DNA of 64,000 nucleotides. Source: a virus. Taxonomy: Duplodnaviria; Caudoviricetes. The translations under genes were made by a program, and so were the position numbers. The number at the start of each line of letters is the position of its first letter. The first letter of the stretch is position 1. The stretch lies in IMG/VR virus record IMGVR_UViG_3300021412_000003, positions 4,929 through 68,928 of that record. One strand, 5' to 3'. Below are positions 1 through 64,000 of the stretch, in pieces. The notes beneath the pieces were generated by a model. The model had not been told where the DNA came from, did not search any database, and saw only the letters and a list, made by a program, of their open reading frames with translations.

Positions 1-9
1 CAAGACGCG

Positions 10-1701
10 ATGACGAGCCCACTAACAGCGGCTGGCCAGTACGCGAGTGCAGTTCCGTTCTTCGCAAATGTTCCACTGGACGCCAACTTGGCCTCCTCGG
101 GCGAAGATATGTGGCGCACTCGGGCGTACAAGCTGTATGAGGACTTTTATCACAACCGGCCCGAGATGTTCAAGGTCATGCTGCGAGGCGAGGACCAGGA
201 TGGCTTGGAGCTGTACATCCCGTCGGCCCGCAAGATGGTGGACGCAGCCAATCGCTTTCTAGCTAAGGACTTCAGCTATGTGGTAAGCCCCAACTACGGG
301 GACGGCACACAGCGAGCCGCAGTAGAACTCGCCATGAGCAATCTGTTCAAGCGCGAGAAGATGCACTCCAAGTTCAACAACCAGCGCCGATACTACCTTA
401 TTCGTGGGGACGCTCTGTGGCACATCACGGCGGACGAAACCAAGGAACCGGGTAAGCGACTCAGCATTCATGAACTGAACCCCTCCAACTACTTCGCGAT
501 CCTGGATCCGGACAACGACGATCGGCTGCTGGGTGCGCACCTGGTAGATATGGTGCAAGATCCGAATAAGCCAGATGACCGTTCGGCTCGCATTGTCCGT
601 CGTCAGACATACTTGCGGGCGGGTGCCCAGCTCGATCCTAATGGCGGATACTTCGTGCCGTTGGGCTCAGATCCTGGTGGATGGACGAGCTCTCTTACCT
701 TCTGGGAGGTGGGCAAGTGGGACGATCGGTACCTGAAGACCGCAGATCTGAAATCGGTATCTCACCCCGCAACGAAGACGCAGTTCGTATTGGACGCGCG
801 CATCACTTCGATGCCGGTGTACCACTGGAAGAACAATCAGATCCCCGGACAGCCTTACGGCCTCAGCGAGCTGGCCGGAGTGGAGACTTTGATCTCGGGC
901 ATCAATCAGTCTCTCACGGACGAGAACCTCACGCTGGTGATGCAGGGTCTTGGTGTATACGCGACGGATGCAGCTCCGCCAAAGAACGCCGACGGCACGG
1001 ACGGGGACTGGACCATTGGACCGGCTACGGTGGCCGAGGTGGGAACGGGAAACTTCTTCAATCGCGTGAGTGGTGTGTCCAGCGTAGCCCCATTCCAGGA
1101 TCACAGTCAATCCCTGCACAACCATATGTCTCAGTCCCTGGGCATTCCCGACATCGCGCAAGGCCGAGTGGACGTCACTGTGGCGGAATCGGGCATCTCG
1201 CTCTCACTTCAGCTTGGACCGATTCTGTCCAACAATGAGGTGAAGGAAGTAGAGATTCTGGGTACGCATGACCAGATGTTCTATGACCTGACGACTATGT
1301 GGTTCCCGGTGTTTGAGGGGATGAACTTCCCGGATGTGCGGGTGGTCTCGGTGGTGGGCGATCCTATGCCGGTCAATCGCGAAGCGCGTATCCAAGAGAT
1401 TCTGTTGGTTCAGGCTAGCGGCCTTATCACTATCGCGCAGGCTCAGGCGAAGCTCGCAGAGTATGGCTATGAGTTCGATGAGGGTGATGATCTCAAAGTG
1501 GTTCAGGAAGCAGCTGCTCTGGCAGCGGCTCAGAACGGTGACGAGCTAGCAAACCGGTGGGCTCAGGAGATGGAGAATCCAGTGAAGAACTGGTCTCCCA
1601 ATATCGGCACCTCTAGTGTCGCGAGTGCCGCAGTGCAAGGCACCGGAGCTCCTTCGATTACTACGGTAACGAACAACAATGCGGGCAACGGGGCAAGGTA
1701 G
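10..1701 (+). CDS. Portal protein
   Basis: 563 aa, first gene of the head module; SPP1/actinophage portal-like segments (RRYYLIRGDA, PYGLSELAGVETL, IAQGRVDVTVAESGISLSL). Confidence 0.85.
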   Translation: MTSPLTAAGQYASAVPFFANVPLDANLASSGEDMWRTRAYKLYEDFYHNRPEMFKVMLRGEDQDGLELYIPSARKMVDAANRFLAKDFSYVVSPNYGDGTQRAAVELAMSNLFKREKMHSKFNNQRRYYLIRGDALWHITADETKEPGKRLSIHELNPSNYFAILDPDNDDRLLGAHLVDMVQDPNKPDDRSARIVRRQTYLRAGAQLDPNGGYFVPLGSDPGGWTSSLTFWEVGKWDDRYLKTADLKSVSHPATKTQFVLDARITSMPVYHWKNNQIPGQPYGLSELAGVETLISGINQSLTDENLTLVMQGLGVYATDAAPPKNADGTDGDWTIGPATVAEVGTGNFFNRVSGVSSVAPFQDHSQSLHNHMSQSLGIPDIAQGRVDVTVAESGISLSLQLGPILSNNEVKEVEILGTHDQMFYDLTTMWFPVFEGMNFPDVRVVSVVGDPMPVNREARIQEILLVQASGLITIAQAQAKLAEYGYEFDEGDDLKVVQEAAALAAAQNGDELANRWAQEMENPVKNWSPNIGTSSVASAAVQGTGAPSITTVTNNNAGNGAR

Positions 1702-1727
1702 AATAGGGCAAAGGTATAGGAGGAGTT

Positions 1728-1925
1728 GTGGCGTTCGGTATTCGCAAGTTCGCGGTACGAGTGCAGCGGCAGAATGCGAGCTCCAGGCGCCCTGTTCGTA
1801 CCACGTTGGTTCAGCAGCGAAGGATCGGACAGGGTGTCAAGGCTCCCAAGTCAGCCAAGAATGTCCAGGAGAGATTGAAGAATCTGCTGCGAAGCAGAAA
1901 GCTCAAGAAGGGATTGAAACGATAA
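1728..1925 (+). CDS. Small Arg/Lys-rich head-region protein
   Basis: AGGAG RBS before GTG; TAATG overlap with next gene; very basic. Confidence 0.7.
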   Translation: MAFGIRKFAVRVQRQNASSRRPVRTTLVQQRRIGQGVKAPKSAKNVQERLKNLLRSRKLKKGLKR

Positions 1926-2935
1926 TGGCGCGCCGTCGTTACAATCCCGCGCAGAAGAGGGCTCGCAATGGGCAGTGGGCGAAGGGCTCTCTTTCCGGAG
2001 TTAAAGCTAGTACCGCGACCGGAAATACGAAGCGATATGATGCCTTCCTCGCGAAGCAGGCCCAGCAGAAGTCGGCCGCTCGCAAGACGGCGATTAAGCG
2101 AGCCGCACTGGGTGCGGCCCTCGTAGGTGCAGCGGGCGCAGGTGCGTATATTGGGTCACGTGGAAATAACAAAGGAGCCAAGGAAGGCCCCCTCGGAAAC
2201 GTCGCACACGTTCCCGTCAAATCTCAAGGGCCGGAACGACCAGTGGTGGGCAAGATCACGAAGCCTACGAAGATGGAGACGACTGCGAGTCCAGTTCGCG
2301 CAACGTCTTCTGAGCCAGTTCGCGCGAAGGCCGTAAACGGAACAGAGATCAAGCGCACGAAGCCAGCGGCTAAGACGAACCCGGTATCCAATCCAGTCTC
2401 AGCACAGGTCACCTCGGGTGTGGGAACGGTGAAGGCCGAGCGGGCAATGGTCTCCCTGAAGAAGGGGCCGAAGCCGAAGTCTAATCCCTCGGGCAATCCA
2501 GTACCTACGCCGGGCGCGCTCGTTACCGAAGATGGCCAGAACGTGAAGGTCGTCAAGGGCCTCAATGACGCCGAGCGCATTCGTCTTGAGAACAATGCGG
2601 TGGAAGCTGCGGCGAAGTTGGCCAAGCTCGAGAAGCAGGCTGGCGTCAACGTAGGTTCACAGGCTCGCAAAGACTTCGACAAGAAGAACAAGGCGAAGCG
2701 CACCAAGGCTCAGGCGAAGTTGGAAGCCAGCGAAGCTAAACGAGTGAAGCGTCGAGAAGAGATGTCTCAGGCTATCCAGAATAGCTTCGGGGCAGGAGCT
2801 GTCGCTAACTTCACGGGGTCTCGGAGGGATCGAGCAGAGGCACGATATGCCACCCTCTTGGAGAATATGATGGACAGCGGTACATCTCTCAATCGTAGCC
2901 AGCGCAAGTTTCTTAGAGATTACGGAGTTGCATAA
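1925..2935 (+). CDS. Basic head-region protein with N-terminal RNxxGQW-like motif
   Basis: Start re-assigned to ATG 1925 (TAATG coupling); begins MARRRYNPAQKRARNGQW; Lys/Arg/Ala-rich. Confidence 0.75.
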   Translation: MARRRYNPAQKRARNGQWAKGSLSGVKASTATGNTKRYDAFLAKQAQQKSAARKTAIKRAALGAALVGAAGAGAYIGSRGNNKGAKEGPLGNVAHVPVKSQGPERPVVGKITKPTKMETTASPVRATSSEPVRAKAVNGTEIKRTKPAAKTNPVSNPVSAQVTSGVGTVKAERAMVSLKKGPKPKSNPSGNPVPTPGALVTEDGQNVKVVKGLNDAERIRLENNAVEAAAKLAKLEKQAGVNVGSQARKDFDKKNKAKRTKAQAKLEASEAKRVKRREEMSQAIQNSFGAGAVANFTGSRRDRAEARYATLLENMMDSGTSLNRSQRKFLRDYGVA

Positions 2936-3312
2936 TGGCGCGTCGTGGATATAAGCGAGACACTCGGGGTAGGTTCTCTCGTATCGCCGGAACCAAGGTT
3001 AGCTCGAAAGCGGTGGTGCCGCGTCGTACTCCGAAGCGTACCGTTCGGCCCCCACTGAACGCAGCCGCTCGCAGGGCTCGGGGAAAGAAGATTTTGCGCA
3101 ATGTAAAAATCGCGAGAGGAACTCTCCTCGTGGGTGCGGCAGCCTATGCGGCATACGACCTGAATTCGTCGAAGAGTCCCAGCCTTCGGGCTCGTCGGAT
3201 GCACGCCCAGACGATGGGAGAGAGAATCACTCGGGCCAATACTCGAGGTCTCGGGGCCATGACGATCGCCAGGCAGAATCGCCGGGGCGTTTATCGGGTT
3301 ACGAGCCTGTAA
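2935..3312 (+). CDS. Basic protein with RDxxGRF motif
   Basis: MARRGYKRDTRGRF; TAATG coupling on both sides. Confidence 0.75.
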   Translation: MARRGYKRDTRGRFSRIAGTKVSSKAVVPRRTPKRTVRPPLNAAARRARGKKILRNVKIARGTLLVGAAAYAAYDLNSSKSPSLRARRMHAQTMGERITRANTRGLGAMTIARQNRRGVYRVTSL

Positions 3313-3572
3313 TGGCACAGTCGTACAAGAGGGATCGCAGGGGCCGATTCGCCAGAGTAGGCGGCCTTCGGGCCAAGATTCGCGGGAAGCTTATTGGCCC
3401 CAAGCTCACTCGCGAACAGCGAATCGCGAAGGGCCGAGAGAAGAGCCATCAGCGTCTTCTCAAGAAAGGCTATGAAGTCTCCAATCAGTACACGTACAAG
3501 GGAGACTCTAGAGGTCGTCGTCGAGCCGACGGCAAGTATGAGCACAGCGTGAAAGAGTATCGAAAGAAATGA
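3312..3572 (+). CDS. Basic protein with RDxxGRF motif
   Basis: MAQSYKRDRRGRF; translationally coupled. Confidence 0.75.
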   Translation: MAQSYKRDRRGRFARVGGLRAKIRGKLIGPKLTREQRIAKGREKSHQRLLKKGYEVSNQYTYKGDSRGRRRADGKYEHSVKEYRKK

Positions 3573-3575
3573 ACC

Positions 3576-3755
3576 ATGGCCAAGCGCAAGCGGGGAACCT
3601 ATGCTGGATACAAATCCAAGAAGCAGTGGCGCTGGGCTTTCGCGAGCAAGCAACCATGGGCCCGAGAGAAAGCTCACAAGACCAAGGGTGGTAAAGTAAC
3701 CCGATATCGGCGTCTGCCGGAGAGCAAGCACAGCGGCAAGAAAGGAAGGCGATGA
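3576..3755 (+). CDS. 59-aa basic protein (SKKQWRWAFA motif), not in ORF track
   Basis: Hand translation MAKRKRGTYAGYKSKKQWRWAFASKQPWAREKAHKTKGG...; ATGA overlap with next gene. Confidence 0.75.
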   Translation: MAKRKRGTYAGYKSKKQWRWAFASKQPWAREKAHKTKGGKVTRYRRLPESKHSGKKGRR

Positions 3756-4297
3756 GCCGGTATAATCCTCGCCAGGCTCGAGACAAGTTCGGCCGGTGGA
3801 CATCCGGCCGGAAGGTCTCTGCCGTGCCCTACACTCGGCACAGCCTTCGCTCTCAGACCGCCGGGATTAACGCGGGCACGAACATCTCCAAGAATTATCG
3901 CGTTTCAGCCGGTGCTCATTTCCGGATTGAGCGGCGCACTCCTTCCCGCTTGGAAGGAGCGATCATACAGAAGAACAACTCTGCGATCAAGCGGCTCGTG
4001 AAGAAGGTTAGCCCCGGCGAGCACCTGGATCCAGTGATTGAGAAGACCATTCGCAAGGCTCAGAATCGAGTCACGAGCAAGGTACTGGGAAAGACCCTGA
4101 ATCTCGGGAAGAAGGCCAACGTCCGTGGCGGAACTACGCGATCGGGTCTTCCTTCGGTAACTGTTCGATATGGTGGTAGCAGGAAATCAGCCGCCCGCAG
4201 AGCGGCGGGTATTTCGCAGTACAATTCCGCCATGCAGGGGCGGCGGGTGTCCAGGGCAGCAGCGAAGGCTCCTCGCCCACAGCGCCGGGGTAAGTGA
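3752..4297 (+). CDS. Basic protein with RDxxGRW motif
   Basis: MSRYNPRQARDKFGRW; very Arg-rich. Confidence 0.75.
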   Translation: MSRYNPRQARDKFGRWTSGRKVSAVPYTRHSLRSQTAGINAGTNISKNYRVSAGAHFRIERRTPSRLEGAIIQKNNSAIKRLVKKVSPGEHLDPVIEKTIRKAQNRVTSKVLGKTLNLGKKANVRGGTTRSGLPSVTVRYGGSRKSAARRAAGISQYNSAMQGRRVSRAAAKAPRPQRRGK

Positions 4298-4317
4298 TGC
4301 TCACGGAGGGAGATCTA

Positions 4318-4464
4318 ATGGCCAAGGGAAAGCCGTCCAAGGGGACCAAGAAGGATCGGCGACTCAAGACGAACAAAGGCAAGAAGAAGCGCAAGGGCAG
4401 TGGCTCTGCAAAGAAACTGAACAAGAAGAAGTCTCCGGCCCTCAATAAGATTTTGAGATACTGA
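4318..4464 (+). CDS. 48-aa Lys-rich protein, not in ORF track
   Basis: GGAGGG RBS; MAKGKPSKGTKKDRRLKTNKGKKKRK...; TGATG overlap with JAB gene. Confidence 0.7.
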   Translation: MAKGKPSKGTKKDRRLKTNKGKKKRKGSGSAKKLNKKKSPALNKILRY

Positions 4465-4841
4465 TGATTGATCTTCCATCGAATACGATGTACGCTCTCA
4501 CTGCGTTGGCGAATAGTGTTCAGGAGATATGCGGGTACGTTTTGGACGATGGTAGCATCGTAGTGATGCCCAATGTCTCCATAACTCCCACAGGTTCGTT
4601 CGAGGTCGATCCAGAATCTCAACGATGGATCCTACCGGTGATGTGGGAAAGAGTCACAGCTCTGTTTCATACGCATCCCAAGGGTACATGCTGGCCGAGC
4701 GAAATGGACGTAGAGAATTGGCCTGCGGCTTGCGGGGCTGGGGTCAAGTATTTCGTAGTGACCACTCGTGAAGTGGGAGAATTTAGATTGGACGAAGATG
4801 GCAAGCCGAAGCCTGTCGGAGAAGCAGAACTGGCTGCTTAG
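4464..4841 (+). CDS. JAB/MPN+ (JAMM) metalloprotease domain protein
   Basis: EICG plus HTHPKGTCWPSEMD gives a complete E...HxHx7Sx2D JAMM motif. Confidence 0.8.
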   Translation: MIDLPSNTMYALTALANSVQEICGYVLDDGSIVVMPNVSITPTGSFEVDPESQRWILPVMWERVTALFHTHPKGTCWPSEMDVENWPAACGAGVKYFVVTTREVGEFRLDEDGKPKPVGEAELAA

Positions 4842-4845
4842 ATTT

Positions 4846-5700
4846 ATGGCCGTGCAAAAGGCATCTGATGCCCAGGTTGCCGCTGCACTACAGGTCGCTT
4901 TAGACAGCCTTGACGGCCACCTCAGGCGCATTGAAGCCAAGCCGGGGGTAGGTGCCGCTACGCGCCGTGCTCAATTGCTGGGCAACCGTGGGGCCATTAC
5001 GATGGTCCTGGGAGCTTTGTACAAAAGGCTCGGCTTGGTGGTTCGAGAAGGTCAGATGAACGCCGCGCAGGCAGCTACCGAGGCTGAGATCTATTCGTCG
5101 GCCAAGATATACGACGTCATTATTGACGATGCCGAGAAGCGCAGGTTGCTTCAAAGATCGCTAGAGCAGAGCGCCAGGCGCAATATCCAGGTCACTATGA
5201 CCCGAATGAACGTCTCTGAGCAGCCACTCAGTAAGAGATTGTATCGTTCTGAGGCCATGGCCAAGGGGCAGATCAGTCGTACAATCAACAATCATCTCGC
5301 GCGAGGTAGTTCGGCAGCTGATCTTGCGAAGGATGTAAGAGGGTTCTTCAACCCCAAAGTCCCAGGTGGAGTCAGTTATGCGGCTAGTCGTTTGGCTCGT
5401 ACAGAGATTAACAACGCATTCCACGCGCAAGCGATGGCCGATGTAGCCGATCGACCATGGGTTAACCAGGTCAGATGGCACCTCTCTGGCTCGCATAAGG
5501 TTCCAGATGAATGCAATACCTACGCAAATACCGGATTATTTCCGGCTGATAACGTTCCCAAGAAGCCACATCCAAACTGTTTCTGTTATTTCACTCCGGA
5601 ACTTCCGGATGTGGAGACGGTAATCAATGATTATCTGGCCGGAAAGTACAATTCGTGGCTCGCCGAGAGCACGGACGATGGCCTCCGCCGGTCCGCATGA
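4846..5700 (+). CDS. MuF-like minor capsid / head morphogenesis protein
   Basis: RLARTEINNA...W...C...PHPNCFC motifs; start moved to ATG 4846. Confidence 0.85.
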   Translation: MAVQKASDAQVAAALQVALDSLDGHLRRIEAKPGVGAATRRAQLLGNRGAITMVLGALYKRLGLVVREGQMNAAQAATEAEIYSSAKIYDVIIDDAEKRRLLQRSLEQSARRNIQVTMTRMNVSEQPLSKRLYRSEAMAKGQISRTINNHLARGSSAADLAKDVRGFFNPKVPGGVSYAASRLARTEINNAFHAQAMADVADRPWVNQVRWHLSGSHKVPDECNTYANTGLFPADNVPKKPHPNCFCYFTPELPDVETVINDYLAGKYNSWLAESTDDGLRRSA

Positions 5701-5751
5701 GGTAGTATGTCGGCAGGCTTCAGCGTACCGACGAACCGGAGGTTCTACGAA

Positions 5752-6513
5752 ATGAGCAAGAGCTCCCTTCCCCGATTGGATCTTTTCCTCCGGCCGTTCC
5801 TTGGCGGAGATAGCGAAGGAAATGAAGGCGGCGAGGGCGGACAAGGTGAAGGAAAGCCCGGCGGTGAGGGTGAAAATCAGCCCGCTGGTAAGGGCGATAA
5901 GCCAGAAGATGATGACGACGATGACGACGATCATGATGACGACGATCTTTCCGGCATTGCAGATCCGCGAGATCGCCAGATTGCGGCTTTGAGCCGAGAG
6001 GCAGCTCGGCATCGCCGAGAGAAGAATAAGAACAAGAGGGATGCCGAGCGCATTCAGCGAGAGCTTGATGCTCTCAAGAATGGTAAGGGCACCGAGAAAG
6101 AACAGTGGGAGGCTGAGAAGAAGTCGTTCGAGCAAAAGTACGAAGATCTGCTCACGAACACTTCCAATACAGTCCTTCGAAATGCGGTGAAGGATCCAGA
6201 GACAAAGTACTCGTGGTATGATGTACCCGTGGTGATGGGTCTTATTAATCGCGACGCTATTGAGATTGATCTCGAGGAAGGCGTCGTGGACGGCCTGGAG
6301 GCCGAACTGAAGCGCATCGCCAAAGAGAAGCCGTATCTCGTGAAGAAGGGATCCACCGGTGGTGGTAACTCCGGAAGCGGGAATAACAGTTCCGGTGGTG
6401 CCGGGGCTGCGGGGAGCACAGGAAGCAATCCGTCCGGTCGAAACAGCTCCAACGACGCAAGAGCGGCCCAGAGGGCGACACTAGAAAGTAAGTATCCGGG
6501 GCTTAATGTATAA
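5752..6513 (+). CDS. Capsid scaffolding protein
   Basis: Acidic/Gly N-terminal region, coiled coil (REAARHRREK), KPYLVK, Gly/Ser-rich C-terminus; precedes capsid genes. Confidence 0.8.
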   Translation: MSKSSLPRLDLFLRPFLGGDSEGNEGGEGGQGEGKPGGEGENQPAGKGDKPEDDDDDDDDHDDDDLSGIADPRDRQIAALSREAARHRREKNKNKRDAERIQRELDALKNGKGTEKEQWEAEKKSFEQKYEDLLTNTSNTVLRNAVKDPETKYSWYDVPVVMGLINRDAIEIDLEEGVVDGLEAELKRIAKEKPYLVKKGSTGGGNSGSGNNSSGGAGAAGSTGSNPSGRNSSNDARAAQRATLESKYPGLNV

Positions 6514-6544
6514 GCTCTGGAGGAATCCTCTGAAGGGCGAATAA

Positions 6545-6943
6545 ATGGCACGATATGACAAATATGATCCTATGGTGGGCGGTTTCCGCGCGCCCCTTGC
6601 CGCCGACTGGCTTCTCGCTGACGTAAATCGACCTCGTGCGGTTGGTCTCAACTCCAGTGGCCAGATCGTTAAGGGAGCTGGCAATACTGGCATCGTGGGC
6701 ATTCTGATCCTCACCAAGATTCGCAAGGCTGGTGAGATCGTGGATACCATGGACGCGGGTGAGATCGTGGGGTGGGACCCGGTGACGGCGGGTACGTTTG
6801 GTACCGCAGGAACCACCTACTACGCCGACGCGACTACGGGCGCTATCAATTCCACCTCGGCGGCTGGCAAGTTCCAGGTTGGCCGGACGGTAGAAGGTAC
6901 TCGCCTGATCTGCCGCGTGAATCGTACGGAGGTGCCCGCATGA
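6545..6943 (+). CDS. Capsid decoration / head protein
   Basis: 132 aa between scaffold and MCP; small beta-rich head-protein pattern. Confidence 0.6.
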   Translation: MARYDKYDPMVGGFRAPLAADWLLADVNRPRAVGLNSSGQIVKGAGNTGIVGILILTKIRKAGEIVDTMDAGEIVGWDPVTAGTFGTAGTTYYADATTGAINSTSAAGKFQVGRTVEGTRLICRVNRTEVPA

Positions 6944-8124
6944 TCGAGTCGAATCTTCTTGAACTGCTCCTCCAGCCGTTCTGTGGCGGAGATTACAAGG
7001 GTGGTTATCACACCGAAGGCGATATCGTTACCGTCACTCTCGACGGTATTGATGTTAACTCGCTGTGGGACGAGTTCCAGGCCACGCTGGAGATCTACAA
7101 CGCGAAGCGTGCTCAGCTAATCTCGTTGCTGACCTATCCGGTCACCAACTTGGTCGAGACCGTGCCGCAGGTTGGCGATGCGACCTTCGAAGAGGCGTCT
7201 GAGTTCGGCGTCCCGAAGTCGGCTCGTGTGACCGTTGATTACTTCCAGCTTGGTTACGACTTCAAATGGTACGACGTCGCGAACCGTTTCACCTGGAAGT
7301 ACCTGGCTGATGCCGATGCGCGCCAGATCCAGGCGATCCACAATAAGCTCCTCGAGGCCGACCAGAAGCTTGTCTTCCGGAAGGTCATGGAGGCGATCTT
7401 TGACAACCGAAATCGCTCTGCGGACATTCGGACCCAGACGTACAACGTCTACCCGATCTACAACGCTGACGGAACAATTCCGCCCCCGTACAAGGGCGAG
7501 GTCTTTGACGGCAACCACTCACACTTCGTGGTGTCGGCTGGCGCTCAGATCGACTCGGGTGATCTTGAGGACGCGTACGAGCACATCGCCGAGCACGGCT
7601 TCTCCATCGAGGCGGGCACCACTGTCATCTCCATGGTGAACCGCGCGCAGGCGAAGGAGATCCGTAAGTTCAAAGCGGGTGTCGCCAACAACAACGGCGT
7701 CGTAGCGAACTACGACTTCATCCCGGCAGCGGGCCAGCCTGCGATCATCATTCCGAATGCGGATGGTCTCCTGGGCGAGCGGCCTCCGAGCTCGTTCAAG
7801 GGTTTCAAGGTGATCGGCTCCTACGCGGATGTCCTGATCATCGAGGAATCGTACATCCCCGAGGGCTACATGCTCACCTTCGGTTCGGGTGGCGCAGGCA
7901 ATCTTCAAAACCTCGTCGGCCTGCGCGAGCACGCTAATCAGGCCATGCGGGGTCTGCGACTGATGCCGGGTAACCAGCAAAACTACCCCCTCGTGGAGTC
8001 GTTCTACAGCCGTGGCTTCGGCACCGGTATCCGTCAACGTGGCGGAGCGGTCGTGACGCAGTTCAAGGCGTCGGGTACGTACGACATTCCGACCGTCTAC
8101 TCCAATGGCGGAGAGTTGGTGTAA
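6940..8124 (+). CDS. Major capsid protein (HK97 fold)
   Basis: 394 aa from ATG 6940 (ATGA overlap); strong codon bias; EEASEFGVP; position. Confidence 0.85.
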   Translation: MIESNLLELLLQPFCGGDYKGGYHTEGDIVTVTLDGIDVNSLWDEFQATLEIYNAKRAQLISLLTYPVTNLVETVPQVGDATFEEASEFGVPKSARVTVDYFQLGYDFKWYDVANRFTWKYLADADARQIQAIHNKLLEADQKLVFRKVMEAIFDNRNRSADIRTQTYNVYPIYNADGTIPPPYKGEVFDGNHSHFVVSAGAQIDSGDLEDAYEHIAEHGFSIEAGTTVISMVNRAQAKEIRKFKAGVANNNGVVANYDFIPAAGQPAIIIPNADGLLGERPPSSFKGFKVIGSYADVLIIEESYIPEGYMLTFGSGGAGNLQNLVGLREHANQAMRGLRLMPGNQQNYPLVESFYSRGFGTGIRQRGGAVVTQFKASGTYDIPTVYSNGGELV

Positions 8125-8127
8125 CAG

Positions 8128-8505
8128 ATGAGTCTGCATGGCAAGATCGATCTTTCCCGGCCTCTTACCGATGCCGAGAAGGAGTGGCTGTACACCCGTC
8201 CAGGCGGGCGGGCTCAGGTCGCTGTCAACGATCGGCAATTCGGCCACTTGTCGGAGGAAGAGCGATCTGCCTTGCAGGTTTCTCATCGGGCCGACATGGA
8301 GGATGAAGCCGAGCGTGAAGCAGCCTTCCGCCGGGAGGAAGACGAGGATGGCTTCGATGAAGAAGACATCGCCAAGGTCGCCCCCCTCAGGGTGGACGAA
8401 CTCCGCGCGTGGCTGAAGAAGAAGGGCCTCGATCAGACTGGATCGAAGGAAGATCTTCAGGTCCGGATGCTCGAGAAGCTGGAGAAGGATCGTCTCGGCA
8501 AGTAA
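8128..8505 (+). CDS. Protein with C-terminal SAP/HeH-like domain
   Basis: LRVDELRAWLKKKGLDQTGSKEDLQVRMLE matches SAP consensus. Confidence 0.65.
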   Translation: MSLHGKIDLSRPLTDAEKEWLYTRPGGRAQVAVNDRQFGHLSEEERSALQVSHRADMEDEAEREAAFRREEDEDGFDEEDIAKVAPLRVDELRAWLKKKGLDQTGSKEDLQVRMLEKLEKDRLGK

Positions 8506-8518
8506 GAGTTCGCTGACG

Positions 8519-8551
8519 GGGGATAGCCGGAGATCGTGCGGCTATCCCCTT
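8519..8551 (+). terminator. Hairpin, putative terminator after capsid genes
   Basis: 11-bp perfect stem GGGGATAGCCG / CGGCTATCCCC followed by TT. Confidence 0.6.
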
Positions 8552-8568
8552 CTGCATCAGGAGTGGAG

Positions 8569-8955
8569 ATGTCCGTCTATGCTGGGACGTACGGCCCTCA
8601 GGGTTTGGAGTACCCAGATGGTACTCATGCCGTGAATAAGCCGATCCTGATCAAAACGCTGGGCGGCAGTTCGGTGATCCTATACAGCGACAGACACAGA
8701 ACCACCACGATTTCAAATCCAGTTTCTACCGATGCGTTGGCCAATCTGGAGTTCTGCGCTGAGCCGGGCCAGTATCTCATGGAGATAGGCTCCTGGACTA
8801 GAAAGATCAGCGTTCCCGAGGATCCTCTAGAGCCGGACGTGGGTCTGACCCCGGAAGAGCGAGAGAATCTTATCGACGACACGGTCGTCGAGGTCTTGGA
8901 GGAACTAGAGACCCCGGTGACCCTCACCCTGCTTTTTGAAAACGCCATCGCGTAA
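8569..8955 (+). CDS. Hypothetical virion protein
   Basis: ORF in structural block, GGAG before ATG 8569. Confidence 0.6.
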   Translation: MSVYAGTYGPQGLEYPDGTHAVNKPILIKTLGGSSVILYSDRHRTTTISNPVSTDALANLEFCAEPGQYLMEIGSWTRKISVPEDPLEPDVGLTPEERENLIDDTVVEVLEELETPVTLTLLFENAIA

Positions 8956-8964
8956 GGAATCGGC

Positions 8965-9699
8965 ATGACTCTTGTTGGAGAAGTCTCTGACCTGGCCACT
9001 CGGGTCGGTACCGAGTGCAAAGCCATTCGTACGGATTATAACGGGAAGATTGGCACTCTAGCCAGTCTCACCACGACGGACAAGGCTAGTCTTGTCGCCG
9101 CCATTAACGAGGTTCAGTCCGAGGCCGGTGGCGGTGGCGGAGCCACCAACCTTACTCGCACTCTTGCAGCAACTACGGTAACGATCGAGAGTGATACCGG
9201 CACCGACGCGATTGTTCCAGCTGCGGACGGAACCAACGCGGGTGTGATGACTGCGGCCATGCAGGTGAAGCTTGCAGGTGTTGAAGCAGCGGCCGACGTG
9301 ACAGATGCCGGTAACGTTGGTAGTAGCATCCACGGAGTTTCCACCAAGACCACCCCCGTGGGTGCGGATGCGATTCCGATCATTGATTCTGAGGCGCTCA
9401 ATGTTCTCAAGAAGATCACATATACCAATCTAGCTACAGCGGTGGCAGCAGGTATCATCGATGCTGCACCGGGCACCCTGGACACCCTCAACGAGCTTGC
9501 TGCGGCACTCGGTGACGACCCGAACTTCGCAACGACCATCACCAATGACCTTGCGACTCGAGTAAGCGTCAATGCATCTCAGGGCCTCAACGACACCCAA
9601 AAGGGTAATGCTCGGACAAACATCGGTGCGCAATCTGCGGCAGATATCGGAGATACGGCTACGGATTACGTGGTTGTGTTCGAAGCTGCATTGGTCTAG
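8965..9699 (+). CDS. Head/tail fibre-like protein
   Basis: DAAPGTLDTLNELAAALGDDPNFATT fibre motif; Thr/Ala-rich. Confidence 0.7.
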   Translation: MTLVGEVSDLATRVGTECKAIRTDYNGKIGTLASLTTTDKASLVAAINEVQSEAGGGGGATNLTRTLAATTVTIESDTGTDAIVPAADGTNAGVMTAAMQVKLAGVEAAADVTDAGNVGSSIHGVSTKTTPVGADAIPIIDSEALNVLKKITYTNLATAVAAGIIDAAPGTLDTLNELAAALGDDPNFATTITNDLATRVSVNASQGLNDTQKGNARTNIGAQSAADIGDTATDYVVVFEAALV

Positions 9700-9702
9700 C
9701 CG

Positions 9703-10467
9703 ATGACGCTAGTTCAGGAGGTCTCAGATCTTGCTACGAGAGTGGCCCAAGAGTTTAAGAGCATCTTCACCGGGGAGACCTACACCGGCAGTCTTGACAG
9801 TGCTCCTTTTGGATATAGGTCTTTCGTTGGAACAGACGTAACGAATGAACCTGCGGGATACTCCAATGGCTTGGTCTTTACCGCAAAGAACGAGGATGAC
9901 TCGGGCCGAGTTCAACTGGCTTATTCTATTTCCGGTGACTATGCGATCCGATGGCGCCTTGGCGGAAGTTGGAGCAGCTGGTCTCTGTTTACGGATCTAG
10001 ACAACGCGACGTTCACTGGACTCCTAACGGTACCGACCCTGAAGGTAACGACAGGTGCGGCAGCTGGAAAGATTCTGGTTTCTGATGCCGACGGTGACTT
10101 GGCATATGCGGATAGTTCCTATGACTTCTACCTTCGTCCATTCGCTGACAACACTGTTCGTGCAGCGGGCAATGGAGATATGGCATATGGGCTCAAGATA
10201 GTTCGAGCATTTAGAATTCTTTCCGTGACTTATCGCTGTCGCACTGCGGATGCTTCTGGAAACCTTGTAGTAGAGATTAGGAAGAACGGATCACAGCAGG
10301 CCTCCACGGTGGATACGATTGCTGCGGCAAATCAGGTCGCGGGCCATAGCATGACGGGTCTCAGTGTTGATTTCGCAGCGGGGGATATTTTGCTCCCCCA
10401 GGTTACGGGTGTAGGAATCACCCCCGGATTCGGCCTGGATGTGACGATCGAAGGCAGGCGGCTGTGA
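9703..10467 (+). CDS. Fibre-like protein, N-terminus paralogous to 8965
   Basis: MTLVQEVSDLATRV vs MTLVGEVSDLATRV. Confidence 0.65.
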   Translation: MTLVQEVSDLATRVAQEFKSIFTGETYTGSLDSAPFGYRSFVGTDVTNEPAGYSNGLVFTAKNEDDSGRVQLAYSISGDYAIRWRLGGSWSSWSLFTDLDNATFTGLLTVPTLKVTTGAAAGKILVSDADGDLAYADSSYDFYLRPFADNTVRAAGNGDMAYGLKIVRAFRILSVTYRCRTADASGNLVVEIRKNGSQQASTVDTIAAANQVAGHSMTGLSVDFAAGDILLPQVTGVGITPGFGLDVTIEGRRL

Positions 10468-11063
10468 CCACCATCATTCTTCCCCCGGCCAAAGTATCAG
10501 TGTCAGAGAACTTCAGTTCCGGCGGTTCGTCTTCGTCTCTGGGCTCTAACTGGAACAACTTCATCCAAGGTGGCGGAACACTCGGCGTGGTCTTGGGCAG
10601 AGCGGCTTCCACTGGAAGTACGGATGGTCGAAAGAGCTCTCTGCATGTAAGTCGGATGAGATCTGAGAATCATTTCGTTCAGGCCACATGCGGAACCTCG
10701 CCGAACGCGTCGATTCGCGCGGGAATTATTGGACGTGCAGATGAGTCCTTCGCTGAGTGGATTGCTCTTATCGTATCTTCTGGGAACTCCATTCTGATTC
10801 GGGGTTCGGGTCTTGTAAGCTGGGAGGATGCGAATGTGACAGTTCTTGCAACATGGGCTAGCTTCGCAGTGTTCAATGTCATCCGTCTTGAGTTTAGGGA
10901 CGACGTTATTCAGGGCTTCAAGGACGGAGTATCTTTGGGAACGTACTCGGCAACTCGGCCCTATGCAATCGGACCTACTTGTAGGCGCGTTGGATTGCAA
11001 GTTAGCCGGGGCTCTTCCATTAATTCGGGCAATCTCGATGACTTCTCGGCCGGAGACCTGTAG
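10464..11063 (+). CDS. Beta-sandwich (lectin/ConA-like) virion protein
   Basis: ENF...W...GLQVSRG...DDF pattern, resembling C-terminal domain of 24014. Confidence 0.55.
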   Translation: MTTIILPPAKVSVSENFSSGGSSSSLGSNWNNFIQGGGTLGVVLGRAASTGSTDGRKSSLHVSRMRSENHFVQATCGTSPNASIRAGIIGRADESFAEWIALIVSSGNSILIRGSGLVSWEDANVTVLATWASFAVFNVIRLEFRDDVIQGFKDGVSLGTYSATRPYAIGPTCRRVGLQVSRGSSINSGNLDDFSAGDL

Positions 11064-11091
11064 AGCTATGGGCATGGGGTAGGATGTCAAT

Positions 11092-11418
11092 ATGGCGACC
11101 ACACTGGAGGATGTGAAGAACAACCTTCCTCCCGAGGCATCTAATCAGGGCTGGACGGACGTGAAGCTTCAGGCGATGGTTGATGCGGACACCTCGCTGA
11201 ATCGTATCCTGATGACTTATTGGAGTAGTCGGGCGGCAGCTACCTCCAAGCTTGTGAACGTCTCGGAGAGCGGCTCATCCCGTTCACTGGCAGATATTCA
11301 TAAGAATGCTCTGGACATGCTTCGGTATTGGACGACACAGGCTGAGAAGGAAGAGGCACTGGAGATTGTTCCGCCATCGCAGCGCCCGATCTCTTTCGGT
11401 CGAATCAAGCGAGTGTGA
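11092..11418 (+). CDS. Head-to-tail adaptor
   Basis: 108 aa; YWSSRAA...VNVSESGSSRSL; position. Confidence 0.65.
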   Translation: MATTLEDVKNNLPPEASNQGWTDVKLQAMVDADTSLNRILMTYWSSRAAATSKLVNVSESGSSRSLADIHKNALDMLRYWTTQAEKEEALEIVPPSQRPISFGRIKRV

Positions 11419-11421
11419 GAC

Positions 11422-11865
11422 ATGCTCTTCGTTCCATATCCCGATGGTTTTACTCCAATTGATCCAATGCCGGTTGATCCCGGACAGGTTGGCTTGGAGA
11501 TTCAGCAGGAACTAACGCATTGGTTCATCATGCAAGATCCCACCGTGGTGCAGCTGATACCAAAGGAGCGGGTTAGGCAGCCCAACGGCAGCTTTACCGT
11601 AACAGACGGTGCACCACGACCCCAACAAATAGTCAAGATGATTTTCCCCGCCGGTAACAGCGACGGGATCATTGACTCCGGAGATGGCAACGAACGGGAG
11701 TACGACTTCATCGTCGTGGGCGAATGGGATGCTACGATCAAGCTGGATGACTACTGGGTAGATCCATCGGGACAGAAGTATATCGTTACCGGCGTGTCCG
11801 CGTACAACGGATATGAGGTGAAGGCGAACATCAAGAGCTTCGGCCCGGAGGCTCTATATGCCTAA
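11422..11865 (+). CDS. Head-to-tail stopper
   Basis: Position and size in connector block. Confidence 0.55.
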   Translation: MLFVPYPDGFTPIDPMPVDPGQVGLEIQQELTHWFIMQDPTVVQLIPKERVRQPNGSFTVTDGAPRPQQIVKMIFPAGNSDGIIDSGDGNEREYDFIVVGEWDATIKLDDYWVDPSGQKYIVTGVSAYNGYEVKANIKSFGPEALYA

Positions 11866-12217
11866 TCGGATCTCATTCAGCTATGACGACGGCGAGCTAA
11901 TCCGGAGCGTGGCCGGTCTGGAAGCAAAAATACAGGGTGCGGTGGAAATCCTTGTAGATTACCATGCTCTCCAGGGGCAGGCAGATCTCAAAACGAGCGC
12001 TCCGTGGACAGACCGAACCGGGGCAGCCAGAACCGGACTGCACACAATCTCGTTCAGTGGCGGAAACAAGCACACGATCGTGTTTGCTCATTCGGTGCAC
12101 TATGGAATTTGGCTGGAAGTGAAATTCAGCGGGCGTGACGAGGTGATTATGCCCGTGGTTCGTAAGACTGGTAGGGATCTGATGTGGTCTCTCGAGGGAT
12201 TGATGGGAAGACTATGA
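11858..12217 (+). CDS. Neck / tail completion protein (HK97 gp10-like)
   Basis: APWTDRTGAARTGL...HSVHYGIWLE motif. Confidence 0.7.
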   Translation: MPNRISFSYDDGELIRSVAGLEAKIQGAVEILVDYHALQGQADLKTSAPWTDRTGAARTGLHTISFSGGNKHTIVFAHSVHYGIWLEVKFSGRDEVIMPVVRKTGRDLMWSLEGLMGRL

Positions 12218-12630
12218 GCCGCCAGGCGGTTTTCCAGGCTATTATCAATGATGAGGATCTTAATGATCTTCAGATTGACATAGATACGGTCTTCCCGAAC
12301 TGGGCTAAAGATACGACTCCGATCCGTGGAAAGCCCTTTGTGATTCTGCGCTGGGAAGAGCGGCCCATGCGGGGAAATCTTCAGGGGCCTCAGATCCTTA
12401 CGGTGTGGGCGCACTGGCCGAAGGAAGATTCTACGGATCACTCTAAGTTGGATACGATCCTCCAGGGCATTATTGGCGTGCTCACCGCAATGGAACACGT
12501 CAACGGTGAAGATGGAAATGTGGTTACTTCCATTCGTTTTACTGGTTGGGGCAATGATCTATTTGATCCCGGATACAATACGATTGCTAAGAATATAGCT
12601 TTCGAAGTGCAGTTCAGGGCGGCTGCGTAG
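12214..12630 (+). CDS. Tail terminator
   Basis: ATG 12214 (ATGA overlap); position before tail tube genes. Confidence 0.55.
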   Translation: MSRQAVFQAIINDEDLNDLQIDIDTVFPNWAKDTTPIRGKPFVILRWEERPMRGNLQGPQILTVWAHWPKEDSTDHSKLDTILQGIIGVLTAMEHVNGEDGNVVTSIRFTGWGNDLFDPGYNTIAKNIAFEVQFRAAA

Positions 12631-12638
12631 GGTATACT
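12629..12638 (+). promoter_or_regulatory. Putative -10 element AGGG-TATACT
   Basis: Same AGGG-TAYAVT motif at 25628 (before lysin) and 29235. Confidence 0.45.
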
Positions 12639-12665
12639 GAAGGGCGATGTAGGAAGGATATTCCA

Positions 12666-12962
12666 ATGGCAACGGTTGGAGAACCAATGGCAAGCGCGCC
12701 GAAGACTGGGGATACCGAACAGGCAAAGTCTCCCGAGGGTAAGACCGAGTACATTTCGTATACTGGGGGTGCTTCGCGGCGAGAGATCACCGTCGCAGAC
12801 TGGAAGAAGGCCGGTGTGACCGGCATGAAGGAAGACATCAACTTCACCTTCATGAACGGATTCAAGTTGCCGAAGTCGGACTTCTCCGAGTCGGCTCTCA
12901 AGTATCTCCTCGGCGAGCGCCGTACCAACGGATCGCGGTCTTTCAAGTCCGTGACTGAGTAA
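12666..12962 (+). CDS. Hypothetical tail-region protein
   Basis: AGGAAGG RBS, biased codons. Confidence 0.65.
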   Translation: MATVGEPMASAPKTGDTEQAKSPEGKTEYISYTGGASRREITVADWKKAGVTGMKEDINFTFMNGFKLPKSDFSESALKYLLGERRTNGSRSFKSVTE

Positions 12963-12966
12963 TTTC

Positions 12967-13143
12967 GTGGAGGATCTGAGATGCGAAAACAAGAAGCATG
13001 GAGTTCTCTTTGACGGAGTCATAGAGATCAAATGTAATTCGCGTTTCTGTCGTGACTCAGAGCCCGGTGTTGTCGTGCTGCATCGATTCGACGCGAAGAG
13101 CGGCGCTCTTCTCGAGACCCAGAAGTTCAAAGATCCCCTCTAG
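12967..13143 (+). CDS. 58-aa Com-like zinc-ribbon protein, not in ORF track
   Basis: Hand translation MEDLRCENKKHGVLFDGVIEIKCNSRFCRD...; fills gap before major tail gene. Confidence 0.6.
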   Translation: MEDLRCENKKHGVLFDGVIEIKCNSRFCRDSEPGVVVLHRFDAKSGALLETQKFKDPL

Positions 13144-13154
13144 AGGAGAATGAA

Positions 13155-14009
13155 ATGCCTTTGCCCGATGCTCTCCCCTATGGCGTCCGTGACCTGAAGG
13201 TCACTCCGTACCTGGACGCCGTAGGTTCGCAGCTCGCCACCGTGAGTGTTGACCTCCCGAACATGCAGACCCTCACCTTTCGTGAGACCGAGGAGTTCCA
13301 GGACCTGCGAGGTGACGATCGGATCGTCGCGACTCGTGGCCGTGGCGCACAGGTGGAGTGGGATATCGAGGCCGGTGGCATGTCGCCACAGGTCTGGGCT
13401 ATCTTCACCGGTGCCGAAGTCCTGGAAACCGGAGTCACCCCGAATATCAAGGTCCTCATCCGCAAGAAGGGCTCCGACGCGCGCCCGTACTTCCGTATCG
13501 AGGGCCAGTCCATCTCGGACTCTGGCGGAGATGTTCGTATCGTGATCTACCGCGCTCGTTGCAACGGCAACATCGAGGGCGAATTCAAGGATGGCGATTT
13601 CTTTATCACCAAGGGCTCTGGCCTCGGCCTGCCCTTGCTGGATGACCAGAACGACCTCCTCTACGATATCATCCAGAATGAGGAGAAGACCAGCATCTCG
13701 CTCACTCCGGATCCGAACCCGTTGCCTACGCCTCAGAACATTGAGGTCGGCGCGGTGGCAGCTACCACCGTGGCTCTCAGCTGGGACGAAGTCACCGACG
13801 CCGACAGCTACCTGGTCCAGAGTGCGGTGTCTCCGTACACCACTTGGGTCGATGTTACTTCGGGCGCAGGTGGCGAGCCGGTCACGGAGTCTACGACTGT
13901 CACCGGCCTGACCGCCTCTACCGCATACAAGTTCCGTGTTGCCGCTGTCATTGATACTGTGGAGACTGACTTCTCCACTCCGACCGGCGTCGTCACCACC
14001 ACTGCGTAA
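13155..14009 (+). CDS. Major tail (tube) protein with C-terminal fibronectin-III domain
   Basis: LPYGVRDLKVTP N-terminus; PQNIEVGAVAATTVALSWD...YKFRVAA FN3 signature. Confidence 0.85.
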   Translation: MPLPDALPYGVRDLKVTPYLDAVGSQLATVSVDLPNMQTLTFRETEEFQDLRGDDRIVATRGRGAQVEWDIEAGGMSPQVWAIFTGAEVLETGVTPNIKVLIRKKGSDARPYFRIEGQSISDSGGDVRIVIYRARCNGNIEGEFKDGDFFITKGSGLGLPLLDDQNDLLYDIIQNEEKTSISLTPDPNPLPTPQNIEVGAVAATTVALSWDEVTDADSYLVQSAVSPYTTWVDVTSGAGGEPVTESTTVTGLTASTAYKFRVAAVIDTVETDFSTPTGVVTTTA

Positions 14010-14042
14010 GTTGTAAGTCCATCGGAGCCCAAGGAGGCCAGC

Positions 14043-14600
14043 ATGACCAATATCAACGAAGACGAATTCGCCGTTACCTCGTGGGGAGAATCGGCTCCTG
14101 AGCCGTTCGGTATCACGCTCCCCTCGGGGCAGCGGTGTCTCGTGCGTAAGCTGGAGATGGAGGACGTGCTCGCGCACGGACTCCTCAACGACTTGGACTC
14201 TTTCTCTACCAGCTTGCTGGAAGACGAAGAGTCGAAGGACGAGAGCGCCGAAGACGTGATGAAGTCCTTCCAGGACAGCGAGAAGTTCACCAAGCTCACA
14301 GCTACGGTGAATAAGATCGTTATGATCACGGTGTTGCGCCCGTCGGTTTATCCGAAACCGGAATCTTCGATGCATCCCGTAACTCGGGAAACGATTGCGG
14401 GTATCCGTATTCCGGGTCGGGCGTATGTCGATCAGATCTCTTTCATGGACAAGATGGCTATCTTCCAGGCGGTCTTCGAGGGAATGAAGGGGCTCGACCG
14501 ATTTCGCGAAGGACAAGAGGCAGGTCTGGGAACTGTGGAGGATGTCGAAGCAGTACCAGCGGCCTCCGAGCTCCTTGTTGGGGATAACTCCCCGCTCTGA
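14043..14600 (+). CDS. Tail assembly chaperone (G)
   Basis: Between tail tube and tape measure genes; ITLPSGQRCLVRK. Confidence 0.8.
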   Translation: MTNINEDEFAVTSWGESAPEPFGITLPSGQRCLVRKLEMEDVLAHGLLNDLDSFSTSLLEDEESKDESAEDVMKSFQDSEKFTKLTATVNKIVMITVLRPSVYPKPESSMHPVTRETIAGIRIPGRAYVDQISFMDKMAIFQAVFEGMKGLDRFREGQEAGLGTVEDVEAVPAASELLVGDNSPL

Positions 14601-14859
14601 GGGTGATAGACTTCGGGCGTTTTACGTAGACAGAGGCGTATATCTATTCTGTAGCAAGGTCGAGTATGAGATGGATAAAGCGGGTCAGACCTCCAGCAAT
14701 CCAATCTTCTCTGAAGCTGCTCGACGACGTGTGTGGAATAAGTACATTGATCCCGAGAATGCTGTCGTCGGGGTCTACAAAGATCCGGCTGCCGCTAAGG
14801 TCTCAAAGAATGAACCCGAGGTTCAAGATGAAGACCTAGGAGTGAACTTCTTTGGCTGA
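14503..14859 (+). CDS. Tail assembly chaperone T segment, reached by +1 frameshift at CGA TTT CGC
   Basis: +1 frame open from 14488, reads FAKDKRQVWELWRMSKQYQRPPSSLLGI... Confidence 0.65.
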   Translation, partial: FAKDKRQVWELWRMSKQYQRPPSSLLGITPRSEGDRLRAFYVDRGVYLFCSKVEYEMDKAGQTSSNPIFSEAARRRVWNKYIDPENAVVGVYKDPAAAKVSKNEPEVQDEDLGVNFFG

Positions 14860-17800
14860 GTATGACCTCGGAACAGCCCATGGCCGGATCGAGATTGAGA
14901 GTGATAGTAGGGGAACTACTGCTGTAATTCGTCAGCTGGCGGAACTTCGTGCGGCTGCTGCGAGTCTTGAGCGTTCCTTGAACGAGACTCGCGACTCTCT
15001 CGATCAGTTCTCGAGAAATCTTCGTAGTGTTGAGGTGTCGTCGGACAATACCGATCGCCGGGTAGTTGGGCTGGCTGGATCGGTTCGGCGTCTTGGCGGT
15101 GATGCGCAGGCATCTTCCTCGATGATCAACCGACTCAATCTTGACATCAATAAGCTGGCACAAGTCGCGGTTGCTGGCATCCAGCGAGTTAACGAACTTC
15201 GAAGTAGTCTCCAGAAGTTTACTTCCGTCGGTGGTGCGCTTGGGGGAATGGTAAGTGCGCTCACCAATGTAGACGAGGCCTTGGCAGCGGCTCCTCGTTG
15301 GCAGAGGGACATTGTTCGAGTTTCTCGGGCCATTTCTGGCCTGAGCGCTGGCACAGCGGTAGTCCGACGGCTCGGGCTATCTTTTGCCTCTATGATCGCC
15401 GGTACGGCTGCCTTCGGACTCATTGCTCCAAGGATCACGGCTGCGCGAACTGCGCTGCGGCTGATTCTGGGTACAGCGGCTTTGATCTTTCCTAGCTTTG
15501 CTTCTGCTGGAGTCGCGCTTCGGGGGTTCATGGCCTCCGCTGGACTCCTTGGTAGTGGGCTAGGAGCCTTGGCCGGACATGTTGCACGAACTACTCGCGG
15601 CATGTCTCAAATGGTCCTCGGCGGACTGCTTATGCAGAAAGCTCTCCAAGGGATAGCCAGTGCAGCCAAGGTAGCCGTTGTTGGGATGAGCGGCCTGTCC
15701 GTTATCGGCGCAGGCATGCAGATCATCGGCACGGTAGCGCTGGGCGCGGCAAATGCGGTCAAACAGTTGTCCGGAGCCCTTCTCATTGTGCCTGGTGTAG
15801 TAGCCGCGATGGGGATTGCTGCTGGTGTTGCTCAGCTGGCTCTGTCTGGGATTGGAGATGCCTTCAAGGCAGCATCTCTGACTGGCCAGGAGTTTGAGGA
15901 CAAGATCAAGGACATGTCGCCGACGATGCGGGGCGTAGCCCGTTCGGCGCAGTCCATGTTTAATGAGTTCAAGAACCTGAAAGAGATCGCCCAGACAACT
16001 GTCTTGGCCGGATTCGCCAACGATATCAAGCTCGTTGGGAATATCTACATACCCACTCTCGAACGCGGTATCAGCGCGGTGGGCACGGGCCTTAATCGTA
16101 TCAAGGACGGCTTCAGAGACTTTCTGCTACAGCCTGCCACGATCAGGGACGTTAACTCGGCATTCGGGAATACCCGAACAGTCCTGGACAATCTGTCCCG
16201 GTCAGTGTGGCCTCTTATGGCCGCATTTCGAGACATCGCCTCTGTCGGTCTGGAAGTATTTACCGAGATCAGCAATGGTGCTGGGCAGGCCTCCGTTCAA
16301 TTTGCAAATTTCGTTTCGGAGGCTCGGCGTACCGGTGAGCTGAAAGACTTCATTAAGGACGGCATTCAAGGGTTCAAGGATCTCGGATCTGCCATCTCGT
16401 CTATCGCATCGGCTCTCAAGACTATCTTCGAGGCGTTCGGTGCCAGTGGCGAGAACGCTCTGGCACGCTTGGCTGATGGAGCTCAGCGATTCGAAGAAGC
16501 CATGGCTGATTCTGCCTCTGGCGGAACACTGGAGCAAATCGCAACTGCCCTGCAAGAAATTGCAGAGATTTCGATAGATGTTGTTACGACAGCCTTGGAA
16601 CAGCTTCTTGCTATTTCCGCCAGATTAGCTCCGTTTATGCAGGAGCTCCAAGAGGGATTTGGTACGGGGCTCGTTACAGCCTTTACGGCGGTAGGTAATG
16701 CAGCTCAGTTCATGGCCAGTATCCTTGGTAATATGCCGGGGCTTGGTGGTGTTCTTGGTACGATTCTGGCACTCGGAATTGCCCTCAAGGCTACGGCTTT
16801 GTTGTTTTCTCCGATCGTTAGGGGTGTACAGCTTATAGCTGGAGCTTTCATTCTCTTGCGTGGTGCGGTTACCACGATCGTTGGACTGAATGGAGTACTG
16901 GCAGTACTCGCGGCGCGGGGTGGCGTGGTGGGTGCGGCCATGGGGCGTCTCCGTGGAGGCATGATTGCGGCCAGCGCTGCGGCCGGAATATTGACGGCCG
17001 CGCTCTCTGCGGCGGTGTTCGCCTGGTTTGCGATTGATGCGGCCCATCAGAACGTGGATGCTAGCCTCAAGAGGATTGCCGATCGTGAGAAAGAAGTTCA
17101 GGAGGAGACCGAGAATCTCGTAGATGCTCTTAGCGACAGCGGCGGTGCGCTGAGCAAGAATGTCTTTGAGGTGATTCAGACCGATCTTAAGAATCTGGTC
17201 CGGGATCTCGAGGATACCGCAGATCAGATTCCGGGCACTATGGCCGGTGCGGGCGCGGCGCTGGAGACTCTTTTCACTCGGCCTGCTGACTTGGCCAAGG
17301 GTCTCTTTGAGGGCATGTCCGGCGACGGTCAGAAGATGCTTAAGACTCTTGAAGGGTCAGCTATTGGTACACAGCTGACTCTCAAGATGACGGGTGAAGC
17401 CGCCGAGTTGGCAGCCCAGCAGATCCAGCAGATGGGTATTTCTTCTGAGGATCTCTCTCGGATGATCGTGGGCAGTGATACCGAGATCAAGGTTTTGGTC
17501 GACGCTCTGTCCAAGACCGAAAACGGCGGTCGGGAAGCAGGTATCGCTCTTCGCGAACTGCGCGATCAGACGCTGCCCATTATCCAGTCCATGGCTTCTC
17601 TCGGACCAGAGGCAATTAGCCTCTCGGAGTCCATGAAGACCCTGTCTGATGCGGGTGCTTCAGCCGCCGATAAGATGGGCGCTCTCAAAACCGCATTACA
17701 GGCCCTCGGAATTCTTGAATCCTCTACCGAAGAAGCGATGTTCAATATCGCGCAGTCGGTGCAGGAAATCGCGAATGCAGGTACCGGCCTGGAAAAGGGC

Positions 17801-20800
17801 GGAGGTTTTGGCAACGAACTTCTGAACAGCATGGGCAAACTGAACGGTGCCAGTGCGAACGCCGTCGTATTGCGAGATCGCCTCAAGGAGCTTGGCGATC
17901 AGCTGATTCAAGTCGCGGCCAATGGCGGAGACATCACCGCTGCGTTCAACAATATGAGCCCGGCCTTCGCGGCATTGGCCAGAGATTCTGGTTTGAGCGA
18001 AGCCAAGATTCTGGAGCTAGCACGAGCATTCGGTGTTGTTCCAAATGAGCTCAGCGTGTTGGTCGCCGTGGCAGGTAAAGATCAGGCTATCGCAGAGCTG
18101 TCGGCTCTTGCGCTACAGGCCGAGCAGCTTGGCGCGGGCACGCACGAGATCAAGATGATCATGAAGGACCAGGATGCGATCAATGCTCTTCGAGCATTGC
18201 AAATTCAGGTTCTGGAGGTCAACAGCACCACTGGCGAAGTCAAGATCAATGTAGATCAGTCTCAGATCCTGGCGCTGCAGATTGCTCTGTCTCAGATGCA
18301 GAACAACCAGCCGATAACGATTCCGGCACCGAAGGTCGAAGTACCTCAGGTTCCTCCGGCGGTTCCTGCACCGACCACAGAGCAGCCGCCAATTCCAGCT
18401 CCTATCGTGGAGGTCCCCCAGACCCCTCCACCGACTACTCCGCCACCGAGTACGATTCCTATTCCAGCCCCTCCGGTGGACAGACCGATTACTCCGGAAC
18501 CAGCTCCTCCGACCACTCTTCCCACGATCCCGGCTCCCAGGGTTGAAGTTCCGGTTGTTCCGCCAATCCCAGAGGTTGCTCAGCCCGCACCTATTGTTCT
18601 TCGTATAGAGGGTGTTGAGGCAGTAACCGGCGGTCTCGGTTCGGTCACCGGCGCGATTCAGGGTGTAGACGGAGCAACGGGCGCGAGTGCGGGGAAGTGG
18701 GCCGAGTACGGTGCGGCGATCACGGGCGCGATCAACGGAGCTAGAGCTTCCGTCGACACGGCCATAGCTGGAATTGCAACTGCTCTGGCGGGCGCGGCAG
18801 CTGGAGCCAACGCCAGCGGCGCAGCGCTCGGACAGGGCTTCGCAGACGGCATCAGCTCTAAGATTGATGCCGTTCGAGCAGCGGCTCTCGCACTTGCTGA
18901 GGCAGCTGCGGCTCCGTTGCCCAGGTCTCCTGCTAAGATCGGTCCGTTCTCCGGTAGTGGATGGACTCCGTTCCGTGGTAGGTCTCTTGCCGAGGGCTTT
19001 GCCCAGGGTATCTCCTCGGGTGCGGCAACGGCTCAGGACGCAGCTTTGCTTATGGCCGCAGGGATTAGTGCTGCCCTGGATAGCGTCCGAGGTGCGTTTG
19101 GTCAGCCGCAGTCTCTCCTCGGGGAGAACAAGATCCCCGGAGCAGGCGGCAAGCTCTACGTTCGTGACCCAGAGATCACAGACGCTGAGCTGGCGGAAAA
19201 GCGCGCGGCCAAGCAGAAGGCGAAGGCAGATTCTGATGCAGAGACCGAAAGGTTTAGGGAATCAGATGAGCGCGAGAAGCGCACGGAATCAGAAGCGAAG
19301 GCTTCCGGCAAGGCCGTAGAGTCTGCGGAGGAGTTGGCCGAGAAGTTTGATCTTGTAATCACGAGCAATAAGAGAGATGAGCCGGGAAGCTTCCATCATA
19401 CCGGTGAGGCTTTTGATTTCTCGGGCAGCCCCGAGAACATGGCCAAGCTCAATGAATACTTGGCCAAGAACGATCCAGGTGCACGGGAGCTTTTCTATGA
19501 CCCCGGTGTCAGCATTGACGAGGGCCAGAAGATTCCGGGCATCGGTGGACACTCGGATCACGTGCACTATGTGCCTTCCAAGAAGACCGAGAAGGCTTCT
19601 GAGGACATTGCTGACAATACTTCTAAGGTCGGCAAGACTCAGTCTGACATCGTAGATGCGATTGTTGCCGAGGGTGTTCGCCGAGGGCTGTCTGATGAAG
19701 AGATTGCAGCCGGTGTTTCGACTGGACTAGTTGAGTCCAATCTGCAGAATCTGGACTATGGCGACCGAGACTCTGAAGGGGTGTTCCAGCAACGGCCTTC
19801 GCAAGGTTGGGGTACGCCTGGCAATGCTCAGCAAGATATTGAAGACTTCTTCGATGCTTTCGAGAAGACTGATCCGAATCTGACTCCAGCCGAGCGTGCG
19901 CAGGCAACTCAGCGGTCTGCCTTCCCAGAGCGCTATCAGCAGGAGATGACCGAGGCCCAGGCTCTTACGGAAGAGTCCTTGAGGCGGCAAGGTCGGGATA
20001 TCGACTCGGTTCGCTCTTCCTCGGATGAGACCGCTGAGAACACGGACATTCTCTCCAAGAATATCAACACGAGCGATCCTCGGGTTGATGAGTCCGTCAA
20101 GCTGTTACAGCGCGGTAATGCAAGTGACGCAGAGGTCATTCGGGCTCTGCAGGATATTGATGACACCATCGCTACGACCTCTGACCGCACCGTGCATGAT
20201 GATCTGGAATCTCTCCGGGACACCATCATGGACGAGCGGGGGATCAAGGAATTCGATCCATACGAGGGTGCTAGCGAAGATCTGTTCGCAGATGTTCTCA
20301 GTGTTGCCCAAGGCATTGTTGGTCTGTTTGATACGATCGAAGGTGGCCTTGACGCAGCGGGCAACGCCGCCGAAATGCTCATCCGGGGTTTCCAGAATAC
20401 GAAGGACGTCAATACTTTCGTAGACTCCGTGCAGTCTGCGGTCTCCTCGGTGGGCGAAGTCATTTCTACAGTGTCAAGTATCATTTCTACCGTGGCCAGC
20501 ATCGCTGCTCTGGCTGGCGCAGCAATTCCGGGCGTGGGGCAGATCGCGGCAGTGGCTTCGGCCGTGACCGGTGGCATTGGAAATGTCAATGCTGTAGTGG
20601 ACCTGGCTCAGCAAGTGTTCAAGATCGTTGGCCGATTCGCCGGTGGCATCTTGTCTGCGGCAGCAGGCGGACCGAATGGACCACTCATGGGCAATGTGCG
20701 AGTATTGCTGGACACGAATGACAATACGATCAAGACTTGGAGCGACGATAATCCGGACGATAAGCGAGTTCGTTCGCTGAGCACTGGTGCTCCGATCACC

Positions 20801-20938
20801 AATCAGAACAATCAGAGCACGACTGGAGTTGGTACACTTCAGGTATTCGGTGGGCCGGGCGACGACCCGAACAAGGTCATGGCTGATGCGATGTTCGCAA
20901 TTCGTGCCGCACAAATCGGAGCAGGAGCGTACGGATAA
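14852..20938 (+). CDS. Tape measure protein with peptidoglycan-hydrolase domains
   Basis: 2028 aa, TTG start with AGGAG; MAEYDLGTAHG; HHTGEAFD...HSDHVH metallopeptidase-like and VESNLQNLDYGDRDSEGVFQQRPSQGWG lysozyme-like motifs. Confidence 0.93.
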   Translation: MAEYDLGTAHGRIEIESDSRGTTAVIRQLAELRAAAASLERSLNETRDSLDQFSRNLRSVEVSSDNTDRRVVGLAGSVRRLGGDAQASSSMINRLNLDINKLAQVAVAGIQRVNELRSSLQKFTSVGGALGGMVSALTNVDEALAAAPRWQRDIVRVSRAISGLSAGTAVVRRLGLSFASMIAGTAAFGLIAPRITAARTALRLILGTAALIFPSFASAGVALRGFMASAGLLGSGLGALAGHVARTTRGMSQMVLGGLLMQKALQGIASAAKVAVVGMSGLSVIGAGMQIIGTVALGAANAVKQLSGALLIVPGVVAAMGIAAGVAQLALSGIGDAFKAASLTGQEFEDKIKDMSPTMRGVARSAQSMFNEFKNLKEIAQTTVLAGFANDIKLVGNIYIPTLERGISAVGTGLNRIKDGFRDFLLQPATIRDVNSAFGNTRTVLDNLSRSVWPLMAAFRDIASVGLEVFTEISNGAGQASVQFANFVSEARRTGELKDFIKDGIQGFKDLGSAISSIASALKTIFEAFGASGENALARLADGAQRFEEAMADSASGGTLEQIATALQEIAEISIDVVTTALEQLLAISARLAPFMQELQEGFGTGLVTAFTAVGNAAQFMASILGNMPGLGGVLGTILALGIALKATALLFSPIVRGVQLIAGAFILLRGAVTTIVGLNGVLAVLAARGGVVGAAMGRLRGGMIAASAAAGILTAALSAAVFAWFAIDAAHQNVDASLKRIADREKEVQEETENLVDALSDSGGALSKNVFEVIQTDLKNLVRDLEDTADQIPGTMAGAGAALETLFTRPADLAKGLFEGMSGDGQKMLKTLEGSAIGTQLTLKMTGEAAELAAQQIQQMGISSEDLSRMIVGSDTEIKVLVDALSKTENGGREAGIALRELRDQTLPIIQSMASLGPEAISLSESMKTLSDAGASAADKMGALKTALQALGILESSTEEAMFNIAQSVQEIANAGTGLEKGGGFGNELLNSMGKLNGASANAVVLRDRLKELGDQLIQVAANGGDITAAFNNMSPAFAALARDSGLSEAKILELARAFGVVPNELSVLVAVAGKDQAIAELSALALQAEQLGAGTHEIKMIMKDQDAINALRALQIQVLEVNSTTGEVKINVDQSQILALQIALSQMQNNQPITIPAPKVEVPQVPPAVPAPTTEQPPIPAPIVEVPQTPPPTTPPPSTIPIPAPPVDRPITPEPAPPTTLPTIPAPRVEVPVVPPIPEVAQPAPIVLRIEGVEAVTGGLGSVTGAIQGVDGATGASAGKWAEYGAAITGAINGARASVDTAIAGIATALAGAAAGANASGAALGQGFADGISSKIDAVRAAALALAEAAAAPLPRSPAKIGPFSGSGWTPFRGRSLAEGFAQGISSGAATAQDAALLMAAGISAALDSVRGAFGQPQSLLGENKIPGAGGKLYVRDPEITDAELAEKRAAKQKAKADSDAETERFRESDEREKRTESEAKASGKAVESAEELAEKFDLVITSNKRDEPGSFHHTGEAFDFSGSPENMAKLNEYLAKNDPGARELFYDPGVSIDEGQKIPGIGGHSDHVHYVPSKKTEKASEDIADNTSKVGKTQSDIVDAIVAEGVRRGLSDEEIAAGVSTGLVESNLQNLDYGDRDSEGVFQQRPSQGWGTPGNAQQDIEDFFDAFEKTDPNLTPAERAQATQRSAFPERYQQEMTEAQALTEESLRRQGRDIDSVRSSSDETAENTDILSKNINTSDPRVDESVKLLQRGNASDAEVIRALQDIDDTIATTSDRTVHDDLESLRDTIMDERGIKEFDPYEGASEDLFADVLSVAQGIVGLFDTIEGGLDAAGNAAEMLIRGFQNTKDVNTFVDSVQSAVSSVGEVISTVSSIISTVASIAALAGAAIPGVGQIAAVASAVTGGIGNVNAVVDLAQQVFKIVGRFAGGILSAAAGGPNGPLMGNVRVLLDTNDNTIKTWSDDNPDDKRVRSLSTGAPITNQNNQSTTGVGTLQVFGGPGDDPNKVMADAMFAIRAAQIGAGAYG

Positions 20939-21798
20939 TGCCAATGCGGACGGGCCAGTTTCAGATCGGGGACTTGGTATTCGGTAGGAATACCTTGTAC
21001 CCGATCAATGAGCTGAATATGAACGGATACGACGTCACGGCAGGAGACTACCAGGTAGCTTCGGCAGACGAGATCCGAATGACGAGAGACTTCTTCGCAC
21101 CGACGTCTATCTCGTTCACGCTGGCTGTGTTGGACAATTTTATCTTGCCGGTGTTCGGAAACTACCCCGGAGTAGTAGCTGTCGAGGATGGCAAACTCGC
21201 ACTTGACAACTTTATCCGAGAGTGGCGCGCTGATGAAGTGCGCAAGGTATGGGGTGCTACCAAACCGCTCAAAAGCCGCTCAGACAACGGCAAGACCACT
21301 CTAATATACGGTAGGCCGCGCAAGTTGGCTGTTGGCAAAGCCAGCCGCAAATCAGAATTTGCAGTGGTCGTAGCCGAGTATCAGCGGGTTGATACGCTTG
21401 CTTACTCGGACGATGAATATTTCGTCAGCATTGCGCCGGGTGGTGGTGGAACAAATATCGCTCGTCTAGACGGTCAGGCTCCGGCGTGGCTTCGGTTCCT
21501 CATCACTGGCCCGGCAAACGATCCTCTGATCAGTTTTGGAAGTCAATTCCAAGTTCAGATCGACTACAATATTCCAGCGGGCAAGGTGGTGGAGGTAAAT
21601 GCCTATCCCTGGACGCGGCGTGTTATACTGGCCCCGGACAATCTGAATCTTTCTCCATTGATGATCCCTCCTTCTCCGTACCTGAGCGAGATGAAGTTCC
21701 TTGCTGGAACCGATCACACGGTCTCGTGGACGGCAGGTAGCACTACTGGAGCCTCGAATCTGTCCGTACTCTGGCGAGAAGCCTATCTCTACTGGTGA
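20938..21798 (+). CDS. Minor tail protein (distal tail-like)
   Basis: Follows tape measure; YGRPRK, WREAY. Confidence 0.8.
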   Translation: MPMRTGQFQIGDLVFGRNTLYPINELNMNGYDVTAGDYQVASADEIRMTRDFFAPTSISFTLAVLDNFILPVFGNYPGVVAVEDGKLALDNFIREWRADEVRKVWGATKPLKSRSDNGKTTLIYGRPRKLAVGKASRKSEFAVVVAEYQRVDTLAYSDDEYFVSIAPGGGGTNIARLDGQAPAWLRFLITGPANDPLISFGSQFQVQIDYNIPAGKVVEVNAYPWTRRVILAPDNLNLSPLMIPPSPYLSEMKFLAGTDHTVSWTAGSTTGASNLSVLWREAYLYW

Positions 21799-21813
21799 GC
21801 CCCGGGAGGCCTT

Positions 21814-22953
21814 GTGAGATATATCGTAGAGCAGGCAGTGACAGGAGTTCTTCAGTCTCGAGACCTGCAAGTTATCAATCCGAAGATCGTTATCAACCTG
21901 TCGGGTGCCGCAGTTATCGAGTTCGAGGTGCCGTATGATACCTCCGCGGACGTTCTTTCGCTCGGCATCGACTTCAAGGCATACGGGCAGTACATCTACT
22001 GCGAAGAAGATACGGTAGCTGGCGCGAAACAAATTGTTGCGTTCGGGATCACGCAGCCGTGTACGGTAGACGAAGAGACCGGGAATATGAAGGTCCAGGC
22101 GGTTGGACCTTCCGGATATCTCAAGGGCCTGCCTTGGCTGGACAACTATAATCCAATTGCTGTTGATCCATTCGAGGTAGCTGCACGGATCTGGAACAAG
22201 GTGCAGACGGCGACGAATGGCAATATCGGAATCACTCTCGAACCAGCAAGCTCAGGAACGCTTCTCCTTCCTGGTTTTGGATTTGACGGGACTGAACTGG
22301 TCATCGAGTTCTTCGCTTATTTTGTTCGTGCCGCCGATTTTAGAGATTGCGGCGACGAGTTCAACAAGCTGGCAAGAGATATTCCGTTTGACTATCTAGA
22401 GAATGCAGCTTGGAATGGCGGTTATACGGCCATCAATAAGAAGATCACAATGGATTATCCACGACGAGGTCTTCAGCGTACAGATCTGGCTTTCCGTTTC
22501 GGTGAGAATGTTCTGGCCGGTAGTCCCGCCACCGAGTCGGAGATTAAATGGGTCTCGGATGTGATCGTGCGCGGCTGGTTTCCGGGCAGGGTCTACTCTT
22601 CCACCTTGAGCAATGCCGACCCCACCAGATTTCGGCGGGTCATCAAAGAAGAGGACGCCAAACTTAACTCGAAGGAACGTGCTGAAGTTTGGGCGAAGCG
22701 CAAGCTAGCTCGTAGACAGATCCCGAACTATTGGTCCAGCATAACTATCGACATGGATCATCCTAGCGCCAAGTTTGGAACATGGGAGCTCGGAGACGAC
22801 ATCTACGTCGAGGGTCCAATGGCATGGGTGGGAGACGTGAAAGCCTGGCACAAGGTCCTTTCCGCCACCATTGAGCCGGACAAGCGGCACGTTACGCTTG
22901 GGCTCATGCACGCCGGTGCGTTCAACTACGATCCGATTGATTTCCCGGAGTAG
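21814..22953 (+). CDS. Minor tail protein (baseplate hub/Tal-like)
   Basis: Position; YPRRGLQRTDLAFRFGENV. Confidence 0.75.
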   Translation: MRYIVEQAVTGVLQSRDLQVINPKIVINLSGAAVIEFEVPYDTSADVLSLGIDFKAYGQYIYCEEDTVAGAKQIVAFGITQPCTVDEETGNMKVQAVGPSGYLKGLPWLDNYNPIAVDPFEVAARIWNKVQTATNGNIGITLEPASSGTLLLPGFGFDGTELVIEFFAYFVRAADFRDCGDEFNKLARDIPFDYLENAAWNGGYTAINKKITMDYPRRGLQRTDLAFRFGENVLAGSPATESEIKWVSDVIVRGWFPGRVYSSTLSNADPTRFRRVIKEEDAKLNSKERAEVWAKRKLARRQIPNYWSSITIDMDHPSAKFGTWELGDDIYVEGPMAWVGDVKAWHKVLSATIEPDKRHVTLGLMHAGAFNYDPIDFPE

Positions 22954-22961
22954 GAGACGTT

Positions 22962-24014
22962 ATGGGCTGGGGCGATTACGAAAGCACGACCGTACGAGCA
23001 CTACGATCTATCGATAGCGCGAAGTACAACAAAGAGTTCACACAGAACATGCAGTCGCTGAACTACGCGACGGACTTCATGGCTGACTACATGATCGTCA
23101 TGCAGAAAGGCATCGACGACGCCAACAAGGACATCATCCAGAAGATCCAGGACTTCATCGAAGACCTGATCATCATCTTCGGTGGCGGAGACTACGGCGA
23201 TTCTGGGTTTGAATGGGGAGACCTGGGATACATCATTCAGGCAATTGGTGCGCTGTTCGGCTTCGGTACTAGTGGCCCCGTTGATCTGTTTGAGTCTGCC
23301 GCTCATTTCCTTGGTAACTTTCTGGAACCTCTCGGTCTCTTCGGAGACATAATCAACGGATTCATTAAATCCATCTTTGAATTCTTCGCGGGCTTGCTGA
23401 GCAATGTTCCGATCGTTGGAACTGTCCTTGAAGAGATCGTGACCAATGTTGCCGATGGCATCAATGACACGACTAGCACGGCCAACACTGCGCAGAGCAC
23501 GGCCACGACAGCAAATTCAGCGGCAAATGCCGCTGTGGTTACGGCAAATGCCGCCAGCAGTACGGCAAGTGCCGCCCAGACGTCTGCGAGTAACGCGGCC
23601 AGCGTGGCAGCGGCAGCTCAAGAGACTGCGGATATCGCATATGAGAATGCTCAGTATAATAAAGATGAGTTCGCTGTCTCATCGGCCGGTGTTGTACTTG
23701 GCAAGAACGAGGAGACCCTCGGCATCCTGATGACGACTCCGGCCGATCGTATCCGGAAGATAACCCGAGTAATCTATTCCTTCGGCAGCAACACCAGCAC
23801 GGCTACGATTCAGCTCATCCGTAAAACCGTGGGCGGTACCGAGAGCGTGGTTTTGACGACAAACATTTCTTCGGGGGCTATCGTGTATCCGGACAACACG
23901 ATTGATTACGAGACCACGGATCTTGACCATTACATGTGTAACGTTACGACTCTCGCTGGGACTGCGAACACTCTGCATTGCTGCATCGAGTCTGTAATTC
24001 TGGAGGCTCCGTAA
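22962..24014 (+). CDS. Minor tail protein with Ala/Thr/Ser coiled-coil stretch
   Basis: Position; TANTAQSTATTANSAANAA heptads. Confidence 0.7.
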   Translation: MGWGDYESTTVRALRSIDSAKYNKEFTQNMQSLNYATDFMADYMIVMQKGIDDANKDIIQKIQDFIEDLIIIFGGGDYGDSGFEWGDLGYIIQAIGALFGFGTSGPVDLFESAAHFLGNFLEPLGLFGDIINGFIKSIFEFFAGLLSNVPIVGTVLEEIVTNVADGINDTTSTANTAQSTATTANSAANAAVVTANAASSTASAAQTSASNAASVAAAAQETADIAYENAQYNKDEFAVSSAGVVLGKNEETLGILMTTPADRIRKITRVIYSFGSNTSTATIQLIRKTVGGTESVVLTTNISSGAIVYPDNTIDYETTDLDHYMCNVTTLAGTANTLHCCIESVILEAP

Positions 24015-25297
24015 TGTATCTTCTAAAGAGAGGGCGAGCTCTTTCCAAGCAAGGTTGGAAGCCGGATCTGAGCGTCAATCAGAATCCGCCCCTCCAACCC
24101 TGGCGCCCGTGGGGCGACATGACCAATGCCGATATTACCGGTGGTAAGCTCATCATTCGTGACAGCGGTAGCTTCTGGGGACTGGGGCCTCGAGGAGGAT
24201 GGGGCTCTGAGTATTTCCCTCTGACGGGCAATTGGGGCCTGGAGTGGTCCATGAACATGAACTCCATCGGCATTCTGGGCGGTAGAACATTCAGTATTTA
24301 TCTAGGAAAAAACTGGGTCTACGGTGGCGATCCAACAGCCGTTAAGTATCAAGTTCTGTTTCGGTGGGAGCATTACACGACAGAAGACTCAGAAGGAGAG
24401 ACTGAAGACCACTATGCGGCTAGTCTGTTCCTAGACGACAAAGACTCTGTTATTGACTCACCGCGCAAAGCCACCTATGACATGGGAAGCCTTTCCAATC
24501 TCATGAATCCGCACACTTGGCGGATCAAGTGCGTCAATGACAATACTCTGATTCTTTGGATGGACGGCATAGTACGCTGGGTGTATACAATCCCGGCAAG
24601 CCTGGAAGGAGGGGGTTTCCTTCGCGGCCCCGGTCTTCGGGCACAGGCCATGCGCGCTTCTTTCTGCGAGGCCGAGATAGAGAACTGGTATATATATGAC
24701 TACGTTCTGCCCCCTCCAACCTGGGATTCGGATCTGTTCTATGACAATTTCAACCGATCCGATGGCGCACCCGCCAATGGATGGACCACGGTTGGTTCGA
24801 ACGTCACTATTACCAGCAACTCGCTAGGTATCTCAACCGGATTCCTGAGTGACGGTAGCCGGGGTGCCTGGCGGAATGCCAGTCCGGCTACCAGTGGAGA
24901 CATGCGGCTTTCTGTCACGGTGGGCGGCACTCATGGAGTGTCCAGTGCTCAGGCTTCCTCCGTTATTGGAAGAATGAATGCGGCTGGAAACTTGGGCATT
25001 GCCCTGAACATCTTCAGCAATAAGCTTTACATTGCAAAGTTCTCCGGCTCATTGAGTAGCCCTACGTTCGTGGATTACGGTACGGATAATGTCACGATCA
25101 GCAACGGTGATGTCTTGGATTTTTGCTTCAACGATGACGAGTGCTGGGTGGAACGTGGTGGTGTAACTCTTCTTTATGCTGACGGAATCAATGCTCATTC
25201 CCCGGCTACCAACTGGTACTATGGATTGCGATTCAGTCGTGGAGCTTTCGTTAACTCCAACTCGTTCAATGATTTCCGACTGAAAGTGAAGGTGTAA
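24014..25297 (+). CDS. Minor tail protein, receptor-binding candidate (two beta-sandwich domains)
   Basis: ATG 24014 (TAATG); Trp/Gly-rich; FYDNFNRSDG. Confidence 0.7.
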   Translation: MYLLKRGRALSKQGWKPDLSVNQNPPLQPWRPWGDMTNADITGGKLIIRDSGSFWGLGPRGGWGSEYFPLTGNWGLEWSMNMNSIGILGGRTFSIYLGKNWVYGGDPTAVKYQVLFRWEHYTTEDSEGETEDHYAASLFLDDKDSVIDSPRKATYDMGSLSNLMNPHTWRIKCVNDNTLILWMDGIVRWVYTIPASLEGGGFLRGPGLRAQAMRASFCEAEIENWYIYDYVLPPPTWDSDLFYDNFNRSDGAPANGWTTVGSNVTITSNSLGISTGFLSDGSRGAWRNASPATSGDMRLSVTVGGTHGVSSAQASSVIGRMNAAGNLGIALNIFSNKLYIAKFSGSLSSPTFVDYGTDNVTISNGDVLDFCFNDDECWVERGGVTLLYADGINAHSPATNWYYGLRFSRGAFVNSNSFNDFRLKVKV

Positions 25298-25298
25298 A

Positions 25299-25616
25299 AT
25301 GGTAGCACTTCGAAGCCCCCTACTGGACCTGGACCTGGATCCTCAGGCTGCTTTGTATGTCGCTCATTTGGAGCGTCAGCTTCTGGCGTACCAAATCAAC
25401 GACGTGAAGTATCGAGCTCTTCTGGAGATGCTGACCGGAGAAGCCTGGGACGATCTGGCTCTGGATCTCGAGAATAAGGAACTGAAGGATATCGCCGTGG
25501 CTCTGGCGGAGAAGAAGCTAGGAGTTGCCAATATGGAAGCCCGAAAGATCGTTCGGATGCGTCAGGATCAGGCTAACTCCGCGGAGGACGGAACAAACAA
25601 AGCAGTTGCTAAGTAG
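25299..25616 (+). CDS. Hypothetical protein
   Basis: Clean ORF between tail and lysis genes. Confidence 0.65.
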   Translation: MVALRSPLLDLDLDPQAALYVAHLERQLLAYQINDVKYRALLEMLTGEAWDDLALDLENKELKDIAVALAEKKLGVANMEARKIVRMRQDQANSAEDGTNKAVAK

Positions 25617-25627
25617 CCGGTTCGGAT

Positions 25628-25637
25628 AGGGTACACT
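25628..25637 (+). promoter_or_regulatory. Putative -10 element AGGG-TACACT for lysis cassette
   Basis: 18 nt before lysin ATG; same motif as 12629. Confidence 0.5.
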
Positions 25638-25655
25638 AAGGGATGAGGAGGCGAG

Positions 25656-26954
25656 ATGGAGAACAAGTTTTGGCCCCTTGCTAAGGGGTCATTCACAATC
25701 TCGTCTGGATTCGGTCCACGAGATGGTGGCTTTCATTATGGAATGGACTTCGCGGCCAAGAGGCGTGTACCGATCTATGCTCCGGTTGATGGCTTTGTCG
25801 TTGAAGGTCTTGAGCGGGAGAATGTTCAGGGATTTGGCAAGTGGGTTTGGCTGGACTGCCAGGAGACTTGGGGGATAGACTTTATCGTGGGGCACTGCGA
25901 CCCCATGGTTCGCAAGAATGAGATTGTTCATGCTGGAGGCCTCATTGGATACGTCAACAGCCATGGGCAGTCTACTGGACCACATGCTCATTGCGAGGTA
26001 TGGACCAGGCCGGGACGCATTGGAGGAAAGGCTGTTGATCCGGCTCAGTGGCTGAAGGATGCGAAGTATGTCGGGGAGATTATGGAACCGACGAAAGGCG
26101 GTAGTATGAGCAATCCGATCACTAGAACCATGCTAAGCCCCAATTGCCATTCGGGTGGCAGGGGCGTTGACTGGATCGGTATTCATACGCAGGAAGGCGG
26201 GCGCAAAGCAGTAGACCTCGCGACCTACTGTGGCAATCCGGCTCCTGGAGGAGATCCGAACAGAGCAGTCTCGTACAACGGAGTCGTAGATGATGTAGAG
26301 TCTATCCTGGTTGTTCCATGGGACATGAATCCATGGTCTGCGTCCAATGCGAATAGCCGTGCAGATCACATCTGTGCGGCCGGAAGCTATGCCGGTTGGT
26401 CTCGGGGGAAATGGCTAGAGACTGATGCTAGTGATGGAAAGAACGAAGACCTCGAACTCACCAAGCTAGCCCAGCTTACCGCGTGGCGATGCCAGGTTCG
26501 AGGTATCCCTCCAGAGTATGTAGGGAATTATGGAAAAGGTCCATTTCCGCCAAGCAAGCCGGGTATCTGCGGTCATATGGACTTCGGCCCGTGGGGAGGT
26601 GGCCACCACGATCCAGGGGTAAACTTCCCTTGGGATGAATTCATTCGCCGAGTAAAGGCATTCTATAATGGAGGCACAATGGGGTTCCTTGACGAAACAT
26701 TCAAGAACTTTCAGAACAACAATGTGACGATTCGCACCGTCTTGTTCTTCGTGGATCAGAAGATCGAGGCCATACGGGCTCAGGTCGTTGACGGATGGGC
26801 ACAGCTCGGCACCAATGCCGAGGGTAAGCCACTGACCCTGATTGATAGTCAGGCTATTCAGAACAGCAAGCTGGACCAGATCATTGAGCTGGAGAAGAAG
26901 ATTCTGGACCTTGGCCAGAAGACCTACGAACTTATCCTGGCAGAGAAATCATGA
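25656..26954 (+). CDS. lysA: Lysin A: M23 peptidase + amidase_2 + C-terminal binding region
   Basis: HYGMDF...GPHAHCE (M23); IHTQEG...GHMDF...HHDPG (amidase). Confidence 0.9.
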   Translation: MENKFWPLAKGSFTISSGFGPRDGGFHYGMDFAAKRRVPIYAPVDGFVVEGLERENVQGFGKWVWLDCQETWGIDFIVGHCDPMVRKNEIVHAGGLIGYVNSHGQSTGPHAHCEVWTRPGRIGGKAVDPAQWLKDAKYVGEIMEPTKGGSMSNPITRTMLSPNCHSGGRGVDWIGIHTQEGGRKAVDLATYCGNPAPGGDPNRAVSYNGVVDDVESILVVPWDMNPWSASNANSRADHICAAGSYAGWSRGKWLETDASDGKNEDLELTKLAQLTAWRCQVRGIPPEYVGNYGKGPFPPSKPGICGHMDFGPWGGGHHDPGVNFPWDEFIRRVKAFYNGGTMGFLDETFKNFQNNNVTIRTVLFFVDQKIEAIRAQVVDGWAQLGTNAEGKPLTLIDSQAIQNSKLDQIIELEKKILDLGQKTYELILAEKS

Positions 26955-27238
26955 TTTCTATGAATGATCCACTCTGGGCGGTCAAGGAGCTGATCGCAAG
27001 ACAGTCTTGGTACAAGCGGTTTTCCAACACCGTCACGGCTGGTGTGGGTTCTATCGTTGGCCTCCTGTGGCTTGCCGCGTCGTTCGGAATGGATGTTCCG
27101 GACGACGTGTCGAAATGGGTTTTCGCCATCATCGGCGTGCTCACAGTGCTCGGCATTCTCAAGACCCCCAATGGGATGACTGAAACACAGCTCAGGGAGA
27201 TCGAAGAGATCAGCACTGGTCGGCATCGCAAGCCCTGA
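26951..27238 (+). CDS. Holin
   Basis: Two TM segments, basic C-terminus, directly after lysin. Confidence 0.75.
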   Translation: MISMNDPLWAVKELIARQSWYKRFSNTVTAGVGSIVGLLWLAASFGMDVPDDVSKWVFAIIGVLTVLGILKTPNGMTETQLREIEEISTGRHRKP

Positions 27239-27259
27239 TCGGTCTATATAGGATGTGAC

Positions 27260-27577
27260 GTGTTCCGTTGGATAGCTCAAAACCCACCGGCTGGTACGGG
27301 AGACATCTTTCTCCAGTACGGCGCGATTGGGGCTATCTTGCTTGTTTCAATTTGGGCTATCTACTATCTGTATCGTAGACAAGAGCGGCAACACGATACG
27401 GAACGGGAACAATGGCGACTAATGTTTCAGGAGGAGAGGCAGCGTGGCGACCGTCTCGAGAATCGTCTCCTTGGGCTTCACGAGGAGATTGGCGACAAGT
27501 TCGCTGGAGCTCTGGCGGAGTCCACAGCCTCAATGCGAGAATGGTCTGATACAATGAAAAATCGAGGCGATCGATGA
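27260..27577 (+). CDS. Single-TM lysis-cassette protein
   Basis: FLQYGAIGAILLVSIWAIYYLY followed by coiled coil. Confidence 0.7.
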   Translation: MFRWIAQNPPAGTGDIFLQYGAIGAILLVSIWAIYYLYRRQERQHDTEREQWRLMFQEERQRGDRLENRLLGLHEEIGDKFAGALAESTASMREWSDTMKNRGDR

Positions 27578-27765
27578 TGGTCGATGCGGAGCGCAGTTCT
27601 GGGGCTGGCTCGGGCGCGGCTCGTAGAGATCTAGATGAGATTATGAGAGAATCCAGAGCTCTCTTGGCTCAGCTGACGGCTGGCTTTGACGAGCTGGAGA
27701 AGGTGGTCGTAGAGACGCGAGAGGATGCCCGCCGGGAACGCGGCTCTAGTAGATGGGGTCGGTAA
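27574..27765 (+). CDS. Hypothetical coiled-coil protein
   Basis: Coupled overlaps on both sides. Confidence 0.55.
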   Translation: MMVDAERSSGAGSGAARRDLDEIMRESRALLAQLTAGFDELEKVVVETREDARRERGSSRWGR

Positions 27766-27932
27766 TGGCGCTATGGCTTTTTGGATCTCGCCGACGTGAG
27801 GCAGAGGCTGCCGAAGACAAAAAGTATCACGAGATGCAAAATAAGATTGATGATTTGCGAGCCATGGTGGCGCTACTCGAGGCAAACTTCAAAGAGATTG
27901 AGATGAACCGTCGTAAGAAGGACGCGATATGA
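27765..27932 (+). CDS. 55-aa hypothetical protein, not in ORF track
   Basis: MALWLFGSRRREAEAAEDKK...; TAATG and ATGA overlaps. Confidence 0.6.
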   Translation: MALWLFGSRRREAEAAEDKKYHEMQNKIDDLRAMVALLEANFKEIEMNRRKKDAI

Positions 27933-28336
27933 GTCCAGAAGACAAATTGCCAGATGCAATTGCTGCCGTTCACGAACTAAATGAATCGGTAGTAGACCTT
28001 GCCGATGTTGTTAAGAAAGATCGCGAGTCTTCTAAGACACGAGACATGTGGCTGGCTGTCAGCGTGGCTTTGGACGTCATTCTTTCTTTCGTTATTGTTT
28101 TTGGTGGATATCTCATTGATCGTAGTCAAGATGAGATTTCCGCTATTCAGGAGGCTCAAAAGGCAGAGACAGAGCTCAACAGATCCAATCAATGCGCTCT
28201 AACGAATATGCTACTGCGTTTTGAAAATACTTCTACTACCAGTCCAACGGTTGCTCCTGAAGAGAAGCAGCGCCGCATAGAAGCCTATGCAGATCTTCAC
28301 AAGATTCACGCTGATCTGAAGTGCGAGAGCCAGTAG
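27929..28336 (+). CDS. Membrane protein (lysis cassette end)
   Basis: One TM (WLAVSVALDVILSFVIVFGGYL), two Cys in the external part. Confidence 0.7.
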   Translation: MSPEDKLPDAIAAVHELNESVVDLADVVKKDRESSKTRDMWLAVSVALDVILSFVIVFGGYLIDRSQDEISAIQEAQKAETELNRSNQCALTNMLLRFENTSTTSPTVAPEEKQRRIEAYADLHKIHADLKCESQ

Positions 28337-28545
28337 AGTTCAATCCCCCTCTAAGAATCAGTGTGCTCTTGCAGGGCTATGCGCTCTGGGTTCATTCCCT
28401 CCCTCTATTAAGAACCCCCTTCATTTTTCATGTGAGGGGGTTCGTTCGTATGCGCTGGGTTCAATCCCTCCCTATAAGAACCCCCTTCAATTTCGGCGCG
28501 CTCACGTGCGGGGTTCATTCCCTCCCTATAAAAGAACCCCCTTCA
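28337..28545. repeat. Three imperfect 33-36 bp direct repeats plus one degenerate copy
   Basis: GGGTTCAWTCCCTCCCT(C)TATWA(A)AGAACCCCCTTCA at 28388-28423, 28457-28489 and 28511-28545; degenerate copy near 28337. Confidence 0.85.
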
Positions 28546-28795
28546 AAGATCAAGATCTGCTCGCGCGCAGGGCTGCGTGTTAAAACCTTTCGTATTGCTG
28601 CGCGTTTGCTTTGCGTGCGCGCACTGCTCTCCGCGCTCGTGTGCGCCGGTTCCCCTATACCTTTGCGGGGCGGGTGCAAAGGGCCAAAAACGGCCCCTAC
28701 CTGGTACTTTAGGCAAAATCCGCTGTTGTGGGTAATGTTTTGGGCAGCACCACAACCCAACACCAACCACCCACCACGGCAAGGCAGGCAACCAC

Positions 28796-29116
28796 ATGGC
28801 ACACAACAGCACGGCCCGCCGCAAGGTAGTGGCCACCGCCCGACAAGGCGGTGCGGCCCGCAAGGGCAACCGCTACACCATGGGCACCGGCGTAAGTCAG
28901 GCAACGCAAGCCCTCTGGGCCACGCCTAGCTCCTACGAAACCGTGGGCAACCCGTTTGGCCCGGTGCGGCCCAGTAAGCGCACCATGGACGACTTGGCGA
29001 ACAAGGCCATAGCTGGGCTGGGCTCTGCCCAAACCAAGGGCGCAAAATGGGGGCGGGTCTGTCCCGGCTGCGGCTTGCAGCGTAGCCGCACCAACCTGTG
29101 TGGTTGCAACTCCTAG
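28796..29116 (+). CDS. Basic protein with C-terminal CPGC...CGC zinc motif
   Basis: AAGGCAGG before ATG; terminal Cys motif. Confidence 0.6.
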   Translation: MAHNSTARRKVVATARQGGAARKGNRYTMGTGVSQATQALWATPSSYETVGNPFGPVRPSKRTMDDLANKAIAGLGSAQTKGAKWGRVCPGCGLQRSRTNLCGCNS

Positions 29117-29128
29117 CACGCCGGTAGC

Positions 29129-29160
29129 GTGTGGGGCACCCCGCAAGGGGTTCCCTGCAC
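29129..29160 (+). terminator. 14-bp hairpin with GCAA tetraloop
   Basis: GTGTGGGGCACCCC-GCAA-GGGGTTCCCTGCAC just after stop codon. Confidence 0.5.
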
Positions 29161-29245
29161 GGTGCTTACGCGCCAACGTACACGGTCCAATCTGGGCCAC
29201 ACCCTTGCCCCTCCGGGGCAACTCCGCCACAGTTAGGGTACAATC

Positions 29246-29590
29246 ATGACTATCGTACATCTGGAGTTCCGTGATGAGGAGCTTCATTTCGACATCCCCG
29301 GCACTCCCGCCCCGGCCGAGGCGAACTACGGCCATCACTGGCAGGGGGTTCTTCCCGAATCGGAATTGCCGTGCGAAAATCTCCACTGCGATAAAAATAC
29401 GGCTTGGGCGCGCTGGACGGTGGCGCATCCCAACGTTACCGACGTACAGTTCCTGTGCCCGGAACATGCCTATGGAGTTGCCAAGGCAACCCCTTCTCTC
29501 CGCGCGGTGCTCTGCGCCCGAGATCCCCACAGCGAGTTTGAGGCTGTTCTGTGGGAGCAGGATGTCCAGGCCGACTTCCCCATTTACTAG
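29246..29590 (+). CDS. Hypothetical protein (Cys/His motifs)
   Basis: ORF track; plausible codon usage. Confidence 0.55.
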   Translation: MTIVHLEFRDEELHFDIPGTPAPAEANYGHHWQGVLPESELPCENLHCDKNTAWARWTVAHPNVTDVQFLCPEHAYGVAKATPSLRAVLCARDPHSEFEAVLWEQDVQADFPIY

Positions 29591-29602
29591 GAGAATACAA
29601 TT

Positions 29603-29809
29603 ATGATAATCAAGCATTTCAAATCTCATGTTGATGGAACCGACACAACGCAGCAGATCATTGCCGACACGGCATTGCGCCTGCTGCTGGGTGCGCTTGA
29701 AGAAGGCGACTACAACGGCGTGTTTCACAATCCGGAAGACGACACCTACTTCGTAGAGCTGGTCTCGCAAGAGGACACCACGGTTCTGACGTTCCAATTT
29801 GACCAGTAA
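29603..29809 (+). CDS. Hypothetical protein
   Basis: GGAGA RBS. Confidence 0.6.
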   Translation: MIIKHFKSHVDGTDTTQQIIADTALRLLLGALEEGDYNGVFHNPEDDTYFVELVSQEDTTVLTFQFDQ

Positions 29810-29818
29810 GAAAATCTC

Positions 29819-29847
29819 TTGGCCATCTCCGATGGGTATGGTACAGT
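29819..29847 (+). promoter_or_regulatory. SigA-type promoter TTGGCC-17-TACAGT
   Basis: 17-nt spacer; GGGTATGG-TACAGT identical to promoter at 32722. Confidence 0.7.
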
Positions 29848-29892
29848 TCAATCTGTACCGGGCGGCACCGGTACACGACGAAAGGAAAGGCA

Positions 29893-30399
29893 ATGACCAC
29901 TTCTGAGAAGCCCAACGTGGATCTCGAGCTCGAGCGGATGCTCTCGGGTGAGATCGTGGACGAGAGCGACAAGGATTGGACGTATCTCCTGAACAAGGAG
30001 CCGCAGTCCAACCACCAGCTCTTCGCCAAGATCATGCGCGAGAAGCTGGGTAGCGAGGCCGTGGACAACGCGACCCCGGAGCAGATGATCTACTGGCTCC
30101 TGGCGATGCACCGCTGGATGCAGAAGACCCAGGCCAACCGCGACCGCGCCGAGTTCCACGGGCGCACGGTGGGCTCGGTCCTGAAGGGCTCCGCCACCTT
30201 GGCGGAACGGCTCGGAGAGCGCAATGAGTCTGAGCTGCTCGTGACCCCGGTTCCGCTGGCTGTGGGCGAAGCCCCCAAGCCGAAGCGCCCGGTCCGGAAG
30301 CCGCGTCAGCGCAAGTCCGCTCCGAAGATGGACGTGGACGTTGTTGCTGAGGAGCTCAACGCCAAGGCGGAGCAACCCGAAGAGCTGGCCACCGCGTGA
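29893..30399 (+). CDS. Early protein, paralogue of 39543
   Basis: GAAAGGAAGG RBS; P..H..AK..E..T..Q..HR..Q pattern. Confidence 0.75.
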   Translation: MTTSEKPNVDLELERMLSGEIVDESDKDWTYLLNKEPQSNHQLFAKIMREKLGSEAVDNATPEQMIYWLLAMHRWMQKTQANRDRAEFHGRTVGSVLKGSATLAERLGERNESELLVTPVPLAVGEAPKPKRPVRKPRQRKSAPKMDVDVVAEELNAKAEQPEELATA

Positions 30400-30710
30400 A
30401 GGGAAGCCTGCCGGGGCTTCAGGTGAGAACCTGGGGTCTCGGGAGGAAGTTCCTTCCGGGAAGGAGAGTCGTGATAGTTGTACGTTTGCCGGAATATCCC
30501 CGAGAAGAGCGTCGAACCGTAAAGACTGGTCAAGGAGACGTCTATGTGGATTCTCGGCACATTCACACTGACGAGAAGGCTCGATGGAGCTGGTTCTTGG
30601 ATCTTGGCACTGGCGATGTCTCTGTGAATACAGATCTTCACGGTGGCTACGACAATTACGAACAACTCCGGAGGGAGTTCCCATTCCCGGAGGACTCGTA
30701 CCTCCCTTAG
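30396..30710 (+). CDS. Hypothetical protein
   Basis: GTGA overlap with upstream gene. Confidence 0.55.
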   Translation: MKGSLPGLQVRTWGLGRKFLPGRRVVIVVRLPEYPREERRTVKTGQGDVYVDSRHIHTDEKARWSWFLDLGTGDVSVNTDLHGGYDNYEQLRREFPFPEDSYLP

Positions 30711-30720
30711 ACCCCCTGTG

Positions 30721-30839
30721 GTGGAGGGTGAAACTCCTCCCCGGCTGATCTTGGCGATTAGGTCGGGGAGGGGCTTGAACCTCTACCTGGGTAGGACAAA
30801 GTTGTCCCTTCGGCGAACAGCGTAGTTCGTTACCCTCAC
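30721..30839 (+). ncRNA. Candidate structured RNA / leader
   Basis: ~17-bp hairpin 30734-30773, closing helix 30721-30731 with 30830-30839, further small hairpins. Confidence 0.4.
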
Positions 30840-30864
30840 TAATCATTACTACGAAAAGGCGACC

Positions 30865-31275
30865 ATGAATAATTCTTACGAGTTGCAGCAGTTGCAGCAG
30901 CGGTCTCTTGTTCGCAGTGCGTTGCGAGCATGGCTTCCGGCGATCAAGGCGGACTCCAATCCCAGGCTGATCAATGCCACCCTGACCGGAGACGTTCTCT
31001 GGAACGACGAACATATGCACATATGGATCGGGATTCACCTGGAATGGTTCGGCTCAGCCGAGGTTATGCAGGCCATCGTAAACGATGGAGAGATCGTCTC
31101 GGCCTCTTCTCAAACCTGCGAAGGCGAATTCGAGGAGTACGTATTCATGCGCGTCTTCGAGGACCTGGCGGAATTTGATCAGATGTCCAAATCTACGGAT
31201 CCCGCCGCGATGTACGGGCTTCGCCAAGCGGATGGCCTAGAAGGCATCCACGAATACTACAAGGAGAACTCATGA
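30865..31275 (+). CDS. Hypothetical protein
   Basis: GAAAAGG RBS. Confidence 0.65.
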   Translation: MNNSYELQQLQQRSLVRSALRAWLPAIKADSNPRLINATLTGDVLWNDEHMHIWIGIHLEWFGSAEVMQAIVNDGEIVSASSQTCEGEFEEYVFMRVFEDLAEFDQMSKSTDPAAMYGLRQADGLEGIHEYYKENS

Positions 31276-31412
31276 ATCCCCTGGTCAATCTAGCCCAGAA
31301 GGAGACAAAAAGCAGGTTCTGGAAGTATCCAGTGGCTCTGGCGGCAGGATTCCTCATTGGATCCTTGCTCCTGATTATATTCTACAACGTATCTGTATTG
31401 ATCATTCTATAG
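31272..31412 (+). CDS. 46-aa single-TM protein
   Basis: Hand translation, hydrophobic C-terminal half; ATGA overlap. Confidence 0.55.
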   Translation: MNPLVNLAQKETKSRFWKYPVALAAGFLIGSLLLIIFYNVSVLIIL

Positions 31413-31425
31413 AAAGGTTCTAGTA

Positions 31426-31839
31426 GTGTCTCTTAAATTGAAGATGGACGTGGACGTCCCGGAGAACCTCCTGAGCGAGATCTTAGTGACCGCCTTCGAC
31501 GGAGAAGACGCTGGATGCTTGTACTGGGCAGAAGTCAGGGATTACGAGGATGGAGTCAGGGACTGGCTCATCACGGAATTCGGCAGCGACAACTGGCTCT
31601 CGGTTCAGATCGGTGATGTGGAGGATGACTCCAAGGGTCCGTGGATTGTAGACCACAGCGTTATAGTCAGAGGGATGCAGGAGATACTGCTTAGAGACTA
31701 CAGGGGGAGTCAAGCCCTTCTCAAGCTCCAGGGCTACATCCGGGAAGCCGTTATCGAAGATGACGGAAGCCATCTGGACGCGATCGCCGTGGACACCATC
31801 ATTCAGATCGGACTCTTCGGAGAAGAGGTGTACGCATGA
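31426..31839 (+). CDS. Hypothetical acidic protein
   Basis: ORF track; AAAGG RBS. Confidence 0.65.
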   Translation: MSLKLKMDVDVPENLLSEILVTAFDGEDAGCLYWAEVRDYEDGVRDWLITEFGSDNWLSVQIGDVEDDSKGPWIVDHSVIVRGMQEILLRDYRGSQALLKLQGYIREAVIEDDGSHLDAIAVDTIIQIGLFGEEVYA

Positions 31840-31978
31840 ACTACTCTCATTGCCCGACTTGTGGTGCGCGTCTAATCGATTACGGCGGCGCATGGTGGCA
31901 TGTGACATCGTTCGCCATGGATCAACCTGCGTTGTCGCACGGATGCGTATCCCTGATTGCGATGGATGAGGCGGGCGC

Positions 31979-32158
31979 ATGACCGGCGAAGATGAACACC
32001 TGGAAGCCATGTACGAAGATGCTAACGGGAATCTGCACGGCATCGGCTCGCCCGAATGGGAGGACGACGAGGACGAGAATCTGGAATACGATGCGGATGA
32101 AACTTATGCCATGGAGCAAGTTTTGTATCCACACCACGATCCCGAGGAGGAGGAATAA
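31979..32158 (+). CDS. 59-aa very acidic protein, not in ORF track
   Basis: MTGEDEHLEAMYED...EWEDDEDENLEYDADE...PEEEE; overlaps at both ends. Confidence 0.55.
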   Translation: MTGEDEHLEAMYEDANGNLHGIGSPEWEDDEDENLEYDADETYAMEQVLYPHHDPEEEE

Positions 32159-32346
32159 TGAATACTTTCCATCATGACAATGTTGTGATCCACCACAATG
32201 GTGACTACAGCCATGAGGCTCGAGTTATTGTGCATAAAGAGAATTTGAAGGAAGAAATTCTTGTTCCTTGGGAGGCTCTGATGGCATTTTCCAAGGAAGC
32301 TACCGCCAGAACAATTGTCCAAATGATCGAAGACAAGTTCATCTAA
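32158..32346 (+). CDS. Hypothetical protein
   Basis: GGAGGAGG RBS. Confidence 0.65.
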   Translation: MNTFHHDNVVIHHNGDYSHEARVIVHKENLKEEILVPWEALMAFSKEATARTIVQMIEDKFI

Positions 32347-32354
32347 GGAGAAAA

Positions 32355-32714
32355 ATGAAGAAGTTCATTGCGGCTAGCCTGATTGCTGCTGCTGCAAGCC
32401 TCGGTCTTGCGGGCACCGCTCAAGCAGGTACGCCCGAGCAAAACAACGCGGCGATGAGTGAGTTCAGCTCGACCGTAGGGGTCGCCACAACTACCGGAGG
32501 ATTGGTCGGGACGGGAGTCGGATTCGTGGTGGGCTGTGCCGTCTTCGGCCTGGTCACCAGCCCGACGGTGGTTCTCGTTCCGGTCGCCTGCCTTACCGGA
32601 GGAGCTGCCCTCGCCGCTGCTGGCGGAGTCATCGGCACTTTGATCGTGGGCGGACCGACCGCTGTAGTTAAGGGCGTTCAGATGGTTCAGGTTCTCCTGA
32701 CACCTGCTCTGTAG
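32355..32714 (+). CDS. Secreted glycine-zipper membrane protein
   Basis: MKKF...AQA signal peptide, then GxxxG repeats with two Cys; AAGGAG RBS. Confidence 0.75.
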   Translation: MKKFIAASLIAAAASLGLAGTAQAGTPEQNNAAMSEFSSTVGVATTTGGLVGTGVGFVVGCAVFGLVTSPTVVLVPVACLTGGAALAAAGGVIGTLIVGGPTAVVKGVQMVQVLLTPAL

Positions 32715-32721
32715 CTAGCCA

Positions 32722-32750
32722 TTGTCCGCGATGGGCGGGTATGGTACAGT
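32722..32750 (+). promoter_or_regulatory. SigA-type promoter TTGTCC-17-TACAGT
   Basis: Matches promoter at 29819. Confidence 0.7.
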
Positions 32751-32780
32751 GATCAAGCGGCCCAGGCGAAAGGCGAAATT

Positions 32781-33221
32781 GTGCCCAGTATCACGTGTGG
32801 CAATTGCCGTGGAACCCACTCGTCCGTCGCGGACGTGAGATGGTGCCACAAGAACTGGATTTCTAAGGAAGAGGTCGACAAGGCCGCCACGTTCACGCAG
32901 AAACAGCTTCCGGGAGGACACTACGCTCTCCTCGATGACGAGGGAACGTGGAAGTTCTACCGGGTCTCGTGGGGCAAAGAAGGCGGACGATGGGAAGGCC
33001 GTGCCTTTCTGGAGGTGCAGGCCAGCGACGATCTGCACAAGGTTCGAAACCCCCACACACGCAACTCGATCTTCGCAAGGATCGCCGAAGACCCCAAGGA
33101 GGCGGCACTCCAGTACGGTCATCAGATCGGTCGGTGCTCGGTGTGTAACCGAACGCTGACCAACGAGAATAGCATCGCAGCGGGCATCGGCCCGAAATGC
33201 GCAGGAGACAGAGGATGGTAA
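32781..33221 (+). CDS. DUF6011-like zinc-ribbon protein
   Basis: YGHQIGRCSVCNRTLTNENSIAAGIGPKCA. Confidence 0.75.
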   Translation: MPSITCGNCRGTHSSVADVRWCHKNWISKEEVDKAATFTQKQLPGGHYALLDDEGTWKFYRVSWGKEGGRWEGRAFLEVQASDDLHKVRNPHTRNSIFARIAEDPKEAALQYGHQIGRCSVCNRTLTNENSIAAGIGPKCAGDRGW

Positions 33222-33604
33222 TGAAAAAGGCAATCGTAACGGCCCTCATCGCGCTGGCTGGCGGAGGAGTGCTGGTCGGGTGTTCGTCCGACGCGGACGT
33301 CGCGAACGAGAACATCAAGAAGCAGGCCGAGAACTTCGAGATCGCCCGTCGGGTGGTGGCGGTGAACACGATCACCGGCGAATACATCTTGGAAGTGAAG
33401 GGTCTGTGCTCGCTGGAGTGGCCGGAGCGTCGTGCAGACATCATCTGCAGACTGTCCTCGGGACAGTTCATCAAGCACACGGTACACCTCAGCGACAATG
33501 TTACGGTGTTCTCCGAGCAGACCAATGGCACGTCCGTCTCCACGGACCGATACGAGGTGAACTTCAAGCCTCAGTCCCTCGTGCCCAACTTCGAGAAGCG
33601 CTGA
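33221..33604 (+). CDS. Lipoprotein
   Basis: MKK...LVGC lipobox; SDADVANENIKKQAENFE family of phage lipoproteins. Confidence 0.75.
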   Translation: MKKAIVTALIALAGGGVLVGCSSDADVANENIKKQAENFEIARRVVAVNTITGEYILEVKGLCSLEWPERRADIICRLSSGQFIKHTVHLSDNVTVFSEQTNGTSVSTDRYEVNFKPQSLVPNFEKR

Positions 33605-33819
33605 TGCACAGCGCGACTTGCCAGAAGTGCAAGTCTGAGATCTTCATCCACCGATGGGCGGTCAAAGCGACAACCCAGATGGGGAAGGTCAAAGGCAAGG
33701 AGATCAAGACCCCTGTCTGGAGGCATCGAATCCAGACTGCGCCAGGTGCTCTGTGTGGAGACGGCACCGACATGACGCTCACCGCGACTCCACCGCCGGG
33801 AAAGGAATACAAGGAATGA
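33604..33819 (+). CDS. Small zinc-binding hypothetical protein
   Basis: CQKC N-terminus; TGATG coupling. Confidence 0.55.
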   Translation: MHSATCQKCKSEIFIHRWAVKATTQMGKVKGKEIKTPVWRHRIQTAPGALCGDGTDMTLTATPPPGKEYKE

Positions 33820-34040
33820 CGCTGGATGGGGACGCCAAGCGCAATGAAGTGAACTGGGCGCGAAATCACGCCCTGGCTTGGGCGGAAAAGAATGGCCTTG
33901 AAGACGACGAGGCCGATGGCTTCGCCGAGTACTTCAAAGACGGGTGGCTTTCCCATCTGGAGAAGAATGCGGACCAGGTGGACCGCGATCTTCGCACGGT
34001 GTACAACACGTATCGAAAGGAAAAGGCCAGTGGTGGCTGA
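33816..34040 (+). CDS. Hypothetical protein
   Basis: ATGA overlap, AAGGA RBS. Confidence 0.55.
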   Translation: MTLDGDAKRNEVNWARNHALAWAEKNGLEDDEADGFAEYFKDGWLSHLEKNADQVDRDLRTVYNTYRKEKASGG

Positions 34041-35064
34041 CGAACGCTTCGAGAGGAAGCTCAAGCAGGTTGAAGACCTGCTGCGGCTTGCTTCCGACGA
34101 GAACACCACAATTCACGAACGAGAGCTGGCTCAGATTCGCGCTGAAGCGATTATGTTCCAGAATCGCATCGACCGAGCCATGCTCTACAAGAACAATCCG
34201 GGCACCGACAAGCGCGAGGTCCTTACCCGAGAGTACGACGCGGCAGCCGCCGAGGAGTTCATCGGGGTGGCCAATCACATGCGAGCCAACATCTTCATTC
34301 ACATGGGCTGCATGGCTCACGACCGCTGGCGGAAACTGACGGTTGTGGGATACGAGGAAGACATCCTGATGGCAGAAATGCTGTGGGCTCAGGTCTTCTT
34401 GCACTTCACCCGCACGGTGTTCCCTCGCTGGGAGAACCACAAGAGCTTCGACGCCAACGTCTTCGACCTGAAGTCGGCCGGTTACTCCTGGCCGTATGTG
34501 AGAGAAGAGGGGCTGAAGCGAGACGCGGGTGACCAGACGGGCAAGCTGACCGCGAAGAATGCGGGCAGCAAGCTCCGGACCGCCTACAAGCGAGAGGCTA
34601 CCCGCCGAGGGGAGAAGGTCGGCACGCAGCCGATCAACTTCAAGAAGTGGCGAACCTCATTCGCAGATGCCTACGCTTCCCGGCTGGGGCAGCGTCTCCG
34701 CCAGATGAAGACGGCGAACGAGGCCGAGGCTGGCGAAGCCGGAGTGCTGGCACTAGTGTCCGAGCAGGATCGCATCAAGCAGCAATTCTACGCGCTGTTC
34801 CCCGAGCTGAATCCAGAGGTGCGCAAGCGTCGAAATGACGAAGCTGCGGCAGCCGAAGAAGCTCGATGGAATGCCCTGACTCCGGAACAGCAGCAGGCAG
34901 AGCTCCGCAGGCGGCAGAAGGAAGACGAGAAGTGGGTTCGGCAGAACTCCAAGCGGAGCCCCTACTACGACGACGGTGGATGGTCTGCCGGAGTTCGGGC
35001 CGCTGACAAGGCGGACCTCGGACAGGACAAAATCGGAGCAAGCTCCGGGAAGGAATTGCAGTGA
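34030..35064 (+). CDS. DUF2786-domain protein
   Basis: LKQVEDLLRLASD...ERELAQIRAEAIM N-terminal signature. Confidence 0.7.
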   Translation: MVADERFERKLKQVEDLLRLASDENTTIHERELAQIRAEAIMFQNRIDRAMLYKNNPGTDKREVLTREYDAAAAEEFIGVANHMRANIFIHMGCMAHDRWRKLTVVGYEEDILMAEMLWAQVFLHFTRTVFPRWENHKSFDANVFDLKSAGYSWPYVREEGLKRDAGDQTGKLTAKNAGSKLRTAYKREATRRGEKVGTQPINFKKWRTSFADAYASRLGQRLRQMKTANEAEAGEAGVLALVSEQDRIKQQFYALFPELNPEVRKRRNDEAAAAEEARWNALTPEQQQAELRRRQKEDEKWVRQNSKRSPYYDDGGWSAGVRAADKADLGQDKIGASSGKELQ

Positions 35065-35270
35065 ACAAAGAGGGATTCCCTTTCGCTCTCCTCTTCATCG
35101 CGATCATCGGTACGATCTTCGCCACCGTGCTCGGGATGATCGCAGCCGGACTCGCGGTTCTCAGCGGGGAGAACTGGGTTCCCTGGACCGTCGGTACCGG
35201 GCTCATCGCCTGGGCGATCGGGGCTGGGCTGGCGATCTGGGTCATCATCGAAGACAAGGCCAGTAGGTAA
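35061..35270 (+). CDS. Two-TM membrane protein
   Basis: Hydrophobic segments. Confidence 0.65.
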   Translation: MNKEGFPFALLFIAIIGTIFATVLGMIAAGLAVLSGENWVPWTVGTGLIAWAIGAGLAIWVIIEDKASR

Positions 35271-35272
35271 TC

Positions 35273-35725
35273 ATGAATGATTCTGAGAAGGTGAATATCT
35301 TCTATGTTTCCGCCAGTAGCCAGAAGGGCTTCACGATGGACCCTTCTCAGGCGATCGTAGACCTCACGGGTGCCCCGGTGATCGCTCCGGGGCATGTGAA
35401 GAACATCCTGGCGAAGCAGGATCGCATCTATCAACGCTCGCTGGACGTACAGCGGACGGCTGTGAAGCGTATCTGGAATGTTCTCCTGGACGAGATGGAG
35501 AGATATTTCGAACTGCAAGAAAAGTTTGACCTGGAATTCATAACGGTCAAGGAGGGATCCTGTCCCTCCGAAAGAGCCTTCAGGGAATCCTGGGGATGCA
35601 TGGCTGGCCTCATTCAGGCCATTGCCATTCTGGAATACGGACACGACTACAAGCAAGATCCCAAGATCACTCTGGACAAGGTGGCCCAGATGGCTCGGGT
35701 ACGATACGATCAGGAGTCAGAATAA
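35273..35725 (+). CDS. Hypothetical protein
   Basis: ORF track; tight packing. Confidence 0.6.
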   Translation: MNDSEKVNIFYVSASSQKGFTMDPSQAIVDLTGAPVIAPGHVKNILAKQDRIYQRSLDVQRTAVKRIWNVLLDEMERYFELQEKFDLEFITVKEGSCPSERAFRESWGCMAGLIQAIAILEYGHDYKQDPKITLDKVAQMARVRYDQESE

Positions 35726-36000
35726 TGGATTTGCTCAGTACTGAAGAGGCTCGCGCAGAAGGAGCCGCAGTCCTCAAGGACGCGCAGAAGCATGTCGATG
35801 GCCTCATGCAGGTTCTGCGGACTCACACCGAGCAGAACAACAGTGACGTCGAGAAGTTGGCGCACTTCCTCACCGCGCAGATCATCATCGGGGCTTGCCC
35901 CGATACGATCGCGATGGCAACCAATCTGTTCGCGGCGATGCTGAAGCTGCGGGACGCTGAGAAGGAGCTCGCCGAGCTCAAGAACGGAGAGAACAAGTGA
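35725..36000 (+). CDS. Hypothetical protein, C-terminus similar to next gene
   Basis: LKLRDAEKELAELK. Confidence 0.6.
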   Translation: MDLLSTEEARAEGAAVLKDAQKHVDGLMQVLRTHTEQNNSDVEKLAHFLTAQIIIGACPDTIAMATNLFAAMLKLRDAEKELAELKNGENK

Positions 36001-36284
36001 ACAACGAGGAAAAGCTCGAAGCCATCTCGGGCGCTGTCGCCGACGAGAAGATCAAGGCAGCGATGGAGGATGCCCGTCAGGAGTTCGAAGATCTCATGGT
36101 CGAGGTGAAGGACGACAATGGCGGCACCTTGTCGGACGAACACCAGTTCATGCTCTGGGGTCTCGCGGCTGCGATGGGCGAAGCCTGCTACGCGGAGTTC
36201 AAGGCCCGGAGCGCGCTGTTCATGGCCATCCTCCGTGTCCGTGACCTGGAGAAGGAGCTGGCCGAGCTCAAGGCCAAGGCATGA
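35997..36284 (+). CDS. Hypothetical protein
   Basis: LRVRDLEKELAELK. Confidence 0.6.
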   Translation: MNNEEKLEAISGAVADEKIKAAMEDARQEFEDLMVEVKDDNGGTLSDEHQFMLWGLAAAMGEACYAEFKARSALFMAILRVRDLEKELAELKAKA

Positions 36285-36886
36285 GCGCTGTTCAAAAAGC
36301 GGGAGACTTCATTCAGCTTCTCAAGGCCAACGGCTGGACTGGGAAGCTGGATCTCGACGAAAAGAACGACTGGGCGAAGATATTCGCCAGGCGCGATCAG
36401 GAACGGTTGGAGATCGGCTGGTGTGACAACCAGCTGATCGGCCCGCCCAGATACGAGTTCGGCGGCACCGTCGCGAATCTTCACAGCGCGGCGGTAGCCC
36501 GGCAGCACGTACGGGCGAGCAAGCCGGACATGGCCATGTACCTCAAGCGCAAGCGGCGCAAAGTGCGGGCGGTACAACGTGCCACGCAAAACAACTCAAG
36601 CAGTGCCGAAGTGGAGTTCGACACAACGCAACATGAACTTCCATTCGACATTGACGAATCCACCGACAAGGAAATTCTACGCGCCATTCGTGGCGCAACC
36701 GTAATTTGGAAGAACCGCCTCACCGGAATGCCGGAGAGTGAGTACGTCCCTCGAGAGATGAATCGCGACCTGGAGAACACGTTCTACGTGGCGGAGAGCT
36801 CTACGGGACGGGCGTACATCAGCTTCATGACGAGTGGTGGCGTGTTCCGTGCGGTTGCGCTCGAGCAAATACTACAGGTAAGGTAA
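36281..36886 (+). CDS. Hypothetical protein
   Basis: 201 aa ORF, ATGA overlap. Confidence 0.65.
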   Translation: MSAVQKAGDFIQLLKANGWTGKLDLDEKNDWAKIFARRDQERLEIGWCDNQLIGPPRYEFGGTVANLHSAAVARQHVRASKPDMAMYLKRKRRKVRAVQRATQNNSSSAEVEFDTTQHELPFDIDESTDKEILRAIRGATVIWKNRLTGMPESEYVPREMNRDLENTFYVAESSTGRAYISFMTSGGVFRAVALEQILQVR

Positions 36887-36890
36887 CAGC

Positions 36891-36995
36891 ATGAATCATG
36901 AGGACTTGGTTCTTGTCGTAAACTGCATCTTCTGGTCCATCTTCGTGATCTGTGCCGTGATCGGATGGATCTTCTGGTTGCGGCGGTTCAAGTGA
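36891..36995 (+). CDS. 34-aa single-TM protein
   Basis: Hand translation MNHEDLVLVVNCIFWSIFVICAVIGWIFWLRRFK. Confidence 0.5.
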   Translation: MNHEDLVLVVNCIFWSIFVICAVIGWIFWLRRFK

Positions 36996-37192
36996 TCCCG
37001 GATTGGATTCTCTGGTGGCTCTGGGAACACATGCCGCGAGGTGGTCGACCTGGATGACGATCTACTGCCATAGCTCTGTTCAATTTCCCGGAGAAAAACA
37101 CAGATGCACTTGTACATGGTCCGGCTGTGACGGAGGATTTCACATGTGCTACTGTGGCAATCACTGGAATACATACCGAAAGGAGGTGAGGA

Positions 37193-39124
37193 ATGGCCAA
37201 GAAGATACGGGTAGAAAAGTACCGGAATGAGATCCGGGTGTACTGCCCATGGAGCGAGAACGGCCCGCGTGCGTGCAAGTCGGTGCACGGGGCATCCTGG
37301 AATCCGAAAGAGAAGTGCTGGACCTATCCGCTGTTGTGGCAGATCTGTCTGGAGATCCGATCCAAGATTGCTACGCCACTCGGCATGGATCTGGAGATCG
37401 GGGAGGAGATGAGTGAATGGGCGCATGCCGAAAAGGCTCGTCAGGCCACCATCCCCGACGTATTAGGTTTGGAGGCTGTGACACTGGACCGCCTCCCGAC
37501 TTTGAATCCGGTACTTTTTGGTGCAGCATCGAGTCGGCCCTTCCAGACTGTTGGGATCAAGTTCGGAGCGATGAACCGAGAGGTTCTGCTGGCGGATGAC
37601 CCCGGTCTCGGAAAGACCATGCAAACCATCGGGATGTTTCAAGAGGCGAACGTGACCGGCCCGATCCTGGTGGTGGCTCCCAAGGCTGCGGCCATGATCA
37701 CCTGGCCGAACGAGATCCGGAGATGGACGGATAACGAAGAGGTATTCGTCTTCAGCGCGGACATTCCGGTTGGCAGGCGCAATGACCGGATTCGTACGAT
37801 CTTCGAGAAGGCGTGGATACATCAGGACCGTAGATTCTGGGTGATCATCAATCCGTACTGGTTGCGGGCGGATGTGAAGCTGAACGACTACGGCAAGTAT
37901 GAGAGGGATGACAAGGGATACAAGATCATCACCAGCAAGCTCCCCTCGATTTTTGAGAAGCCCTGGGCTGGCGTCGTAGTAGATGAGTCCCATACTACTC
38001 TCGCGGGCAGCACTGGCAATGCGAAGAAGTGGTCGCAACAGCGTCGAGGTCTTGGAGCGGTAGTTTTGAAGCCGAACGGGATTCGGGTGGCTATCTCTGG
38101 AACTCCATTCCGGGGCAAGCCAGAGAATCTGTTCGGAACCCTGCAATGGCTGCGACCGGATCTCTACACTTCCTACTGGAAGTGGATCGGTCGGCATTTC
38201 CAGACCGAGAGCGATGGTTATACGCAAGTCATCACCGGCGGCATCATCAGCGAGAAGGCTTTCTACGACGAGGCTGCCACCGTGATGATTCGCCGCACGA
38301 AGGATCAAGTTGCCCCGGATCTTCCGCCAAAGATGTACGGCGGAGAGCCCCTGGACAAGGAGAATCCGGACAGCGTGGTGGGTGTGTGGCTGCCCATGGA
38401 GAAGAAGCAGGCCACTCAGTACGCAGCCATGGCGAAGGCTGCCGAGGCAGAGATCGAAGGCGGGCGTCTGGAAGCCATCGGCATCCTGGCGGAGATGACC
38501 CGCCTGAAGCAGTTCTCCAACTCTGCTATGTCTGTGGAGTTTGACAAGAAAGGCGAACCCAAGTACAAGCCGATACTTCCCAGTAACAAGGTGGAATGGA
38601 TCGAGGAGTTTCTCTCTGAACGAGATCTGGTGGGTCGAGGGGCCAAGGGAACGAGCAAGCTGATCATCGCGAGTCAGTTTACTGGCTTTCTCAATATGCT
38701 CGGTGGTCACCTGGACAGCATAGGAGTGGAATACTACAAGCTTACGGGTGAGACAAACGACAAGGAGCGAGTTCGCATTGCGGACGAGTTCCAGAATAAT
38801 CCGGATAGCGCCAAGGTGTTCGTCCTGAACACCCGCGCTGGCGGTGTCTCGCTTACGCTGGACGCGGCTGATGACGTGATCATCTGCGATGAGACGTGGA
38901 TCCCGGACGATCAGTTGCAGGTAGAGGATCGCGCGCACCGATTGTCTCGCATAGATCACAACGTGACAATCTGGTACTTGCGAAGCCTCGGGACAATTGA
39001 GGAAGGCATCGGAGCGACCACTACGGAAAGAGAAAAAGTATGCCGAGGCCTAATCGACGGAACAAGAGGCGTGGATTTTGGGAAGCAATTCTTGACTTCC
39101 TCGAGGAGATCTTCACATGATTGA
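37193..39124 (+). CDS. SNF2-family DNA helicase
   Basis: LADDPGLGKT, VDESH, SGTP, SLTL..AD, QVEDRAHR; AGGAGGTG RBS. Confidence 0.92.
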   Translation: MAKKIRVEKYRNEIRVYCPWSENGPRACKSVHGASWNPKEKCWTYPLLWQICLEIRSKIATPLGMDLEIGEEMSEWAHAEKARQATIPDVLGLEAVTLDRLPTLNPVLFGAASSRPFQTVGIKFGAMNREVLLADDPGLGKTMQTIGMFQEANVTGPILVVAPKAAAMITWPNEIRRWTDNEEVFVFSADIPVGRRNDRIRTIFEKAWIHQDRRFWVIINPYWLRADVKLNDYGKYERDDKGYKIITSKLPSIFEKPWAGVVVDESHTTLAGSTGNAKKWSQQRRGLGAVVLKPNGIRVAISGTPFRGKPENLFGTLQWLRPDLYTSYWKWIGRHFQTESDGYTQVITGGIISEKAFYDEAATVMIRRTKDQVAPDLPPKMYGGEPLDKENPDSVVGVWLPMEKKQATQYAAMAKAAEAEIEGGRLEAIGILAEMTRLKQFSNSAMSVEFDKKGEPKYKPILPSNKVEWIEEFLSERDLVGRGAKGTSKLIIASQFTGFLNMLGGHLDSIGVEYYKLTGETNDKERVRIADEFQNNPDSAKVFVLNTRAGGVSLTLDAADDVIICDETWIPDDQLQVEDRAHRLSRIDHNVTIWYLRSLGTIEEGIGATTTEREKVCRGLIDGTRGVDFGKQFLTSSRRSSHD

Positions 39125-39407
39125 GATGATTGCGGCCTTCATCTCCATCGCGGTCACTTCGGTTGTGGGCACTTCTTCGTACTACCGATGGCGAGTTCGT
39201 CCTAGGTGGGAAAAGAAGGCTATCAGAGCTTGGTATCCACCGGCCGACATGGGCGATGCGATGTTCCCTCGAGACGAGGAGCTGGAACGCCTGGCCGCTG
39301 CCCGTGAGCTGCACGATAGCGGCCGGTTGCACCCGCCTAGGGCCGATTCTGGTCGGCCCGCACGTATCTATCGTGCCCGTACTCGAGGTAAACGATCAAC
39401 GCTTTAG
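39117..39407 (+). CDS. N-terminal TM protein
   Basis: Hydrophobic N-terminus. Confidence 0.5.
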   Translation: MIEMIAAFISIAVTSVVGTSSYYRWRVRPRWEKKAIRAWYPPADMGDAMFPRDEELERLAAARELHDSGRLHPPRADSGRPARIYRARTRGKRSTL

Positions 39408-39542
39408 GGCGATTGTCCCAATAAAACTGCATAAAAGTTTGCAAAAGTTGCCCGAAATGGGCAGTCAATGGTGTAGGCTGTAGTAAGGCAGCAAGCGCCG
39501 AGCGTGAAAGAATGGCCGAGAGGCCCCGACTGAAGGAACGAA

Positions 39543-40004
39543 ATGGCACCATCGAACAAGGAACAACTTCAGGCTCTTACGGCCGAGGAAGTCAATCCCA
39601 CCGAGGCGCACATCTCCCTCGCCAAGTTTCTTACCGAAAACGGTCCGATCGAGATCACCGCCGATCAGGCGTGCATGTTCATTCTGGGCCACCGCATCTG
39701 GCAGTCCTCGGACGAGCGTAAGGAAGAGAAGGAAGCCCTGAAGGGCTCCCGCGCGGAAGAGGCGGAGCAGAAGCGCGCTCTGGCGGAAGCGGCTCGCGCA
39801 GCGAAGAAGGCCGAGGCCGAAAAGAGGGCGGCCGAGCGCGAAGTCAAGAAGACTCAGAAGGCGGCGAAGGACGCGGATAGCGACGACGATCTCGCTGAGG
39901 CGACCGATGAGGAGTCCCTCGAGGACACCGACGGCGAGACCTCCGAGCCGGTGGAAGAGGCCAAGCCGAAGCGGCGTCGGCGCGTCGCGGCCGGGGAGTT
40001 CTAA
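39543..40004 (+). CDS. Highly biased early protein, paralogue of 29893
   Basis: AAGGAAC RBS; charged helical C-terminus. Confidence 0.75.
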   Translation: MAPSNKEQLQALTAEEVNPTEAHISLAKFLTENGPIEITADQACMFILGHRIWQSSDERKEEKEALKGSRAEEAEQKRALAEAARAAKKAEAEKRAAEREVKKTQKAAKDADSDDDLAEATDEESLEDTDGETSEPVEEAKPKRRRRVAAGEF

Positions 40005-40030
40005 GACCACCCCCTCCCTAACCCCCTCAG

Positions 40031-40384
40031 GGGACAGTAGCGGCTCGGTCTGTAAAACTGAGCGAGGCGCTGTAAGGGTGGCCGGGTCCAGGATTCAAGG
40101 GGTTGATTCCTGGGCTGCGGAGGAGATTGGGCCGAAGGTACGAAGAGGTGGAAGTCCTCAGTGTAAGCCCCAAACCCAATCTCCTCCGGAGCACCGGTTC
40201 TGCGAAGACCACTGAAGGGAAGTGCCACAGCGTATCCGCTCGAGACGAGTTACGATCGTGTGAGGTAGCGCACCTCGGGAAGGGGAATACATGCCCCTTT
40301 CAGCGACCGAGCCAATGATCTCACCGCCTCGCACGGCGGGAGCGGCGCTAGTGCTTCAGTGGTCTTCGGAGGTACCGGTTAACC
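40031..40384 (+). ncRNA. Candidate large structured ncRNA with pseudoknot
   Basis: Perfect helices 40118-40131/40175-40188 (14 bp), 40203-40217/40354-40368 (15 bp), 40042-40050/40305-40313 (9 bp, crossing), plus several hairpins; no credible ORF. Confidence 0.65.
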
Positions 40385-40696
40385 ATGGCGAACAGCCCGG
40401 AGGCAAACAAGAAAAGAATGGAGCTTCTGGTATGGGTGGACGACGGCACTCATCCAGAGGGCGGATATCCATACGCAAGTACGATTGCGCCCGAACGGCA
40501 CGGGAGCAAGTCCGTCTATGTGAACTGGGGTTGTCGGTGTCCACACTGCACACTAGCGAACACCAACGAGCAAGGAATAAGGCGACATGCAAATAGACTT
40601 GCCGCTTTTGCGGCAGAGCGAGCGCACCTGTTTTCGCAGGTGTACACAAAGATGGTGGTGGGCATATCGCGAGGGCCTCGTCCTCCGAAAGCTTGA
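40385..40696 (+). CDS. Small HG..Y..GCRC..C zinc protein
   Basis: HGSKSVYVNWGCRCPHC motif common in actinophages. Confidence 0.55.
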   Translation: MANSPEANKKRMELLVWVDDGTHPEGGYPYASTIAPERHGSKSVYVNWGCRCPHCTLANTNEQGIRRHANRLAAFAAERAHLFSQVYTKMVVGISRGPRPPKA

Positions 40697-41753
40697 TTCA
40701 GGAGCAGCCTGGTTCGGTACCGGCCTCCACGTCTGCTTGGCGGAATGGTACATCCCCGGCAAGAAGCGCGGGCGTCCTCTGCTGGAAACCTGGGCTGAGT
40801 ACACCAAGGACTCGTACGAGAAGATTCGCATTCAAGACGAGTTCGGTGACGAGGACGCCTCCACATACGAAGACGCCGTGATTCTCGGGCAAGAGATGCT
40901 CGAGATGTACGAAGAGAAGTACGGGCTGGACGAGCAGTTCGAGGTGATTGCACCCGAGCAGCGCTTCCGGGTTCTCATCCCAGACCCCGACAATCCCAAG
41001 CGGGCGATTGCCGAGAACGTAGGCACCTTCGATGCGGTAGTGCGGGATTATTCCGACGGTCGTGTCAAGATGATTGATCACAAGAGCTGCCGATTCTTTG
41101 CGTACCGGCATTTGACCCTTGACGATCAGGGCGGTAGCTACTGCGCGCTCAGCACGCACGCGCTTCGTCAAGAAGGGCTGATCGGCCCCAAAGAGGCTGT
41201 CTCGGGGATGATCTACAACTTCCTGCGCAAAGCGCGGCGGGATACCCGCCCCGAGAACGAGAAGGGCGAGAAGCTCAACAAGCCCGAGAAGAAACACTAC
41301 GCGGCGGCACTGGCAAAACATCTCGGCGATTCCGATGACAAGTGGTGGATGAAACAAACTCTGTCGGCTCTGCAAGGGGCTGCCCTTGAATATGGCCTCT
41401 CCGTTGGCGGAGACGTGAGCAAGAATCAACCGAGCCCGGTGTTCTATCGGCACTTCGTAGAGCGTACGGCCAAGGAGCGCAACCGGCAGATCGTCCGTAT
41501 CGGTGAAGAAGTTCAGATCATGAACTTGGTGCGCGAAGGCGTGATTCCGATCACCAAGAACCCGACGGACGCTTGCGCCAATCTCTGCGACTTCTTCGAC
41601 CTGTGCGAACTTGACGAGGCTGGTGGAGACACGGACGACATGAAGTCCATGATGTTCTCCGTGAGAGATCCTTACCACGACCATCGGAAAGGAGCAGAAA
41701 ACAGCAAGACCTCGGTCGCCGCCGATACTCGCAGAAAGGTTACCAGTGGCTAG
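40587..41753 (+). CDS. Cas4-like / PD-(D/E)XK exonuclease
   Basis: SERTCFRRC, GTFD...IDHKS, C-terminal C..C..C cluster. Confidence 0.85.
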   Translation: MQIDLPLLRQSERTCFRRCTQRWWWAYREGLVLRKLDSGAAWFGTGLHVCLAEWYIPGKKRGRPLLETWAEYTKDSYEKIRIQDEFGDEDASTYEDAVILGQEMLEMYEEKYGLDEQFEVIAPEQRFRVLIPDPDNPKRAIAENVGTFDAVVRDYSDGRVKMIDHKSCRFFAYRHLTLDDQGGSYCALSTHALRQEGLIGPKEAVSGMIYNFLRKARRDTRPENEKGEKLNKPEKKHYAAALAKHLGDSDDKWWMKQTLSALQGAALEYGLSVGGDVSKNQPSPVFYRHFVERTAKERNRQIVRIGEEVQIMNLVREGVIPITKNPTDACANLCDFFDLCELDEAGGDTDDMKSMMFSVRDPYHDHRKGAENSKTSVAADTRRKVTSG

Positions 41754-41937
41754 GAGTCTTAAGACCCTGGGCATTCAAGAAGCGAATGCTCTTCGTCAGC
41801 GGGTCCGACGCCAGCACAATCTAGACAGGATTCGTAGGTCTGATGCAGATTACCTCGTGGATCTACTGAATAAGTTCGAGGCCCGCGTAGTCTCCATGCA
41901 AGAGGGAGACGACGATGAAACAAGGAAGGAGTTGTAA
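41746..41937 (+). CDS. Hypothetical protein
   Basis: Coupled between nuclease and ATPase. Confidence 0.55.
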   Translation: MARSLKTLGIQEANALRQRVRRQHNLDRIRRSDADYLVDLLNKFEARVVSMQEGDDDETRKEL

Positions 41938-42780
41938 ATGACCCATCCCAGCATCATTTCGCTTGAGGATGAAGAAGACAAGGTCAACCTTCTCGTCTAC
42001 GGGAAGTCCGGTGTCGGAAAGACCGTGTGGGCCGGTAGCGCAGACAACGTTCTGTTCCTCGCTCCGGAGGATGACGGCACCATTTCCGCCAAGCGGCGGG
42101 GCTCCAAGGCGAAGAAGTGGAAGATTCATGACTGGGGAGATCTCATGGAGGCCCTGGAGTGGCTGGAGGACAATCCGGACCATGGTTTTGACGTGATCTG
42201 CATTGATTCCATCACGCACATGCAGCAGATTCTGCTCCGTCACATTCTTCAAGTGGTGGTGGAGGAGAAGCCGGACCGCGATCTGGACATTCCGGCGATC
42301 CAGGACCATCAGAAGTGGCAGAACATGTTCAAGCGATTCGTTCTGCGCTTCAACGCGCTGCCCGTGAACGTGGTGTGGACGGCCCTGGTTCGCAACGAGA
42401 CAGACGAAGAGGGAAACGACTTCCTCACGCCCGACATCCAGGGCAAGGGCTATCAGATGTCCCAGACTATCTGCTCGTACATGACGAGTTATGGCTGTTT
42501 GCAGGCCAAGCGAGTCAAGATCAAGAACCCGAAGGAAGGAGGTCCGGAATACACGATCGTCCGTACGATCATCTGGGAGGACACCGGCGTCGTTCAGGGC
42601 AAGGATCGTACCGGCGCACTGGCCCCGTCCACTCGTAATAAGACTCTGCAGGAAGTCTTGGACGCGGTCTTCCCGTCCGTTGGCGGAGTTGCCACAGATC
42701 GTAAGCCCCGTCTGGGATCCACAAGGGTCAAATCCACCCGCGTCTCTGCCTCCACGGCAGTAGAGAAAGTTGAGGCGTAA
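41938..42780 (+). CDS. AAA_24 / Sak4-like ATPase (recombination)
   Basis: Walker A YGKSGVGKT, Walker B ICIDSIT, KDRTG. Confidence 0.85.
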   Translation: MTHPSIISLEDEEDKVNLLVYGKSGVGKTVWAGSADNVLFLAPEDDGTISAKRRGSKAKKWKIHDWGDLMEALEWLEDNPDHGFDVICIDSITHMQQILLRHILQVVVEEKPDRDLDIPAIQDHQKWQNMFKRFVLRFNALPVNVVWTALVRNETDEEGNDFLTPDIQGKGYQMSQTICSYMTSYGCLQAKRVKIKNPKEGGPEYTIVRTIIWEDTGVVQGKDRTGALAPSTRNKTLQEVLDAVFPSVGGVATDRKPRLGSTRVKSTRVSASTAVEKVEA

Positions 42781-42782
42781 GA

Positions 42783-43589
42783 ATGCCCACAGTCAAGTTC
42801 GGAAATCACGGTATCACCAATACGAAGGAAGCGGTCGACGCTGAGCTGGAAGGTGGGTTCTATAGCGGCCACGTTCCGCAGGAGCGCGGGGTGTATCCCT
42901 GCTTCGTCAAGATCCTGGATCTCGTCACCAATAAGAACGGTGACGCCATGGTCAAGGGCCTGGCGATCGTGGATGCGCCGAAGAAGCACAAATTCGCGGA
43001 GTACAACGGCTACGGCATCTGGTTTCAGCAGAACGTTACGGATCAGGGCACCCCGTTCGTCAATCAGCTCCTGAACGCTCTCTCGGACGGCACGGCGGGG
43101 CACGCCAGGAAGATCCGGACCGCGTTCTGGGAGGGTGGAATCCAGACCGAGAAGCCGCTGCCCAAGAAGCCCAGTCAGTCGGCGGGTGCGATCCTCAAGA
43201 TCGGGCCGCTGCGCTTCATGGATCTGGACGAGAAGAAGATCCGCATCCTGATCGCGGGTAAGCCCGGTTCGTACAACGGCGAGGCTAAGCTCGAAGCCGC
43301 ACGGTATATTATGAAGACGGTCGAGGAGGACGAAGACGACGAGGACGAGGACGAGATCGACGGTCTCGACGAGTTCTCGGGCGATTCGGAGGCCTCGGTG
43401 GATATCGACGACGAAGACGAGGATGATGACGAGGATGATGACGAGGAGGACGAAGACGAGGATGACGAAGACGAGGATGATGACGAGGAGGACGAAGACG
43501 ACGAAGAGCCAGAGTCAGAGCCCGAAGTCGTAACCCCCATTAAGAAGAAGGCCGCGTCGAAGAAGACCCGCAAGGAGCCCGCGTTCTAA
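42783..43589 (+). CDS. Single-stranded DNA-binding protein with long acidic tail
   Basis: After Sak4-like ATPase; OB-like core, D/E tract, C-terminal PAF. Confidence 0.65.
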   Translation: MPTVKFGNHGITNTKEAVDAELEGGFYSGHVPQERGVYPCFVKILDLVTNKNGDAMVKGLAIVDAPKKHKFAEYNGYGIWFQQNVTDQGTPFVNQLLNALSDGTAGHARKIRTAFWEGGIQTEKPLPKKPSQSAGAILKIGPLRFMDLDEKKIRILIAGKPGSYNGEAKLEAARYIMKTVEEDEDDEDEDEIDGLDEFSGDSEASVDIDDEDEDDDEDDDEEDEDEDDEDEDDDEEDEDDEEPESEPEVVTPIKKKAASKKTRKEPAF

Positions 43590-43677
43590 TGTGTCCGAAC
43601 TGCTACCATTCTACCCATATGCATGGGCAGATGGGTTGCATCCTCTGTAAATGTACAAATACAGGGAATAATACCTG

Positions 43678-43902
43678 ATGAAATACTTCCGCACAAAGCT
43701 TCACTATCAGCCTCGTCCATCCGAGGCGATCACCTGGCTGTATGCCCACAAGCACACCTCGCGAGGTTCGAAAGAGATCAAGATCGGGATGTGCTGGCAC
43801 CAGCAGTCCACGATGCTAACTCACTGGTTCGTGTGGGGTGCTCGTCACTCGGATAACAAGTGGCTGAAGGGCGAGCATGAGAGGCTCCATGTGAGCCAGT
43901 GA
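43678..43902 (+). CDS. Hypothetical protein
   Basis: TGATG coupling. Confidence 0.5.
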   Translation: MKYFRTKLHYQPRPSEAITWLYAHKHTSRGSKEIKIGMCWHQQSTMLTHWFVWGARHSDNKWLKGEHERLHVSQ

Positions 43903-43905
43903 AAT

Positions 43906-44022
43906 AGGCGGTGGTCAATCTGTGACTTCAAAACCGCAGGGCCTCGAGGTAACGATCAGAGTGAGCGCGCTAGCGAGGATTGGGCGCGGACCGACCCTCA
44001 TTCGCTCTGATGACCACTGCCT
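43906..44022 (+). ncRNA. Structured RNA / 5' leader
   Basis: Helices 43906-43917/44011-44022 and 43955-43965/44001-44011; inner CGCGC/GCGCG hairpin. Confidence 0.5.
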
Positions 44023-44046
44023 TCCAACTACAAAAAGGAGGTGAAT

Positions 44047-44124
44047 ATGGGTTCTAACGATGCCAGCATTGGCATTCTGTTGCTCCAACTGCTGAAGTAC
44101 ATGCAGACCGGTAGCGGCAACTGA
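44047..44124 (+). CDS. 25-aa peptide MGSNDASIGILLLQLLKYMQTGSGN
   Basis: Near-perfect AAGGAGGTGA RBS. Confidence 0.55.
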   Translation: MGSNDASIGILLLQLLKYMQTGSGN

Positions 44125-44162
44125 TCTATAAAGTTCGGTCATCATACCCTCATCAGGTATTG

Positions 44163-44192
44163 CGGGGATCGGTTAGACGACGCCGGTCCCCG
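44163..44192 (+). terminator. 10-bp hairpin after peptide gene
   Basis: CGGGGATCGG / CCGGTCCCCG. Confidence 0.45.
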
Positions 44193-44282
44193 TTCCTAGA
44201 ATATATGACAGGTCGGATTGGCCCCTAAATGCCCTCGGGTATGGTAGGCTGATATAACCTGTTAGGTTTGGAAAGGCGAATT

Positions 44283-44714
44283 GTGCAGACCTACATGACC
44301 CGGTTCGGTTTCTGGCGAACCGCCCTGGACCTGCATCCGGACGAGCTGCGTGTCAGTATCTCTTCCGCCAAGCTGGTCCTGGACCATCTTCTTGGCGGAG
44401 ACGATCCCCGTCCTTCTCCGGAAGAAACTCCTTGCTGGATGAGCCTTCTGGACGCCTGGACCGAGCATGAACACGCGCTGGCGAATTATGGAGCTGTGCT
44501 GTGCTCTCGTGAGTGGAGCCACAACGATCATAAGATGAGCCCTGAAGCCACCTGGTTTGCGGCGCGGCAGCGTGATATTCGAGGCTACGGCTGGCTATAT
44601 AGCCGCCCGGCATGGGCTACAGACGTTAGCGTGCTCACCGGACACCGTCAAAAATTAGTCAACCTGCGGCCGGAGTGGTATGGGCCTAAATTTGATATGG
44701 AGAAGACTGGATGA
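44283..44714 (+). CDS. Divergent pyrimidine-dimer glycosylase (endonuclease V)-like protein, MSMEG_6728 type
   Basis: MQTY start, W..HE.AL..YG..EW, PAW...H...L..P.WY...F; downstream of GGGTATGG-TAGGCT -10. Confidence 0.55.
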   Translation: MQTYMTRFGFWRTALDLHPDELRVSISSAKLVLDHLLGGDDPRPSPEETPCWMSLLDAWTEHEHALANYGAVLCSREWSHNDHKMSPEATWFAARQRDIRGYGWLYSRPAWATDVSVLTGHRQKLVNLRPEWYGPKFDMEKTG

Positions 44715-45568
44715 GAACAGCCATTCTGGGATGTGGTCCGACTGGCTTGTTGGCAGCGCACGCCTGCGCGATGAATGGGGTGGATTTCACAATCTTGTCT
44801 AAACGTCGGAAGTCCTTCTTGTTTGGTAGCCAATATCTGCACGAGCCGATCCCGGGGATCAGTGTCTTCGACGAGAAGGTGGAGATCACCTACCGAACGG
44901 ATGGCTCACCAGCAGAGTACCGGCGCAAGGTGCACGGTCCGGCCTGGGACGGAGTGATTCTCCCGGAGGATTTCGAACAGCACGACCAGGCATGGAACAT
45001 TCGTCAGGCATACGATCGGCTCTGGGGAGCGTACGGCCGTATGGTCGTGGATTTTGAGATCCCAGTGAAGCCCGAGGGCAACAACAATCCCGGACACTGG
45101 AATATCCCGGCAGCTATTGATCGGGGCAAGCTGCACGAATACGATCTGGTCATCTCCACGGTACCGCGTACCTACTGGAAGATGCCGGGGGACCAGTTCA
45201 TCTCGTCCAATGGATGGGTTTTGGGAGATGCGCCCGAGCATGGGCAGTTCTGCCCGTTCACTACTCCCGAAGACAACATGATCATCTGCAACGGCGAGGA
45301 GGAGCCGAGCTGGACTCGCCTTAGCCGGGTGTTCGACTACACGACAATTGAGTGGCCTGGCGGAAAGAAGCCGCCGATCCCTGGTGTGTCGGAGATCATC
45401 AAGCCGTTGCGATTTGAGGCGGGACCTATCCCGGCTCCCCCGAATTGGCTGTTCGTGGGCCGCTACGGAAAGTTCCACAAGGGCGTTCTCGTTACGGACG
45501 CCTTCAACGAAGTATTGGAAGCCACCGGCAGCAAGCCCGAGTGGATTTACAAGAAAGAGGCACAGTGA
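44711..45568 (+). CDS. FAD/NAD(P)-dependent oxidoreductase
   Basis: ILGCGPTGLLAA Rossmann motif; FVGRYGKF C-terminal motif as in UDP-galactopyranose-mutase-like flavoproteins. Confidence 0.75.
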   Translation: MRTAILGCGPTGLLAAHACAMNGVDFTILSKRRKSFLFGSQYLHEPIPGISVFDEKVEITYRTDGSPAEYRRKVHGPAWDGVILPEDFEQHDQAWNIRQAYDRLWGAYGRMVVDFEIPVKPEGNNNPGHWNIPAAIDRGKLHEYDLVISTVPRTYWKMPGDQFISSNGWVLGDAPEHGQFCPFTTPEDNMIICNGEEEPSWTRLSRVFDYTTIEWPGGKKPPIPGVSEIIKPLRFEAGPIPAPPNWLFVGRYGKFHKGVLVTDAFNEVLEATGSKPEWIYKKEAQ

Positions 45569-46152
45569 CCGCATTTGACCTCCGGTTTCATCCGAAGACG
45601 AAACAGGCCGAAAGGATCGTAGGAGAGATTCTTCCGGGAGTTATGGAGCTCTTCATCGATAAGAATGCCGACTACGATATCGAGGGCATTGATATCGCGG
45701 CAACCCTCGGTGTCCGTGGACAGTGGGCGGACATGTTCCGAAAGATCGCCAAGCTCAAGCAGGAGATGTGGGACCAGGACGGCTCGGGCCTGGCTTTCGA
45801 ACTTGCCGAGGAAGTGATAAAGGATCTTATCGGGCACTGCCTGCTGTCGCTGCTGTTCTTGGAAGATGAGGCCGAGAAGAAACACCAAGCCAAGCTGGCG
45901 GCCGAGAAGAAAGAATATTCTCGTACGGATGGCTTCGTTCCAATCGGCAGGGTGCTAGAAGGAATTCAGACCGTTGCCTCTCAAGAACACGCGAAGGTGT
46001 GGGGCCAACCCGAAGGAGCCCAACAGGTTGTTCCCCAAGAATGCCCCATCTGCTCGAAGGAGAAGGGCCAGCTCCAAGAAGAAGTGCCTCGATGCTCGCG
46101 CTGCGGTGCTTCCGCAGTCTTCCATGATTGCTCGGGGGAGACATGCCTGTGA
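45565..46152 (+). CDS. DUF1599 / nucleotide-modification-associated domain protein with C-terminal Cys motifs
   Basis: KNADY...G.W..M..K...LK...E.I.DLIGH; GTG 45565. Confidence 0.65.
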   Translation: MTAFDLRFHPKTKQAERIVGEILPGVMELFIDKNADYDIEGIDIAATLGVRGQWADMFRKIAKLKQEMWDQDGSGLAFELAEEVIKDLIGHCLLSLLFLEDEAEKKHQAKLAAEKKEYSRTDGFVPIGRVLEGIQTVASQEHAKVWGQPEGAQQVVPQECPICSKEKGQLQEEVPRCSRCGASAVFHDCSGETCL

Positions 46153-46316
46153 CATTCTGGGATGTGGTCTGGCTGACCCTGTTCTACTGGTTTCTTGGGT
46201 CGATGTGGATCGCGATGTACTTCGGGCACAAGATTAAGATGGCTGAGTTCGAGCAGAAGGCCATTGACAAGGAGTACGAGATCGAGAATCTCAAGAGCGA
46301 CTTCAGGAAGTCGTAA
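46143..46316 (+). CDS. Single-TM protein
   Basis: Trp/Phe-rich N-terminal TM. Confidence 0.55.
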   Translation: MPVTFWDVVWLTLFYWFLGSMWIAMYFGHKIKMAEFEQKAIDKEYEIENLKSDFRKS

Positions 46317-46693
46317 TGGCTAGGCCACGAGAAGATATATTTCAAAGGCTGTTCGATCGCTTAGAGACAGACGGTCCACTGCCAGAAATAGATCCTTCTC
46401 TTGGTCCTTGCTGGATGTGGACTGGACCGACAAATGAACATGGATATCCTTTTATCTGGTATAACAAGGAATATCATAAGATTCATCGGTTCATATTTTG
46501 GCTATTGGTAGGAAATCTAATTGAAGGGATGCAAATAGATCATCGTTGCAATGTGAAGCTATGTGCAAATCCAGACCATCTAGAGCAAGTTACCCCAAAA
46601 GTAAATACGAATCGGGCAATTGAAGACGGTTTGCGTAGAGCTGGAAATCCGTATTCAGACTTCAAAATAGTCCCCCGAGAGGAGAGGAGGTGA
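46316..46693 (+). CDS. Free-standing HNH endonuclease
   Basis: CWMWTG...GY...HR...IDHRCNVKLCANPDHLEQVTPKVN; AT-richer than neighbours. Confidence 0.9.
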   Translation: MARPREDIFQRLFDRLETDGPLPEIDPSLGPCWMWTGPTNEHGYPFIWYNKEYHKIHRFIFWLLVGNLIEGMQIDHRCNVKLCANPDHLEQVTPKVNTNRAIEDGLRRAGNPYSDFKIVPREERR

Positions 46694-49600
46694 TGCCAAT
46701 GCGTTATGTAAGTTTGCATACTCATTCTACTTTTAGTTATGGCGATGGATTCGGGCCTGTAAAGGCCCATGTTGCCAGGGTTGCGCAGCTCGGGATGTCC
46801 GCAGTTGCTCTTACAGAACACGGTTGAGAGCAACACCAGTTCTCATGTTCAGCTCGAGAAAGCATGTAAAGAATATGGAGTCAAACCCCTTTTCGGCTGC
46901 GAACTCTATACGGCACCGACTGATTTCGAAGCCGGTGATGATCGCCCAATCAAAACTCGTAAGAAGTTCCATCAAACAGTTATCGCTAGAAACGAAGAAG
47001 GCTATCGCAACCTCAATCGGATGGTCTCCGCCAGTTGGCGAGACCACTTCTTCCAGTGGCCGACAACTACTGCTGGACTTCTCGAGCAGTTCAGTGATGG
47101 CCTCGTGGTACTCAGCGGATGCGCTGACTCACTGCTATCTTGTACCTTACTCGGTGGAAAGGAACTTGGCCCTAAACGATTGGAGTACAGCAGAAAAGAT
47201 TTTGCCCGAGCTCGTGAGGTCGTTGAACGATATCAAGAAATATTTGGGGAATGGTACTTTCTGGAAGTACAACGCTTTCCGGGCTTGGAGCGAACTTGCG
47301 TTCTTAATCCTGCTTTTGCAGAGCTTTCACGAATTACTGGAGCTCGACTCGCCGCAAGTTCTGATGTCCACTACCCATTCCCAAACGACAATGAAATGCA
47401 GCGAGTCCTACACGCCGCCCATCGAGGAGGTACGGTAGAACAGGTAGACGCGAGCTGGGAATACGATATCCTGCTCACCTACCCGACTTCGGACAAGGAA
47501 ATCATCAATGACCTGGTGGGGACGGGGCTCTCTAAGATCGAGGCTAAACGGGCAGTCTTCAATACCGCCCTCATCGCAGATGCCTGCACTGTCGTCCTTC
47601 CTCGAAACGAACCCATCAAGTTCCCTTATCCCGGCTCGGACATGGAAGGAATGGAAAAGACATGGGCCTGGGAACGAGAGCCTGAGGACGAGGACGGATT
47701 CGTTCGGGAATACTCTTCTATTGAGGAATATATCTGGCAGAAGCTTCGGGACGGCTGGCGTTTCCGAGCCGAGAGCAATCCTGAGATGGTCCGCTCTGCC
47801 AAGCGCACGGCAAAGTACGTGGCGCAGCTTCAATACGAGATGGAGCAGGTTTCTGACAAAGGATTCCTGCATTATTTCGCCATGTTGTCAGATGCCGTGT
47901 CCTGGGCTAAGGATCACAAGATCCCTGTGGGACCCGCTCGCGGGTCTGCCGCCGCAAGTCTCGTCTGCTATCTGCTACGGATCACAGAAGTGGATCCAAT
48001 GCAGTTCCCCAACATGCTCTTCGCGAGATTTATTGATCCGAACAGACTGGACCTTCCTGACGTTGACCTCGACTTCGCCGATGATCGTCGAGATGAAGTT
48101 CGAAAATACCTTGTTTCGGTTTACGGGGCCGATCGCGTGGGGAATATTGGAAATTTCACCAGGTATAAAGGCAAGAACTCAATTGACGATATCGCACGAG
48201 TCTACCGGATACCTGGCTACGAGGCTGAAATTATCAAAGGGCTCATCGTTGAGCGCTCCGGAGGTGATGCGCGTCAGTCAGAGTCTCTTGCAGATACGTT
48301 TGCCATGTTCCCTAAAGCCAGGGAAGTTCTGGATCGGCATCCGGAGTTCGCCCTCGCAGAGCGGCTGGAGGGAAATTACCGTGGGCTCGGGGTACATGCC
48401 GCCGGTATTGTGATCTCCAATGCGCCCATCACAGATACCTGCGCGGTGTATACGCGACCGAAGGCGAATTCGGACCAGAACGTAACCGTGGTGGCGTACG
48501 ACAAAAAGGACACTGAGTATCTGGGCATGCTCAAAGCGGACTTCCTGGGACTTTCCACGATGGGCATGATCGGTATCGCTCTGGACATCATCGGAATGGA
48601 TCTAGAGGACCTGTATCGTGTTCCAATCACTGAAGAGCGAACCCTACGTGCATTTAAGGATAACGACCTCACGGGCATATTCCAATTTGAAGGCCGGGCC
48701 ACGGCAATCGTCAACGCTGATGTTGTCCCGGACAATTTCGGCCACCTGGCGGATATCAATGCTCTCTCCCGGCCTGGACCACTCTTCTCTGGAATGACCG
48801 CTGAGTACTGCCATGTCAAGCACGGACGAAAGGAGGCTGAGAAGCTTCATCCCGTCGTTGACCGTTTGACCGGGTGGACGTATGGTCAAATTGTTTATCA
48901 AGAACAGGTTCTCAGCATTGTTAAGGATCTTGCTGGATTCCCAATGGCGCGAGTCGGCGATATCCGTCGTATCATTAGCCAGAAACTCGGCCAGATGGCC
49001 ATGGCTAATGCATACCAGGAATTCGAGGAAGGATGTGCCAAGACCCATGGTATCAAGGCGGACCTAGCCCGTCGGATCTGGAATTTTATCGCTACGAGCT
49101 CTACCTACAGTTTCAACCAGAGTCACTCGGTGAGCTATTCGCTGCTTGCCTTTTGGTGCATGTACCTGAAGTTGTACCATCCGACTGCTTTCTACGCCGC
49201 GCAACTCACAAAGGTAGGAGACGGCAAAGACGATCTCTATGATCGTGGAAAGCTCATGCAAGATGCTATCCGCCACGGCATTACTATCGCACCGCCAGAC
49301 ATCTATCTGTCTGGGCCAAACTGGACGGCCGATACAGACTCCAAGCGAGTTCTCGCTGGGTTCATGCAGGTATCCGGGATTGGTCCGGCGACCACGAAGA
49401 ACATCCTCCAGTGGCGGAAAAAGGAGATAGAATATCGAGAAGGTTTCGTAGAGCAGACGGGAGAGTCTTGGAATCTCAAGTGGGAAGATCTCATTGACGT
49501 TAGAGGCATCGGTCCCAAGACTATCGTTCATGCCATCAACCTCGCAGAGTCTGACGATCCTTTCGGTATTCACGCGGTAGAGCGTAAGATCGGTCCGGTG

Positions 49601-50149
49601 CGCGCGGCCATCCAGAATGGAGAGGATGGAATGGAGATGCTACCGGCTCCAACTCATCGTTCTGATGAGATGCCGCGCGATGGCGTACACAATGTCGTAT
49701 GGTTGGGTGTCGCACGAAGCCTGAACTACAAGGACTACTTGGAGTCTACCCGCACTCGTACCGGCCGAGACTCAGAAGAGATCTTGGCCGACATGAGAGA
49801 CCCGCACTTGCTGAAGTCTTGCGTGGTGCGCGCTTATGACGAAGGCGACGAAGATGTCTACCTGAGATTCAACAGGTGGCAATTCCCGAAGTTCGAGGAG
49901 GCTCTGGAAGGGCTGAATCCCGAAGAGGATTTGGTGCTGGTCCGAGGCATCAAGCGAGAGGACTTCGGTATCTCAATTCATGTGAAAGACATGTGGATTA
50001 TCTCTTCCGATGAAGAAGAGGAGGTTCCAGAAGAGATCGTCGTGGAGCACATTGAAGCGGACATTCAGGAGGAGAAAGAAGATGTCCTAGAAGAGCTGGA
50101 GTCAAGAGTCAGAGATCTAGAGAAAATGGCATATGGCACAGAGTACTGA
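46693..50149 (+). CDS. dnaE: DNA polymerase III alpha (DnaE), interrupted by a 7-nt insert at 46825-46831
   Basis: Frame A 46693-46824 gives SLHTHSTFSYGDG...ALTEHG then TGA; +1 frame from 46832 gives NTSSHV..., with PDVDLDF, GVHAAG, RPGPL, YSFNQSH. Confidence 0.92.
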
Positions 50150-50315
50150 TAGCGGCTGGCCAGTCAGGAAAACAATGGATATATATGAAGTCACTGAATT
50201 GATCATTGAGAGCCTGAATGAGAGGAGGCTGTACGAGAAAGCTTGGGAGTGCATGAGCGATAAAGACCGAGAAGAAATCAGAGAAAAGATCGCCGACATA
50301 ATTGAGGAGTACTGA
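50133..50315 (+). CDS. Hypothetical protein
   Basis: ORF track; coupled to next gene. Confidence 0.55.
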   Translation: MAQSTDSGWPVRKTMDIYEVTELIIESLNERRLYEKAWECMSDKDREEIREKIADIIEEY

Positions 50316-50770
50316 TGACAACAATCCAGCGCCCGACCACAATTGAAGAGCAGGTTTTGTCCTTCATGAAGCAGGCCGGTCAGCTCACCGAGATCGGCTT
50401 TCCGCACTTTTACGCGGATTTCCGCCAGAACCGCTGGCACATGCTCATGGGTCCGGACGGAGAGGCCACCGAATACATGGTGGCGGAAGCCCGAGACGAT
50501 CTTCCCGAGGTGGTCGATGGCCTGATCGACATGATGTGGGTGATCATGGGCACGTTGCTGACCTACGTCGGTCCTGACTGCGCCCGTGATCTGATGAACG
50601 AGGTAGCCCGCGCCAATCTGTCCAAGGTGGATGGGACCATCGGAGATCTGGAAGTCAACGACAACGGTAAAGTCCTGAAACCAGCGGGTTGGGTCGGCCC
50701 GGATATCCGGGGTGTGCTCGAGAACCATGGCTGGAAGCTGAACGAAAATGGGAGGCCGGTTCGTGACTAA
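50315..50770 (+). CDS. MazG-like / HisE-type nucleotide pyrophosphohydrolase
   Basis: EVVDGLIDMMWV...EVARANLSKV...GKVLKPAGW. Confidence 0.8.
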   Translation: MTTIQRPTTIEEQVLSFMKQAGQLTEIGFPHFYADFRQNRWHMLMGPDGEATEYMVAEARDDLPEVVDGLIDMMWVIMGTLLTYVGPDCARDLMNEVARANLSKVDGTIGDLEVNDNGKVLKPAGWVGPDIRGVLENHGWKLNENGRPVRD

Positions 50771-50847
50771 AATGTGCCCTGTTTGTGGTGCCGATATGAC
50801 CTGGGATACGGACAAGAAGGCATGGAAATGCCCCTACAGTCGGAAGT

Positions 50848-51366
50848 GTGATGACGGATAAAGGATTTGAGGGTCCAGATCGAGACCTCAAGGCTTGCGG
50901 CTGCGACGAGGATGCCGAGCATTTCCCTTTGTGCCCAGAATATCCCGGAGAGGCGTTCTACGCCGAGCAGCGAGCTCGCGTGGAATCCGCAGTGAAGGGT
51001 CAGGAGTCAATGCAGCAGACCAAGAGAGAAGATCTACTGGAAGTTAGTTCGGAGGGATCTAAGGCTGCTAAAGAGCTGTCCGAGTGGACCTACAAGGGTA
51101 CTCCAGATGAACTGGATTCTCGGCTTCTTATAGATCGAGCCGAGCTTCTGACAGCCTCAGCCTCTCCCGAAAGGCAACGGCTTGCGGCTTCTCGAATGGC
51201 TGCGCTGGCGGGTAAGCTGGCGGAAGATAGCGCGAGCTTCTTTGAGATGCTTCGTCGCCTACATATCCCCTATGCCGAGACGAGAATCGATACTAATGGC
51301 AAGAAAGCTATCGTCATCCTGCTGGAAGATATCGCAGAGAGCGATATGAGAAAGAACTTGAGGTGA
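50848..51366 (+). CDS. Hypothetical protein
   Basis: ORF track. Confidence 0.55.
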   Translation: MMTDKGFEGPDRDLKACGCDEDAEHFPLCPEYPGEAFYAEQRARVESAVKGQESMQQTKREDLLEVSSEGSKAAKELSEWTYKGTPDELDSRLLIDRAELLTASASPERQRLAASRMAALAGKLAEDSASFFEMLRRLHIPYAETRIDTNGKKAIVILLEDIAESDMRKNLR

Positions 51367-51394
51367 CCGAACAAGAAGATAGGGGTTTGAGCAA

Positions 51395-51991
51395 ATGAAT
51401 TGGCCAATCTATGATTTTGAAAGGAACGCAATGGGCGTAGGAGCTAACGCTTTTCGCACCGACCGGAAGATCGTTACCATCTGCGGCAGTATGCGGTTCG
51501 CCGAGCACATGAGGATGGCTGCGGTGGATTACAGCCTTCAGGGCTACGTCGTGCTGATGCCGTTCGTGGACGTGAATGAGCAGACGGTTGATCCATTCGA
51601 CCAAGAGGCGGTTGATGAACGTTTTGAGGCGAAGACCGCTCTGGATCGGCTGCATCTGGACAAGATCAGCATGTCTAGTCTCGTGGCCGTGGTGACGGTG
51701 GACGGCTACATCGGGGAATCCACTCAGAACGAGATCTCGTACGCGGCTTCCGAGGGTAAAAAGATCGATTTCATCCGGGTGGATGCGACGAAGCTGCCCG
51801 CAGCGAAGAAACCCAAGTTGGCTCCCGAACCCGAGCATCTCAAGGGCCAGGACCAGTTCGAGCATCGTATGGTGTCGGATGGAAAGGTCTTTCATCAAGG
51901 ATACGAGGTAGATCCGGCCACCTTGCAACGGATCGGCAAAGAGAAGCAGGTGGCCGATCAGATCGAGATGCAGAGAAATCAAAGGCCATAG
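51395..51991 (+). CDS. Nucleoside 2-deoxyribosyltransferase-like fold protein
   Basis: TICGSMRF...H.DKI..S..V...GYIGEST..EI.YA...GK. Confidence 0.65.
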   Translation: MNWPIYDFERNAMGVGANAFRTDRKIVTICGSMRFAEHMRMAAVDYSLQGYVVLMPFVDVNEQTVDPFDQEAVDERFEAKTALDRLHLDKISMSSLVAVVTVDGYIGESTQNEISYAASEGKKIDFIRVDATKLPAAKKPKLAPEPEHLKGQDQFEHRMVSDGKVFHQGYEVDPATLQRIGKEKQVADQIEMQRNQRP

Positions 51992-52089
51992 GAGAACAAT
52001 GGGAACACTAATCATAGCCGTTTTGTGCATTGTCGTAGGATTCATTCTCGGGGTGGTCATGAGCTCCCTGGGCAACCCGTAGGAGAATA

Positions 52090-52314
52090 ATGGAAAACAA
52101 GGTAATCAGTCAAAAGTCCGAGTTTCAGGCCGAGATCAAGATAACCCGAGAAATTCGGGCCGTGGTTAATCCCAACGGCCGGGGCTACGATGCGGACAAC
52201 GTTGTTCGTTATCTCAACGATAATGTTCTGGAGGTAACTCTCAAAGCTGGTACTCCAGTCAAACTGGCCGAGAAGATTCAGGCTGTGATGGCCACTATCG
52301 AGGAGGACGCATGA
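52090..52314 (+). CDS. Hypothetical protein
   Basis: AGGAG RBS. Confidence 0.6.
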   Translation: MENKVISQKSEFQAEIKITREIRAVVNPNGRGYDADNVVRYLNDNVLEVTLKAGTPVKLAEKIQAVMATIEEDA

Positions 52315-52566
52315 TCTTTGTACTGGGGCTCGTGGTCGGTTTCTCAATTGGCGGTTTCCTAGGATTCATCGCCGGAATGTACGTTGGAAGAAAAAACCTC
52401 TAGGAGGATTGATGGTCTGTATTTGCCCAGATCTATACTGCCTCGAGCATGCTCGTTGTCGATGCGGCAGTGAGTTGATTATCCTTGACGACGATCCGGC
52501 ATTCTGTCCCGATTGTGGACACGATGTGATGCCCGTGAACGCTTGCGCCATTGAAAAGGAGAGCAC

Positions 52567-53724
52567 ATGACCGATTCAGATAAGCAAATCCTTAAATATG
52601 CTGACGAATCCATGTTTCGGGCTCAGAGGACGGAAGCCCTTACACCCAAGGTCACACTGATTCACGCGAACAACGACCCGCTCGGGCAGATGGCTCAGCT
52701 CGCGATGATGTATCAGGGTAAGAGCGTTCGCTCCTTGGCGGAGATTGCGGATGCGGATCGAAAGTATTACTTCAATGATCTGCGGAAAAACATTCTCGGG
52801 ATGCCCTCCGAGGCTATCGTGTTTCACTTCCTCATCGAGAACGTGACTCGGTCATATACACACCAGCTAGTTCGCACGCGGCACGCGGCCTACGCTCAGG
52901 AGTCACTTCGATTCGCGGTCAAGGAAGACTTCCCGGTGGCTCTTCCGCCACACTTGCAGGGAACCAAGAACGTAGACGAAAGGGCGTTGGACTTCTGCAA
53001 GCAAATGGGCTGGGAACCCAAGGACGGATTCGTCAACAGCAACATGGATCGGGCTCGGGCACAAGCTCGATCCAGCGCCAACGAAAAAGAGATCCTCCGG
53101 GACATGTGGGATGCTGCGGAGGAGGATCTGTACCGGAAGTACGTGATGATGATTCATCGCGGTATGCCTGCGGAGGATGCTCGTGGGCTGCTCCCGCACA
53201 ACATTCTCACCAAGGTTAATATGGTGATCTCGTTGAGGTCTCTGATGACCATGGCGGGGCAACGGCTTTGTACTCAAGCCCAGTTCGAGCACCGTATGGT
53301 GTGGAATGAGCTGCTGCGGTCCATTCGGGAGTACGGTGGAACTGTTGAATACGCTGATCTGTGGAATAAGAAGTCCTCGGGGTGGCAGTTCGAGGTCATC
53401 GCGGACAAGTTCCTTCCGGTGTGCTATCAGACGGGTAAGTGTGCGTTTGAGAGCGACTTCGATCGGTACTGCAATATCCGAGATCGGGTCCAGGCCAACG
53501 CCAAGATCGGACGCCCCAGCGAAGAATGGAATAGGTCGTGGGCGTCAAAAGACGACGACCAACCTACGGAGATTGGAAACGGAGTTGGCTCTCTGGCCGG
53601 TCGGCCGCTGAAGATCAACGCCATTCATCCTCAGGAATGGTTGCATCCCAACGCGGCCATCCACCCCGACGGCTCGTGGCGGAATAAGGAAGCCCAGGAG
53701 AATATCAAGGAAAGGCGATTGTGA
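52567..53724 (+). CDS. thyX: Flavin-dependent thymidylate synthase
   Basis: THQLVRTRHAAYAQESLRF, EDARGLLP. Confidence 0.9.
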   Translation: MTDSDKQILKYADESMFRAQRTEALTPKVTLIHANNDPLGQMAQLAMMYQGKSVRSLAEIADADRKYYFNDLRKNILGMPSEAIVFHFLIENVTRSYTHQLVRTRHAAYAQESLRFAVKEDFPVALPPHLQGTKNVDERALDFCKQMGWEPKDGFVNSNMDRARAQARSSANEKEILRDMWDAAEEDLYRKYVMMIHRGMPAEDARGLLPHNILTKVNMVISLRSLMTMAGQRLCTQAQFEHRMVWNELLRSIREYGGTVEYADLWNKKSSGWQFEVIADKFLPVCYQTGKCAFESDFDRYCNIRDRVQANAKIGRPSEEWNRSWASKDDDQPTEIGNGVGSLAGRPLKINAIHPQEWLHPNAAIHPDGSWRNKEAQENIKERRL

Positions 53725-53995
53725 TAGAACAACTGATCGCCTTCGGAGTTGCGTTGGGAATGCTGATCTTCATGATTCTGATGACATACGGAGTTGTTAG
53801 ATTCATTGAATATATGGACGAGAGGCGATGAGATGATAGTGGACGTCATTCAGAGCTCTGTGCTTGGCGGAATGATAGCTTATCTATGGATCAAGAGTGT
53901 CCAGGAGCGACGGCCGTGATCAGCGTATTGGTCGGTATTCTTATTGGAATCGTTACGATTATTATCACATGGAAGATCTCCGAAAGAATGGATCA

Positions 53996-54163
53996 ATGAG
54001 AGACGATATCGAGGGCGGGTACGACAACGAGCCCCTGGAAAGCCAGATTGGTCGGCTGGCAAGGTTCATCATGGCAGAGTTTCCCGGAGAACCTTCTCGG
54101 CCAGAGGGTGCTGTAGATACTGCTATTCGACTTTTGAGGAAGTGCAATGAGAGTCATTCATAA
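53996..54163 (+). CDS. Hypothetical protein
   Basis: Likely start ATG 53996 overlapping an upstream small TM gene. Confidence 0.45.
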   Translation: MRDDIEGGYDNEPLESQIGRLARFIMAEFPGEPSRPEGAVDTAIRLLRKCNESHS

Positions 54164-54425
54164 GCAATCTCTAATGATTGCTCCGGATCAGATGCTGTAT
54201 GTTCCGGGAACTGTAGATCGGGTCCTGTGCGTACAGGTTCAGCATCAGTCTCCCATGATTTGGTACACGGTAGAACCCGCGTACGGCGAAAGTCAGATCA
54301 ACATCCGGATGGCTGGAACCGGATTTGATGATCCGGGTCGGGAGTATTTGGGAACTACTCAGATGGATGATGGAGATCATTCTTTGGTTTGGCATTGGTT
54401 CTATGAGATCGTCGTGGTGAGATGA
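54147..54425 (+). CDS. Hypothetical beta-rich phage protein
   Basis: VQVQ...W..V.P...GTG...YLGT.Q pattern. Confidence 0.6.
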   Translation: MRVIHKQSLMIAPDQMLYVPGTVDRVLCVQVQHQSPMIWYTVEPAYGESQINIRMAGTGFDDPGREYLGTTQMDDGDHSLVWHWFYEIVVVR

Positions 54426-54523
54426 GCGCTATGGATTGGATCTTCATGGTTGTTGGGATCATCGGGATTGTCCTATCGATTCTGATCATCTCGTTTTTCT
54501 TTTACGATGTATGGAAGGGCTGA
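54422..54523 (+). CDS. 33-aa single-TM protein
   Basis: Hand translation; ends ...WKG*. Confidence 0.5.
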   Translation: MSAMDWIFMVVGIIGIVLSILIISFFFYDVWKG

Positions 54524-54524
54524 G

Positions 54525-54617
54525 ATGGGCGTCATGGAAGGGATCGTCATCATCGTCGGAATGATCCTCTTTTCGGCTGTAATCGGGGGCTATCTCTACT
54601 TGGTTCTGAAGGGCTGA
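54525..54617 (+). CDS. 30-aa single-TM protein
   Basis: Hand translation; ends ...LKG*. Confidence 0.5.
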   Translation: MGVMEGIVIIVGMILFSAVIGGYLYLVLKG

Positions 54618-54835
54618 GATGACATACAGAGAGAAATTCGTCGCTGCTTGGCATTGGTTGATTTTCAGGCATCGTCAAGAGTTTGATCGTCGCGTAGGCA
54701 CCGTGATGTGCTCATGCGGGCAGGAATGGGAGCAGTGAAGAACTGGCTGGAGCAATTCTGGCATCAATACGTCAAGGGACATGTCTTAATTCGATATCAT
54801 GCGTGGACCGCAGATAAGTACAAGGCAAACAAGGT

Positions 54836-55093
54836 ATGGATGTGCTCATGTGGAAAGGAATGGACGTGAAGTTCAAGAAGTTCGTGGCAGTCGGAGCCAT
54901 AGGCGTGGCAGTTGTTCTGGGGGCTACGGCCTGTAGCAACAAGACGAACAACAGCCCGGATCAGATAATCGAGACCGAGAAGAAGCTGAAGAATGGGAAG
55001 ACGATTACCTGCCTCGTCCTGATCGAGGACAACACCGGCACCACTCCGGACGAGTGGGACAACATCAACTGCGATTGGGCGGGGGCTAGGTGA
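54836..55093 (+). CDS. Lipoprotein
   Basis: KFKKF...ATAC lipobox. Confidence 0.65.
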   Translation: MDVLMWKGMDVKFKKFVAVGAIGVAVVLGATACSNKTNNSPDQIIETEKKLKNGKTITCLVLIEDNTGTTPDEWDNINCDWAGAR

Positions 55094-55389
55094 AGAAGTA
55101 CTACAGCATCCAGGTCGTGAATCGGGAGCATTGGCCGGACGCCGAGGGCTTCGAGAGGCTGAAGCAGATCAAGTATCCGGCCACTTGGAGAGGCAAGCTT
55201 GGCTGCAAGCTGCACTGCGGAATGATGAACTGGCTCTTCAAGTTCGCGGCTAAGAAGAATCGGCCTATTCCGCCACTGCCCCAGTTTGTTCCGGTGTACA
55301 ACGAAGAAGCCTCTGGCGAAGAAACCCCGAACCCGTGGGCTGGGAGTCCAGATCCAGACGAGAAAGGGACCAAAATCAATGGGGAATAA
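55090..55389 (+). CDS. Hypothetical protein
   Basis: GTGA-type overlap. Confidence 0.5.
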   Translation: MKKYYSIQVVNREHWPDAEGFERLKQIKYPATWRGKLGCKLHCGMMNWLFKFAAKKNRPIPPLPQFVPVYNEEASGEETPNPWAGSPDPDEKGTKINGE

Positions 55390-55957
55390 CGACGACGTGG
55401 AAATGTCGCAAGCATGGCTGGACGGCGATCCGGTTATGCCGAGCGGCTCGATCGCCGAATCGATCATGAAGGCGAAGCAGAAAGAAGAGTTCGTTCGGGC
55501 GGTGGGCGAGGCGGCTTGGGTGGCGAAGGAAGAGGGAGTTCCTATGGAGGTCGCGAAAGCTGATCTCGTAATTCTGCCGGGCAAGTCTGTTCAAGAGGCT
55601 AGCGACGGGCATCACACCTTCAACGATCTGTATCGTATCCGGGCGCTGCTGACCGCTGCGCTCTTCAACGAGTGGTGGAGGAGTTCGGCCCGCAACGTAC
55701 GCAACGTGCATAAGTCCAAGCTGCACCATGACGGCACGATGTTCAAGGGCGGCTGGTTCGTCGTCATGGCGGAACTGCGCCAGTCAGATGGCAGTTGGAA
55801 ACAAATCTCGTTCCATTACGAGATGGCGCACTGGGATCTTTTCCGAGTGTATCCCAAGATACGGGCGATGAAATGGGATGGGCACGATCATATCGAGTCA
55901 TATCGTCGCCTGGGAGAGTTCTCACGGTGCCCCCGGACAGCCCTCTCGGAAAGCTGA
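55379..55957 (+). CDS. WDGH-domain protein
   Basis: SDGHHTFNDLY...KSKLHHDG...QISFHY...WDLF...WDGH. Confidence 0.7.
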   Translation: MGNNDDVEMSQAWLDGDPVMPSGSIAESIMKAKQKEEFVRAVGEAAWVAKEEGVPMEVAKADLVILPGKSVQEASDGHHTFNDLYRIRALLTAALFNEWWRSSARNVRNVHKSKLHHDGTMFKGGWFVVMAELRQSDGSWKQISFHYEMAHWDLFRVYPKIRAMKWDGHDHIESYRRLGEFSRCPRTALSES

Positions 55958-55963
55958 CTCGCA

Positions 55964-56239
55964 ATGAGTGAGATCCTTACTCGGGAACAGATGATCCAAC
56001 AAATGAACGTCGTGGCGACACGGGCTATCGAACTCCTTCGCCATGCCAAAGCTCGGGGAGAAAGCTCGACTGAGATGCAGTCGGCAATGCAAAAGGAGAG
56101 TATTTCGGAAGAGACCTATAGACTCATCTTAGACGCTTACTTGGCGGGTTTCACTACAGCGACCCAGCCGTGGATGGATATTCTCAAGAAATTCAAAGGG
56201 ATGCCACTCTACAACGGTAACAGCCGTCACCAGAAGTGA
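55964..56239 (+). CDS. Hypothetical protein
   Basis: ORF track. Confidence 0.55.
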   Translation: MSEILTREQMIQQMNVVATRAIELLRHAKARGESSTEMQSAMQKESISEETYRLILDAYLAGFTTATQPWMDILKKFKGMPLYNGNSRHQK

Positions 56240-56245
56240 GGCACA

Positions 56246-56446
56246 ATGCCCAATACAATCGGCAACCTTCCGCAGGCTTCCGTTTATGTCGAAGTAGCAG
56301 TTCCGACCGCTAATGGGGAGCGGGTTGTCTTTTTCACCGAGGAGTATACCACAGATCAGTTGGACATACAGGCCGTGCATCAAATGCTCGCTCGGTCTGA
56401 AGAAGCAGTTGTAGAAAATCTCGGACTTCGGAATCACCCGATGTGA
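56246..56446 (+). CDS. Hypothetical protein
   Basis: GAGG RBS. Confidence 0.55.
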   Translation: MPNTIGNLPQASVYVEVAVPTANGERVVFFTEEYTTDQLDIQAVHQMLARSEEAVVENLGLRNHPM

Positions 56447-56523
56447 GGATACTCATGGGACACCTGAAAACAAAACTCCGACGACACGGATACGCCCCTA
56501 CGAAGGTATGGGCCTAGGAAGGA

Positions 56524-56913
56524 ATGAGGATTCTCGATATGCTGCTCTCTAGTTTTCGCAAACCAGCTCCCTCAGTCAAGAAAGGAGAACGGCGAATGAT
56601 TGTCCCGAATGAAGTTGTTTCCGCCAGCACAGATTGTCCACGCGAGCGCAATACTTCCATTGAATCCCTCGTAAAAGGCGTCCAGCGGCAGCGGAAGATG
56701 TACGTGAAGGACAAGATCCTCTCGCACAGCCCCTTGGTGCGAATGTTCTTCCGAACGGGCGAAGGTCACGACCAGACTCCAATGGTGACAGGGCATCTGG
56801 TGCGCACTCGTGCTATCGAGGTTGATGGCATGAACGATATGCTCGAAATAACAATCCGGGTCAACGCCGACCAGGCGGCCCAACTCCCCTTTGTGGAGGT
56901 CTACGATGCCTGA
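56524..56913 (+). CDS. Hypothetical protein
   Basis: AGGAAGG RBS. Confidence 0.55.
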   Translation: MRILDMLLSSFRKPAPSVKKGERRMIVPNEVVSASTDCPRERNTSIESLVKGVQRQRKMYVKDKILSHSPLVRMFFRTGEGHDQTPMVTGHLVRTRAIEVDGMNDMLEITIRVNADQAAQLPFVEVYDA

Positions 56914-57655
56914 AATTCTCAGTCGCTATCAGCTCAGCAACCGAAAAACCCTTCCAACTCTCTACCATGTTCCGTCCGTATATGGAAAGGCGGTTCTCGT
57001 GAGTGCAGACGAGTACAAGACCGATACCCTGCCGAAACCCGGTGGGGCGCACCGAATCAACAACCCCAACAATCCCAACACCTATCCGTTCAAGGCTCTA
57101 TCCATGGAGGATACCGGGATCATGAAGCCTTTCCGATCGGAGACCACCGACCGAAGAACCGATCTATCTCGGGGCGCGATTCGGCGGAACATCCGCCAGG
57201 ACCGTGGTCGGCCCTCCTGGAAGCGGAATCAGGCCGAGAACTGGTGGGTTCGCAACCAGCACACGGTTAAACCCCACGCGATCGCGGTGGGGATCGGGCT
57301 GGTCTTGATGGTGCTGGCCCTGATACTGGCTGATGTAGCTAGTGCCCATGCTGCCCCCGCCCCCTTGCCGTCAACGGCCGCAGGAACGCAGCTAGACATG
57401 TCTAATTGGCTTACTGGCAGCGCGCAGGGCGGGCCGCACCCGGCCCCTATGCCGCAGTACTGGGAAACTCCTCTCGGTAAGCTTCAGATCTGCAGGATCC
57501 TAGATCAGTGGAATTGGGGACTCCTGGATCAGTGGAATTGGGGACCGAGTGCTCCCGGCATTCGGACCCTAGAGCTTAGGCTCGACGAACAGCGCTGTGC
57601 GCTCAAGAACATCCCCGTGGGATCTGTCTCGGAGGCCAACCTGCCGGGAGAGTGA
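56906..57655 (+). CDS. Membrane-anchored hypothetical protein
   Basis: GGAGG RBS; central TM segment. Confidence 0.55.
   Translation: MPEILSRYQLSNRKTLPTLYHVPSVYGKAVLVSADEYKTDTLPKPGGAHRINNPNNPNTYPFKALSMEDTGIMKPFRSETTDRRTDLSRGAIRRNIRQDRGRPSWKRNQAENWWVRNQHTVKPHAIAVGIGLVLMVLALILADVASAHAAPAPLPSTAAGTQLDMSNWLTGSAQGGPHPAPMPQYWETPLGKLQICRILDQWNWGLLDQWNWGPSAPGIRTLELRLDEQRCALKNIPVGSVSEANLPGE
57499..57546. repeat. 24-bp in-frame tandem duplication
   Basis: CCTAGATCAGTGGAATTGGGGACT / CCTGGATCAGTGGAATTGGGGACC, encoding LDQWNWG twice. Confidence 0.9.
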
Positions 57656-57662
57656 GTTATGA

Positions 57663-58355
57663 GTGAAACACCAGGTCATTGACCTGGACGCAAATCGGCG
57701 CCCTCGGAAAGTAAAGGTAATCGATCCAGAAGATATCCCCAGCGAAGTACAAGTTCTCGCCCTCGACCCTGGCGGAACTACCGGCTGGACGATTCTTACC
57801 TGTGATCCCATTGCCTTACTTCCCGAGGGACCGAGCGTTCTTAAGTCCGTTCAAAGGTGGTACATTGGCCAAGTTGACTGCGGCTCAACGAAAGGCAATT
57901 TGGGGAATAGTCCGTACACAGGGATTTCTACTGCTGGAGAGTCTGCTGGAGCAGCTGTCCTCGGACGACTTGCGCGAAATTGGCCTGGAGCTGCCATCGT
58001 GGTTGAGTCTTTCATTCTCCGACAATTCAGCAAGGATCAAGATCTCCTTTCCCCGCAAAGAATCACAGCCAAATTCGAGCAGTACCTGTGGCTCGACGGC
58101 CGGAGCTACTTCACGCAAAGTCCAAGCGAAGCCAAGACGAGCGCAACGGATGAGCGCCTGAAGACGTGGGGATTCTACACCAGTGAGGGAGGTCTCCGCC
58201 ACGCTCGCGATGCGACCCGGCACGGACTCACGTTCTTGCGCCGAGCCTCCCAGCCCGGAAGAAAGGCGGCGGAACTAAGAGTCGCGGCGTGGCCGCACTT
58301 CTTCGCGGCCGGGTCTCCATACGGCCCGGAACTGCGAGCAGAGGAAACAGCGTAA
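57663..58355 (+). CDS. RuvC-like Holliday junction resolvase
   Basis: VLALDPGGTTGW, IVVESF, RHARDATRH. Confidence 0.8.
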   Translation: MKHQVIDLDANRRPRKVKVIDPEDIPSEVQVLALDPGGTTGWTILTCDPIALLPEGPSVLKSVQRWYIGQVDCGSTKGNLGNSPYTGISTAGESAGAAVLGRLARNWPGAAIVVESFILRQFSKDQDLLSPQRITAKFEQYLWLDGRSYFTQSPSEAKTSATDERLKTWGFYTSEGGLRHARDATRHGLTFLRRASQPGRKAAELRVAAWPHFFAAGSPYGPELRAEETA

Positions 58356-58363
58356 GCGTCCTA

Positions 58364-58472
58364 ACCGACCTGGTAGTGTGGTATAGCGCCAGGTCGGTTT
58401 GGCGTGAGTGGTGCGAATAGCGCGGTTCGGTTTGGCGCGAATAGCGCGGTTTGATGTGGATAGTGCGAATAG
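58364..58472 (+). promoter_or_regulatory. Inverted repeat around a -10 element plus direct repeats (operator-like)
   Basis: ACCGACCTGG/CCAGGTCGGT flanks TGTGGTATAG; G(T/C)GCGAATAG at 58411, 58435 and 58463. Confidence 0.55.
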
Positions 58473-58481
58473 GAGTTTTAC

Positions 58482-58754
58482 ATGGCTGATCCCAGGATCA
58501 ACGGAATTCGGGTTTATTTCAATGACGATGAGGTGAGTGCCATTAAAGATCTCGCCGAGGAGATGAGTATCTCTGAGAGCTCGGCGATTCGATACATGAT
58601 GACGGTCGGCATGAAAGCTCTTCGACCATCCCAACGAGAATCGGTCTTACTCGACGAGGAGACCCTTTCAGGGACCTCCCCGATGGAAAGACTGGCTGTT
58701 GCGATGAGTGAGCCGGGGGAACGAAACAGGACGCCGATTCTGCGGTTGGCGTAG
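58482..58754 (+). CDS. Ribbon-helix-helix-like DNA-binding protein
   Basis: IRVYFNDDEVSAIKDLAEEMSISESSAIR pattern; AGGAG RBS. Confidence 0.6.
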   Translation: MADPRINGIRVYFNDDEVSAIKDLAEEMSISESSAIRYMMTVGMKALRPSQRESVLLDEETLSGTSPMERLAVAMSEPGERNRTPILRLA

Positions 58755-58817
58755 TTTGTGGAGAGGGTTGCCTCTCTAAGGCTCGAAGTTGGATCTCTAG
58801 GGTAAAGGGCTGCCGTT

Positions 58818-61655
58818 GTGGGTGATGTGAAAACGCAAGTGAGAAATATGATCAGTGGGAAGCCGTTTAAACTCACAGCCTTAGAGTATCACAGGCGTGG
58901 ATGGTTTCCGTTCCCTCTGCCTCCCCGGGACAAGTTTCCGCCACCGGAAGGTGCGACCGGCAAGAAAAATCCTATCCTAGAAGATCCCCTGGCCCAAGTC
59001 ACTGAGTATCTCGGTGAGCATCCGCACGACAGCAACGTCGGTCTGCGCATGGACCACAACGTCATCGGCATCGATGTAGATCATTACGACGACAAGCATG
59101 GCGCGGACGAACTGGCGGAATTGGAGAAGAAACTCGGGAAACTTCCCTCGACGTGGGTCTCTTCCGCCAGGACGGATGGCCATTCTGGCATCCGTTTCTT
59201 CCGTATTCCCAATAGTTTCCTTCCCGGTACAAAGCTGGGCGGGAAACACGGCTTGAGTTTTAGTGGCAAGGCTGCCAACGCTATTGACGTGGTGCAGTAC
59301 GCCCACCGTTACGCTATGGTGGGTCCAAGTTGGCACCCTGGGGTAGGTGCCGAGGTGCGCTGGTTTGCCCCAGACGAACCCTTGGATCGAATCCCTAGCG
59401 CCTACCGCACCATCCTCCGCCACAAGAACGTATCTAGGTCTGAGCCCGGAAGTAAGATCGGGACGGTCGATTCCGGGGGCGCTCGATCTACGCATCGAGT
59501 CTCGGTGGTTCGTTTCATCCGGGAAGAAACCAGCATCAAAATCCCGTACGTGGATGAGCTACCAGATCTCCCCGCCCCCTGGGTGGAGTTCCTCTCGCGT
59601 GGATATATACGAGATGATCTCAAGGCTCGAGATATCACCAGTTCCGAGCGAGAGCTGCTCAACTGGGCGGCTCAGAACTTCCCGGGCGGTAAGTCTGCGG
59701 CACCTTGCAAGACCGTTCGCAAGGCTGCGGCTACGCACAAGGAACGGATGAAGACCGGTGAATCTTCACACGACAAGATCGTGGAGATGCACTGGAATAT
59801 CTACAACTATGCGCTCGAAGGACATCGCGGTTCTCTGCTCTCTTCCGCCAGGCTGGAGAAGGTTTGGACCCGCACCGTTCTCAAGGGTAACCAGGTCCAC
59901 GGACAGAAGCGCCATCTCACTGAAGCCAGCGGAGAGATCTTCCGTAGCCGAGTGGAAGCCCTTCGCAAGATCAAGGGCATGGCTGACGAAGTCATCGAGG
60001 ACGGGGGCAACCCGTTCAAGACTCAGTGCACTTGCCATGACGAGGAGGAGACCAATCGGGAACTGGAGCAGGCGGGCATCCCCAGTGGCATCGGCCAGAT
60101 CAAGGATCTGGAGGAGTATGACCACAGCGACCGGGGCCGGGCTGAGATCTACCGGGATATGTTCACCACCGAACGCATCAAGGTGGTGGGTAGCGGCGAT
60201 ACCTCTAAGTGGTATTTCTGGAAACTGGACGGCACTGAGTTCGGCTGGCGACAAGACAACGACCTGGCCATGCGTCTCGTGGAGGCAATCTCCAAGGCGT
60301 ACAAGACCAAGTACAACCAGCTCATGCAGAAGTATCGGGAGCAGAATCTTGCTGAAGATCCAGAAGCAAAACTCACCATTGCCGAAGCCAAAAGGTTTCG
60401 CTCTCTGTATGAGATAGCGGGCAACGCCGCCACGATCAAGAACTGTCTGACAATGCTGGGCACCCTGCCCGAGGTTCGGGTGGAGGATACCTTCTTCGAT
60501 CATAAGCCGCATCTCCTGGGCTTTGAGGATGGCGTGGTCGAGTTGCTTCCTGGACAGCCCTGGAAGTTCCGCCAGAAGACGTTTGAAGATCGTGTGAGCA
60601 TGTCCGTCGGTCGTCCATTCACTGGCAAAAGCCTCCGTGAGCTGGCAGATGCGCGCGATCCTGGGTATCTGGCTCTTCTGGATTATCAGAAGACCTTCGT
60701 CCCGGACCTGGATCTGTGGCATTTCGTACAGGCCGTGCTCGGCTATACACTGTACGGCGGCAACCCTTCTCGTCAGATCTACTTCTTCCATGGCGAATCG
60801 AGCACCGGTAAGTCCATGCTTGTGAACGCTCTGCAGAAGGCTCTCGGCCCGTATGGAGGTAGCTCGAATGGAGATGTCTTCAACGACAAGGATGGTGGCC
60901 GCAACCCCGAAATCATGAAGACTCGGGGTAAGAGACTGGTTCAGCTGCCCGAGTTTGGCGACGGACACTGGATTACGAACGATAGCCTCAAGCGCCTGGC
61001 GTCCGAGGATATCCTCTCGGTTCGTGACAACTACGCCAAGAGCGATCAGATCGTGGAGTTCCAGCAGACGGCTACCTTCATTGGACCCACCAACTCAGTG
61101 CCTCGAATCAATGGTATCGACACGGCGGTGAAGCGTCGCATCGTGGCCGTGCCATTCGATCAGGTGATGCCGGATGCGGAATTGGACCTGGACAAAGCCA
61201 ATTTCTTGGCAACTCAGGGACGAGATGCCGTGATCGCATGGGCTTTGGAAGGATGGAACGCCTACTCCGCCACTGGCGGCGGTGTACTCCGCTCTACCAA
61301 TTGGCCTTCTGCGGTGACCAAGCGTACCAAGGAATTCATCGGCGAGATGTCTACTATTGGTGAGTTCGTGGAGGATTATATCCTAGTCACGGATAAGCCA
61401 GAGGATAAACTGTCGGCGAAGATGGCGTTCTCTCGCTATCAGATATGGGCAGAAGAGCAGGGCACCCACGAGAGTAAGCGCCTCGACCAGCGTAGATTGT
61501 CTCGAGCCATTGCGGATTACACCGGGAAAAAGAGCCAGATGGTTCGCAATGGGAAGTCCACCGAGCGTGGATGGAGTGGTGTACGGCTGACCGGTGGAAA
61601 CTCGAGAGTCAACGGAAGGGGATTCGAAGTAGTGACGGACCAAAAGACGCAATAA
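58818..61655 (+). CDS. Bifunctional primase-polymerase fused to SF3 (D5-like) helicase
   Basis: FPLPPRDKFPP, NVGL...IGIDVD; Walker A GESSTGKS; C-terminal winged helix. Confidence 0.9.
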   Translation: MGDVKTQVRNMISGKPFKLTALEYHRRGWFPFPLPPRDKFPPPEGATGKKNPILEDPLAQVTEYLGEHPHDSNVGLRMDHNVIGIDVDHYDDKHGADELAELEKKLGKLPSTWVSSARTDGHSGIRFFRIPNSFLPGTKLGGKHGLSFSGKAANAIDVVQYAHRYAMVGPSWHPGVGAEVRWFAPDEPLDRIPSAYRTILRHKNVSRSEPGSKIGTVDSGGARSTHRVSVVRFIREETSIKIPYVDELPDLPAPWVEFLSRGYIRDDLKARDITSSERELLNWAAQNFPGGKSAAPCKTVRKAAATHKERMKTGESSHDKIVEMHWNIYNYALEGHRGSLLSSARLEKVWTRTVLKGNQVHGQKRHLTEASGEIFRSRVEALRKIKGMADEVIEDGGNPFKTQCTCHDEEETNRELEQAGIPSGIGQIKDLEEYDHSDRGRAEIYRDMFTTERIKVVGSGDTSKWYFWKLDGTEFGWRQDNDLAMRLVEAISKAYKTKYNQLMQKYREQNLAEDPEAKLTIAEAKRFRSLYEIAGNAATIKNCLTMLGTLPEVRVEDTFFDHKPHLLGFEDGVVELLPGQPWKFRQKTFEDRVSMSVGRPFTGKSLRELADARDPGYLALLDYQKTFVPDLDLWHFVQAVLGYTLYGGNPSRQIYFFHGESSTGKSMLVNALQKALGPYGGSSNGDVFNDKDGGRNPEIMKTRGKRLVQLPEFGDGHWITNDSLKRLASEDILSVRDNYAKSDQIVEFQQTATFIGPTNSVPRINGIDTAVKRRIVAVPFDQVMPDAELDLDKANFLATQGRDAVIAWALEGWNAYSATGGGVLRSTNWPSAVTKRTKEFIGEMSTIGEFVEDYILVTDKPEDKLSAKMAFSRYQIWAEEQGTHESKRLDQRRLSRAIADYTGKKSQMVRNGKSTERGWSGVRLTGGNSRVNGRGFEVVTDQKTQ

Positions 61656-61686
61656 AGTAGGCAGAAATAAGGGAAAAAATGCTGGA

Positions 61687-61990
61687 CACAGATAGTGTAG
61701 CGATGTGTGTCAGACGTGTAGCGATGGCATTGACACACTATCTGTGCAGGTAGAGGCGTTAGAAACGTCCGATGTAGCGATGTAGCGCTATCCGACCCCA
61801 CCTTTTATACATGGGCGTTTTTATACGGGGCAATGCGTGTAGGAACTGCTGATATTTTTACCTACACGTATAAGTCAACAGTTACATCGCTACATCGCTA
61901 CAAATACAGTTAAGAGAGGGTTCTACCAGGGGATATGGGTGTAGCGATGGTGCTGTTTTAAGCGCTACACAAGCGCTACACATCGCTACA
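61687..61990. repeat. Origin-like field of TGTAGCG(AT) repeats in both orientations
   Basis: About 5 TGTAGCG and 5 CGCTACA copies, 12-bp inverted repeat 61687-61698/61735-61746, AT-richer core; directly after primase-helicase. Confidence 0.75.
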
Positions 61991-62048
61991 CTTTTTGGTT
62001 CGAATGCCAGAATAAACACCGGAATAGCGTGTTTACCAGGGTACACGC

Positions 62049-62273
62049 ATGATTGGGGCAGTTATGGCTAAGGTCGATAAAACTATGAAACAGCTGGGTG
62101 AAGAAATCGCAGAGATAAAACGCCAGGCTTATATCGATAAGAAAAAGAAGCGTGAGGCCATGAGCCTAGAAGGACGGAAAGCTGTGGCTCTGGAGAGTAT
62201 CGCAGACACCATGGAAGATCTGAAGGATTCCATTAGCGACATCAGAAATTGTCTGTCGCAATGGCCCCACTAG
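62049..62273 (+). CDS. Small coiled-coil protein
   Basis: ORF track; start may be ATG 62064. Confidence 0.55.
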   Translation: MIGAVMAKVDKTMKQLGEEIAEIKRQAYIDKKKKREAMSLEGRKAVALESIADTMEDLKDSISDIRNCLSQWPH

Positions 62274-62302
62274 TCTTGGCGGAAAGGTGGTATGATGCTC
62301 TC

Positions 62303-62692
62303 ATGACGAGCCCACTAGTGCGCGGGCAAGAGCCTGGCGAAAGCGAATTTTCTTGGGGGAAAGGTTTAGTGCCGCCGCAATTGCGCGGGTATGTACCAAC
62401 GAATCGAACTTATCTGTCTGCTCAATATCAGACTGATGCGGCGAACCCTGGCGCGAATATTGAGGGTACGTTGGTGCCTAACCCGACGCAGAGTCATGCG
62501 GATCCAAAAACTGGGATGTATGTACCGGGTGATTTGGATGTAGGTGCAACGCCTCGGGTACGAGAAGTAGGACCTTCGCGACCTGCGGGTATTGACCCCA
62601 GTAAATATAATCCCGGTCATTACGCAGACGGTCTTCAAAATGGAGAGGGCGACGCTTGGCGGGCTAGCCTGCCTCCGAACCCTGTGGTATAA
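62303..62692 (+). CDS. Pro/Gly-rich protein, possible virion accessory protein
   Basis: Start ATG 62303; extended-looking sequence upstream of terminase. Confidence 0.55.
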   Translation: MTSPLVRGQEPGESEFSWGKGLVPPQLRGYVPTNRTYLSAQYQTDAANPGANIEGTLVPNPTQSHADPKTGMYVPGDLDVGATPRVREVGPSRPAGIDPSKYNPGHYADGLQNGEGDAWRASLPPNPVV

Positions 62693-62746
62693 CCGCGCAC
62701 AGGTACATACACACGAACGCGCAGAGCGCAAACGAGAGGGCAGCCC

Positions 62747-63073
62747 GTGGCTGGTAAGATTGAAGATGGTAAGGCTCTCACTGAGGATGGGCAGAACTGC
62801 TTCCATGGGGTTCCAAGTCTCGCAGCTCTAGTGCCTACCTTCGCAGGATTCGCGAGTATGTGTTGGGAGAATCCTGAGGGCGCGGGAGTTTTCAATTGTG
62901 AAGAAGCGAATGCAGCGTGCAACTCGTTTGCTGAGCGTGCGAGCAACATCATTTGGGATCGCTTGTATCAGCATCTGTACGCGGTTATTGAGAAGGCTAG
63001 CCCTGCCATGTCCAAGGAACAGATTGACGTAGATATCGCGGTTCTTGTTTCGGGGTTGGATCTGTGGAACTAA
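62747..63073 (+). CDS. Hypothetical protein
   Basis: GAGGG RBS. Confidence 0.55.
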   Translation: MAGKIEDGKALTEDGQNCFHGVPSLAALVPTFAGFASMCWENPEGAGVFNCEEANAACNSFAERASNIIWDRLYQHLYAVIEKASPAMSKEQIDVDIAVLVSGLDLWN

Positions 63074-64000
63074 GTATCGATCAACGCTTTGAACTTGACA
63101 GCCTTCGGGGTCGCCCCGACGGCCCAGTTCGGTATGTTCCTGAGCTGGACGAAGAAGTGCCCACTTATGTGGATCCTCGTAAGGACTTGTATCCTAATGG
63201 GATTGAAGAAACCCTGATGTACCATGTTCCTCTTAAGTTTCGTGGTCCATACAAGGCGGGTGCTGGCGCTAGTGAAGGGCCAAACAGGGAGAGAATCGGC
63301 CCTAATGGCTATTGCCTATGCATGGGCCATGCTCGAATTTATGCTAGCAATCATCCTCCGCGTAAGAGCGATGGGCTCCGCCATATGGCCAAGAATGCCG
63401 GAAAACCCTGCGGGCTGAAGGCTCAGAATAGGTCCGGGTATTGCGGTTGGCATGGTGGAGCTTTGCATCCATTGGACAAGAGCAAGCCGAAGGTATACAC
63501 TCGAGAGTTCTTGTTTGCTTATGGCAAGCTTCCGATAGAAGAGTTGGACGATGAAGAGCTTGCCCGAGGACAGATTCGTCGTAGCGATGGAACTTGGACG
63601 AACAACAAGAATATACCAAGAGAAGTATTCCAGGCTGCACAAGCTGAGCTGTTCAAGCGTGCAGATCAAAGGCTTCGAGAAAATCTCATGACTGCCGTTG
63701 ACACCATGGCGGAGATTGCCAGTGGCTCAGCCTACGAGCCCGAGGTTCGCATACGTGCTGCTCAGTTCATATACGAGCGCGTACGAGGGAAGAACCCTGA
63801 TGTAGTTATTCACACCCAGGACAAGCCCTTTGAGGTCATGATGACCGACATGGTTCTCGGGGGTGGTAGTCGAGCCGCCTCGCGCGCGCAGCGCGGGCTC
63901 GAGAGCGCGGTAGACGCAGAGGTGGTGGAAGATTATGGAATTGACGTTGGTGATCATCGCCTTGGTGATGAACACGATGATTCTGGTGTGGATACTGTGG
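63064..64000 (+). CDS. terS: Terminase small subunit (3' truncated by window)
   Basis: Hand-translated frame from GTG 63064 open to the end; C..KA.N.SGYC.WHGG motif, ELDDEELARGQIR. Confidence 0.7.
   Translation, partial: MELSIDQRFELDSLRGRPDGPVRYVPELDEEVPTYVDPRKDLYPNGIEETLMYHVPLKFRGPYKAGAGASEGPNRERIGPNGYCLCMGHARIYASNHPPRKSDGLRHMAKNAGKPCGLKAQNRSGYCGWHGGALHPLDKSKPKVYTREFLFAYGKLPIEELDDEELARGQIRRSDGTWTNNKNIPREVFQAAQAELFKRADQRLRENLMTAVDTMAEIASGSAYEPEVRIRAAQFIYERVRGKNPDVVIHTQDKPFEVMMTDMVLGGGSRAASRAQRGLESAVDAEVVEDYGIDVGDHRLGDEHDDSGVDTV

What the first reader, a model, noticed from the sequence alone, without database searches (positions are those of the whole stretch)
4464..6990. JAMM protease encoded next to scaffold and capsid proteins that share an N-terminal L..L.PFxGG|D motif
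Seen: the scaffold starts MSKSSLPRLDLFLRPFLGG-D (5752) and the MCP starts MIESNLLELLLQPFCGG-D (6940). A complete JAMM protease is at 4464, and no HK97-type or ClpP prohead protease is visible in the window. Established: JAB/JAMM enzymes cleave after di-glycine in ubiquitin-like proteins; in staphylococcal phage 80alpha, scaffold and capsid share an N-terminal leader removed by the Prp protease. Inference: a deubiquitinase-fold enzyme acts here as the head-maturation protease, cutting after GG.
Basis: partly seen in the sequence, partly recalled or inferred. Interest (0 to 1): 0.72.

Follow-up and report, generated by a model that had tools for sequence, protein, structure and literature searches.

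The report
Deubiquitinase-like protease trims phage capsid leaders
This soil phage's scaffold and capsid proteins start with the same short leader ending in Gly-Gly, and a small deubiquitinase-type zinc protease encoded beside them most likely cuts it off, which would be a new kind of capsid-assembly protease.

Summary
The scaffold (start 5752) and the major capsid protein (MCP, start 6940) both begin with a hydrophobic leader ending PFxGG|D. That motif occurs nowhere else in the six frames of the window.

The gene at 4464-4841 is a complete standalone JAMM/MPN+ metalloprotease. It is the only protease-like gene in the 68.9-kb genome apart from the lysin.

The leader is a family trait. Across 34 related head modules, each scaffold leader resembles its own MCP leader more than other phages' leaders (0 of 20,000 permutations).

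Published data on a cultured relative, mycobacteriophage Patience, fit exactly. Scaffold-homologue peptides start right after ...PIFGG, the cryo-EM capsid model starts at Thr20 right after ...PIFGG, and the JAMM homologue gp19 is made late and is absent from virions.

At least 158 of 161 sequenced phages with this MCP family carry a JAMM gene. A relative with leaderless MCP and scaffold has none.

No experiment yet links the enzyme to the cut. One 84%-complete relative has a GG leader but no JAMM gene. In three literature searches I found no paper linking leader, Gly-Gly site and JAMM enzyme, although some GenBank records already call the gene "capsid maturation protease".

Verdict: first reading supported (confidence about 0.7); a new variant of a known kind.

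The parts
4464..4841 (+). Standalone JAMM/MPN+ zinc metalloprotease (125 aa), the proposed leader peptidase
   Evidence: Pfam Prok-JAB 28.7 bits, above the cut-off of 25. AF2 model pLDDT 89.9. Best solved match is P. furiosus JAMM1, 5LD9/5LDA, TM 0.73; profile against PDB 6e-15. The start overlaps the upstream stop as TGATG.
4668..4709 (+). Catalytic H69-x-H71-x7-S79-x2-D82 motif; the general-base Glu21 is at 4524-4526
   Evidence: Invariant in 16 of 16 aligned homologues.
4768..5700 (+). MuF-like minor head protein. The true start is uncertain and overlaps the end of the JAMM gene.
   Evidence: PHROG phrog_17987 at 1.3e-68. Pfam Phage_Mu_F 23.2 bits, below the cut-off.
5752..6513 (+). Scaffolding protein
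   Evidence: Pfam PF06810 44.4 bits; phrog_4866. The Patience homologue gp21 is abundant late in infection and nearly absent from virions.
5752..5808 (+). Scaffold leader, 19 aa ending ...RPFLGG; predicted cut before Asp20
   Evidence: Sequence. Shared motif with the MCP. Patience gp21 is cut after the homologous ...PIFGG.
6545..6943 (+). Minor capsid / decoration protein. It has a GG at residues 12-13 and serves as an internal negative control.
   Evidence: phrog_5042. In Patience and Adjutor this protein keeps its N-terminal Met in the capsid model.
6940..8124 (+). Major capsid protein, Patience-like HK97 fold
   Evidence: phrog_3990 at 2.6e-170. 161 phage records carry homologues.
6940..6990 (+). 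MCP leader, 17 aa ending ...QPFCGG; predicted mature N-terminus at Asp18 (DYKGGY...)
   Evidence: Sequence. The Patience MCP model starts at Thr20, right after ...PIFGG. Leaderless homologues start within a few residues of this point.
10..1701 (+). Portal protein (context)
   Evidence: phrog_64 at 1.2e-36.
3752..4297 (+). Basic virion-protein homologue (Patience gp18). PHROGs labels its family 'head maturation protease', but it has no catalytic-type invariant residues.
   Evidence: phrog_12708. The alignment has no invariant His, Asp, Cys or Glu. Patience gp18 is abundant in particles.

Best explanation
**Proposed mechanism.** The 125-aa JAMM/MPN+ zinc metalloprotease (4464-4841) is a phage-encoded leader peptidase. 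The scaffold and the major capsid protein are each made with a short N-terminal leader of 19 and 17 residues. Each leader is a hydrophobic stretch followed by Pro-Phe-x-Gly-Gly.

The enzyme would bind this extended segment the way JAMM deubiquitinases bind the C-terminal tail of a ubiquitin-like protein. It would cut the ordinary peptide bond after the second glycine. That leaves MCP starting at Asp18 and scaffold starting at Asp20.

**Shown.** The enzyme fold and an intact active site. The shared, co-varying leaders. Cleavage exactly after the homologous motif in Patience. Late expression of the homologue and its absence from virions.

**Inferred.** That this enzyme makes the cut. That it acts before or during procapsid assembly. 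What the leader itself does; it is probably an assembly or folding tag, as proposed for 80alpha.
For: 1. **Motif in the window.** It occurs only at the two N-termini. Both starts have strong SD sites.

2. **Within-genome co-variation.** In 34 representative head modules, the best 7-mer match between a scaffold leader and its own MCP leader averages 23.3 BLOSUM units, against 17.6 for mismatched pairs. This was reached in 0 of 20,000 permutations, and the phage's own MCP ranked first in 8 of 34. Examples are FFAFGGD in both proteins, IYGAE in both, and DIVGAD in both. In the nearest relative, L003 (MCP 94% identical, JAMM gene only 70%), positions P6 and P3 changed in both leaders together: Q/R to L/L and C/L to K/R.

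3. **Experiments in print.** In Patience, the N-terminal-most gp21 peptides start at residue 35 'following a glycine', and the authors left this unexplained. That position is ...RVLPIFGG|TSPE. The Patience MCP cryo-EM model starts at Thr20, i.e. ...PVFPIFGG|T. The Adjutor model starts at Asn28, three residues after ...VVGLSG. Patience gp19, the JAMM homologue, gave 0 spectra in particles, 0 at 30 min and 11 at 2.5 h.

4. **Co-occurrence.** Of 161 phage records with this MCP:
- 119 have a window-type JAMM gene. Organism and host counts are identical, but I did not check record by record.
- 36 Microbacterium records have a Krampus-type gene.
- 2 are Wollypog records.
- 1 is Kurnik.
- Triscuit also has one.

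   The window-type query hit only 5 records outside the family, all lambda-K-like tail proteins.

5. **Converse case.** L106 has the same terminase-portal-MuF-scaffold-decoration-MCP module, but its MCP starts MAKGYST with no leader and its scaffold has no hydrophobic leader. It has no JAMM gene within 10 kb of the MCP or to the contig end, and no Pfam match on its contig.

6. **Active site.** Invariant across homologues 25-71% identical. The closest solved relatives are standalone archaeal and bacterial JAMM1 enzymes.

7. **No other candidate.** No S78, ClpP or other protease in the complete genome.
Against: - No experiment ties the enzyme to the cut.
- G001 (L028), 84% complete, has leaders ending in Gly (MCP ...MVAGG|A), but no JAMM gene by Pfam, by a custom HMM or by motif search.
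- Eleven satellite-like genomic islands carry an MCP with a GG/GA leader but no JAMM gene within 10 kb. They also lack every other head gene, so a helper phage or a host enzyme must serve them.
- In several relatives the JAMM gene is not in the head module. It is gene 3 in Krampus, at 55 kb in Wollypog, and 7-8 kb upstream of portal in L081 and G007.
- Known JAMM enzymes recognise a folded ubiquitin-like domain as well as its tail. Here the 'substrate' is a peptide of 15-35 residues.
- The 2014 Patience paper placed the MCP cut at 82|83. The 2025 cryo-EM model, which includes residues 20-82, does not support that. An absence of density for residues 1-19 could in principle also be disorder.
- A complete JAMM-less relative, G008, still has a shared leader of the DLR.AF type, so a shared leader does not need a JAMM enzyme.
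Confidence: 0.7

Rival explanations
1. A host protease, or an unrecognised phage protease, removes the leaders, as host Prp does for 80alpha. The JAMM protein does something else, for example stripping host ubiquitin-like conjugates off phage proteins as an anti-defence function, or another assembly task.
For: - 80alpha shows that a host enzyme can cut a shared scaffold/MCP leader.
- Satellite-like islands and G001 have Gly-ended leaders without a JAMM gene.
- In some relatives the JAMM gene sits among non-structural genes.
- Bacteria do conjugate ubiquitin-like proteins to phage parts (listing and start of abstract only).
Against: - The JAMM clade is almost confined to phages with this MCP family: 119 of 124 hits.
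- It is missing in the leaderless relative L106.
- The homologue is expressed late together with the head proteins.
- A cut after Gly-Gly is the signature specificity of JAMM enzymes.
- No Prp-type peptidase was found in the genome.
- No ubiquitin-like partner gene lies beside the JAMM gene.
Confidence: 0.17
2. The leader is mainly an assembly, folding or co-targeting tag shared by scaffold and MCP. Its removal is incidental and not needed for capsid maturation, so the JAMM enzyme is not a 'maturation protease' in the HK97 sense even if it does the cutting.
For: - In 80alpha the scaffold leader is essential, but cutting either protein is dispensable.
- JAMM-less relatives (G008, G002) keep a shared leader of another type, DLR.AF.
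- Leaderless homologues exist.
Against: - The enzyme is retained with an invariant active site in at least 158 of 161 sequenced family members, which argues that the cut matters.
- This rival overlaps the best explanation rather than excluding it.
Confidence: 0.25
3. Another head-module protein is the protease: the basic protein at 3752-4297 (its PHROG family is labelled 'head maturation protease'), the MuF-like protein (often annotated 'capsid maturation protease'), or the MCP's own HxH metal site acting on itself.
For: - PHROG labels and GenBank labels for MuF homologues.
- The MCP has a His-rich metal site, which even matched my loose JAMM pattern in the Suzy MCP.
Against: - The 3752-4297 family has no invariant His, Asp, Cys or Glu, and its Patience homologue is an abundant virion protein.
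- The MuF domain has no known protease activity (recalled) and gave no peptidase Pfam match.
- The MCP metal site is described as four protein ligands that lock a helix in place.
- Suzy-type phages lack a tblastn-detectable MuF but keep the JAMM gene and the leaders.
Confidence: 0.04

Closest known systems
Staphylococcal phage 80alpha scaffold/capsid leader processing by host Prp (Kizziah et al. 2017, PMC5744158; passages read)
   Same: Scaffold and MCP share a short conserved N-terminal sequence. It is removed by one site-specific cut (13-14 residues in 80alpha, 17-19 here). A separate scaffold protein is present.
   Different: In 80alpha the protease is a host cysteine protease that also processes ribosomal protein L27 and cuts Phe|Ala. 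Here the candidate is a phage-encoded zinc JAMM enzyme and the cut follows Gly-Gly. No Prp-type peptidase was found in the genome.
Standalone prokaryotic JAMM/MPN+ proteases (P. furiosus JAMM1, PDB 5LD9/5LDA; DSY2949, 2KKS; D. radiodurans DRJAMM, which cleaves a MoaD-MoaE fusion, PMC8832034, listing and start of abstract only)
   Same: Same fold and catalytic motif, similar size (about 125-150 aa), and single-domain architecture. These enzymes cut after the C-terminal Gly-Gly of a ubiquitin-like protein, including ordinary peptide bonds in linear fusions.
   Different: Their substrate is a folded beta-grasp protein. Here the segment upstream of the cut is a short unstructured-looking leader on capsid proteins, and no ubiquitin-like gene is adjacent.
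Lambda gpK-type tail assembly proteins (MPN + NlpC/P60)
   Same: Phage-encoded MPN/JAB domain. Weak tblastn hits were found: 5 of 124 records. This resemblance is the source of the 'tail protein' labels in PHROGs and RefSeq.
   Different: gpK-type proteins are fused to an NlpC/P60 domain and sit in the tail module (recalled). This protein is a 125-aa single domain lying between portal and MuF in the head module.
Canonical prohead proteases (HK97 gp4 / S78, ClpP- or S49-like, T4 gp21)
   Same: Same genome position (between portal and MCP in this window) and the same class of substrates (MCP and scaffold).
   Different: Those are serine proteases that are co-assembled into the procapsid and usually digest a delta domain or the scaffold (recalled). 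This is a metalloprotease, its Patience homologue is not found in virions, and it removes only a short leader. No homology to those families was found.

Membership tests
JAMM/MPN+ metalloprotease (Pfam Prok-JAB, PF14464) | Glu ... His-x-His-x7-Ser-x2-Asp zinc and catalytic motif | tested here: met
   E21, H69, H71, S79 and D82 are present and invariant in 16 of 16 homologues.
JAMM/MPN+ metalloprotease (Pfam Prok-JAB, PF14464) | Profile match above the curated threshold | tested here: met
   28.7 bits against a cut-off of 25, E 1.3e-6. Profile of A1 against PDB: JAMM1 at 5.7e-15.
JAMM/MPN+ metalloprotease (Pfam Prok-JAB, PF14464) | MPN fold | tested here: met
   AF2 pLDDT 89.9, pTM 0.83. Foldseek top hits 5LD9/5LDA with TM 0.73, followed by Rpn11 and BRCC36.
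JAMM/MPN+ metalloprotease (Pfam Prok-JAB, PF14464) | Zinc-dependent hydrolysis after the C-terminal Gly-Gly of a ubiquitin-like protein | not testable with these tools
   The cut site in relatives follows Gly-Gly, but the enzyme responsible has not been shown and the leader is not a beta-grasp domain.
Phage capsid-maturation (prohead) protease, as a functional class | Encoded in the head module between portal and MCP | tested here: met
   Order in the window is portal..., JAMM, MuF, scaffold, decoration, MCP. The same order is seen in Patience, Fowlmouth, Suzy and Kurnik, but not in Krampus, Wollypog, L081 or G007.
Phage capsid-maturation (prohead) protease, as a functional class | MCP and/or scaffold are N-terminally processed during assembly | tested here: inconclusive
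   Met for the relatives Patience and Adjutor, from published MS and cryo-EM. There are no data for this uncultured phage.
Phage capsid-maturation (prohead) protease, as a functional class | Homology to a known prohead protease family (S78, S77, S14/S49, S21/S80) | tested here: not met
   No such Pfam match in 79 ORFs of the complete genome. PF04586 and PF00574 gave no match.
Phage capsid-maturation (prohead) protease, as a functional class | Cleavage depends on this gene | not testable with these tools
   Needs genetics or biochemistry.
80alpha-type shared-leader system | [quoted passage not shown] | tested here: met
   The cut site in Patience is at the end of the motif.
80alpha-type shared-leader system | The protease is host Prp, with the same motif on ribosomal protein L27 | tested here: not met
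   No Prp-type peptidase family matched any of the 79 phage ORFs scanned. The motif ends Gly-Gly, not Phe|Ala. The host genome is unknown.
Lambda gpK-like tail MPN protein | MPN domain fused to NlpC/P60, in the tail module | tested here: not met
   A 125-aa single domain in the head module with no NlpC/P60 match.

The most novel reading that the evidence does not exclude
A deubiquitinase-fold JAMM zinc protease is the dedicated capsid-assembly leader peptidase of a whole lineage of actinobacterial phages (mycobacteriophage clusters including Patience- and Adjutor-like phages, and Gordonia, Microbacterium, Arthrobacter and Micrococcus phages).

The 15-35-residue leader acts as a minimal mimic of a ubiquitin-like tail and co-evolves with the enzyme. 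Satellite-like islands in actinobacterial genomes carry a lone MCP gene with the same kind of leader, so that a helper phage's enzyme and scaffold will accept it.
Probability: 0.35. Interest if true: 0.82.

Novelty: new variant of a known kind. Interest (0 to 1): 0.66.

Why it matters
- **A new enzyme class for capsid processing.** Known capsid-processing proteases are serine enzymes (HK97, T4 and herpesvirus types) or, in 80alpha, a host cysteine protease. A phage-encoded JAMM metalloprotease would add a mechanistically new class. It would also show a deubiquitinase fold working on a plain N-terminal leader rather than on a ubiquitin-like domain.

- **It joins three unconnected published observations on Patience.** These are the 'protease' label on gp19, the unexplained start of gp21 after a glycine, and the missing first 19 residues of the capsid protein.

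- **It corrects annotation.** It gives a rule for predicting mature N-termini of capsid proteins in more than 150 sequenced phages. It explains the inconsistent labels on this gene ('tail protein', 'metalloprotease', 'capsid maturation protease', and one wrong-frame call).

- **It is directly testable** in Mycobacterium smegmatis phages that are already in culture.

Tried and rejected
- **Complex prediction never ran.** No structural test of the enzyme-leader pair exists.

- **DNA similarity.** Megablast of 4000-8200 against the phage collection found nothing. Relatives are visible only at protein level.

- **My first 'JAMM-less' class was wrong.** That class (tblastn plus a strict pattern) did not hold up. 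Pfam or HMM searches of whole records found divergent JAMM genes elsewhere in Kurnik, Krampus, Wollypog, Triscuit, G005, G006, G007, G011 and L081.

- **Locus searches with JAMM queries.** The search for related loci with the JAMM alignment failed because no conserved stretch was available. A single divergent JAMM query found only itself.

- **The protein at 3752-4297 as protease:** rejected.

- **Canonical proteases in JAMM-less relatives:** none found, so there is no evidence for replacement by another protease.

- **Third PF.GG at 57841:** lies in a non-coding frame.

- **Patience MCP cut at 82|83 (2014):** not supported by the 2025 model, which contains residues 20-82.

- **Papers that say nothing on cleavage.** The passages I read of Podgorski 2020 and of the 2022 dendrogram preprint say nothing on cleavage of this MCP.

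- **One script timed out** and was rerun in vector form.

Full report
**1. What is in the window**

The window is bases 4929-68928 of a 68.9-kb virus record rated 100% complete. Its head module, all on the + strand, reads as follows:

| Coordinates | Gene |
|---|---|
| 10-1701 | portal |
| 1922-4464 | a run of small, very basic ORFs |
| 4464-4841 | 125-aa JAMM/MPN+ protein |
| 4768-5700 | MuF-like minor head protein |
| 5752-6513 | scaffold |
| 6545-6943 | minor capsid / decoration protein |
| 6940-8124 | major capsid protein (MCP) |

The scaffold starts MSKSSLPRLDLFLRPFLGG|D and the MCP starts MIESNLLELLLQPFCGG|D. Each ATG has a GGAGG 7-9 nt upstream.

The pattern PF.GG[DEN] occurs exactly twice in all six frames of the 64 kb, at these two N-termini. 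A third PF.GG lies in an alternative frame inside a RuvC-like gene.

The JAMM protein has the full motif: E21, H69-x-H71-x7-S79-x2-D82. It passes Pfam's Prok-JAB threshold. It folds with pLDDT 89.9. It is most like standalone JAMM1 of Pyrococcus furiosus (5LD9/5LDA, TM 0.73; profile E 6e-15).

No S78, ClpP, S49 or Prp-type protease exists anywhere in the genome. The only other peptidase domain is M23 in the lysin.

**2. The leader is a family trait and co-varies within genomes**

The MCP belongs to the 'Patience-like' family. tblastn finds 161 phage records: 72 Mycobacterium, 46 Gordonia, 38 Microbacterium, 2 Arthrobacter, and 1 each of Nocardia, Micrococcus and Curtobacterium. A scan of IMG/VR gave 45 further loci.

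In nearly every head module where both N-termini could be read, the scaffold and the MCP share a short N-terminal motif. The motif differs from phage to phage:

| Phage or locus | Scaffold / MCP leader end |
|---|---|
| Suzy | KFFAFGG\|D in both |
| L011 | IYGA\|E in both |
| Kurnik | DIVGA\|D in both |
| Patience | PIFGG\|T in both |
| Adjutor | GLTLSG\|H and VVGLSG\|H |
| L009 | PFGG\|D in both |

For 34 representatives I scored the best ungapped 7-mer match between each scaffold N-terminus and each MCP N-terminus. Own pairs average 23.3 and mismatched pairs 17.6. None of 20,000 permutations reached the observed mean, and the phage's own MCP ranks first in 8 of 34. I left out close duplicates (L003, L005, L006, L008, L013, L015, L020, L027, L041, L044, L047), L023 (PBI1-like), and loci without a readable scaffold.

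In the nearest relative, L003, the MCP is 94% identical but the JAMM protein only 70%. Positions P6 and P3 changed in both leaders together.

**3. Published experiments place the cut exactly at the end of the motif**

*Pope et al. 2014* (PMC4324244; passages and Table S1 read) on Patience:
- They list gp19, the JAMM homologue, as 'Protease'.
- They report that gp21 peptides start at residue 35 'following a glycine in the -1 position', and offer no explanation.
- From the GenBank sequence, this position is ...RVLPIFGG|TSPE. By synteny gp21 is the scaffold.
- gp21 gave 214-218 spectra late in infection and 3-5 in particles. gp19 gave 0 in particles, 0 at 30 min and 11 at 2.5 h.

*Podgorski et al. 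2025* (PMC11965321; abstract, section 10 and passages read):
- They built the Patience MCP from Thr20, which follows ...PVFPIFGG.
- They built the Adjutor MCP from Asn28, three residues after ...VVGLSG.
- The minor capsid protein has a conserved GG at residues 12-13 but keeps its N-terminal Met, so not every GG is cut.

The 2014 paper's suggestion that gp23 is cut at 82|83 is not borne out by the 2025 model, which contains residues 20-82.

Leaderless homologues found in bacterial genomes start MARGINA, MPRGYNA or MAKGYST. That is within a few residues of the predicted mature end.

**4. The JAMM gene travels with the family**

- A tblastn search with the window's JAMM protein hits 124 phage records. 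Of these, 72 are Mycobacterium, 46 Gordonia and 1 Nocardia, with host-string counts identical to the MCP search. I take them to be the same records but did not check one by one. The other 5 are lambda-K-like tail proteins.
- The 42 records that seemed to lack the gene mostly have a divergent one:
  - A Krampus-type gene (gene 3) is in 36 Microbacterium records.
  - Wollypog has a 358-aa form at 55 kb, in 2 records.
  - Kurnik has one between portal and MuF, where GenBank annotates another frame.
  - Triscuit has one.
  - This gives at least 158 of 161. One Microbacterium record and the Curtobacterium record were not examined.
- Among IMG/VR relatives, whole-record searches also found JAMM genes in G005, G006, G007 and G011 and next to L081.
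- Records without any JAMM gene, by Pfam, by a custom HMM built from 24 JAMM sequences and by a motif scan:
  - G008, complete with terminal repeats.
  - G002, 89% complete.
  - G001, 84% complete.
- G008 and G002 share a different kind of leader (DLR.AF...). Aligned by eye to the others, it puts a hydrophobic residue rather than glycine at the cut position.
- G001 has Gly-ended leaders and is a real exception, unless the gene lies in the missing 16%.
- The cleanest converse is L106. It has the same terminase-portal-MuF-scaffold-decoration-MCP module, a leaderless MCP and a scaffold without a hydrophobic leader. It has no JAMM gene between portal and MuF and none from 10 kb upstream of the MCP to the contig end. 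The only Pfam match in that assembly is a RadC-type protein on another contig.

By my own reading, in about 24 of 27 JAMM-positive lineages the shared motif ends in Gly-Gly, Gly-Ala, Gly-Ser, Ser-Gly or x-Gly. These cut positions are inferred, except for Patience.

**5. How it most likely works**

The enzyme is made late with the head proteins. It recognises the hydrophobic-Pro/aromatic-Gly-Gly segment as an extended strand, as JAMM enzymes recognise the tail of a ubiquitin-like protein. It hydrolyses the peptide bond after the last small residue.

Bacterial standalone JAMM enzymes are reported to cut such linear bonds in MoaD-MoaE fusions (PMC8832034; listing and start of abstract only).

The leader itself probably serves assembly or folding of the scaffold-MCP pair, as proposed for 80alpha. 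There the scaffold leader is essential but its removal is not (PMC5744158; passages read).

Whether the cut is needed for maturation here is unknown.

**6. Rivals**

- **A host or other protease makes the cut, and the JAMM protein has another role such as anti-defence deconjugation.** G001 and the satellite islands keep this alive. It fits poorly with the near-exclusive association, the leaderless and JAMM-less L106, and the Gly-Gly site.
- **The basic protein at 3752-4297.** Its PHROG label is 'head maturation protease', but it has no invariant catalytic-type residue, and its Patience homologue is an abundant virion protein.
- **MuF and the MCP's own metal site** are unlikely.

**7. Novelty**

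Three full-text searches found no paper linking a JAMM/JAB enzyme to a shared scaffold/MCP leader or to a Gly-Gly cut. Neither did my reading of the two Patience papers. The library lacks most subscription journals, so this is not proof of absence.

The idea that the gene is 'the protease' is already implicit in annotation. Patience gp19 is labelled 'Protease'. Some cluster D records say 'capsid maturation protease'. Many say 'metalloprotease', and RefSeq says 'tail protein'.

What is new is the substrate motif, the cut site, the co-variation, and the link to JAMM specificity. I therefore file it as a new variant of a known kind: shared-leader processing as in 80alpha, done by a phage-encoded deubiquitinase-fold metalloprotease.

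**8. Limits**

- The enzyme-substrate complex prediction never ran; the queue was full at every attempt.
- Cut sites outside Patience and Adjutor are inferred by eye.
- The identity of the record sets rests on matching counts.
- The supplementary figures of the 2025 paper were not read.
- The earlier notes of this scan on the same genome concern other features and did not bear on this one.

Noticed in passing
L073-L099 (genome-contig loci); e.g. L074:3304-11711, L093:4696-11773, L090:3480-11083: In Nocardia, Gordonia, Rhodococcus, Mycobacterium, Hoyosella and other actinobacterial genomes, a lone MCP homologue (34-42% identical) sits beside an integrase and/or serine recombinase, a Prim-Pol replication protein and a small 'RDRxGRW/F' ORF. 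No portal, MuF, scaffold, decoration or JAMM gene lies within 10 kb. This is a satellite-like architecture. Of the 28 loci (27 of them in this range, plus L106) with a readable N-terminus, 12 carry a GG/GA-ended leader (11 islands plus the true phage L081), 11 are leaderless (one of them L106, a full phage head module), and 5 are ambiguous.
   Followed up: partly
window 1922-4297 (ORFs 1922-2935, 2935-3312, 3312-3572, 3752-4297): Four consecutive basic ORFs between portal and the JAMM gene each begin with a similar motif: Tyr-(Lys/Asn)-(Arg/Pro)-...-Arg-(Gly/Lys)-(Arg/Phe)-(Phe/Gly), of the type R-D-x-x-G-R-F. The same motif opens the small ORF downstream of the satellite-island MCPs. In Patience the genes in this position are virion proteins. 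It may be a packaging or portal-targeting tag.
   Followed up: no
L052:6639-6914 / L053:1240-1827 (Micrococcus phage Kurnik, record 13582-13908): GenBank annotates a 91-aa 'hypothetical protein' of odd composition here. A different frame encodes a canonical JAMM protease (Pfam 34.9 bits) that is homologous to the head-module JAMM genes of Gordonia and Mycobacterium phages.
   Followed up: yes
L036:3100-4590, L040:2612-4072, L041:3666-5072; L032:4087-5538: JAMM-less relatives with DLR.AF-type leaders carry, just after MuF, a 470-500-aa protein with an N-terminal HTH and a C-terminal ADP-ribosyltransferase domain, followed by a small Cys-rich ORF. In L032 the ART domain is fused to MuF. These are polyvalent-protein-like head cargo.
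   Followed up: no
Patience gp23 (L049:7061-8263): Two papers disagree on the mature N-terminus of the Patience MCP: cleavage at 82|83 (2014, from MS and gel) against a cryo-EM model from Thr20 (2025). Residues 25-97 contain no Lys or Arg, so the N-terminal tryptic peptide would be invisible to standard MS. That may explain the earlier call.
   Followed up: partly
window 3752-4297 and homologues (alignment A3): The family ends in a conserved ...RPQRRG(K) tail and has a conserved VPY.R...G.N.G core. The PHROG label 'head maturation protease' looks like guilt by association.
   Followed up: partly
window MCP 6940-8124; L001 MCP: The MCP carries an H-x-H ... metal-site motif, reported as a putative zinc site in Patience-like capsids. 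It is similar enough to the JAMM signature to match a loose JAMM pattern in the Suzy MCP, which is a trap for motif-only screens.
   Followed up: no

What the first reader, a model, noticed from the sequence alone, without database searches (positions are those of the whole stretch)
40031..40384. ~350-nt non-coding region folding into a multi-helix, pseudoknotted RNA
Seen: a long gap with no credible ORF in an otherwise gene-dense genome. It contains perfect helices CGGAGGAGATTGGG/CCCAATCTCCTCCG (14 bp), CGAAGACCACTGAAG/CTTCAGTGGTCTTCG (15 bp, extended by ACCGGT/ACCGGT) and GGCTCGGTC/GACCGAGCC (9 bp). The last two cross each other. Local hairpins include CCAGGA..TCCTGG, GAGGT..ACCTC, AAGGGG..CCCCTT and CCGCC..GGCGG. 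An alternative fold gives a tRNA-Tyr-like anticodon arm (TCGGT-CTGTAAA-ACTGA). I do not recognise RNase P, tmRNA or group I/II core motifs. It lies just upstream of the Cas4-like nuclease / recombination operon. Inference: an unclassified large phage ncRNA or ribozyme.
Basis: partly seen in the sequence, partly recalled or inferred. Interest (0 to 1): 0.78.

Follow-up and report, generated by a model that had tools for sequence, protein, structure and literature searches.

The report
Conserved double-hairpin RNA leader in actinophages
The 380-base gap is real and strongly structured, but it is a chain of modular hairpins built around a two-hairpin motif that a clade of actinobacterial phages, including cultured mycobacteriophages, keeps in front of their recombination genes; it is not one large ribozyme-like RNA.

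Summary
Window 40005-40384 has no conserved ORF. Its two long helices are the top two inverted repeats in the 64-kb window, and it folds far better than shuffles (z -6.5).

The interpretation needs revising. Ten close metagenomic relatives and about 160 distant ones show a modular chain of hairpins on the coding strand. Only about 105 nt are widely conserved:
- P1 (40088-40113), a GC-rich hairpin.
- H1 (40114-40192), a long hairpin that abuts P1. Its base carries GGUGGAG/CUCCUCC around an invariant U.U mismatch (A-U in this phage).

This P1-H1 motif was found once in each of the six genomes searched in full. In every locus examined it lies between a Lys/Ala-rich protein gene and the Cas4-like exonuclease operon. 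It is also present in cultured Mycobacterium cluster D and Gordonia Lambovirus phages. Fourteen of 18 H1 pairs covary.

H2's 136-nt interior, H1's interior and the proposed pseudoknot are unique to this phage. No Rfam family matches.

It may act in processing, read-through or translation control; none of these was tested. It is not a large ribozyme-like ncRNA.

The parts
39543..40004 (+). Upstream gene p153. Small N-terminal domain, Lys/Ala/Glu-rich middle, basic patch (KPKRRRR), acidic tip ending in Phe.
   Evidence: A gene of the same make-up ends 27-257 nt before H1 in every H1-bearing locus examined. Its only family match is phrog_10024, function unknown. Pfam, PDB, NCBIfam and the Atlas gave nothing.
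40008..40080 (+). Lineage-restricted 5' domain. A closing helix (40008-40012 with 40076-40080) encloses the small hairpin P0a (about 40022-40033) and P0b (40038-40072), whose 7-nt loop CUGUAAA lies at 40050-40056.
   Evidence: Seen in the MFE fold. The domain is 83% identical in L004/L005/L079 only. P0b-like hairpins with a YUGUAAA loop also occur in L004 and L011 with partly compensated stems. The domain is absent from L006-L009.
40088..40113 (+). P1: GC-rich hairpin with a GGGG apical loop (40099-40102). It ends directly at the foot of H1.
   Evidence: In 19 of 19 loci a hairpin ends 0-2 nt before H1. The stem sequences all differ, and the loops are often G-rich.
40114..40192 (+). H1: the conserved long hairpin.
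- Lower stem 40114-40118 with 40188-40192, containing a G.G mismatch.
- Core 40119-40125 with 40181-40187.
- Upper stem 40126-40131 with 40175-40180.
- Lineage-specific interior 40132-40174.
   Evidence: CM R1 scores 59.2 bits (E 7e-14) on the + strand and 38.7 bits on the - strand; it is the only significant hit in the window. On the family alignment 93% of cells pair, 14 of 18 pairs change on both sides, and 0/500 shuffles reach this. RNAalifold predicts the same helix with two 1x1 loops.
40193..40199 (+). Linker containing the palindromic hexamer (40193-40198). It can pair with its second copy at 40374-40379.
   Evidence: direct repeat D1.
40200..40371 (+). H2: diverged tandem copy of the H unit. 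The arms are 40200-40217 and 40354-40371; the 136-nt branched interior (40218-40353) is unique to this phage.
   Evidence: H2 has the same lower stem and G.G mismatch as H1. It differs from H1 by 7 pair positions changed on both sides, all still Watson-Crick. Its 3' arm and downstream sequence align with the 3' arm of the single unit of L004. The interior has no homologue in any locus. R1 does not detect H2 because the core sequence is lost.
40368..40387 (+). Shine-Dalgarno GGAGG (40368-40372), half buried in the foot of H2, and the ATG (40385) of the next gene.
   Evidence: Read directly from the sequence. The same arrangement is present in L004 and L006. In all loci the last hairpin ends 10-43 nt before a start codon.
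40385..40696 (+). Small CxxC protein gene (103 aa) that bounds the gap. It overlaps the exonuclease gene by 110 nt.
   Evidence: Conserved in L004, L006-L009 and L012, with substitutions concentrated at third codon positions, e.g. 10/6/24 and 20/13/41 at positions 1/2/3.
40587..41753 (+). Cas4-like PD-(D/E)XK exonuclease, first large gene of the recombination operon. A Sak4-like gene follows at 41938-42780.
   Evidence: Pfam PF12705 and phrog_1218; phrog_124 for the next gene.

Best explanation
The gap is the sense-strand intercistronic leader of the recombination operon. It is made of stackable hairpins.

- P1 is a GC-rich hairpin that abuts H1.
- H1 is an 18-23-bp irregular helix whose base carries GGUGGAG/CUCCUCC with a fixed 1x1 mismatch, plus a second 1x1 mismatch in the lower stem.
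- The apical part of H1 tolerates any insert.

The motif occurs once in each genome searched in full and acts in cis on the polycistronic mRNA. In this phage's lineage the H unit has duplicated in tandem (H2), and extra hairpins were inserted 5' of P1 and inside the units. That is why the gap is 380 nt rather than about 90 nt.

Mechanism (inferred, not shown): the conserved helix is read by a protein or enzyme. My first choice is a double-strand-specific endonuclease of the RNase III type. It would separate the upstream and downstream cistrons and leave protective hairpins, so setting the level of exonuclease/Sak4 expression. In this lineage the foot of the last unit also half-covers the ribosome-binding site of the next gene.

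Odds: about 0.75 that it is a cis-acting plus-strand RNA structure; about 0.3 that processing is the specific mechanism.
For: 1. Pairing is selected.
- In an unbiased scan, 20 of 25 exact-core arm pairs on the + strand have at least 5 of 6 adjacent pairs, with 13 or more different stem sequences. The figure is 0 of 6 on the - strand.
- On the seed alignment 94% of cells pair, and on the model-fitted alignment 93%. 13-14 of 18 pairs change on both sides; 0/500 shuffles reach this, and slid controls pair at 38-55%.
- RNAalifold finds the same helix independently.
- H2 differs from H1 by 7 fully compensated pair changes.

2. The structure is strand-specific.
- There are 16 G.U cells against 6 A.C cells.
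- The U.U mismatch is present in 24 of 24 sequences.
- CM scores are 20-45 bits higher on the + strand. All genes lie on the + strand.

3. Position is fixed.
- The motif is always downstream of the p153-type gene.
- P1 abuts H1 within 0-2 nt in 19 of 19 loci.
- The last hairpin ends 10-43 nt before a start codon.

4. It is single-copy in the window and in 5 of 5 complete relatives.

5. It spans deep divergence, with neighbouring proteins only 40-50% identical. It is present in Mycobacterium phages Helpful, PBI1 and Hawkeye and in Gordonia phage LuckyLeo.

6. No sigma-70-like promoter lies between the helicase gene and the exonuclease, and no + strand terminator-like site was found. The operon is therefore most simply co-transcribed through the element.

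7. Helix length (18-23 bp with 1x1 loops) fits what is established for RNase III substrates such as the T7 intercistronic sites (textbook knowledge, not tested here).
Against: - There are no expression data, so no transcript ends or cleavage sites are known.
- RNase III reads little sequence, so it does not by itself explain why seven helix nucleotides and the U.U mismatch are invariant across such divergence.
- A single site per genome differs from the many dispersed sites of T7.
- G.T wobbles are also tolerated in single-stranded DNA hairpins, so the strand asymmetry does not formally separate RNA from plus-strand ssDNA.
- Ribosome-binding-site occlusion applies only to the window's own clade; in Helpful, for example, the start codon lies 30 nt downstream of the hairpin.
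Confidence: 0.55

Rival explanations
1. Transcription gate. P1-H1 is an attenuator or a put/nut-like antitermination site at the boundary between the helicase block and the recombination/replication block. It would act on RNA polymerase directly or through a phage factor.
For: - One site was found in each genome searched in full, at a module boundary.
- Two hairpins separated by 0-2 nt recall the two-stem put RNAs of HK022 (from memory).
- Some members have a U-rich run after H1: L056, L059 and L080.
- Invariant helix nucleotides suggest specific recognition.
Against: - Most members, including the window, have no U tract.
- No candidate antiterminator has been identified.
- There is no sequence likeness to known nut or put sites that I could test.
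- The position of the early promoter is unknown.
Confidence: 0.18
2. Protein operator. The widened groove at the U.U and G.G mismatches is the binding site of a phage protein that regulates translation or stability of the downstream genes. The candidate is the upstream p153-type protein, whose arginine-rich patch lies near its C terminus.
For: - The p153-type gene is always immediately upstream.
- A basic patch is conserved in most homologues.
- Two conserved 1x1 mismatches sit inside G-C-rich helix. This resembles known arginine-rich-motif sites such as HIV RRE (from memory).
Against: - The p153 family also occurs in loci without a detectable H1 (L024, L065).
- Several H1-bearing homologues have only a weak basic patch (L043, L062, L080).
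- p153 has no recognisable RNA-binding domain.
Confidence: 0.12
3. DNA-level element. The hairpins form in single-stranded or cruciform DNA as a replication origin, priming signal or nickase site, or the arms are inverted binding sites for a DNA-binding protein.
For: - It is single-copy and lies inside the replication/recombination module.
- The perfect helices fold almost as well on the minus strand.
- The repeated core in alternating orientation looks superficially like iterons.
Against: - Covariation in the upper and lower stems requires intramolecular pairing, not double-stranded site recognition.
- The two arms are consistently asymmetric (the U.U position), and G.U outnumbers A.C by 16 to 6.
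- A much more typical origin candidate exists elsewhere: seven exact copies of a 10-mer in both orientations at 61696-61990, just after the primase-polymerase/D5-type helicase gene.
- There is no AT-rich unwinding region here.
Confidence: 0.07
4. One reading: one free-standing large (~350 nt) pseudoknotted ncRNA or ribozyme.
For: - Very low folding energy.
- A 9-bp long-range complementarity crosses H2 (47/1000 shuffles reach it).
- No Rfam match, so it would be new.
Against: - H1's interior, H2's interior and the pseudoknot partner have no homologue in any relative.
- The closest relative lacks H2's interior and has one unit instead of two.
- Size ranges from about 90 to over 600 nt among relatives.
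- Conserved nucleotides are in a helix, not in junctions or loops as in ribozyme cores.
- There is no own promoter or terminator.
Confidence: 0.05

Closest known systems
RNase III processing sites of coliphage T7 (R0.3, R1.1 and others) and the lambda N-leader site
   Same: Irregular hairpins of about two helical turns, with internal loops, on the sense strand between cistrons of a phage early polycistronic mRNA. The apical parts are variable, and the units are related to each other by duplication.
   Different: - T7 has about ten dispersed sites; here there is one locus per genome, sometimes with tandem units.
- A seven-nucleotide helix core and a U.U mismatch are invariant here.
- An abutting P1 hairpin is part of the motif.
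- The host is actinobacterial.
- Cleavage was not tested.
Start-associated sequences and extended SAS of Cluster K mycobacteriophages (PMC3203893)
   Same: Actinophage-specific conserved inverted repeats with a variable spacer, lying just upstream of translation starts in the non-structural arm, in one orientation. Their function is unknown and was proposed to relate to translation initiation.
   Different: - ESAS consists of 17-bp imperfect repeats with a spacer of mostly 4-13 bp, tied to a 13-bp SAS, in 11-19 copies per genome.
- P1-H1 is single-copy, has a different sequence and interiors of 13-130 nt, and shows clear compensatory covariation.
put RNAs of phage HK022 (from memory)
   Same: Two adjacent stem-loops with almost no linker, acting in cis in the nascent early transcript.
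   Different: No sequence relation was shown. H1 is much longer. The position relative to a promoter is unknown. No evidence of antitermination.
Large ornate bacterial and phage ncRNAs in Rfam (GOLLD, ROOL, HEARO, OLE, raiA)
   Same: A long, highly structured non-coding stretch in a phage genome.
   Different: No model matches. Those RNAs have conserved multi-helix cores, whereas here only a double hairpin is conserved and the rest is lineage-specific.

Membership tests
Any Rfam 15 family (RNase P, tmRNA, group I/II introns, riboswitches, GOLLD/ROOL/HEARO and others) | Covariance-model score at or above the family's gathering threshold | tested here: not met
   There were 0 hits in the window and in 12 relatives at gathering thresholds. 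At E up to 10 only miRNA-type hairpin noise appeared, far below threshold.
tRNA / tRNA-like element | Cloverleaf detectable by ARAGORN | tested here: not met
   No tRNA or tmRNA in the window. Only an anticodon-loop-like 7-nt loop is present, at 40050-40056.
Intrinsic (rho-independent) terminator | GC-rich hairpin followed directly by a U tract | tested here: not met
   No + strand terminator-like site lies in 38900-41200. The sequences after H1/H2 lack a U run in the window and in most relatives; L056, L059 and L080 are exceptions.
RNase III substrate | About 20 bp or more of mostly Watson-Crick helix, internal loops allowed | tested here: met
   H1 has 18 modelled pairs plus extension, and 23-nt arms at 87% complementarity in the window.
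RNase III substrate | Staggered cleavage by the enzyme in vitro or in vivo | not testable with these tools
   No RNA data are available for this phage or its relatives.
Cluster K SAS/ESAS | 13-bp SAS next to start codons in 11-19 copies, with 17-bp inverted repeats whose spacer is mostly 4-13 bp | tested here: not met
   The motif is single-copy in the window and in 5 complete relatives. The sequence and spacing differ from those described in PMC3203893.
put-like antiterminator RNA | Two stem-loops separated by at most about 1 nt | tested here: met
   P1 ends 0-2 nt before H1 in 19 of 19 loci.
put-like antiterminator RNA | Makes RNA polymerase terminator-resistant in cis | not testable with these tools
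   This needs transcription assays.
Iteron-type replication origin | Repeated double-stranded binding sites whose sequence, not pairing, is conserved | tested here: not met
   The stems covary while pairing is kept. A separate iteron cluster lies at 61696-61990.

The most novel reading that the evidence does not exclude
P1-H1 is a new class of cis-regulatory phage RNA that a protein or RNA polymerase recognises through its invariant helix core and fixed U.U/G.G mismatches. It would switch on the recombination/replication module in a whole clade of actinobacteriophages, acting as a put/nut-like or arginine-rich-protein operator. Its hairpin units multiply by tandem duplication and accept large inserts.
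Probability: 0.3. Interest if true: 0.65.

Novelty: new variant of a known kind. Interest (0 to 1): 0.45.

Why it matters
Gene regulation in lytic actinobacteriophages is almost unexplored. Cluster D mycobacteriophages and Gordonia Lambovirus phages have no described regulatory sites.

This analysis finds a single-copy, strongly covarying RNA structure at a fixed place in front of the Cas4-like exonuclease/Sak4 recombination genes. It is shared by uncultured soil phages and by cultured phages with easy laboratory hosts (M. smegmatis mc2 155, Gordonia terrae and G. rubripertincta). A defined regulatory element is therefore directly testable by RNA end mapping and phage recombineering.

It also shows how such an element can grow. 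Relatives carry 1 to 3 or more tandem units. One unit has been rewritten by seven compensated pair changes, and the apical inserts are free to vary. Any alignment or covariance-model search for this motif should allow for these variations.

Tried and rejected
- **Nucleotide search of the phage collection** with the region: no match.
- **Single-protein scan of viral contigs**: nothing.
- **Sequencing runs**: no RNA holder listed. Only the probable source soil metagenome and small-share runs were returned.
- **Pseudoknot**: rejected as unsupported. It is not conserved and is marginal against shuffles.
- **Three-state switch idea**: a CCACC tract after the stop codon would compete for the 5' arm of H1 and free the anti-SD-like 3' arm. 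I dropped it because the tract is present only in some lineages.
- **Strict linkage of H1 to p153**: not exact. The protein family also occurs without a detectable H1. However, some such loci (L028, L029, L041) carry variant cores with the mismatch at the same place.
- **Identity of p153**: Pfam, PHROGs, NCBIfam, PDB sequences and the Atlas gave no function.
- **Second structured gap at 43.9-44.2 kb**: it does not contain the motif.
- **Literature**: full-text searches found no description of this element. One search was uninformative.
- **First count of structure pairs**: it was mis-registered by one column. It serves only as an extra slid control.

Full report
**Context.** The window is 64 kb of a 68.9-kb IMG/VR virus record. 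GC content is about 55%, and essentially all long ORFs are on the + strand. Around the finding the gene order is:
- SNF2-type helicase, 37193-39124
- a 96-aa ORF
- a 153-aa ORF (p153), 39543-40004
- the gap
- a 103-aa CxxC ORF, 40385-40696
- Cas4-like PD-(D/E)XK exonuclease, 40587-41753
- Sak4-like annealing protein, 41938-42780

The exonuclease is about 46% identical to those of Mycobacterium cluster D phages (PBI1, PLot, Helpful, Hawkeye) and Gordonia Lambovirus phages. These phages have the same gene order.

**Observation.** The 14-bp and 15-bp helices, extended to 23-nt and 18-nt arms, are the two best inverted repeats within 250 nt in the entire window. The region folds at -192.8 kcal/mol against -150.4 +/- 6.5 for dinucleotide shuffles. 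The minus strand folds nearly as well, as expected for perfect Watson-Crick helices. Rfam gives nothing at gathering thresholds and only hairpin noise below them. ARAGORN finds no tRNA.

**Relatives.** A protein search with the exonuclease found relatives at 53-82% identity. Their contigs (L004-L013) all have an uncalled stretch of 410-810 bp between the p153-type gene and the exonuclease gene.

Aligning these stretches showed two things. First, the CxxC ORF is a real conserved gene: substitutions concentrate at third codon positions. This fixes the 3' edge of the gap at 40384. Second, the non-coding part is a chain of hairpins that share the same foot:
- a lower stem with a G.G mismatch
- then GGUGGAG on the 5' side and CUCCUCC on the 3' side, which pair around a U.U mismatch
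- then a variable upper stem and an unrelated interior

Relatives carry one unit (L004, L012), two (L007, L008, L009) or three or more (L006, L011). Immediately 5' of the first unit there is always a GC-rich hairpin, P1.

**Breadth.** The same P1-H1 pair occurs in about 90 nt in Mycobacterium phage Helpful and Gordonia phage LuckyLeo, at the same syntenic place. Within cluster D the interior of H1 differs by an insertion of about 44 nt between subgroups.

In 80 distant IMG/VR loci and 80 metagenome loci fetched with an exonuclease profile, a covariance model of H1 (R1) finds the motif:
- in 26 of 89 sources in the first set, which also included the nine close-relative and annotated loci
- in 9 of 79 loci in the second set

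Hits on the gene strand score 20-45 bits above their minus-strand counterparts where those appear, and no locus is hit only on the minus strand. Detection is confined to the branch whose helicases are most like the window's.

The motif is single-copy in the window and in five complete relatives. Some loci missed by the model (L028, L029, L041) have a P1-H1 pair with a variant core but a mismatch at the same position. The structural family is therefore wider than the sequence model.

**Is the pairing selected?**
- A scan that required only the two exact 7-mers within 330 nt, with no pairing condition, gave 25 distinct candidates on the + strand. Twenty of them have at least 5 of the 6 adjacent positions paired, with more than a dozen different stem sequences. 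The 6 minus-strand candidates had none.
- On a MAFFT alignment, 94.3% of cells pair and 13 of 18 pairs change on both sides; 0 of 500 shuffles reach the observed values. Slid registers pair at only 39-53%. My first, mis-registered attempt behaves like these controls.
- The model-fitted alignment of 24 units gives 93.2% pairing and 14 of 18 pairs with double changes.
- RNAalifold independently predicts the helix with its two 1x1 loops.
- The lower stem and P1 were never used to select sequences. The lower stem covaries, and P1's stem sequence differs in every locus while the hairpin is kept; P1 ends 0-2 nt before H1 in 19 of 19 loci.

H2 (40200-40371) keeps the lower stem and G.G mismatch of the unit. 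Compared with H1 it has seven positions changed on both sides, all still Watson-Crick, and its core sequence is gone. Its 3' arm and what follows (ribosome-binding site, hexamer, start codon) align with the 3' arm of the single unit of L004. H2 is therefore a diverged tandem copy of the unit. This is the strongest single piece of evidence in this window that pairing matters in these units; the core sequence survives in H1.

**What is not conserved.** H1's interior, H2's 136-nt interior and its small hairpins have no homologue in any fetched locus. The 5' domain (40005-40087) is shared only with the L004 lineage, at 83% identity.

The 9-bp helix that would make a pseudoknot pairs the 5' domain with H2's interior. 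Its partner does not exist in L004, and its 5' strand has changed there. Between the two segments, a match of 9 bp or more arises in 47 of 1000 shuffles. I treat it as unsupported.

The anticodon-like loop sits on a hairpin (P0b) whose loop recurs in L004 and L011 with partly compensated stems. It is a minor module of unknown meaning.

**RNA or DNA, and which strand?**
- The arms are consistently asymmetric: U.U in 24 of 24 units outside the window.
- G.U cells outnumber A.C cells by 16 to 6.
- Plus-strand model scores are much higher.

This excludes symmetric double-stranded recognition and the minus strand. It does not formally exclude a plus-strand DNA hairpin. However, a far more typical origin candidate lies elsewhere. 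Seven exact copies of a 10-mer, in both orientations, occupy 61696-61990, directly after the primase-polymerase/D5-type helicase gene.

**Mechanism.** In the 19 H1-bearing loci checked (L080 excepted, where no downstream ORF start was found), the last hairpin ends 10-43 nt before a start codon. No sigma-70-like promoter and no + strand terminator-like site lie between the helicase gene and the exonuclease. The downstream operon is therefore most simply read through the element.

The conserved nucleotides lie inside an 18-23-bp helix with two fixed 1x1 loops, and the apical region is free. That points to recognition of the helix by a protein or enzyme, not to a ligand pocket or ribozyme core. 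I rank the options as follows:
1. RNase III-type processing or stabilisation
2. a transcription gate of the put/nut type
3. an operator for a phage protein, possibly the p153-type protein always encoded just upstream
4. a DNA-level role

None of these could be tested, because no RNA run holding this sequence was listed (recorded under Tried and rejected).

**Novelty.** No Rfam family matches, and full-text searches found no description. The nearest described precedent in actinophages is the SAS/ESAS repeats of Cluster K (PMC3203893). These differ in sequence, copy number and spacing, and their function is also unknown.

The more exciting reading, a large pseudoknotted ribozyme-like RNA, is not supported.

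Noticed in passing
window 61687-61990: Seven exact copies of the 10-mer TGTAGCGATG, in both orientations, with 15-bp perfect inverted repeats. They lie directly downstream of the 945-aa primase-polymerase/D5_N helicase gene (58818-61655). This looks like an iteron-type replication origin of the P4 alpha kind.
   Followed up: partly
window 40385-40696: A conserved 103-aa CxxC protein gene (motif NWGCRCPxC) overlaps the exonuclease gene by 110 nt in another frame. The overlapping frame stays open in six lineages, yet none of the gene callers of the relatives' contigs called it.
   Followed up: partly
window 39543-40004, and homologues in L002-L083: The p153 family has a Lys/Ala/Glu-rich disordered middle, a basic patch and a C-terminal acidic tip ending in Phe (GEF, DAF, APF, AAF). 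The tip recalls the protein-recruiting tails of SSB and T7 gp2.5 (from memory). No database assigns a function.
   Followed up: partly
window 43590-44267: A second large stretch without a long ORF, between the 268-aa gene and the next operon. It has its own helices and short ORFs. The H1 model does not hit it.
   Followed up: partly
window 40050-40075; L056 about 2314-2335; L028 about 2200-2220; L011 about 3320-3345: Hairpin loops or tracts containing YUGUAA (also GCGC-YUGUAAG) recur upstream of P1 in several otherwise unrelated lineages. In the window the 7-nt loop mimics a tRNA-Tyr anticodon loop.
   Followed up: partly
L012 3429-4000: In the 53%-identity relative, the stretch downstream of the CxxC ORF, before the exonuclease gene, looks by eye like coding sequence with Cys/His motifs, perhaps an inserted HNH-type nuclease gene. 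This accounts for its longer gap.
   Followed up: no

Follow-up and report, generated by a model that had tools for sequence, protein, structure and literature searches.

Stop-first inserts of 4 to 9 nucleotides in actinophage dnaE genes, candidate minimal bypass elements linked to HNH endonuclease genes

Very few systems are known to use efficient translational bypass, namely T4 gene 60 and its kin, the byps of yeast mitochondria and, as a proposal, the Streptomyces phage Hau3. In T4, the bypass of gene 60 is associated with the HNH homing endonuclease MobA (Huang 1988 and Bonocora 2011, cited in PMC5009743; Manning and Atkins, bioRxiv 10.1101/2022.08.31.505936). The terminase gene of Hau3 carries two frame-breaking inserts of 10 nt, each with UUA at its start (Smith 2013, cited in PMC10732093). 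Bypass of one of these gaps was demonstrated by mass spectrometry in E. coli, with UAA replacing UUA (PMC10732093), and the case, confined to very few genomes, is proposed to be a regulatory sensor of the bldA tRNA. The mitochondrial byps of Magnusiomyces capitatus are many short bypassed inserts of 27-55 nt (Lang 2014, cited in PMC5009743). In synthetic E. coli stop-hops, matched codons flank a stop codon and nine nucleotides specify one amino acid (Weiss et al. 1987, as reviewed in PMC5009743); according to a 2016 review, no natural in-frame stop-hop was known (PMC5009743).

The gene described here is the polymerase gene dnaE of an uncultured soil phage, located in a 64,000-nucleotide stretch of its genome (the window) and broken after codon 42 by 7 bases, stop codon first (Table 1). 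Its first reading frame, ORF1, ends GCT CTT ACA GAA CAC GGT and is followed by TGA, and homology to the polymerase begins again in ORF2 (NTSSHVQLEK...). Removal of the 7 bases yields TEHG-NTSSH, as in intact relatives, and a protein colinear with Taq DnaE; ORF1 is itself colinear with the latter (2hpi) from residue 6. Literature searches found no published case of bypass in dnaE.

Table 1. Features of the interrupted dnaE locus (window coordinates) and insert sequences of the allele family
Feature	Position	Strand	Description
Free-standing HNH_3 endonuclease gene	46316..46693	+	125 aa; Pfam PF13392, E 1.2e-9, above cutoff
Imported cassette (approximate limits)	46316..46860	+	HNH gene, ORF1 and insert
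Shine-Dalgarno AGGAGG for ORF1	46685..46690	+	read from sequence
dnaE ORF1	46699..46824	+	42 codons, MRYVSLHTHS...ALTEHG; PHP-domain HxH, D and TEHG motifs
RNA hairpin	46804..46834	+	MFE fold, -12.6 kcal/mol, 10 bp including one G.U
Candidate take-off codon GGT (Gly42)	46822..46824	+	GGT in 10/10 insert alleles here vs 5/60 intact loci
7-nt insert TGAGAGC	46825..46831	+	in-frame stop TGA at 46825-46827; alignment gap vs all relatives
Proposed landing triplet AGC	46829..46831	+	last 3 nt of insert
dnaE ORF2	46832..50149	+	1105 codons + stop (50147-50149); resume codon AAC (Asn); +1 relative to ORF1
Insert at TEHG-N site, window			TGAGAGC
Insert at TEHG-N site, L019/L020			TGAAAGGA
Insert at TEHG-N site, L047-50			TGAGGT
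Insert at TEHG-N site, L051, L099, L103			TGAGGC
Insert at TEHG-N site, L100			TGAACGGC
Insert at TEHG-N site, L101			TGAAGC
Insert at TEHG-N site, L070, L102			TAGC
Insert at other site, L104			CAT-TGACAT-GGC
Insert at other site, L068			AAT-TAGC-ACG
Insert at other site, Ranch/Xenia2			TCC-TAGGTGGCC-TAC
Insert at other site, L077			CAC-TTATCGC-CAC

The 7-nt insert is real and lies in an invariant motif. A sequence-only reading of the window had claimed a stop-containing insert that splits the PHP motif of dnaE, and this was borne out both by a DNA alignment with four Terapinvirus phages, in which a 7-nt gap falls exactly at the insert, and by independent Logan contigs from runs X1 and X2, which carry it with 0 differences and 0 gaps (word depth about 5; both runs from one soil sample, a possible source of the window). 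No second sample is known to contain the window allele. The accompanying prediction that insert-less alleles should read GGN AAC also held: the intact relatives all read TEHG-N without a gap, and the closest of them, G001 (91% amino acid identity), L012 (88%) and a contig from run X4, read GGG-AAT or GGG-AAC. The genome is too diverged from G001 in nucleotides (about 75-80%) for indels to be read from an alignment; tblastn with all G001 ORFs was used instead, and it found no other true frame break in the whole genome. Since dnaE is the sole broken gene, the assembly is not error-ridden. Apparent frame breaks at about 32722-32790 and at 28600-28800 of the window were rejected, as both stretches are conserved, non-coding and followed by genes. 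The remainder of the window held no excess of matches to the insert motif (3 with at most 2 mismatches vs 1.9 expected), and a tRNA scan of the window, outside which lie the first 4.9 kb of the genome, found no tRNA genes and no suppressor tRNA.

ORF1 is under purifying selection (pN 0.055 and pS 0.73 against L019), and ORF2 is 91% identical to the DnaE of G001 over residues 1-1060. The start of ORF1 had earlier been placed at ATG 46693, with a strong ribosome-binding site, and here the assignment needs revision: the AGGAGG motif stands just 2 nt from this codon and 8 nt from ATG 46699, and on account of this spacing and of homologous ORF1s of 42 aa (MRYVSL...), the latter is the likelier start, with ATG 46693 as an alternative. 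The claim that the downstream frame lacks a credible start, on the other hand, stands. Between 46806 and 47020, the ORF2 frame contains no ATG, GTG or TTG, and the first is ATG 47021, 63 codons past the insert; TTG 46824 falls in the third frame rather than in that of ORF2.

The insert belongs to a family. Among homologous phage dnaE genes, 14 insert alleles of 4, 6, 7, 8 or 9 nt were found, all within the first 45 codons (Table 1); an in-frame stop codon comes first in 13 of them and UUA in the fourteenth (L077). Because these lengths place ORF2 in all three frames, no fixed-frame mechanism fits all alleles. A variant genetic code was set aside as well, since the 4-, 7- and 8-nt alleles shift the frame. 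The preference of insert alleles for GGT as the take-off codon is pronounced (p 8e-9), and the resume codon Asn (AAC or AAT) is kept in all insert alleles at the TEHG-N site; in about 60 intact lineages, the N-terminal motif always lies exactly 40 codons ahead of this Asn. Matched flanks are present in six alleles, i.e., GGT-TGA-GGT, GGT-TGA-GGC (three), GGT...GGC and CAT-TGA-CAT, and a start codon in the ORF2 frame stands at the gap in 7/14. A profile search recovered 20 metagenome protein clusters (90% identity) of 42-44 aa that end exactly at T[ED]HG, together with 2 further clusters that end at TEH; all clusters keep the metal-ligand motifs, and one short-ORF cluster occurs on 36 contigs. 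The inserts of P0007, P0008, P0025 and P0030 were deduced solely from the end positions of ORF1.

An intact homing-family nuclease gene adjoins dnaE in the window. In addition to its Pfam match (Table 1), the product matches PHROG 826 'HNH endonuclease' (E 1e-25); the gene is 90% identical to the one at the same position in L019, and its TGA stop overlaps ATG 46693, 6 nt ahead of the likely dnaE start. Across the family, the insert is linked to a nuclease gene: an HNH-type nuclease abuts dnaE in 14/14 insert lineages vs 2 of about 55 intact ones (Fisher p 8e-13), and each insert sits shortly downstream of the nuclease gene. The 5' end of dnaE in the window is a mosaic that was imported together with the HNH gene. 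The sequence resembles that of L019 at the 5' end and those of G001 and L012 from about 46860; ORF1 has 69% nucleotide identity to G001 and L012 vs 85-95% downstream, and L019 is matched at 13 of the 16 informative sites in 46699-46738, G001 after 46899. On the DnaE tree, the insert-bearing rows are scattered (15 rows require 13 changes), and every insert lineage has close intact relatives.

Cultured phages carry such inserts too. A 9-nt allele is found in the plaque-forming Gordonia phages Ranch, Patos, Erutan and Xenia2, and an allele is carried by five cultured phages from four US states. About 28 close relatives of the cultured carriers are without both the HNH gene and the insert; the insert-less sister phages include Zany and Sadboi. 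Ranch and Xenia2 share one and the same sequence upstream of the insert but are diverged downstream, a signature of co-conversion, and in both, a GTG follows right after the TAG, from which GenBank annotates DnaE. Among cultured phages, tblastn found no match for the L047-type HNH gene, and the phrog_4160-type nuclease gave 11 weak matches; the window-type HNH_3 family (1277 records) is too widespread to inform.

Among the described systems, T4 gene 60 is like this locus in several respects, including an HNH gene directly 5' of the interrupted gene, a stop-first gap that directly follows an invariant Gly (codon 46 in T4, 42 in the window), the position of the gap in a highly conserved segment with an ORF2 that can be out of frame, a sporadic and recent-looking distribution with co-converted flanks, and the swapping of nuclease families at the same site. 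The analogy with gene 60 drawn from the sequence is much strengthened by the adjacent HNH gene, by the family of homologous or analogous 4-9-nt inserts and by sister alleles whose take-off and landing codons match perfectly. Conversely, the gap measures 50 nt in T4 vs 4-9 nt in the dnaE alleles; the interrupted gene encodes a topoisomerase there and DnaE, in its PHP domain, here; and the dnaE-linked HNH gene lies upstream of the whole gene instead of splitting it, with no NTE/CTE tails. The dnaE inserts, moreover, occur in phages of Actinobacteria and have no sequence homology to the T4 cassette. Hau3, which proved to be the source of the short bypassed actinophage terminase inserts mentioned in the sequence-only reading (10 nt, UUA first; PMC5009743, PMC10732093), is likewise an actinophage with short inserts, each headed by a slow or stop codon and flanked by sequences that adjoin directly in relatives. 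A stem-loop has been proposed for it, and the dnaE allele L077 also begins with UUA. It differs in that no homing endonuclease is reported for Hau3 in the work cited above, whereas the dnaE alleles are many and mostly begin with true stops.

The exact layout of the synthetic stop-hops recurs in L047-50, L051, L099, L103 and L104, although those constructs are artificial and of low efficiency, and the window allele is out of frame and unmatched. With Aeh1 nrdA/MobE and T4 39/60, the locus shares a free-standing homing endonuclease gene (HEG) linked to an essential replication gene that is interrupted and yet has working parts. In those cases, however, the HEG lies between pieces that each have their own start and added tails, whereas the dnaE break is just a few nucleotides long and often has no start codon. 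The byps resemble the dnaE alleles in tolerating imperfect take-off/landing matches but are mitochondrial, 27-55 nt long, placed with an unassigned codon in the A site and without a nuclease partner.

In the reading that we favor, with a probability of about 0.5, the window carries a homing-endonuclease immunity insert that would be decoded by a short translational bypass, a miniature of T4 mobA/gene 60. For the family as a whole, we see even odds that actinophage dnaE hosts natural and diverse minimal bypass elements, in which 4-9-nt stop-first gaps would be hopped, and which several families of homing endonucleases would have made and spread as marks of self-immunity. The mobile cassette would comprise the free-standing HNH homing-endonuclease gene and the first ~130 nt of dnaE, including the 7-nt insert. 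The putative nuclease target is the invariant ...ACN GAR CAY GGN AAY..., which the insert would disrupt, so that a carrier genome would be immune to its own enzyme; this role is suggested by the association of insert and nuclease (14/14 vs 2/~55) and by the T4 precedent. Since the N-terminal 40 codons tolerate no length change, the insert would have to be removed in decoding. With UGA in the A site and peptidyl-tRNA-Gly on GGU, the ribosome would pause; the tRNA-Gly would then unpair from GGU, and the mRNA would slip forward by 7 nt, aided either by re-pairing at AGC or by the hairpin in which the insert pairs with the V-A-L-T codons. Decoding of AAC would follow, giving full-length DnaE with the native TEHG-NTSSH junction.

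The predicted hairpin pairs 46804-46813 (GTTGCTCTTA, codons V-A-L-T) with 46825-46834 (TGAGAGCAAC, insert plus AAC), and its 11-nt loop holds the take-off codon. It is preferred to the take-off hairpin proposed earlier (AGAAC/GTTCT and GTTG/CAAC), which is unstable at +3.1 kcal/mol. Of all 256 TGA-NNNN sequences, the actual insert ranks best for pairing with the upstream 30 nt, and in the window, L051, L101, L099 and L103, the insert is the best or a near-best partner of its own upstream codons; the G.U pairs in the hairpins of these five alleles preserve the stop codon. L019, L100, L047, L070 and L102 lack the hairpin or form it only weakly; thus, no single RNA signal is common to all alleles, which counts against bypass, and the z-score of the 62-nt fold is only -0.7. 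Further points against bypass are the landing triplet of the window, AGC, which matches GGU at 2/3 positions, and the nascent-peptide and mini-SD stimulators of gene 60, which are not demonstrable for the dnaE alleles. AGC may reflect pairing of the hairpin with the Ala codon GCU rather than re-pairing with the anticodon. The sequences GG-TTGA-GG-C and CA-TTGA-CA-T resemble a 4-nt insert with a 2-nt duplication, and the matched flanks could therefore be in part a by-product of insert origin. The window insert is an exact inverted copy of GCTCTCA found in L012, which also fits an origin by snap-back repair. A selfish cassette, finally, is able to spread even when it harms its carrier, and the synthetic stop-hops of 1987 are reportedly inefficient, at about 1%, which also counts against bypass, as do the ORF2-frame starts at the gap in 7/14 alleles and the restriction of the window allele to one sample.

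The conservation of ORF1 is equally compatible with a gene in pieces, in which a 42-aa peptide and a separately translated large subunit (by reinitiation or from its own start) would form a non-covalent active PHP domain; we regard this as possible but unlikely. Potential starts for such a subunit exist in some alleles: an in-frame ATG in L070 (cATGGttag), the GTG directly after TAG in Ranch and Xenia2, a GTG two codons past the stop in L047, L102 and L103, and a TTG overlapping the stop (GGTTGA) in the ORF2 frame of the 8-nt alleles L019 and L100, although a TTG is automatically in frame in any 8-nt allele and this match may be chance. The window, L051, L101, L099, L104 and L068, however, have no ORF2-frame start near the gap; the nearest in the window are TTG 46805, which adds 9 out-of-frame residues, and the distant ATG 47021. 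The same polymerase is naturally split after the PHP domain in Terapinvirus relatives and in the L099, L100 and L104 contigs, and homing endonucleases do make working split genes such as T4 39/60 and Aeh1 nrdA (bioRxiv 10.1101/2022.08.31.505936). Against two pieces, the Asn resume codon and a preceding Gly-like triplet are kept even upstream of the supposed GTG start, the in-frame 6-nt alleles need no stop unless the exact junction matters, and the 13-aa peptide of Ranch is unlikely to be a stable subunit.

A simple +1 frameshift at GGU_UGA, a 'shifty stop' of the prfB type, would be the shortest route into ORF2, given the +1 position of that frame, and such shifts classically occur where a stop codon stalls the P-site tRNA. 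The product would contain two extra residues (TEHG-ES-NTSSH, junction peptide TEHGESNTSSHV) where bypass would give TEHGNTSSHV. Such a shift is quite improbable, given that tRNA-Gly re-pairs poorly from GGU to GUU, that no SD stands 3-10 nt upstream (acagaacac), unlike in prfB, that two amino acids would be added to a segment of constant length across ~60 lineages, and that the 6-, 8- and 9-nt sister alleles could not be served. It is also improbable, if somewhat less so, that the allele is a tolerated or transient null, i.e., that a repair scar or immunity mark abolishes full-length DnaE while the cassette spreads despite its cost and the phage gets by with the host polymerase, with co-infecting helpers or with a product truncated at its N terminus. 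The close intact relatives of each insert lineage are as expected for young, possibly costly invasions, the window allele comes from a single sample, its insert exactly inverts the upstream heptamer of the L012 type, the outcome expected of snap-back repair, and P0008 has another N-terminal break, a 1-nt shift before Met33. On the other side, diverged insert lineages keep both ORF1 and ORF2 intact and under purifying selection, the features are non-random (stop first in 13/14, GGT in 10/10, Asn codon kept), and alleles occur in the five cultured phages from four US states and, in one case, on 36 contigs. An assembly or sequencing artefact, for which the low depth (~5) and the single sample would speak, has hardly any probability: the same 7 nt appear in the independently built contigs of two runs, a 7-nt insertion is atypical for Illumina error, the genome has no other frame breaks, and homologous inserts are present in many assemblies as well as in finished genomes of cultured phages.

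If the bypass reading is true, these alleles would be stop-hops of natural origin, the first of their kind, and would give T4 gene 60 a short counterpart, and a strategy of 'homing endonuclease plus bypass' would have evolved more than once. Nature would then have supplied, at one invariant site, a set of gap-length mutants from which to work out the least that take-off and landing require. Both the cultured Gordonia carriers, with their insert-less sisters, and the GGT-TGA-GGT forms make the bypass reading testable. For annotation, the inserts have consequences already: GenBank entries of insert-bearing polymerases omit the first 13-42 codons, and many metagenomic phages have a dnaE that gene callers split or cut short.

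The window's source record, a 68.9-kb IMG/VR virus rated 'complete' by CheckV, of which the window comprises bases 4929-68928, carries the stop-containing 7-nt split of dnaE that the sequence-only reading had claimed. The 5' piece (ORF1) reads MRYVSLHTHS...ALTEHG before the stop, and the remaining polymerase (ORF2) continues in the +1 frame for 1105 codons. That reading had also placed the start at ATG 46693 behind a strong ribosome-binding site; the AGGAGG box is present, whereas ATG 46699 is the likelier start, given its 8-nt distance from the box and a resulting 42-aa ORF1 as in homologues. Insert-less relatives had been anticipated, and an uninterrupted TEHG-Asn junction is indeed found in Terapinvirus phages, a 91% identical UViG (G001), metagenome contig L012 and a contig from sequencing run X4. 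The 7 nt recur with 0 differences in Logan's own contigs from two runs of one soil sample, and tblastn with all G001 ORFs revealed no other true frame break in the whole genome. This makes the insert genuine DNA, in a genome that is clean elsewhere, and an artefact is extremely improbable.

The insert belongs to a family. With a 44-aa ORF1 as query, further short ORFs ending at TEHG were recovered, and a profile made from six of them retrieved 32 clusters of short proteins; in 20, of 42-44 aa, the sequence terminates precisely after T[ED]HG, and in two after TEH. The HxH, D and H ligand motifs are retained in all of these, and one cluster occurs on 36 contigs. Across 77 IMG/VR loci, six assembly loci and GenBank records, 14 alleles could be distinguished at the DNA level; 13 of the 14 inserts begin with an in-frame stop, and that of L077 begins with UUA. 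The distance from the N-terminal motif to the Asn downstream of it is exactly 40 codons in about 60 intact lineages, so this segment never varies in length.

Insert alleles of dnaE and other features (L-numbers, dnaE loci; slashes mark split sites; window positions unless stated)
Feature	Site or position	Insert (flanking codons)	Length	Gene upstream of dnaE
Window	TEHG/N	TGAGAGC	7 nt	HNH_3 endonuclease
L019/L020	TEHG/N	TGAAAGGA	8 nt	HNH_3 kin (L019)
L047-50	TEHG/N	TGAGGT	6 nt	HNH_3 kin
L051, L099, L103	TEHG/N	TGAGGC	6 nt	phrog_4160 family (L051, L103); HNH_3 kin (L099)
L100	TEHG/N	TGAACGGC	8 nt	HNH_3 kin
L101	TEHG/N	TGAAGC	6 nt	phrog_4160 family
L070, L102	T[ED]HG/N	TAGC	4 nt	phrog_4160 family
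L104	TEH/G	CAT-TGACAT-GGC	6 nt	HNH_3 kin
L068	HHHN/T	AAT-TAGC-ACG	4 nt	phrog_4160 family
Ranch, Patos, Erutan, Xenia2	TFS/Y	TCC-TAGGTGGCC-TAC	9 nt	HNH_3 kin (Ranch, Xenia2)
L077	LHH/H	CAC-TTATCGC-CAC	7 nt	classical HNH
ORF1 stop TGA	46825-27
ORF2, first codon AAC	46832
Third-frame ORF, 204 aa	46824-47438
Same frame, G001	L006:2996-3607
Same frame, L012	623-1186
Upstream gene, G001	L006:2327-2875
Upstream gene, L037	945-1373
Conserved non-coding	28620-28760
Gene downstream of it	28796-29116
Conserved non-coding	32722-32780
Matches to G001 439-aa gene	genome 67992-68864 and 10-546

A nuclease-like gene stands directly upstream of dnaE in every insert-bearing lineage; in the window it ends at the dnaE start. 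The phrog_4160 family is Cys-rich with a His-Me-like motif recognized by eye, its match to an HNH PHROG being weak. Among intact lineages, two of about 55 (G001, L037) have a nuclease gene in this slot (Fisher p 8e-13 for the association with the insert). Theirs is of a different, HNH/NUMOD3 type, and their first 45 dnaE codons are insert-free, so the target or immunity mark of their nuclease must be elsewhere. On the DnaE tree, the 15 insert rows require 13 gains or losses. Among cultured Lambovirus phages, five have both the HNH gene and the 9-nt insert, and about 28 relatives at 95-96% identity have neither; Ranch and Xenia2 show no difference over the stretch from HNH gene to insert but diverge downstream. 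The window's ORF1 shares 69% nucleotide identity with G001 and L012, versus 85-95% downstream. Over the first 40 nt of ORF1, 13 of 16 informative sites side with L019, the carrier of a 90% identical HNH gene, and sites past about 46860 agree with G001. By these comparisons the window is a mosaic, with the mark left by a homing cassette and a conversion tract that stops close to the insert.

The closest known system is T4 mobA/gene 60, in which an HNH homing endonuclease adjoins a gap that opens with a stop behind an invariant Gly at about codon 46 and that shields its carrier against the carrier's own nuclease (PMC5009743; bioRxiv 10.1101/2022.08.31.505936). Among short gaps, the nearest parallel is in the terminase of Streptomyces phage Hau3, which has two 10-nt UUA gaps (PMC10732093). 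The dnaE inserts differ in length (4-9 nt), host gene and nuclease families, and they have no recognizable gene-60 stimulators. Literature searches found no published description of them.

In actinobacterial DnaE1 the proofreading exonuclease is the PHP domain, whose metal ligands are the ORF1 motifs; ORF1 is colinear with Taq and M. tuberculosis DnaE. Between the insert-bearing window and L019, ORF1 is under strong purifying selection (pN 0.055, pS 0.73), which argues that the N-terminus is translated and needed; beside this, a tolerated null allele looks improbable. As insert lengths of 4, 6, 7, 8 and 9 nt put ORF2 in every frame, readthrough, +1 or -1 shifting and a fixed stop-start overlap are excluded as a common mechanism, and a +1 shift, which would match the window's own frames, is very unlikely. 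A two-piece enzyme, with separate N-terminal and large pieces, is a serious rival, if an unlikely one, because an ORF2-frame start codon stands at the gap in seven alleles (TTG in the 8-nt alleles, ATG in L070, GTG in Ranch, L047, L102 and L103) and relatives split the same polymerase elsewhere; the window, L051, L101, L099, L104 and L068, however, have no such start near the gap. The second split, which falls past the PHP domain near residue 318, occurs in Terapinvirus phages (L001-L004), L099, L100 and L104; it gives two CDS whose stop and start overlap, and in Terapin a small extra ORF lies between them.

Our favored reading, with a probability of roughly 0.5, is that the insert confers immunity and is decoded by short bypass. 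Common to the alleles are an A-site stop directly after an invariant codon, an untouched Asn resume codon and, before it, a triplet equal to or resembling the take-off codon; the match is exact or same-tRNA in six alleles, GGT-TGA-GGT and CAT-TGA-CAT among them, and partial in the window. Take-off is from GGT in 10/10 alleles, against 5/60 intact genes. The artificial 'stop-hop' of E. coli has the same layout; no natural case is on record (PMC5009743). Of all possible inserts, the actual one ranks first or close to first as a pairing partner of the upstream A-L-T codons in five alleles (1/256 in the window, 1/64 in L051 and L101, 2/64 in L099 and 6/64 in L103); G.U pairs in these stems keep the stop codon, and the Leu codon is TTR in 6/9 insert alleles versus 3/35 intact genes. 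Together these features point to selection on the RNA; five alleles have no such hairpin. Part of the pattern may instead record how the inserts arose, e.g., by snap-back repair after cleavage, since the matched flanks can also be read as insertion of the 4-nt TTGA together with a 2-nt duplication, and the L012-type heptamer GCTCTCA, when inverted, gives the window insert exactly.

Annotation of this region varies among cultured Gordonia phages (L105-L107, L021; GenBank MN234207, OP172876, OR475273, PP725409). The DnaE CDS starts at a GTG after the in-frame TAG in Ranch, Patos and Erutan and at Met33 in Xenia2, so that the first 13-32 codons, with the HxH motif, are omitted. The P0008 short-ORF contig (ENA ERZ25039591, 70.7 kb) has a different N-terminal break: the frame changes after VAELG, as if a single base had been added ahead of the Met33 ATG, at which a 1066-aa ORF begins; an assembly error is possible. 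On the P0030 contig (ENA ERZ28573522), the TEHG stop break and, further down the same dnaE, an intein (PF14890) make two selfish elements in one gene.

Within the window, the 204-aa third-frame ORF, which begins at a TTG overlapping the stop and whose frame is also open in G001 and L012, is probably a codon-bias artefact. A 'frame shift' picked up by tblastn was false, the site being about 140 nt of G001-conserved non-coding sequence that could be a structured RNA or regulatory region. A second non-coding stretch conserved in G001 bears a promoter-like TTGCCC ... TATGGT just upstream of a GTG start (32781). A 439-aa gene of G001 matches across both ends of the window's genome record, which is thus a complete genome in circularly permuted form.
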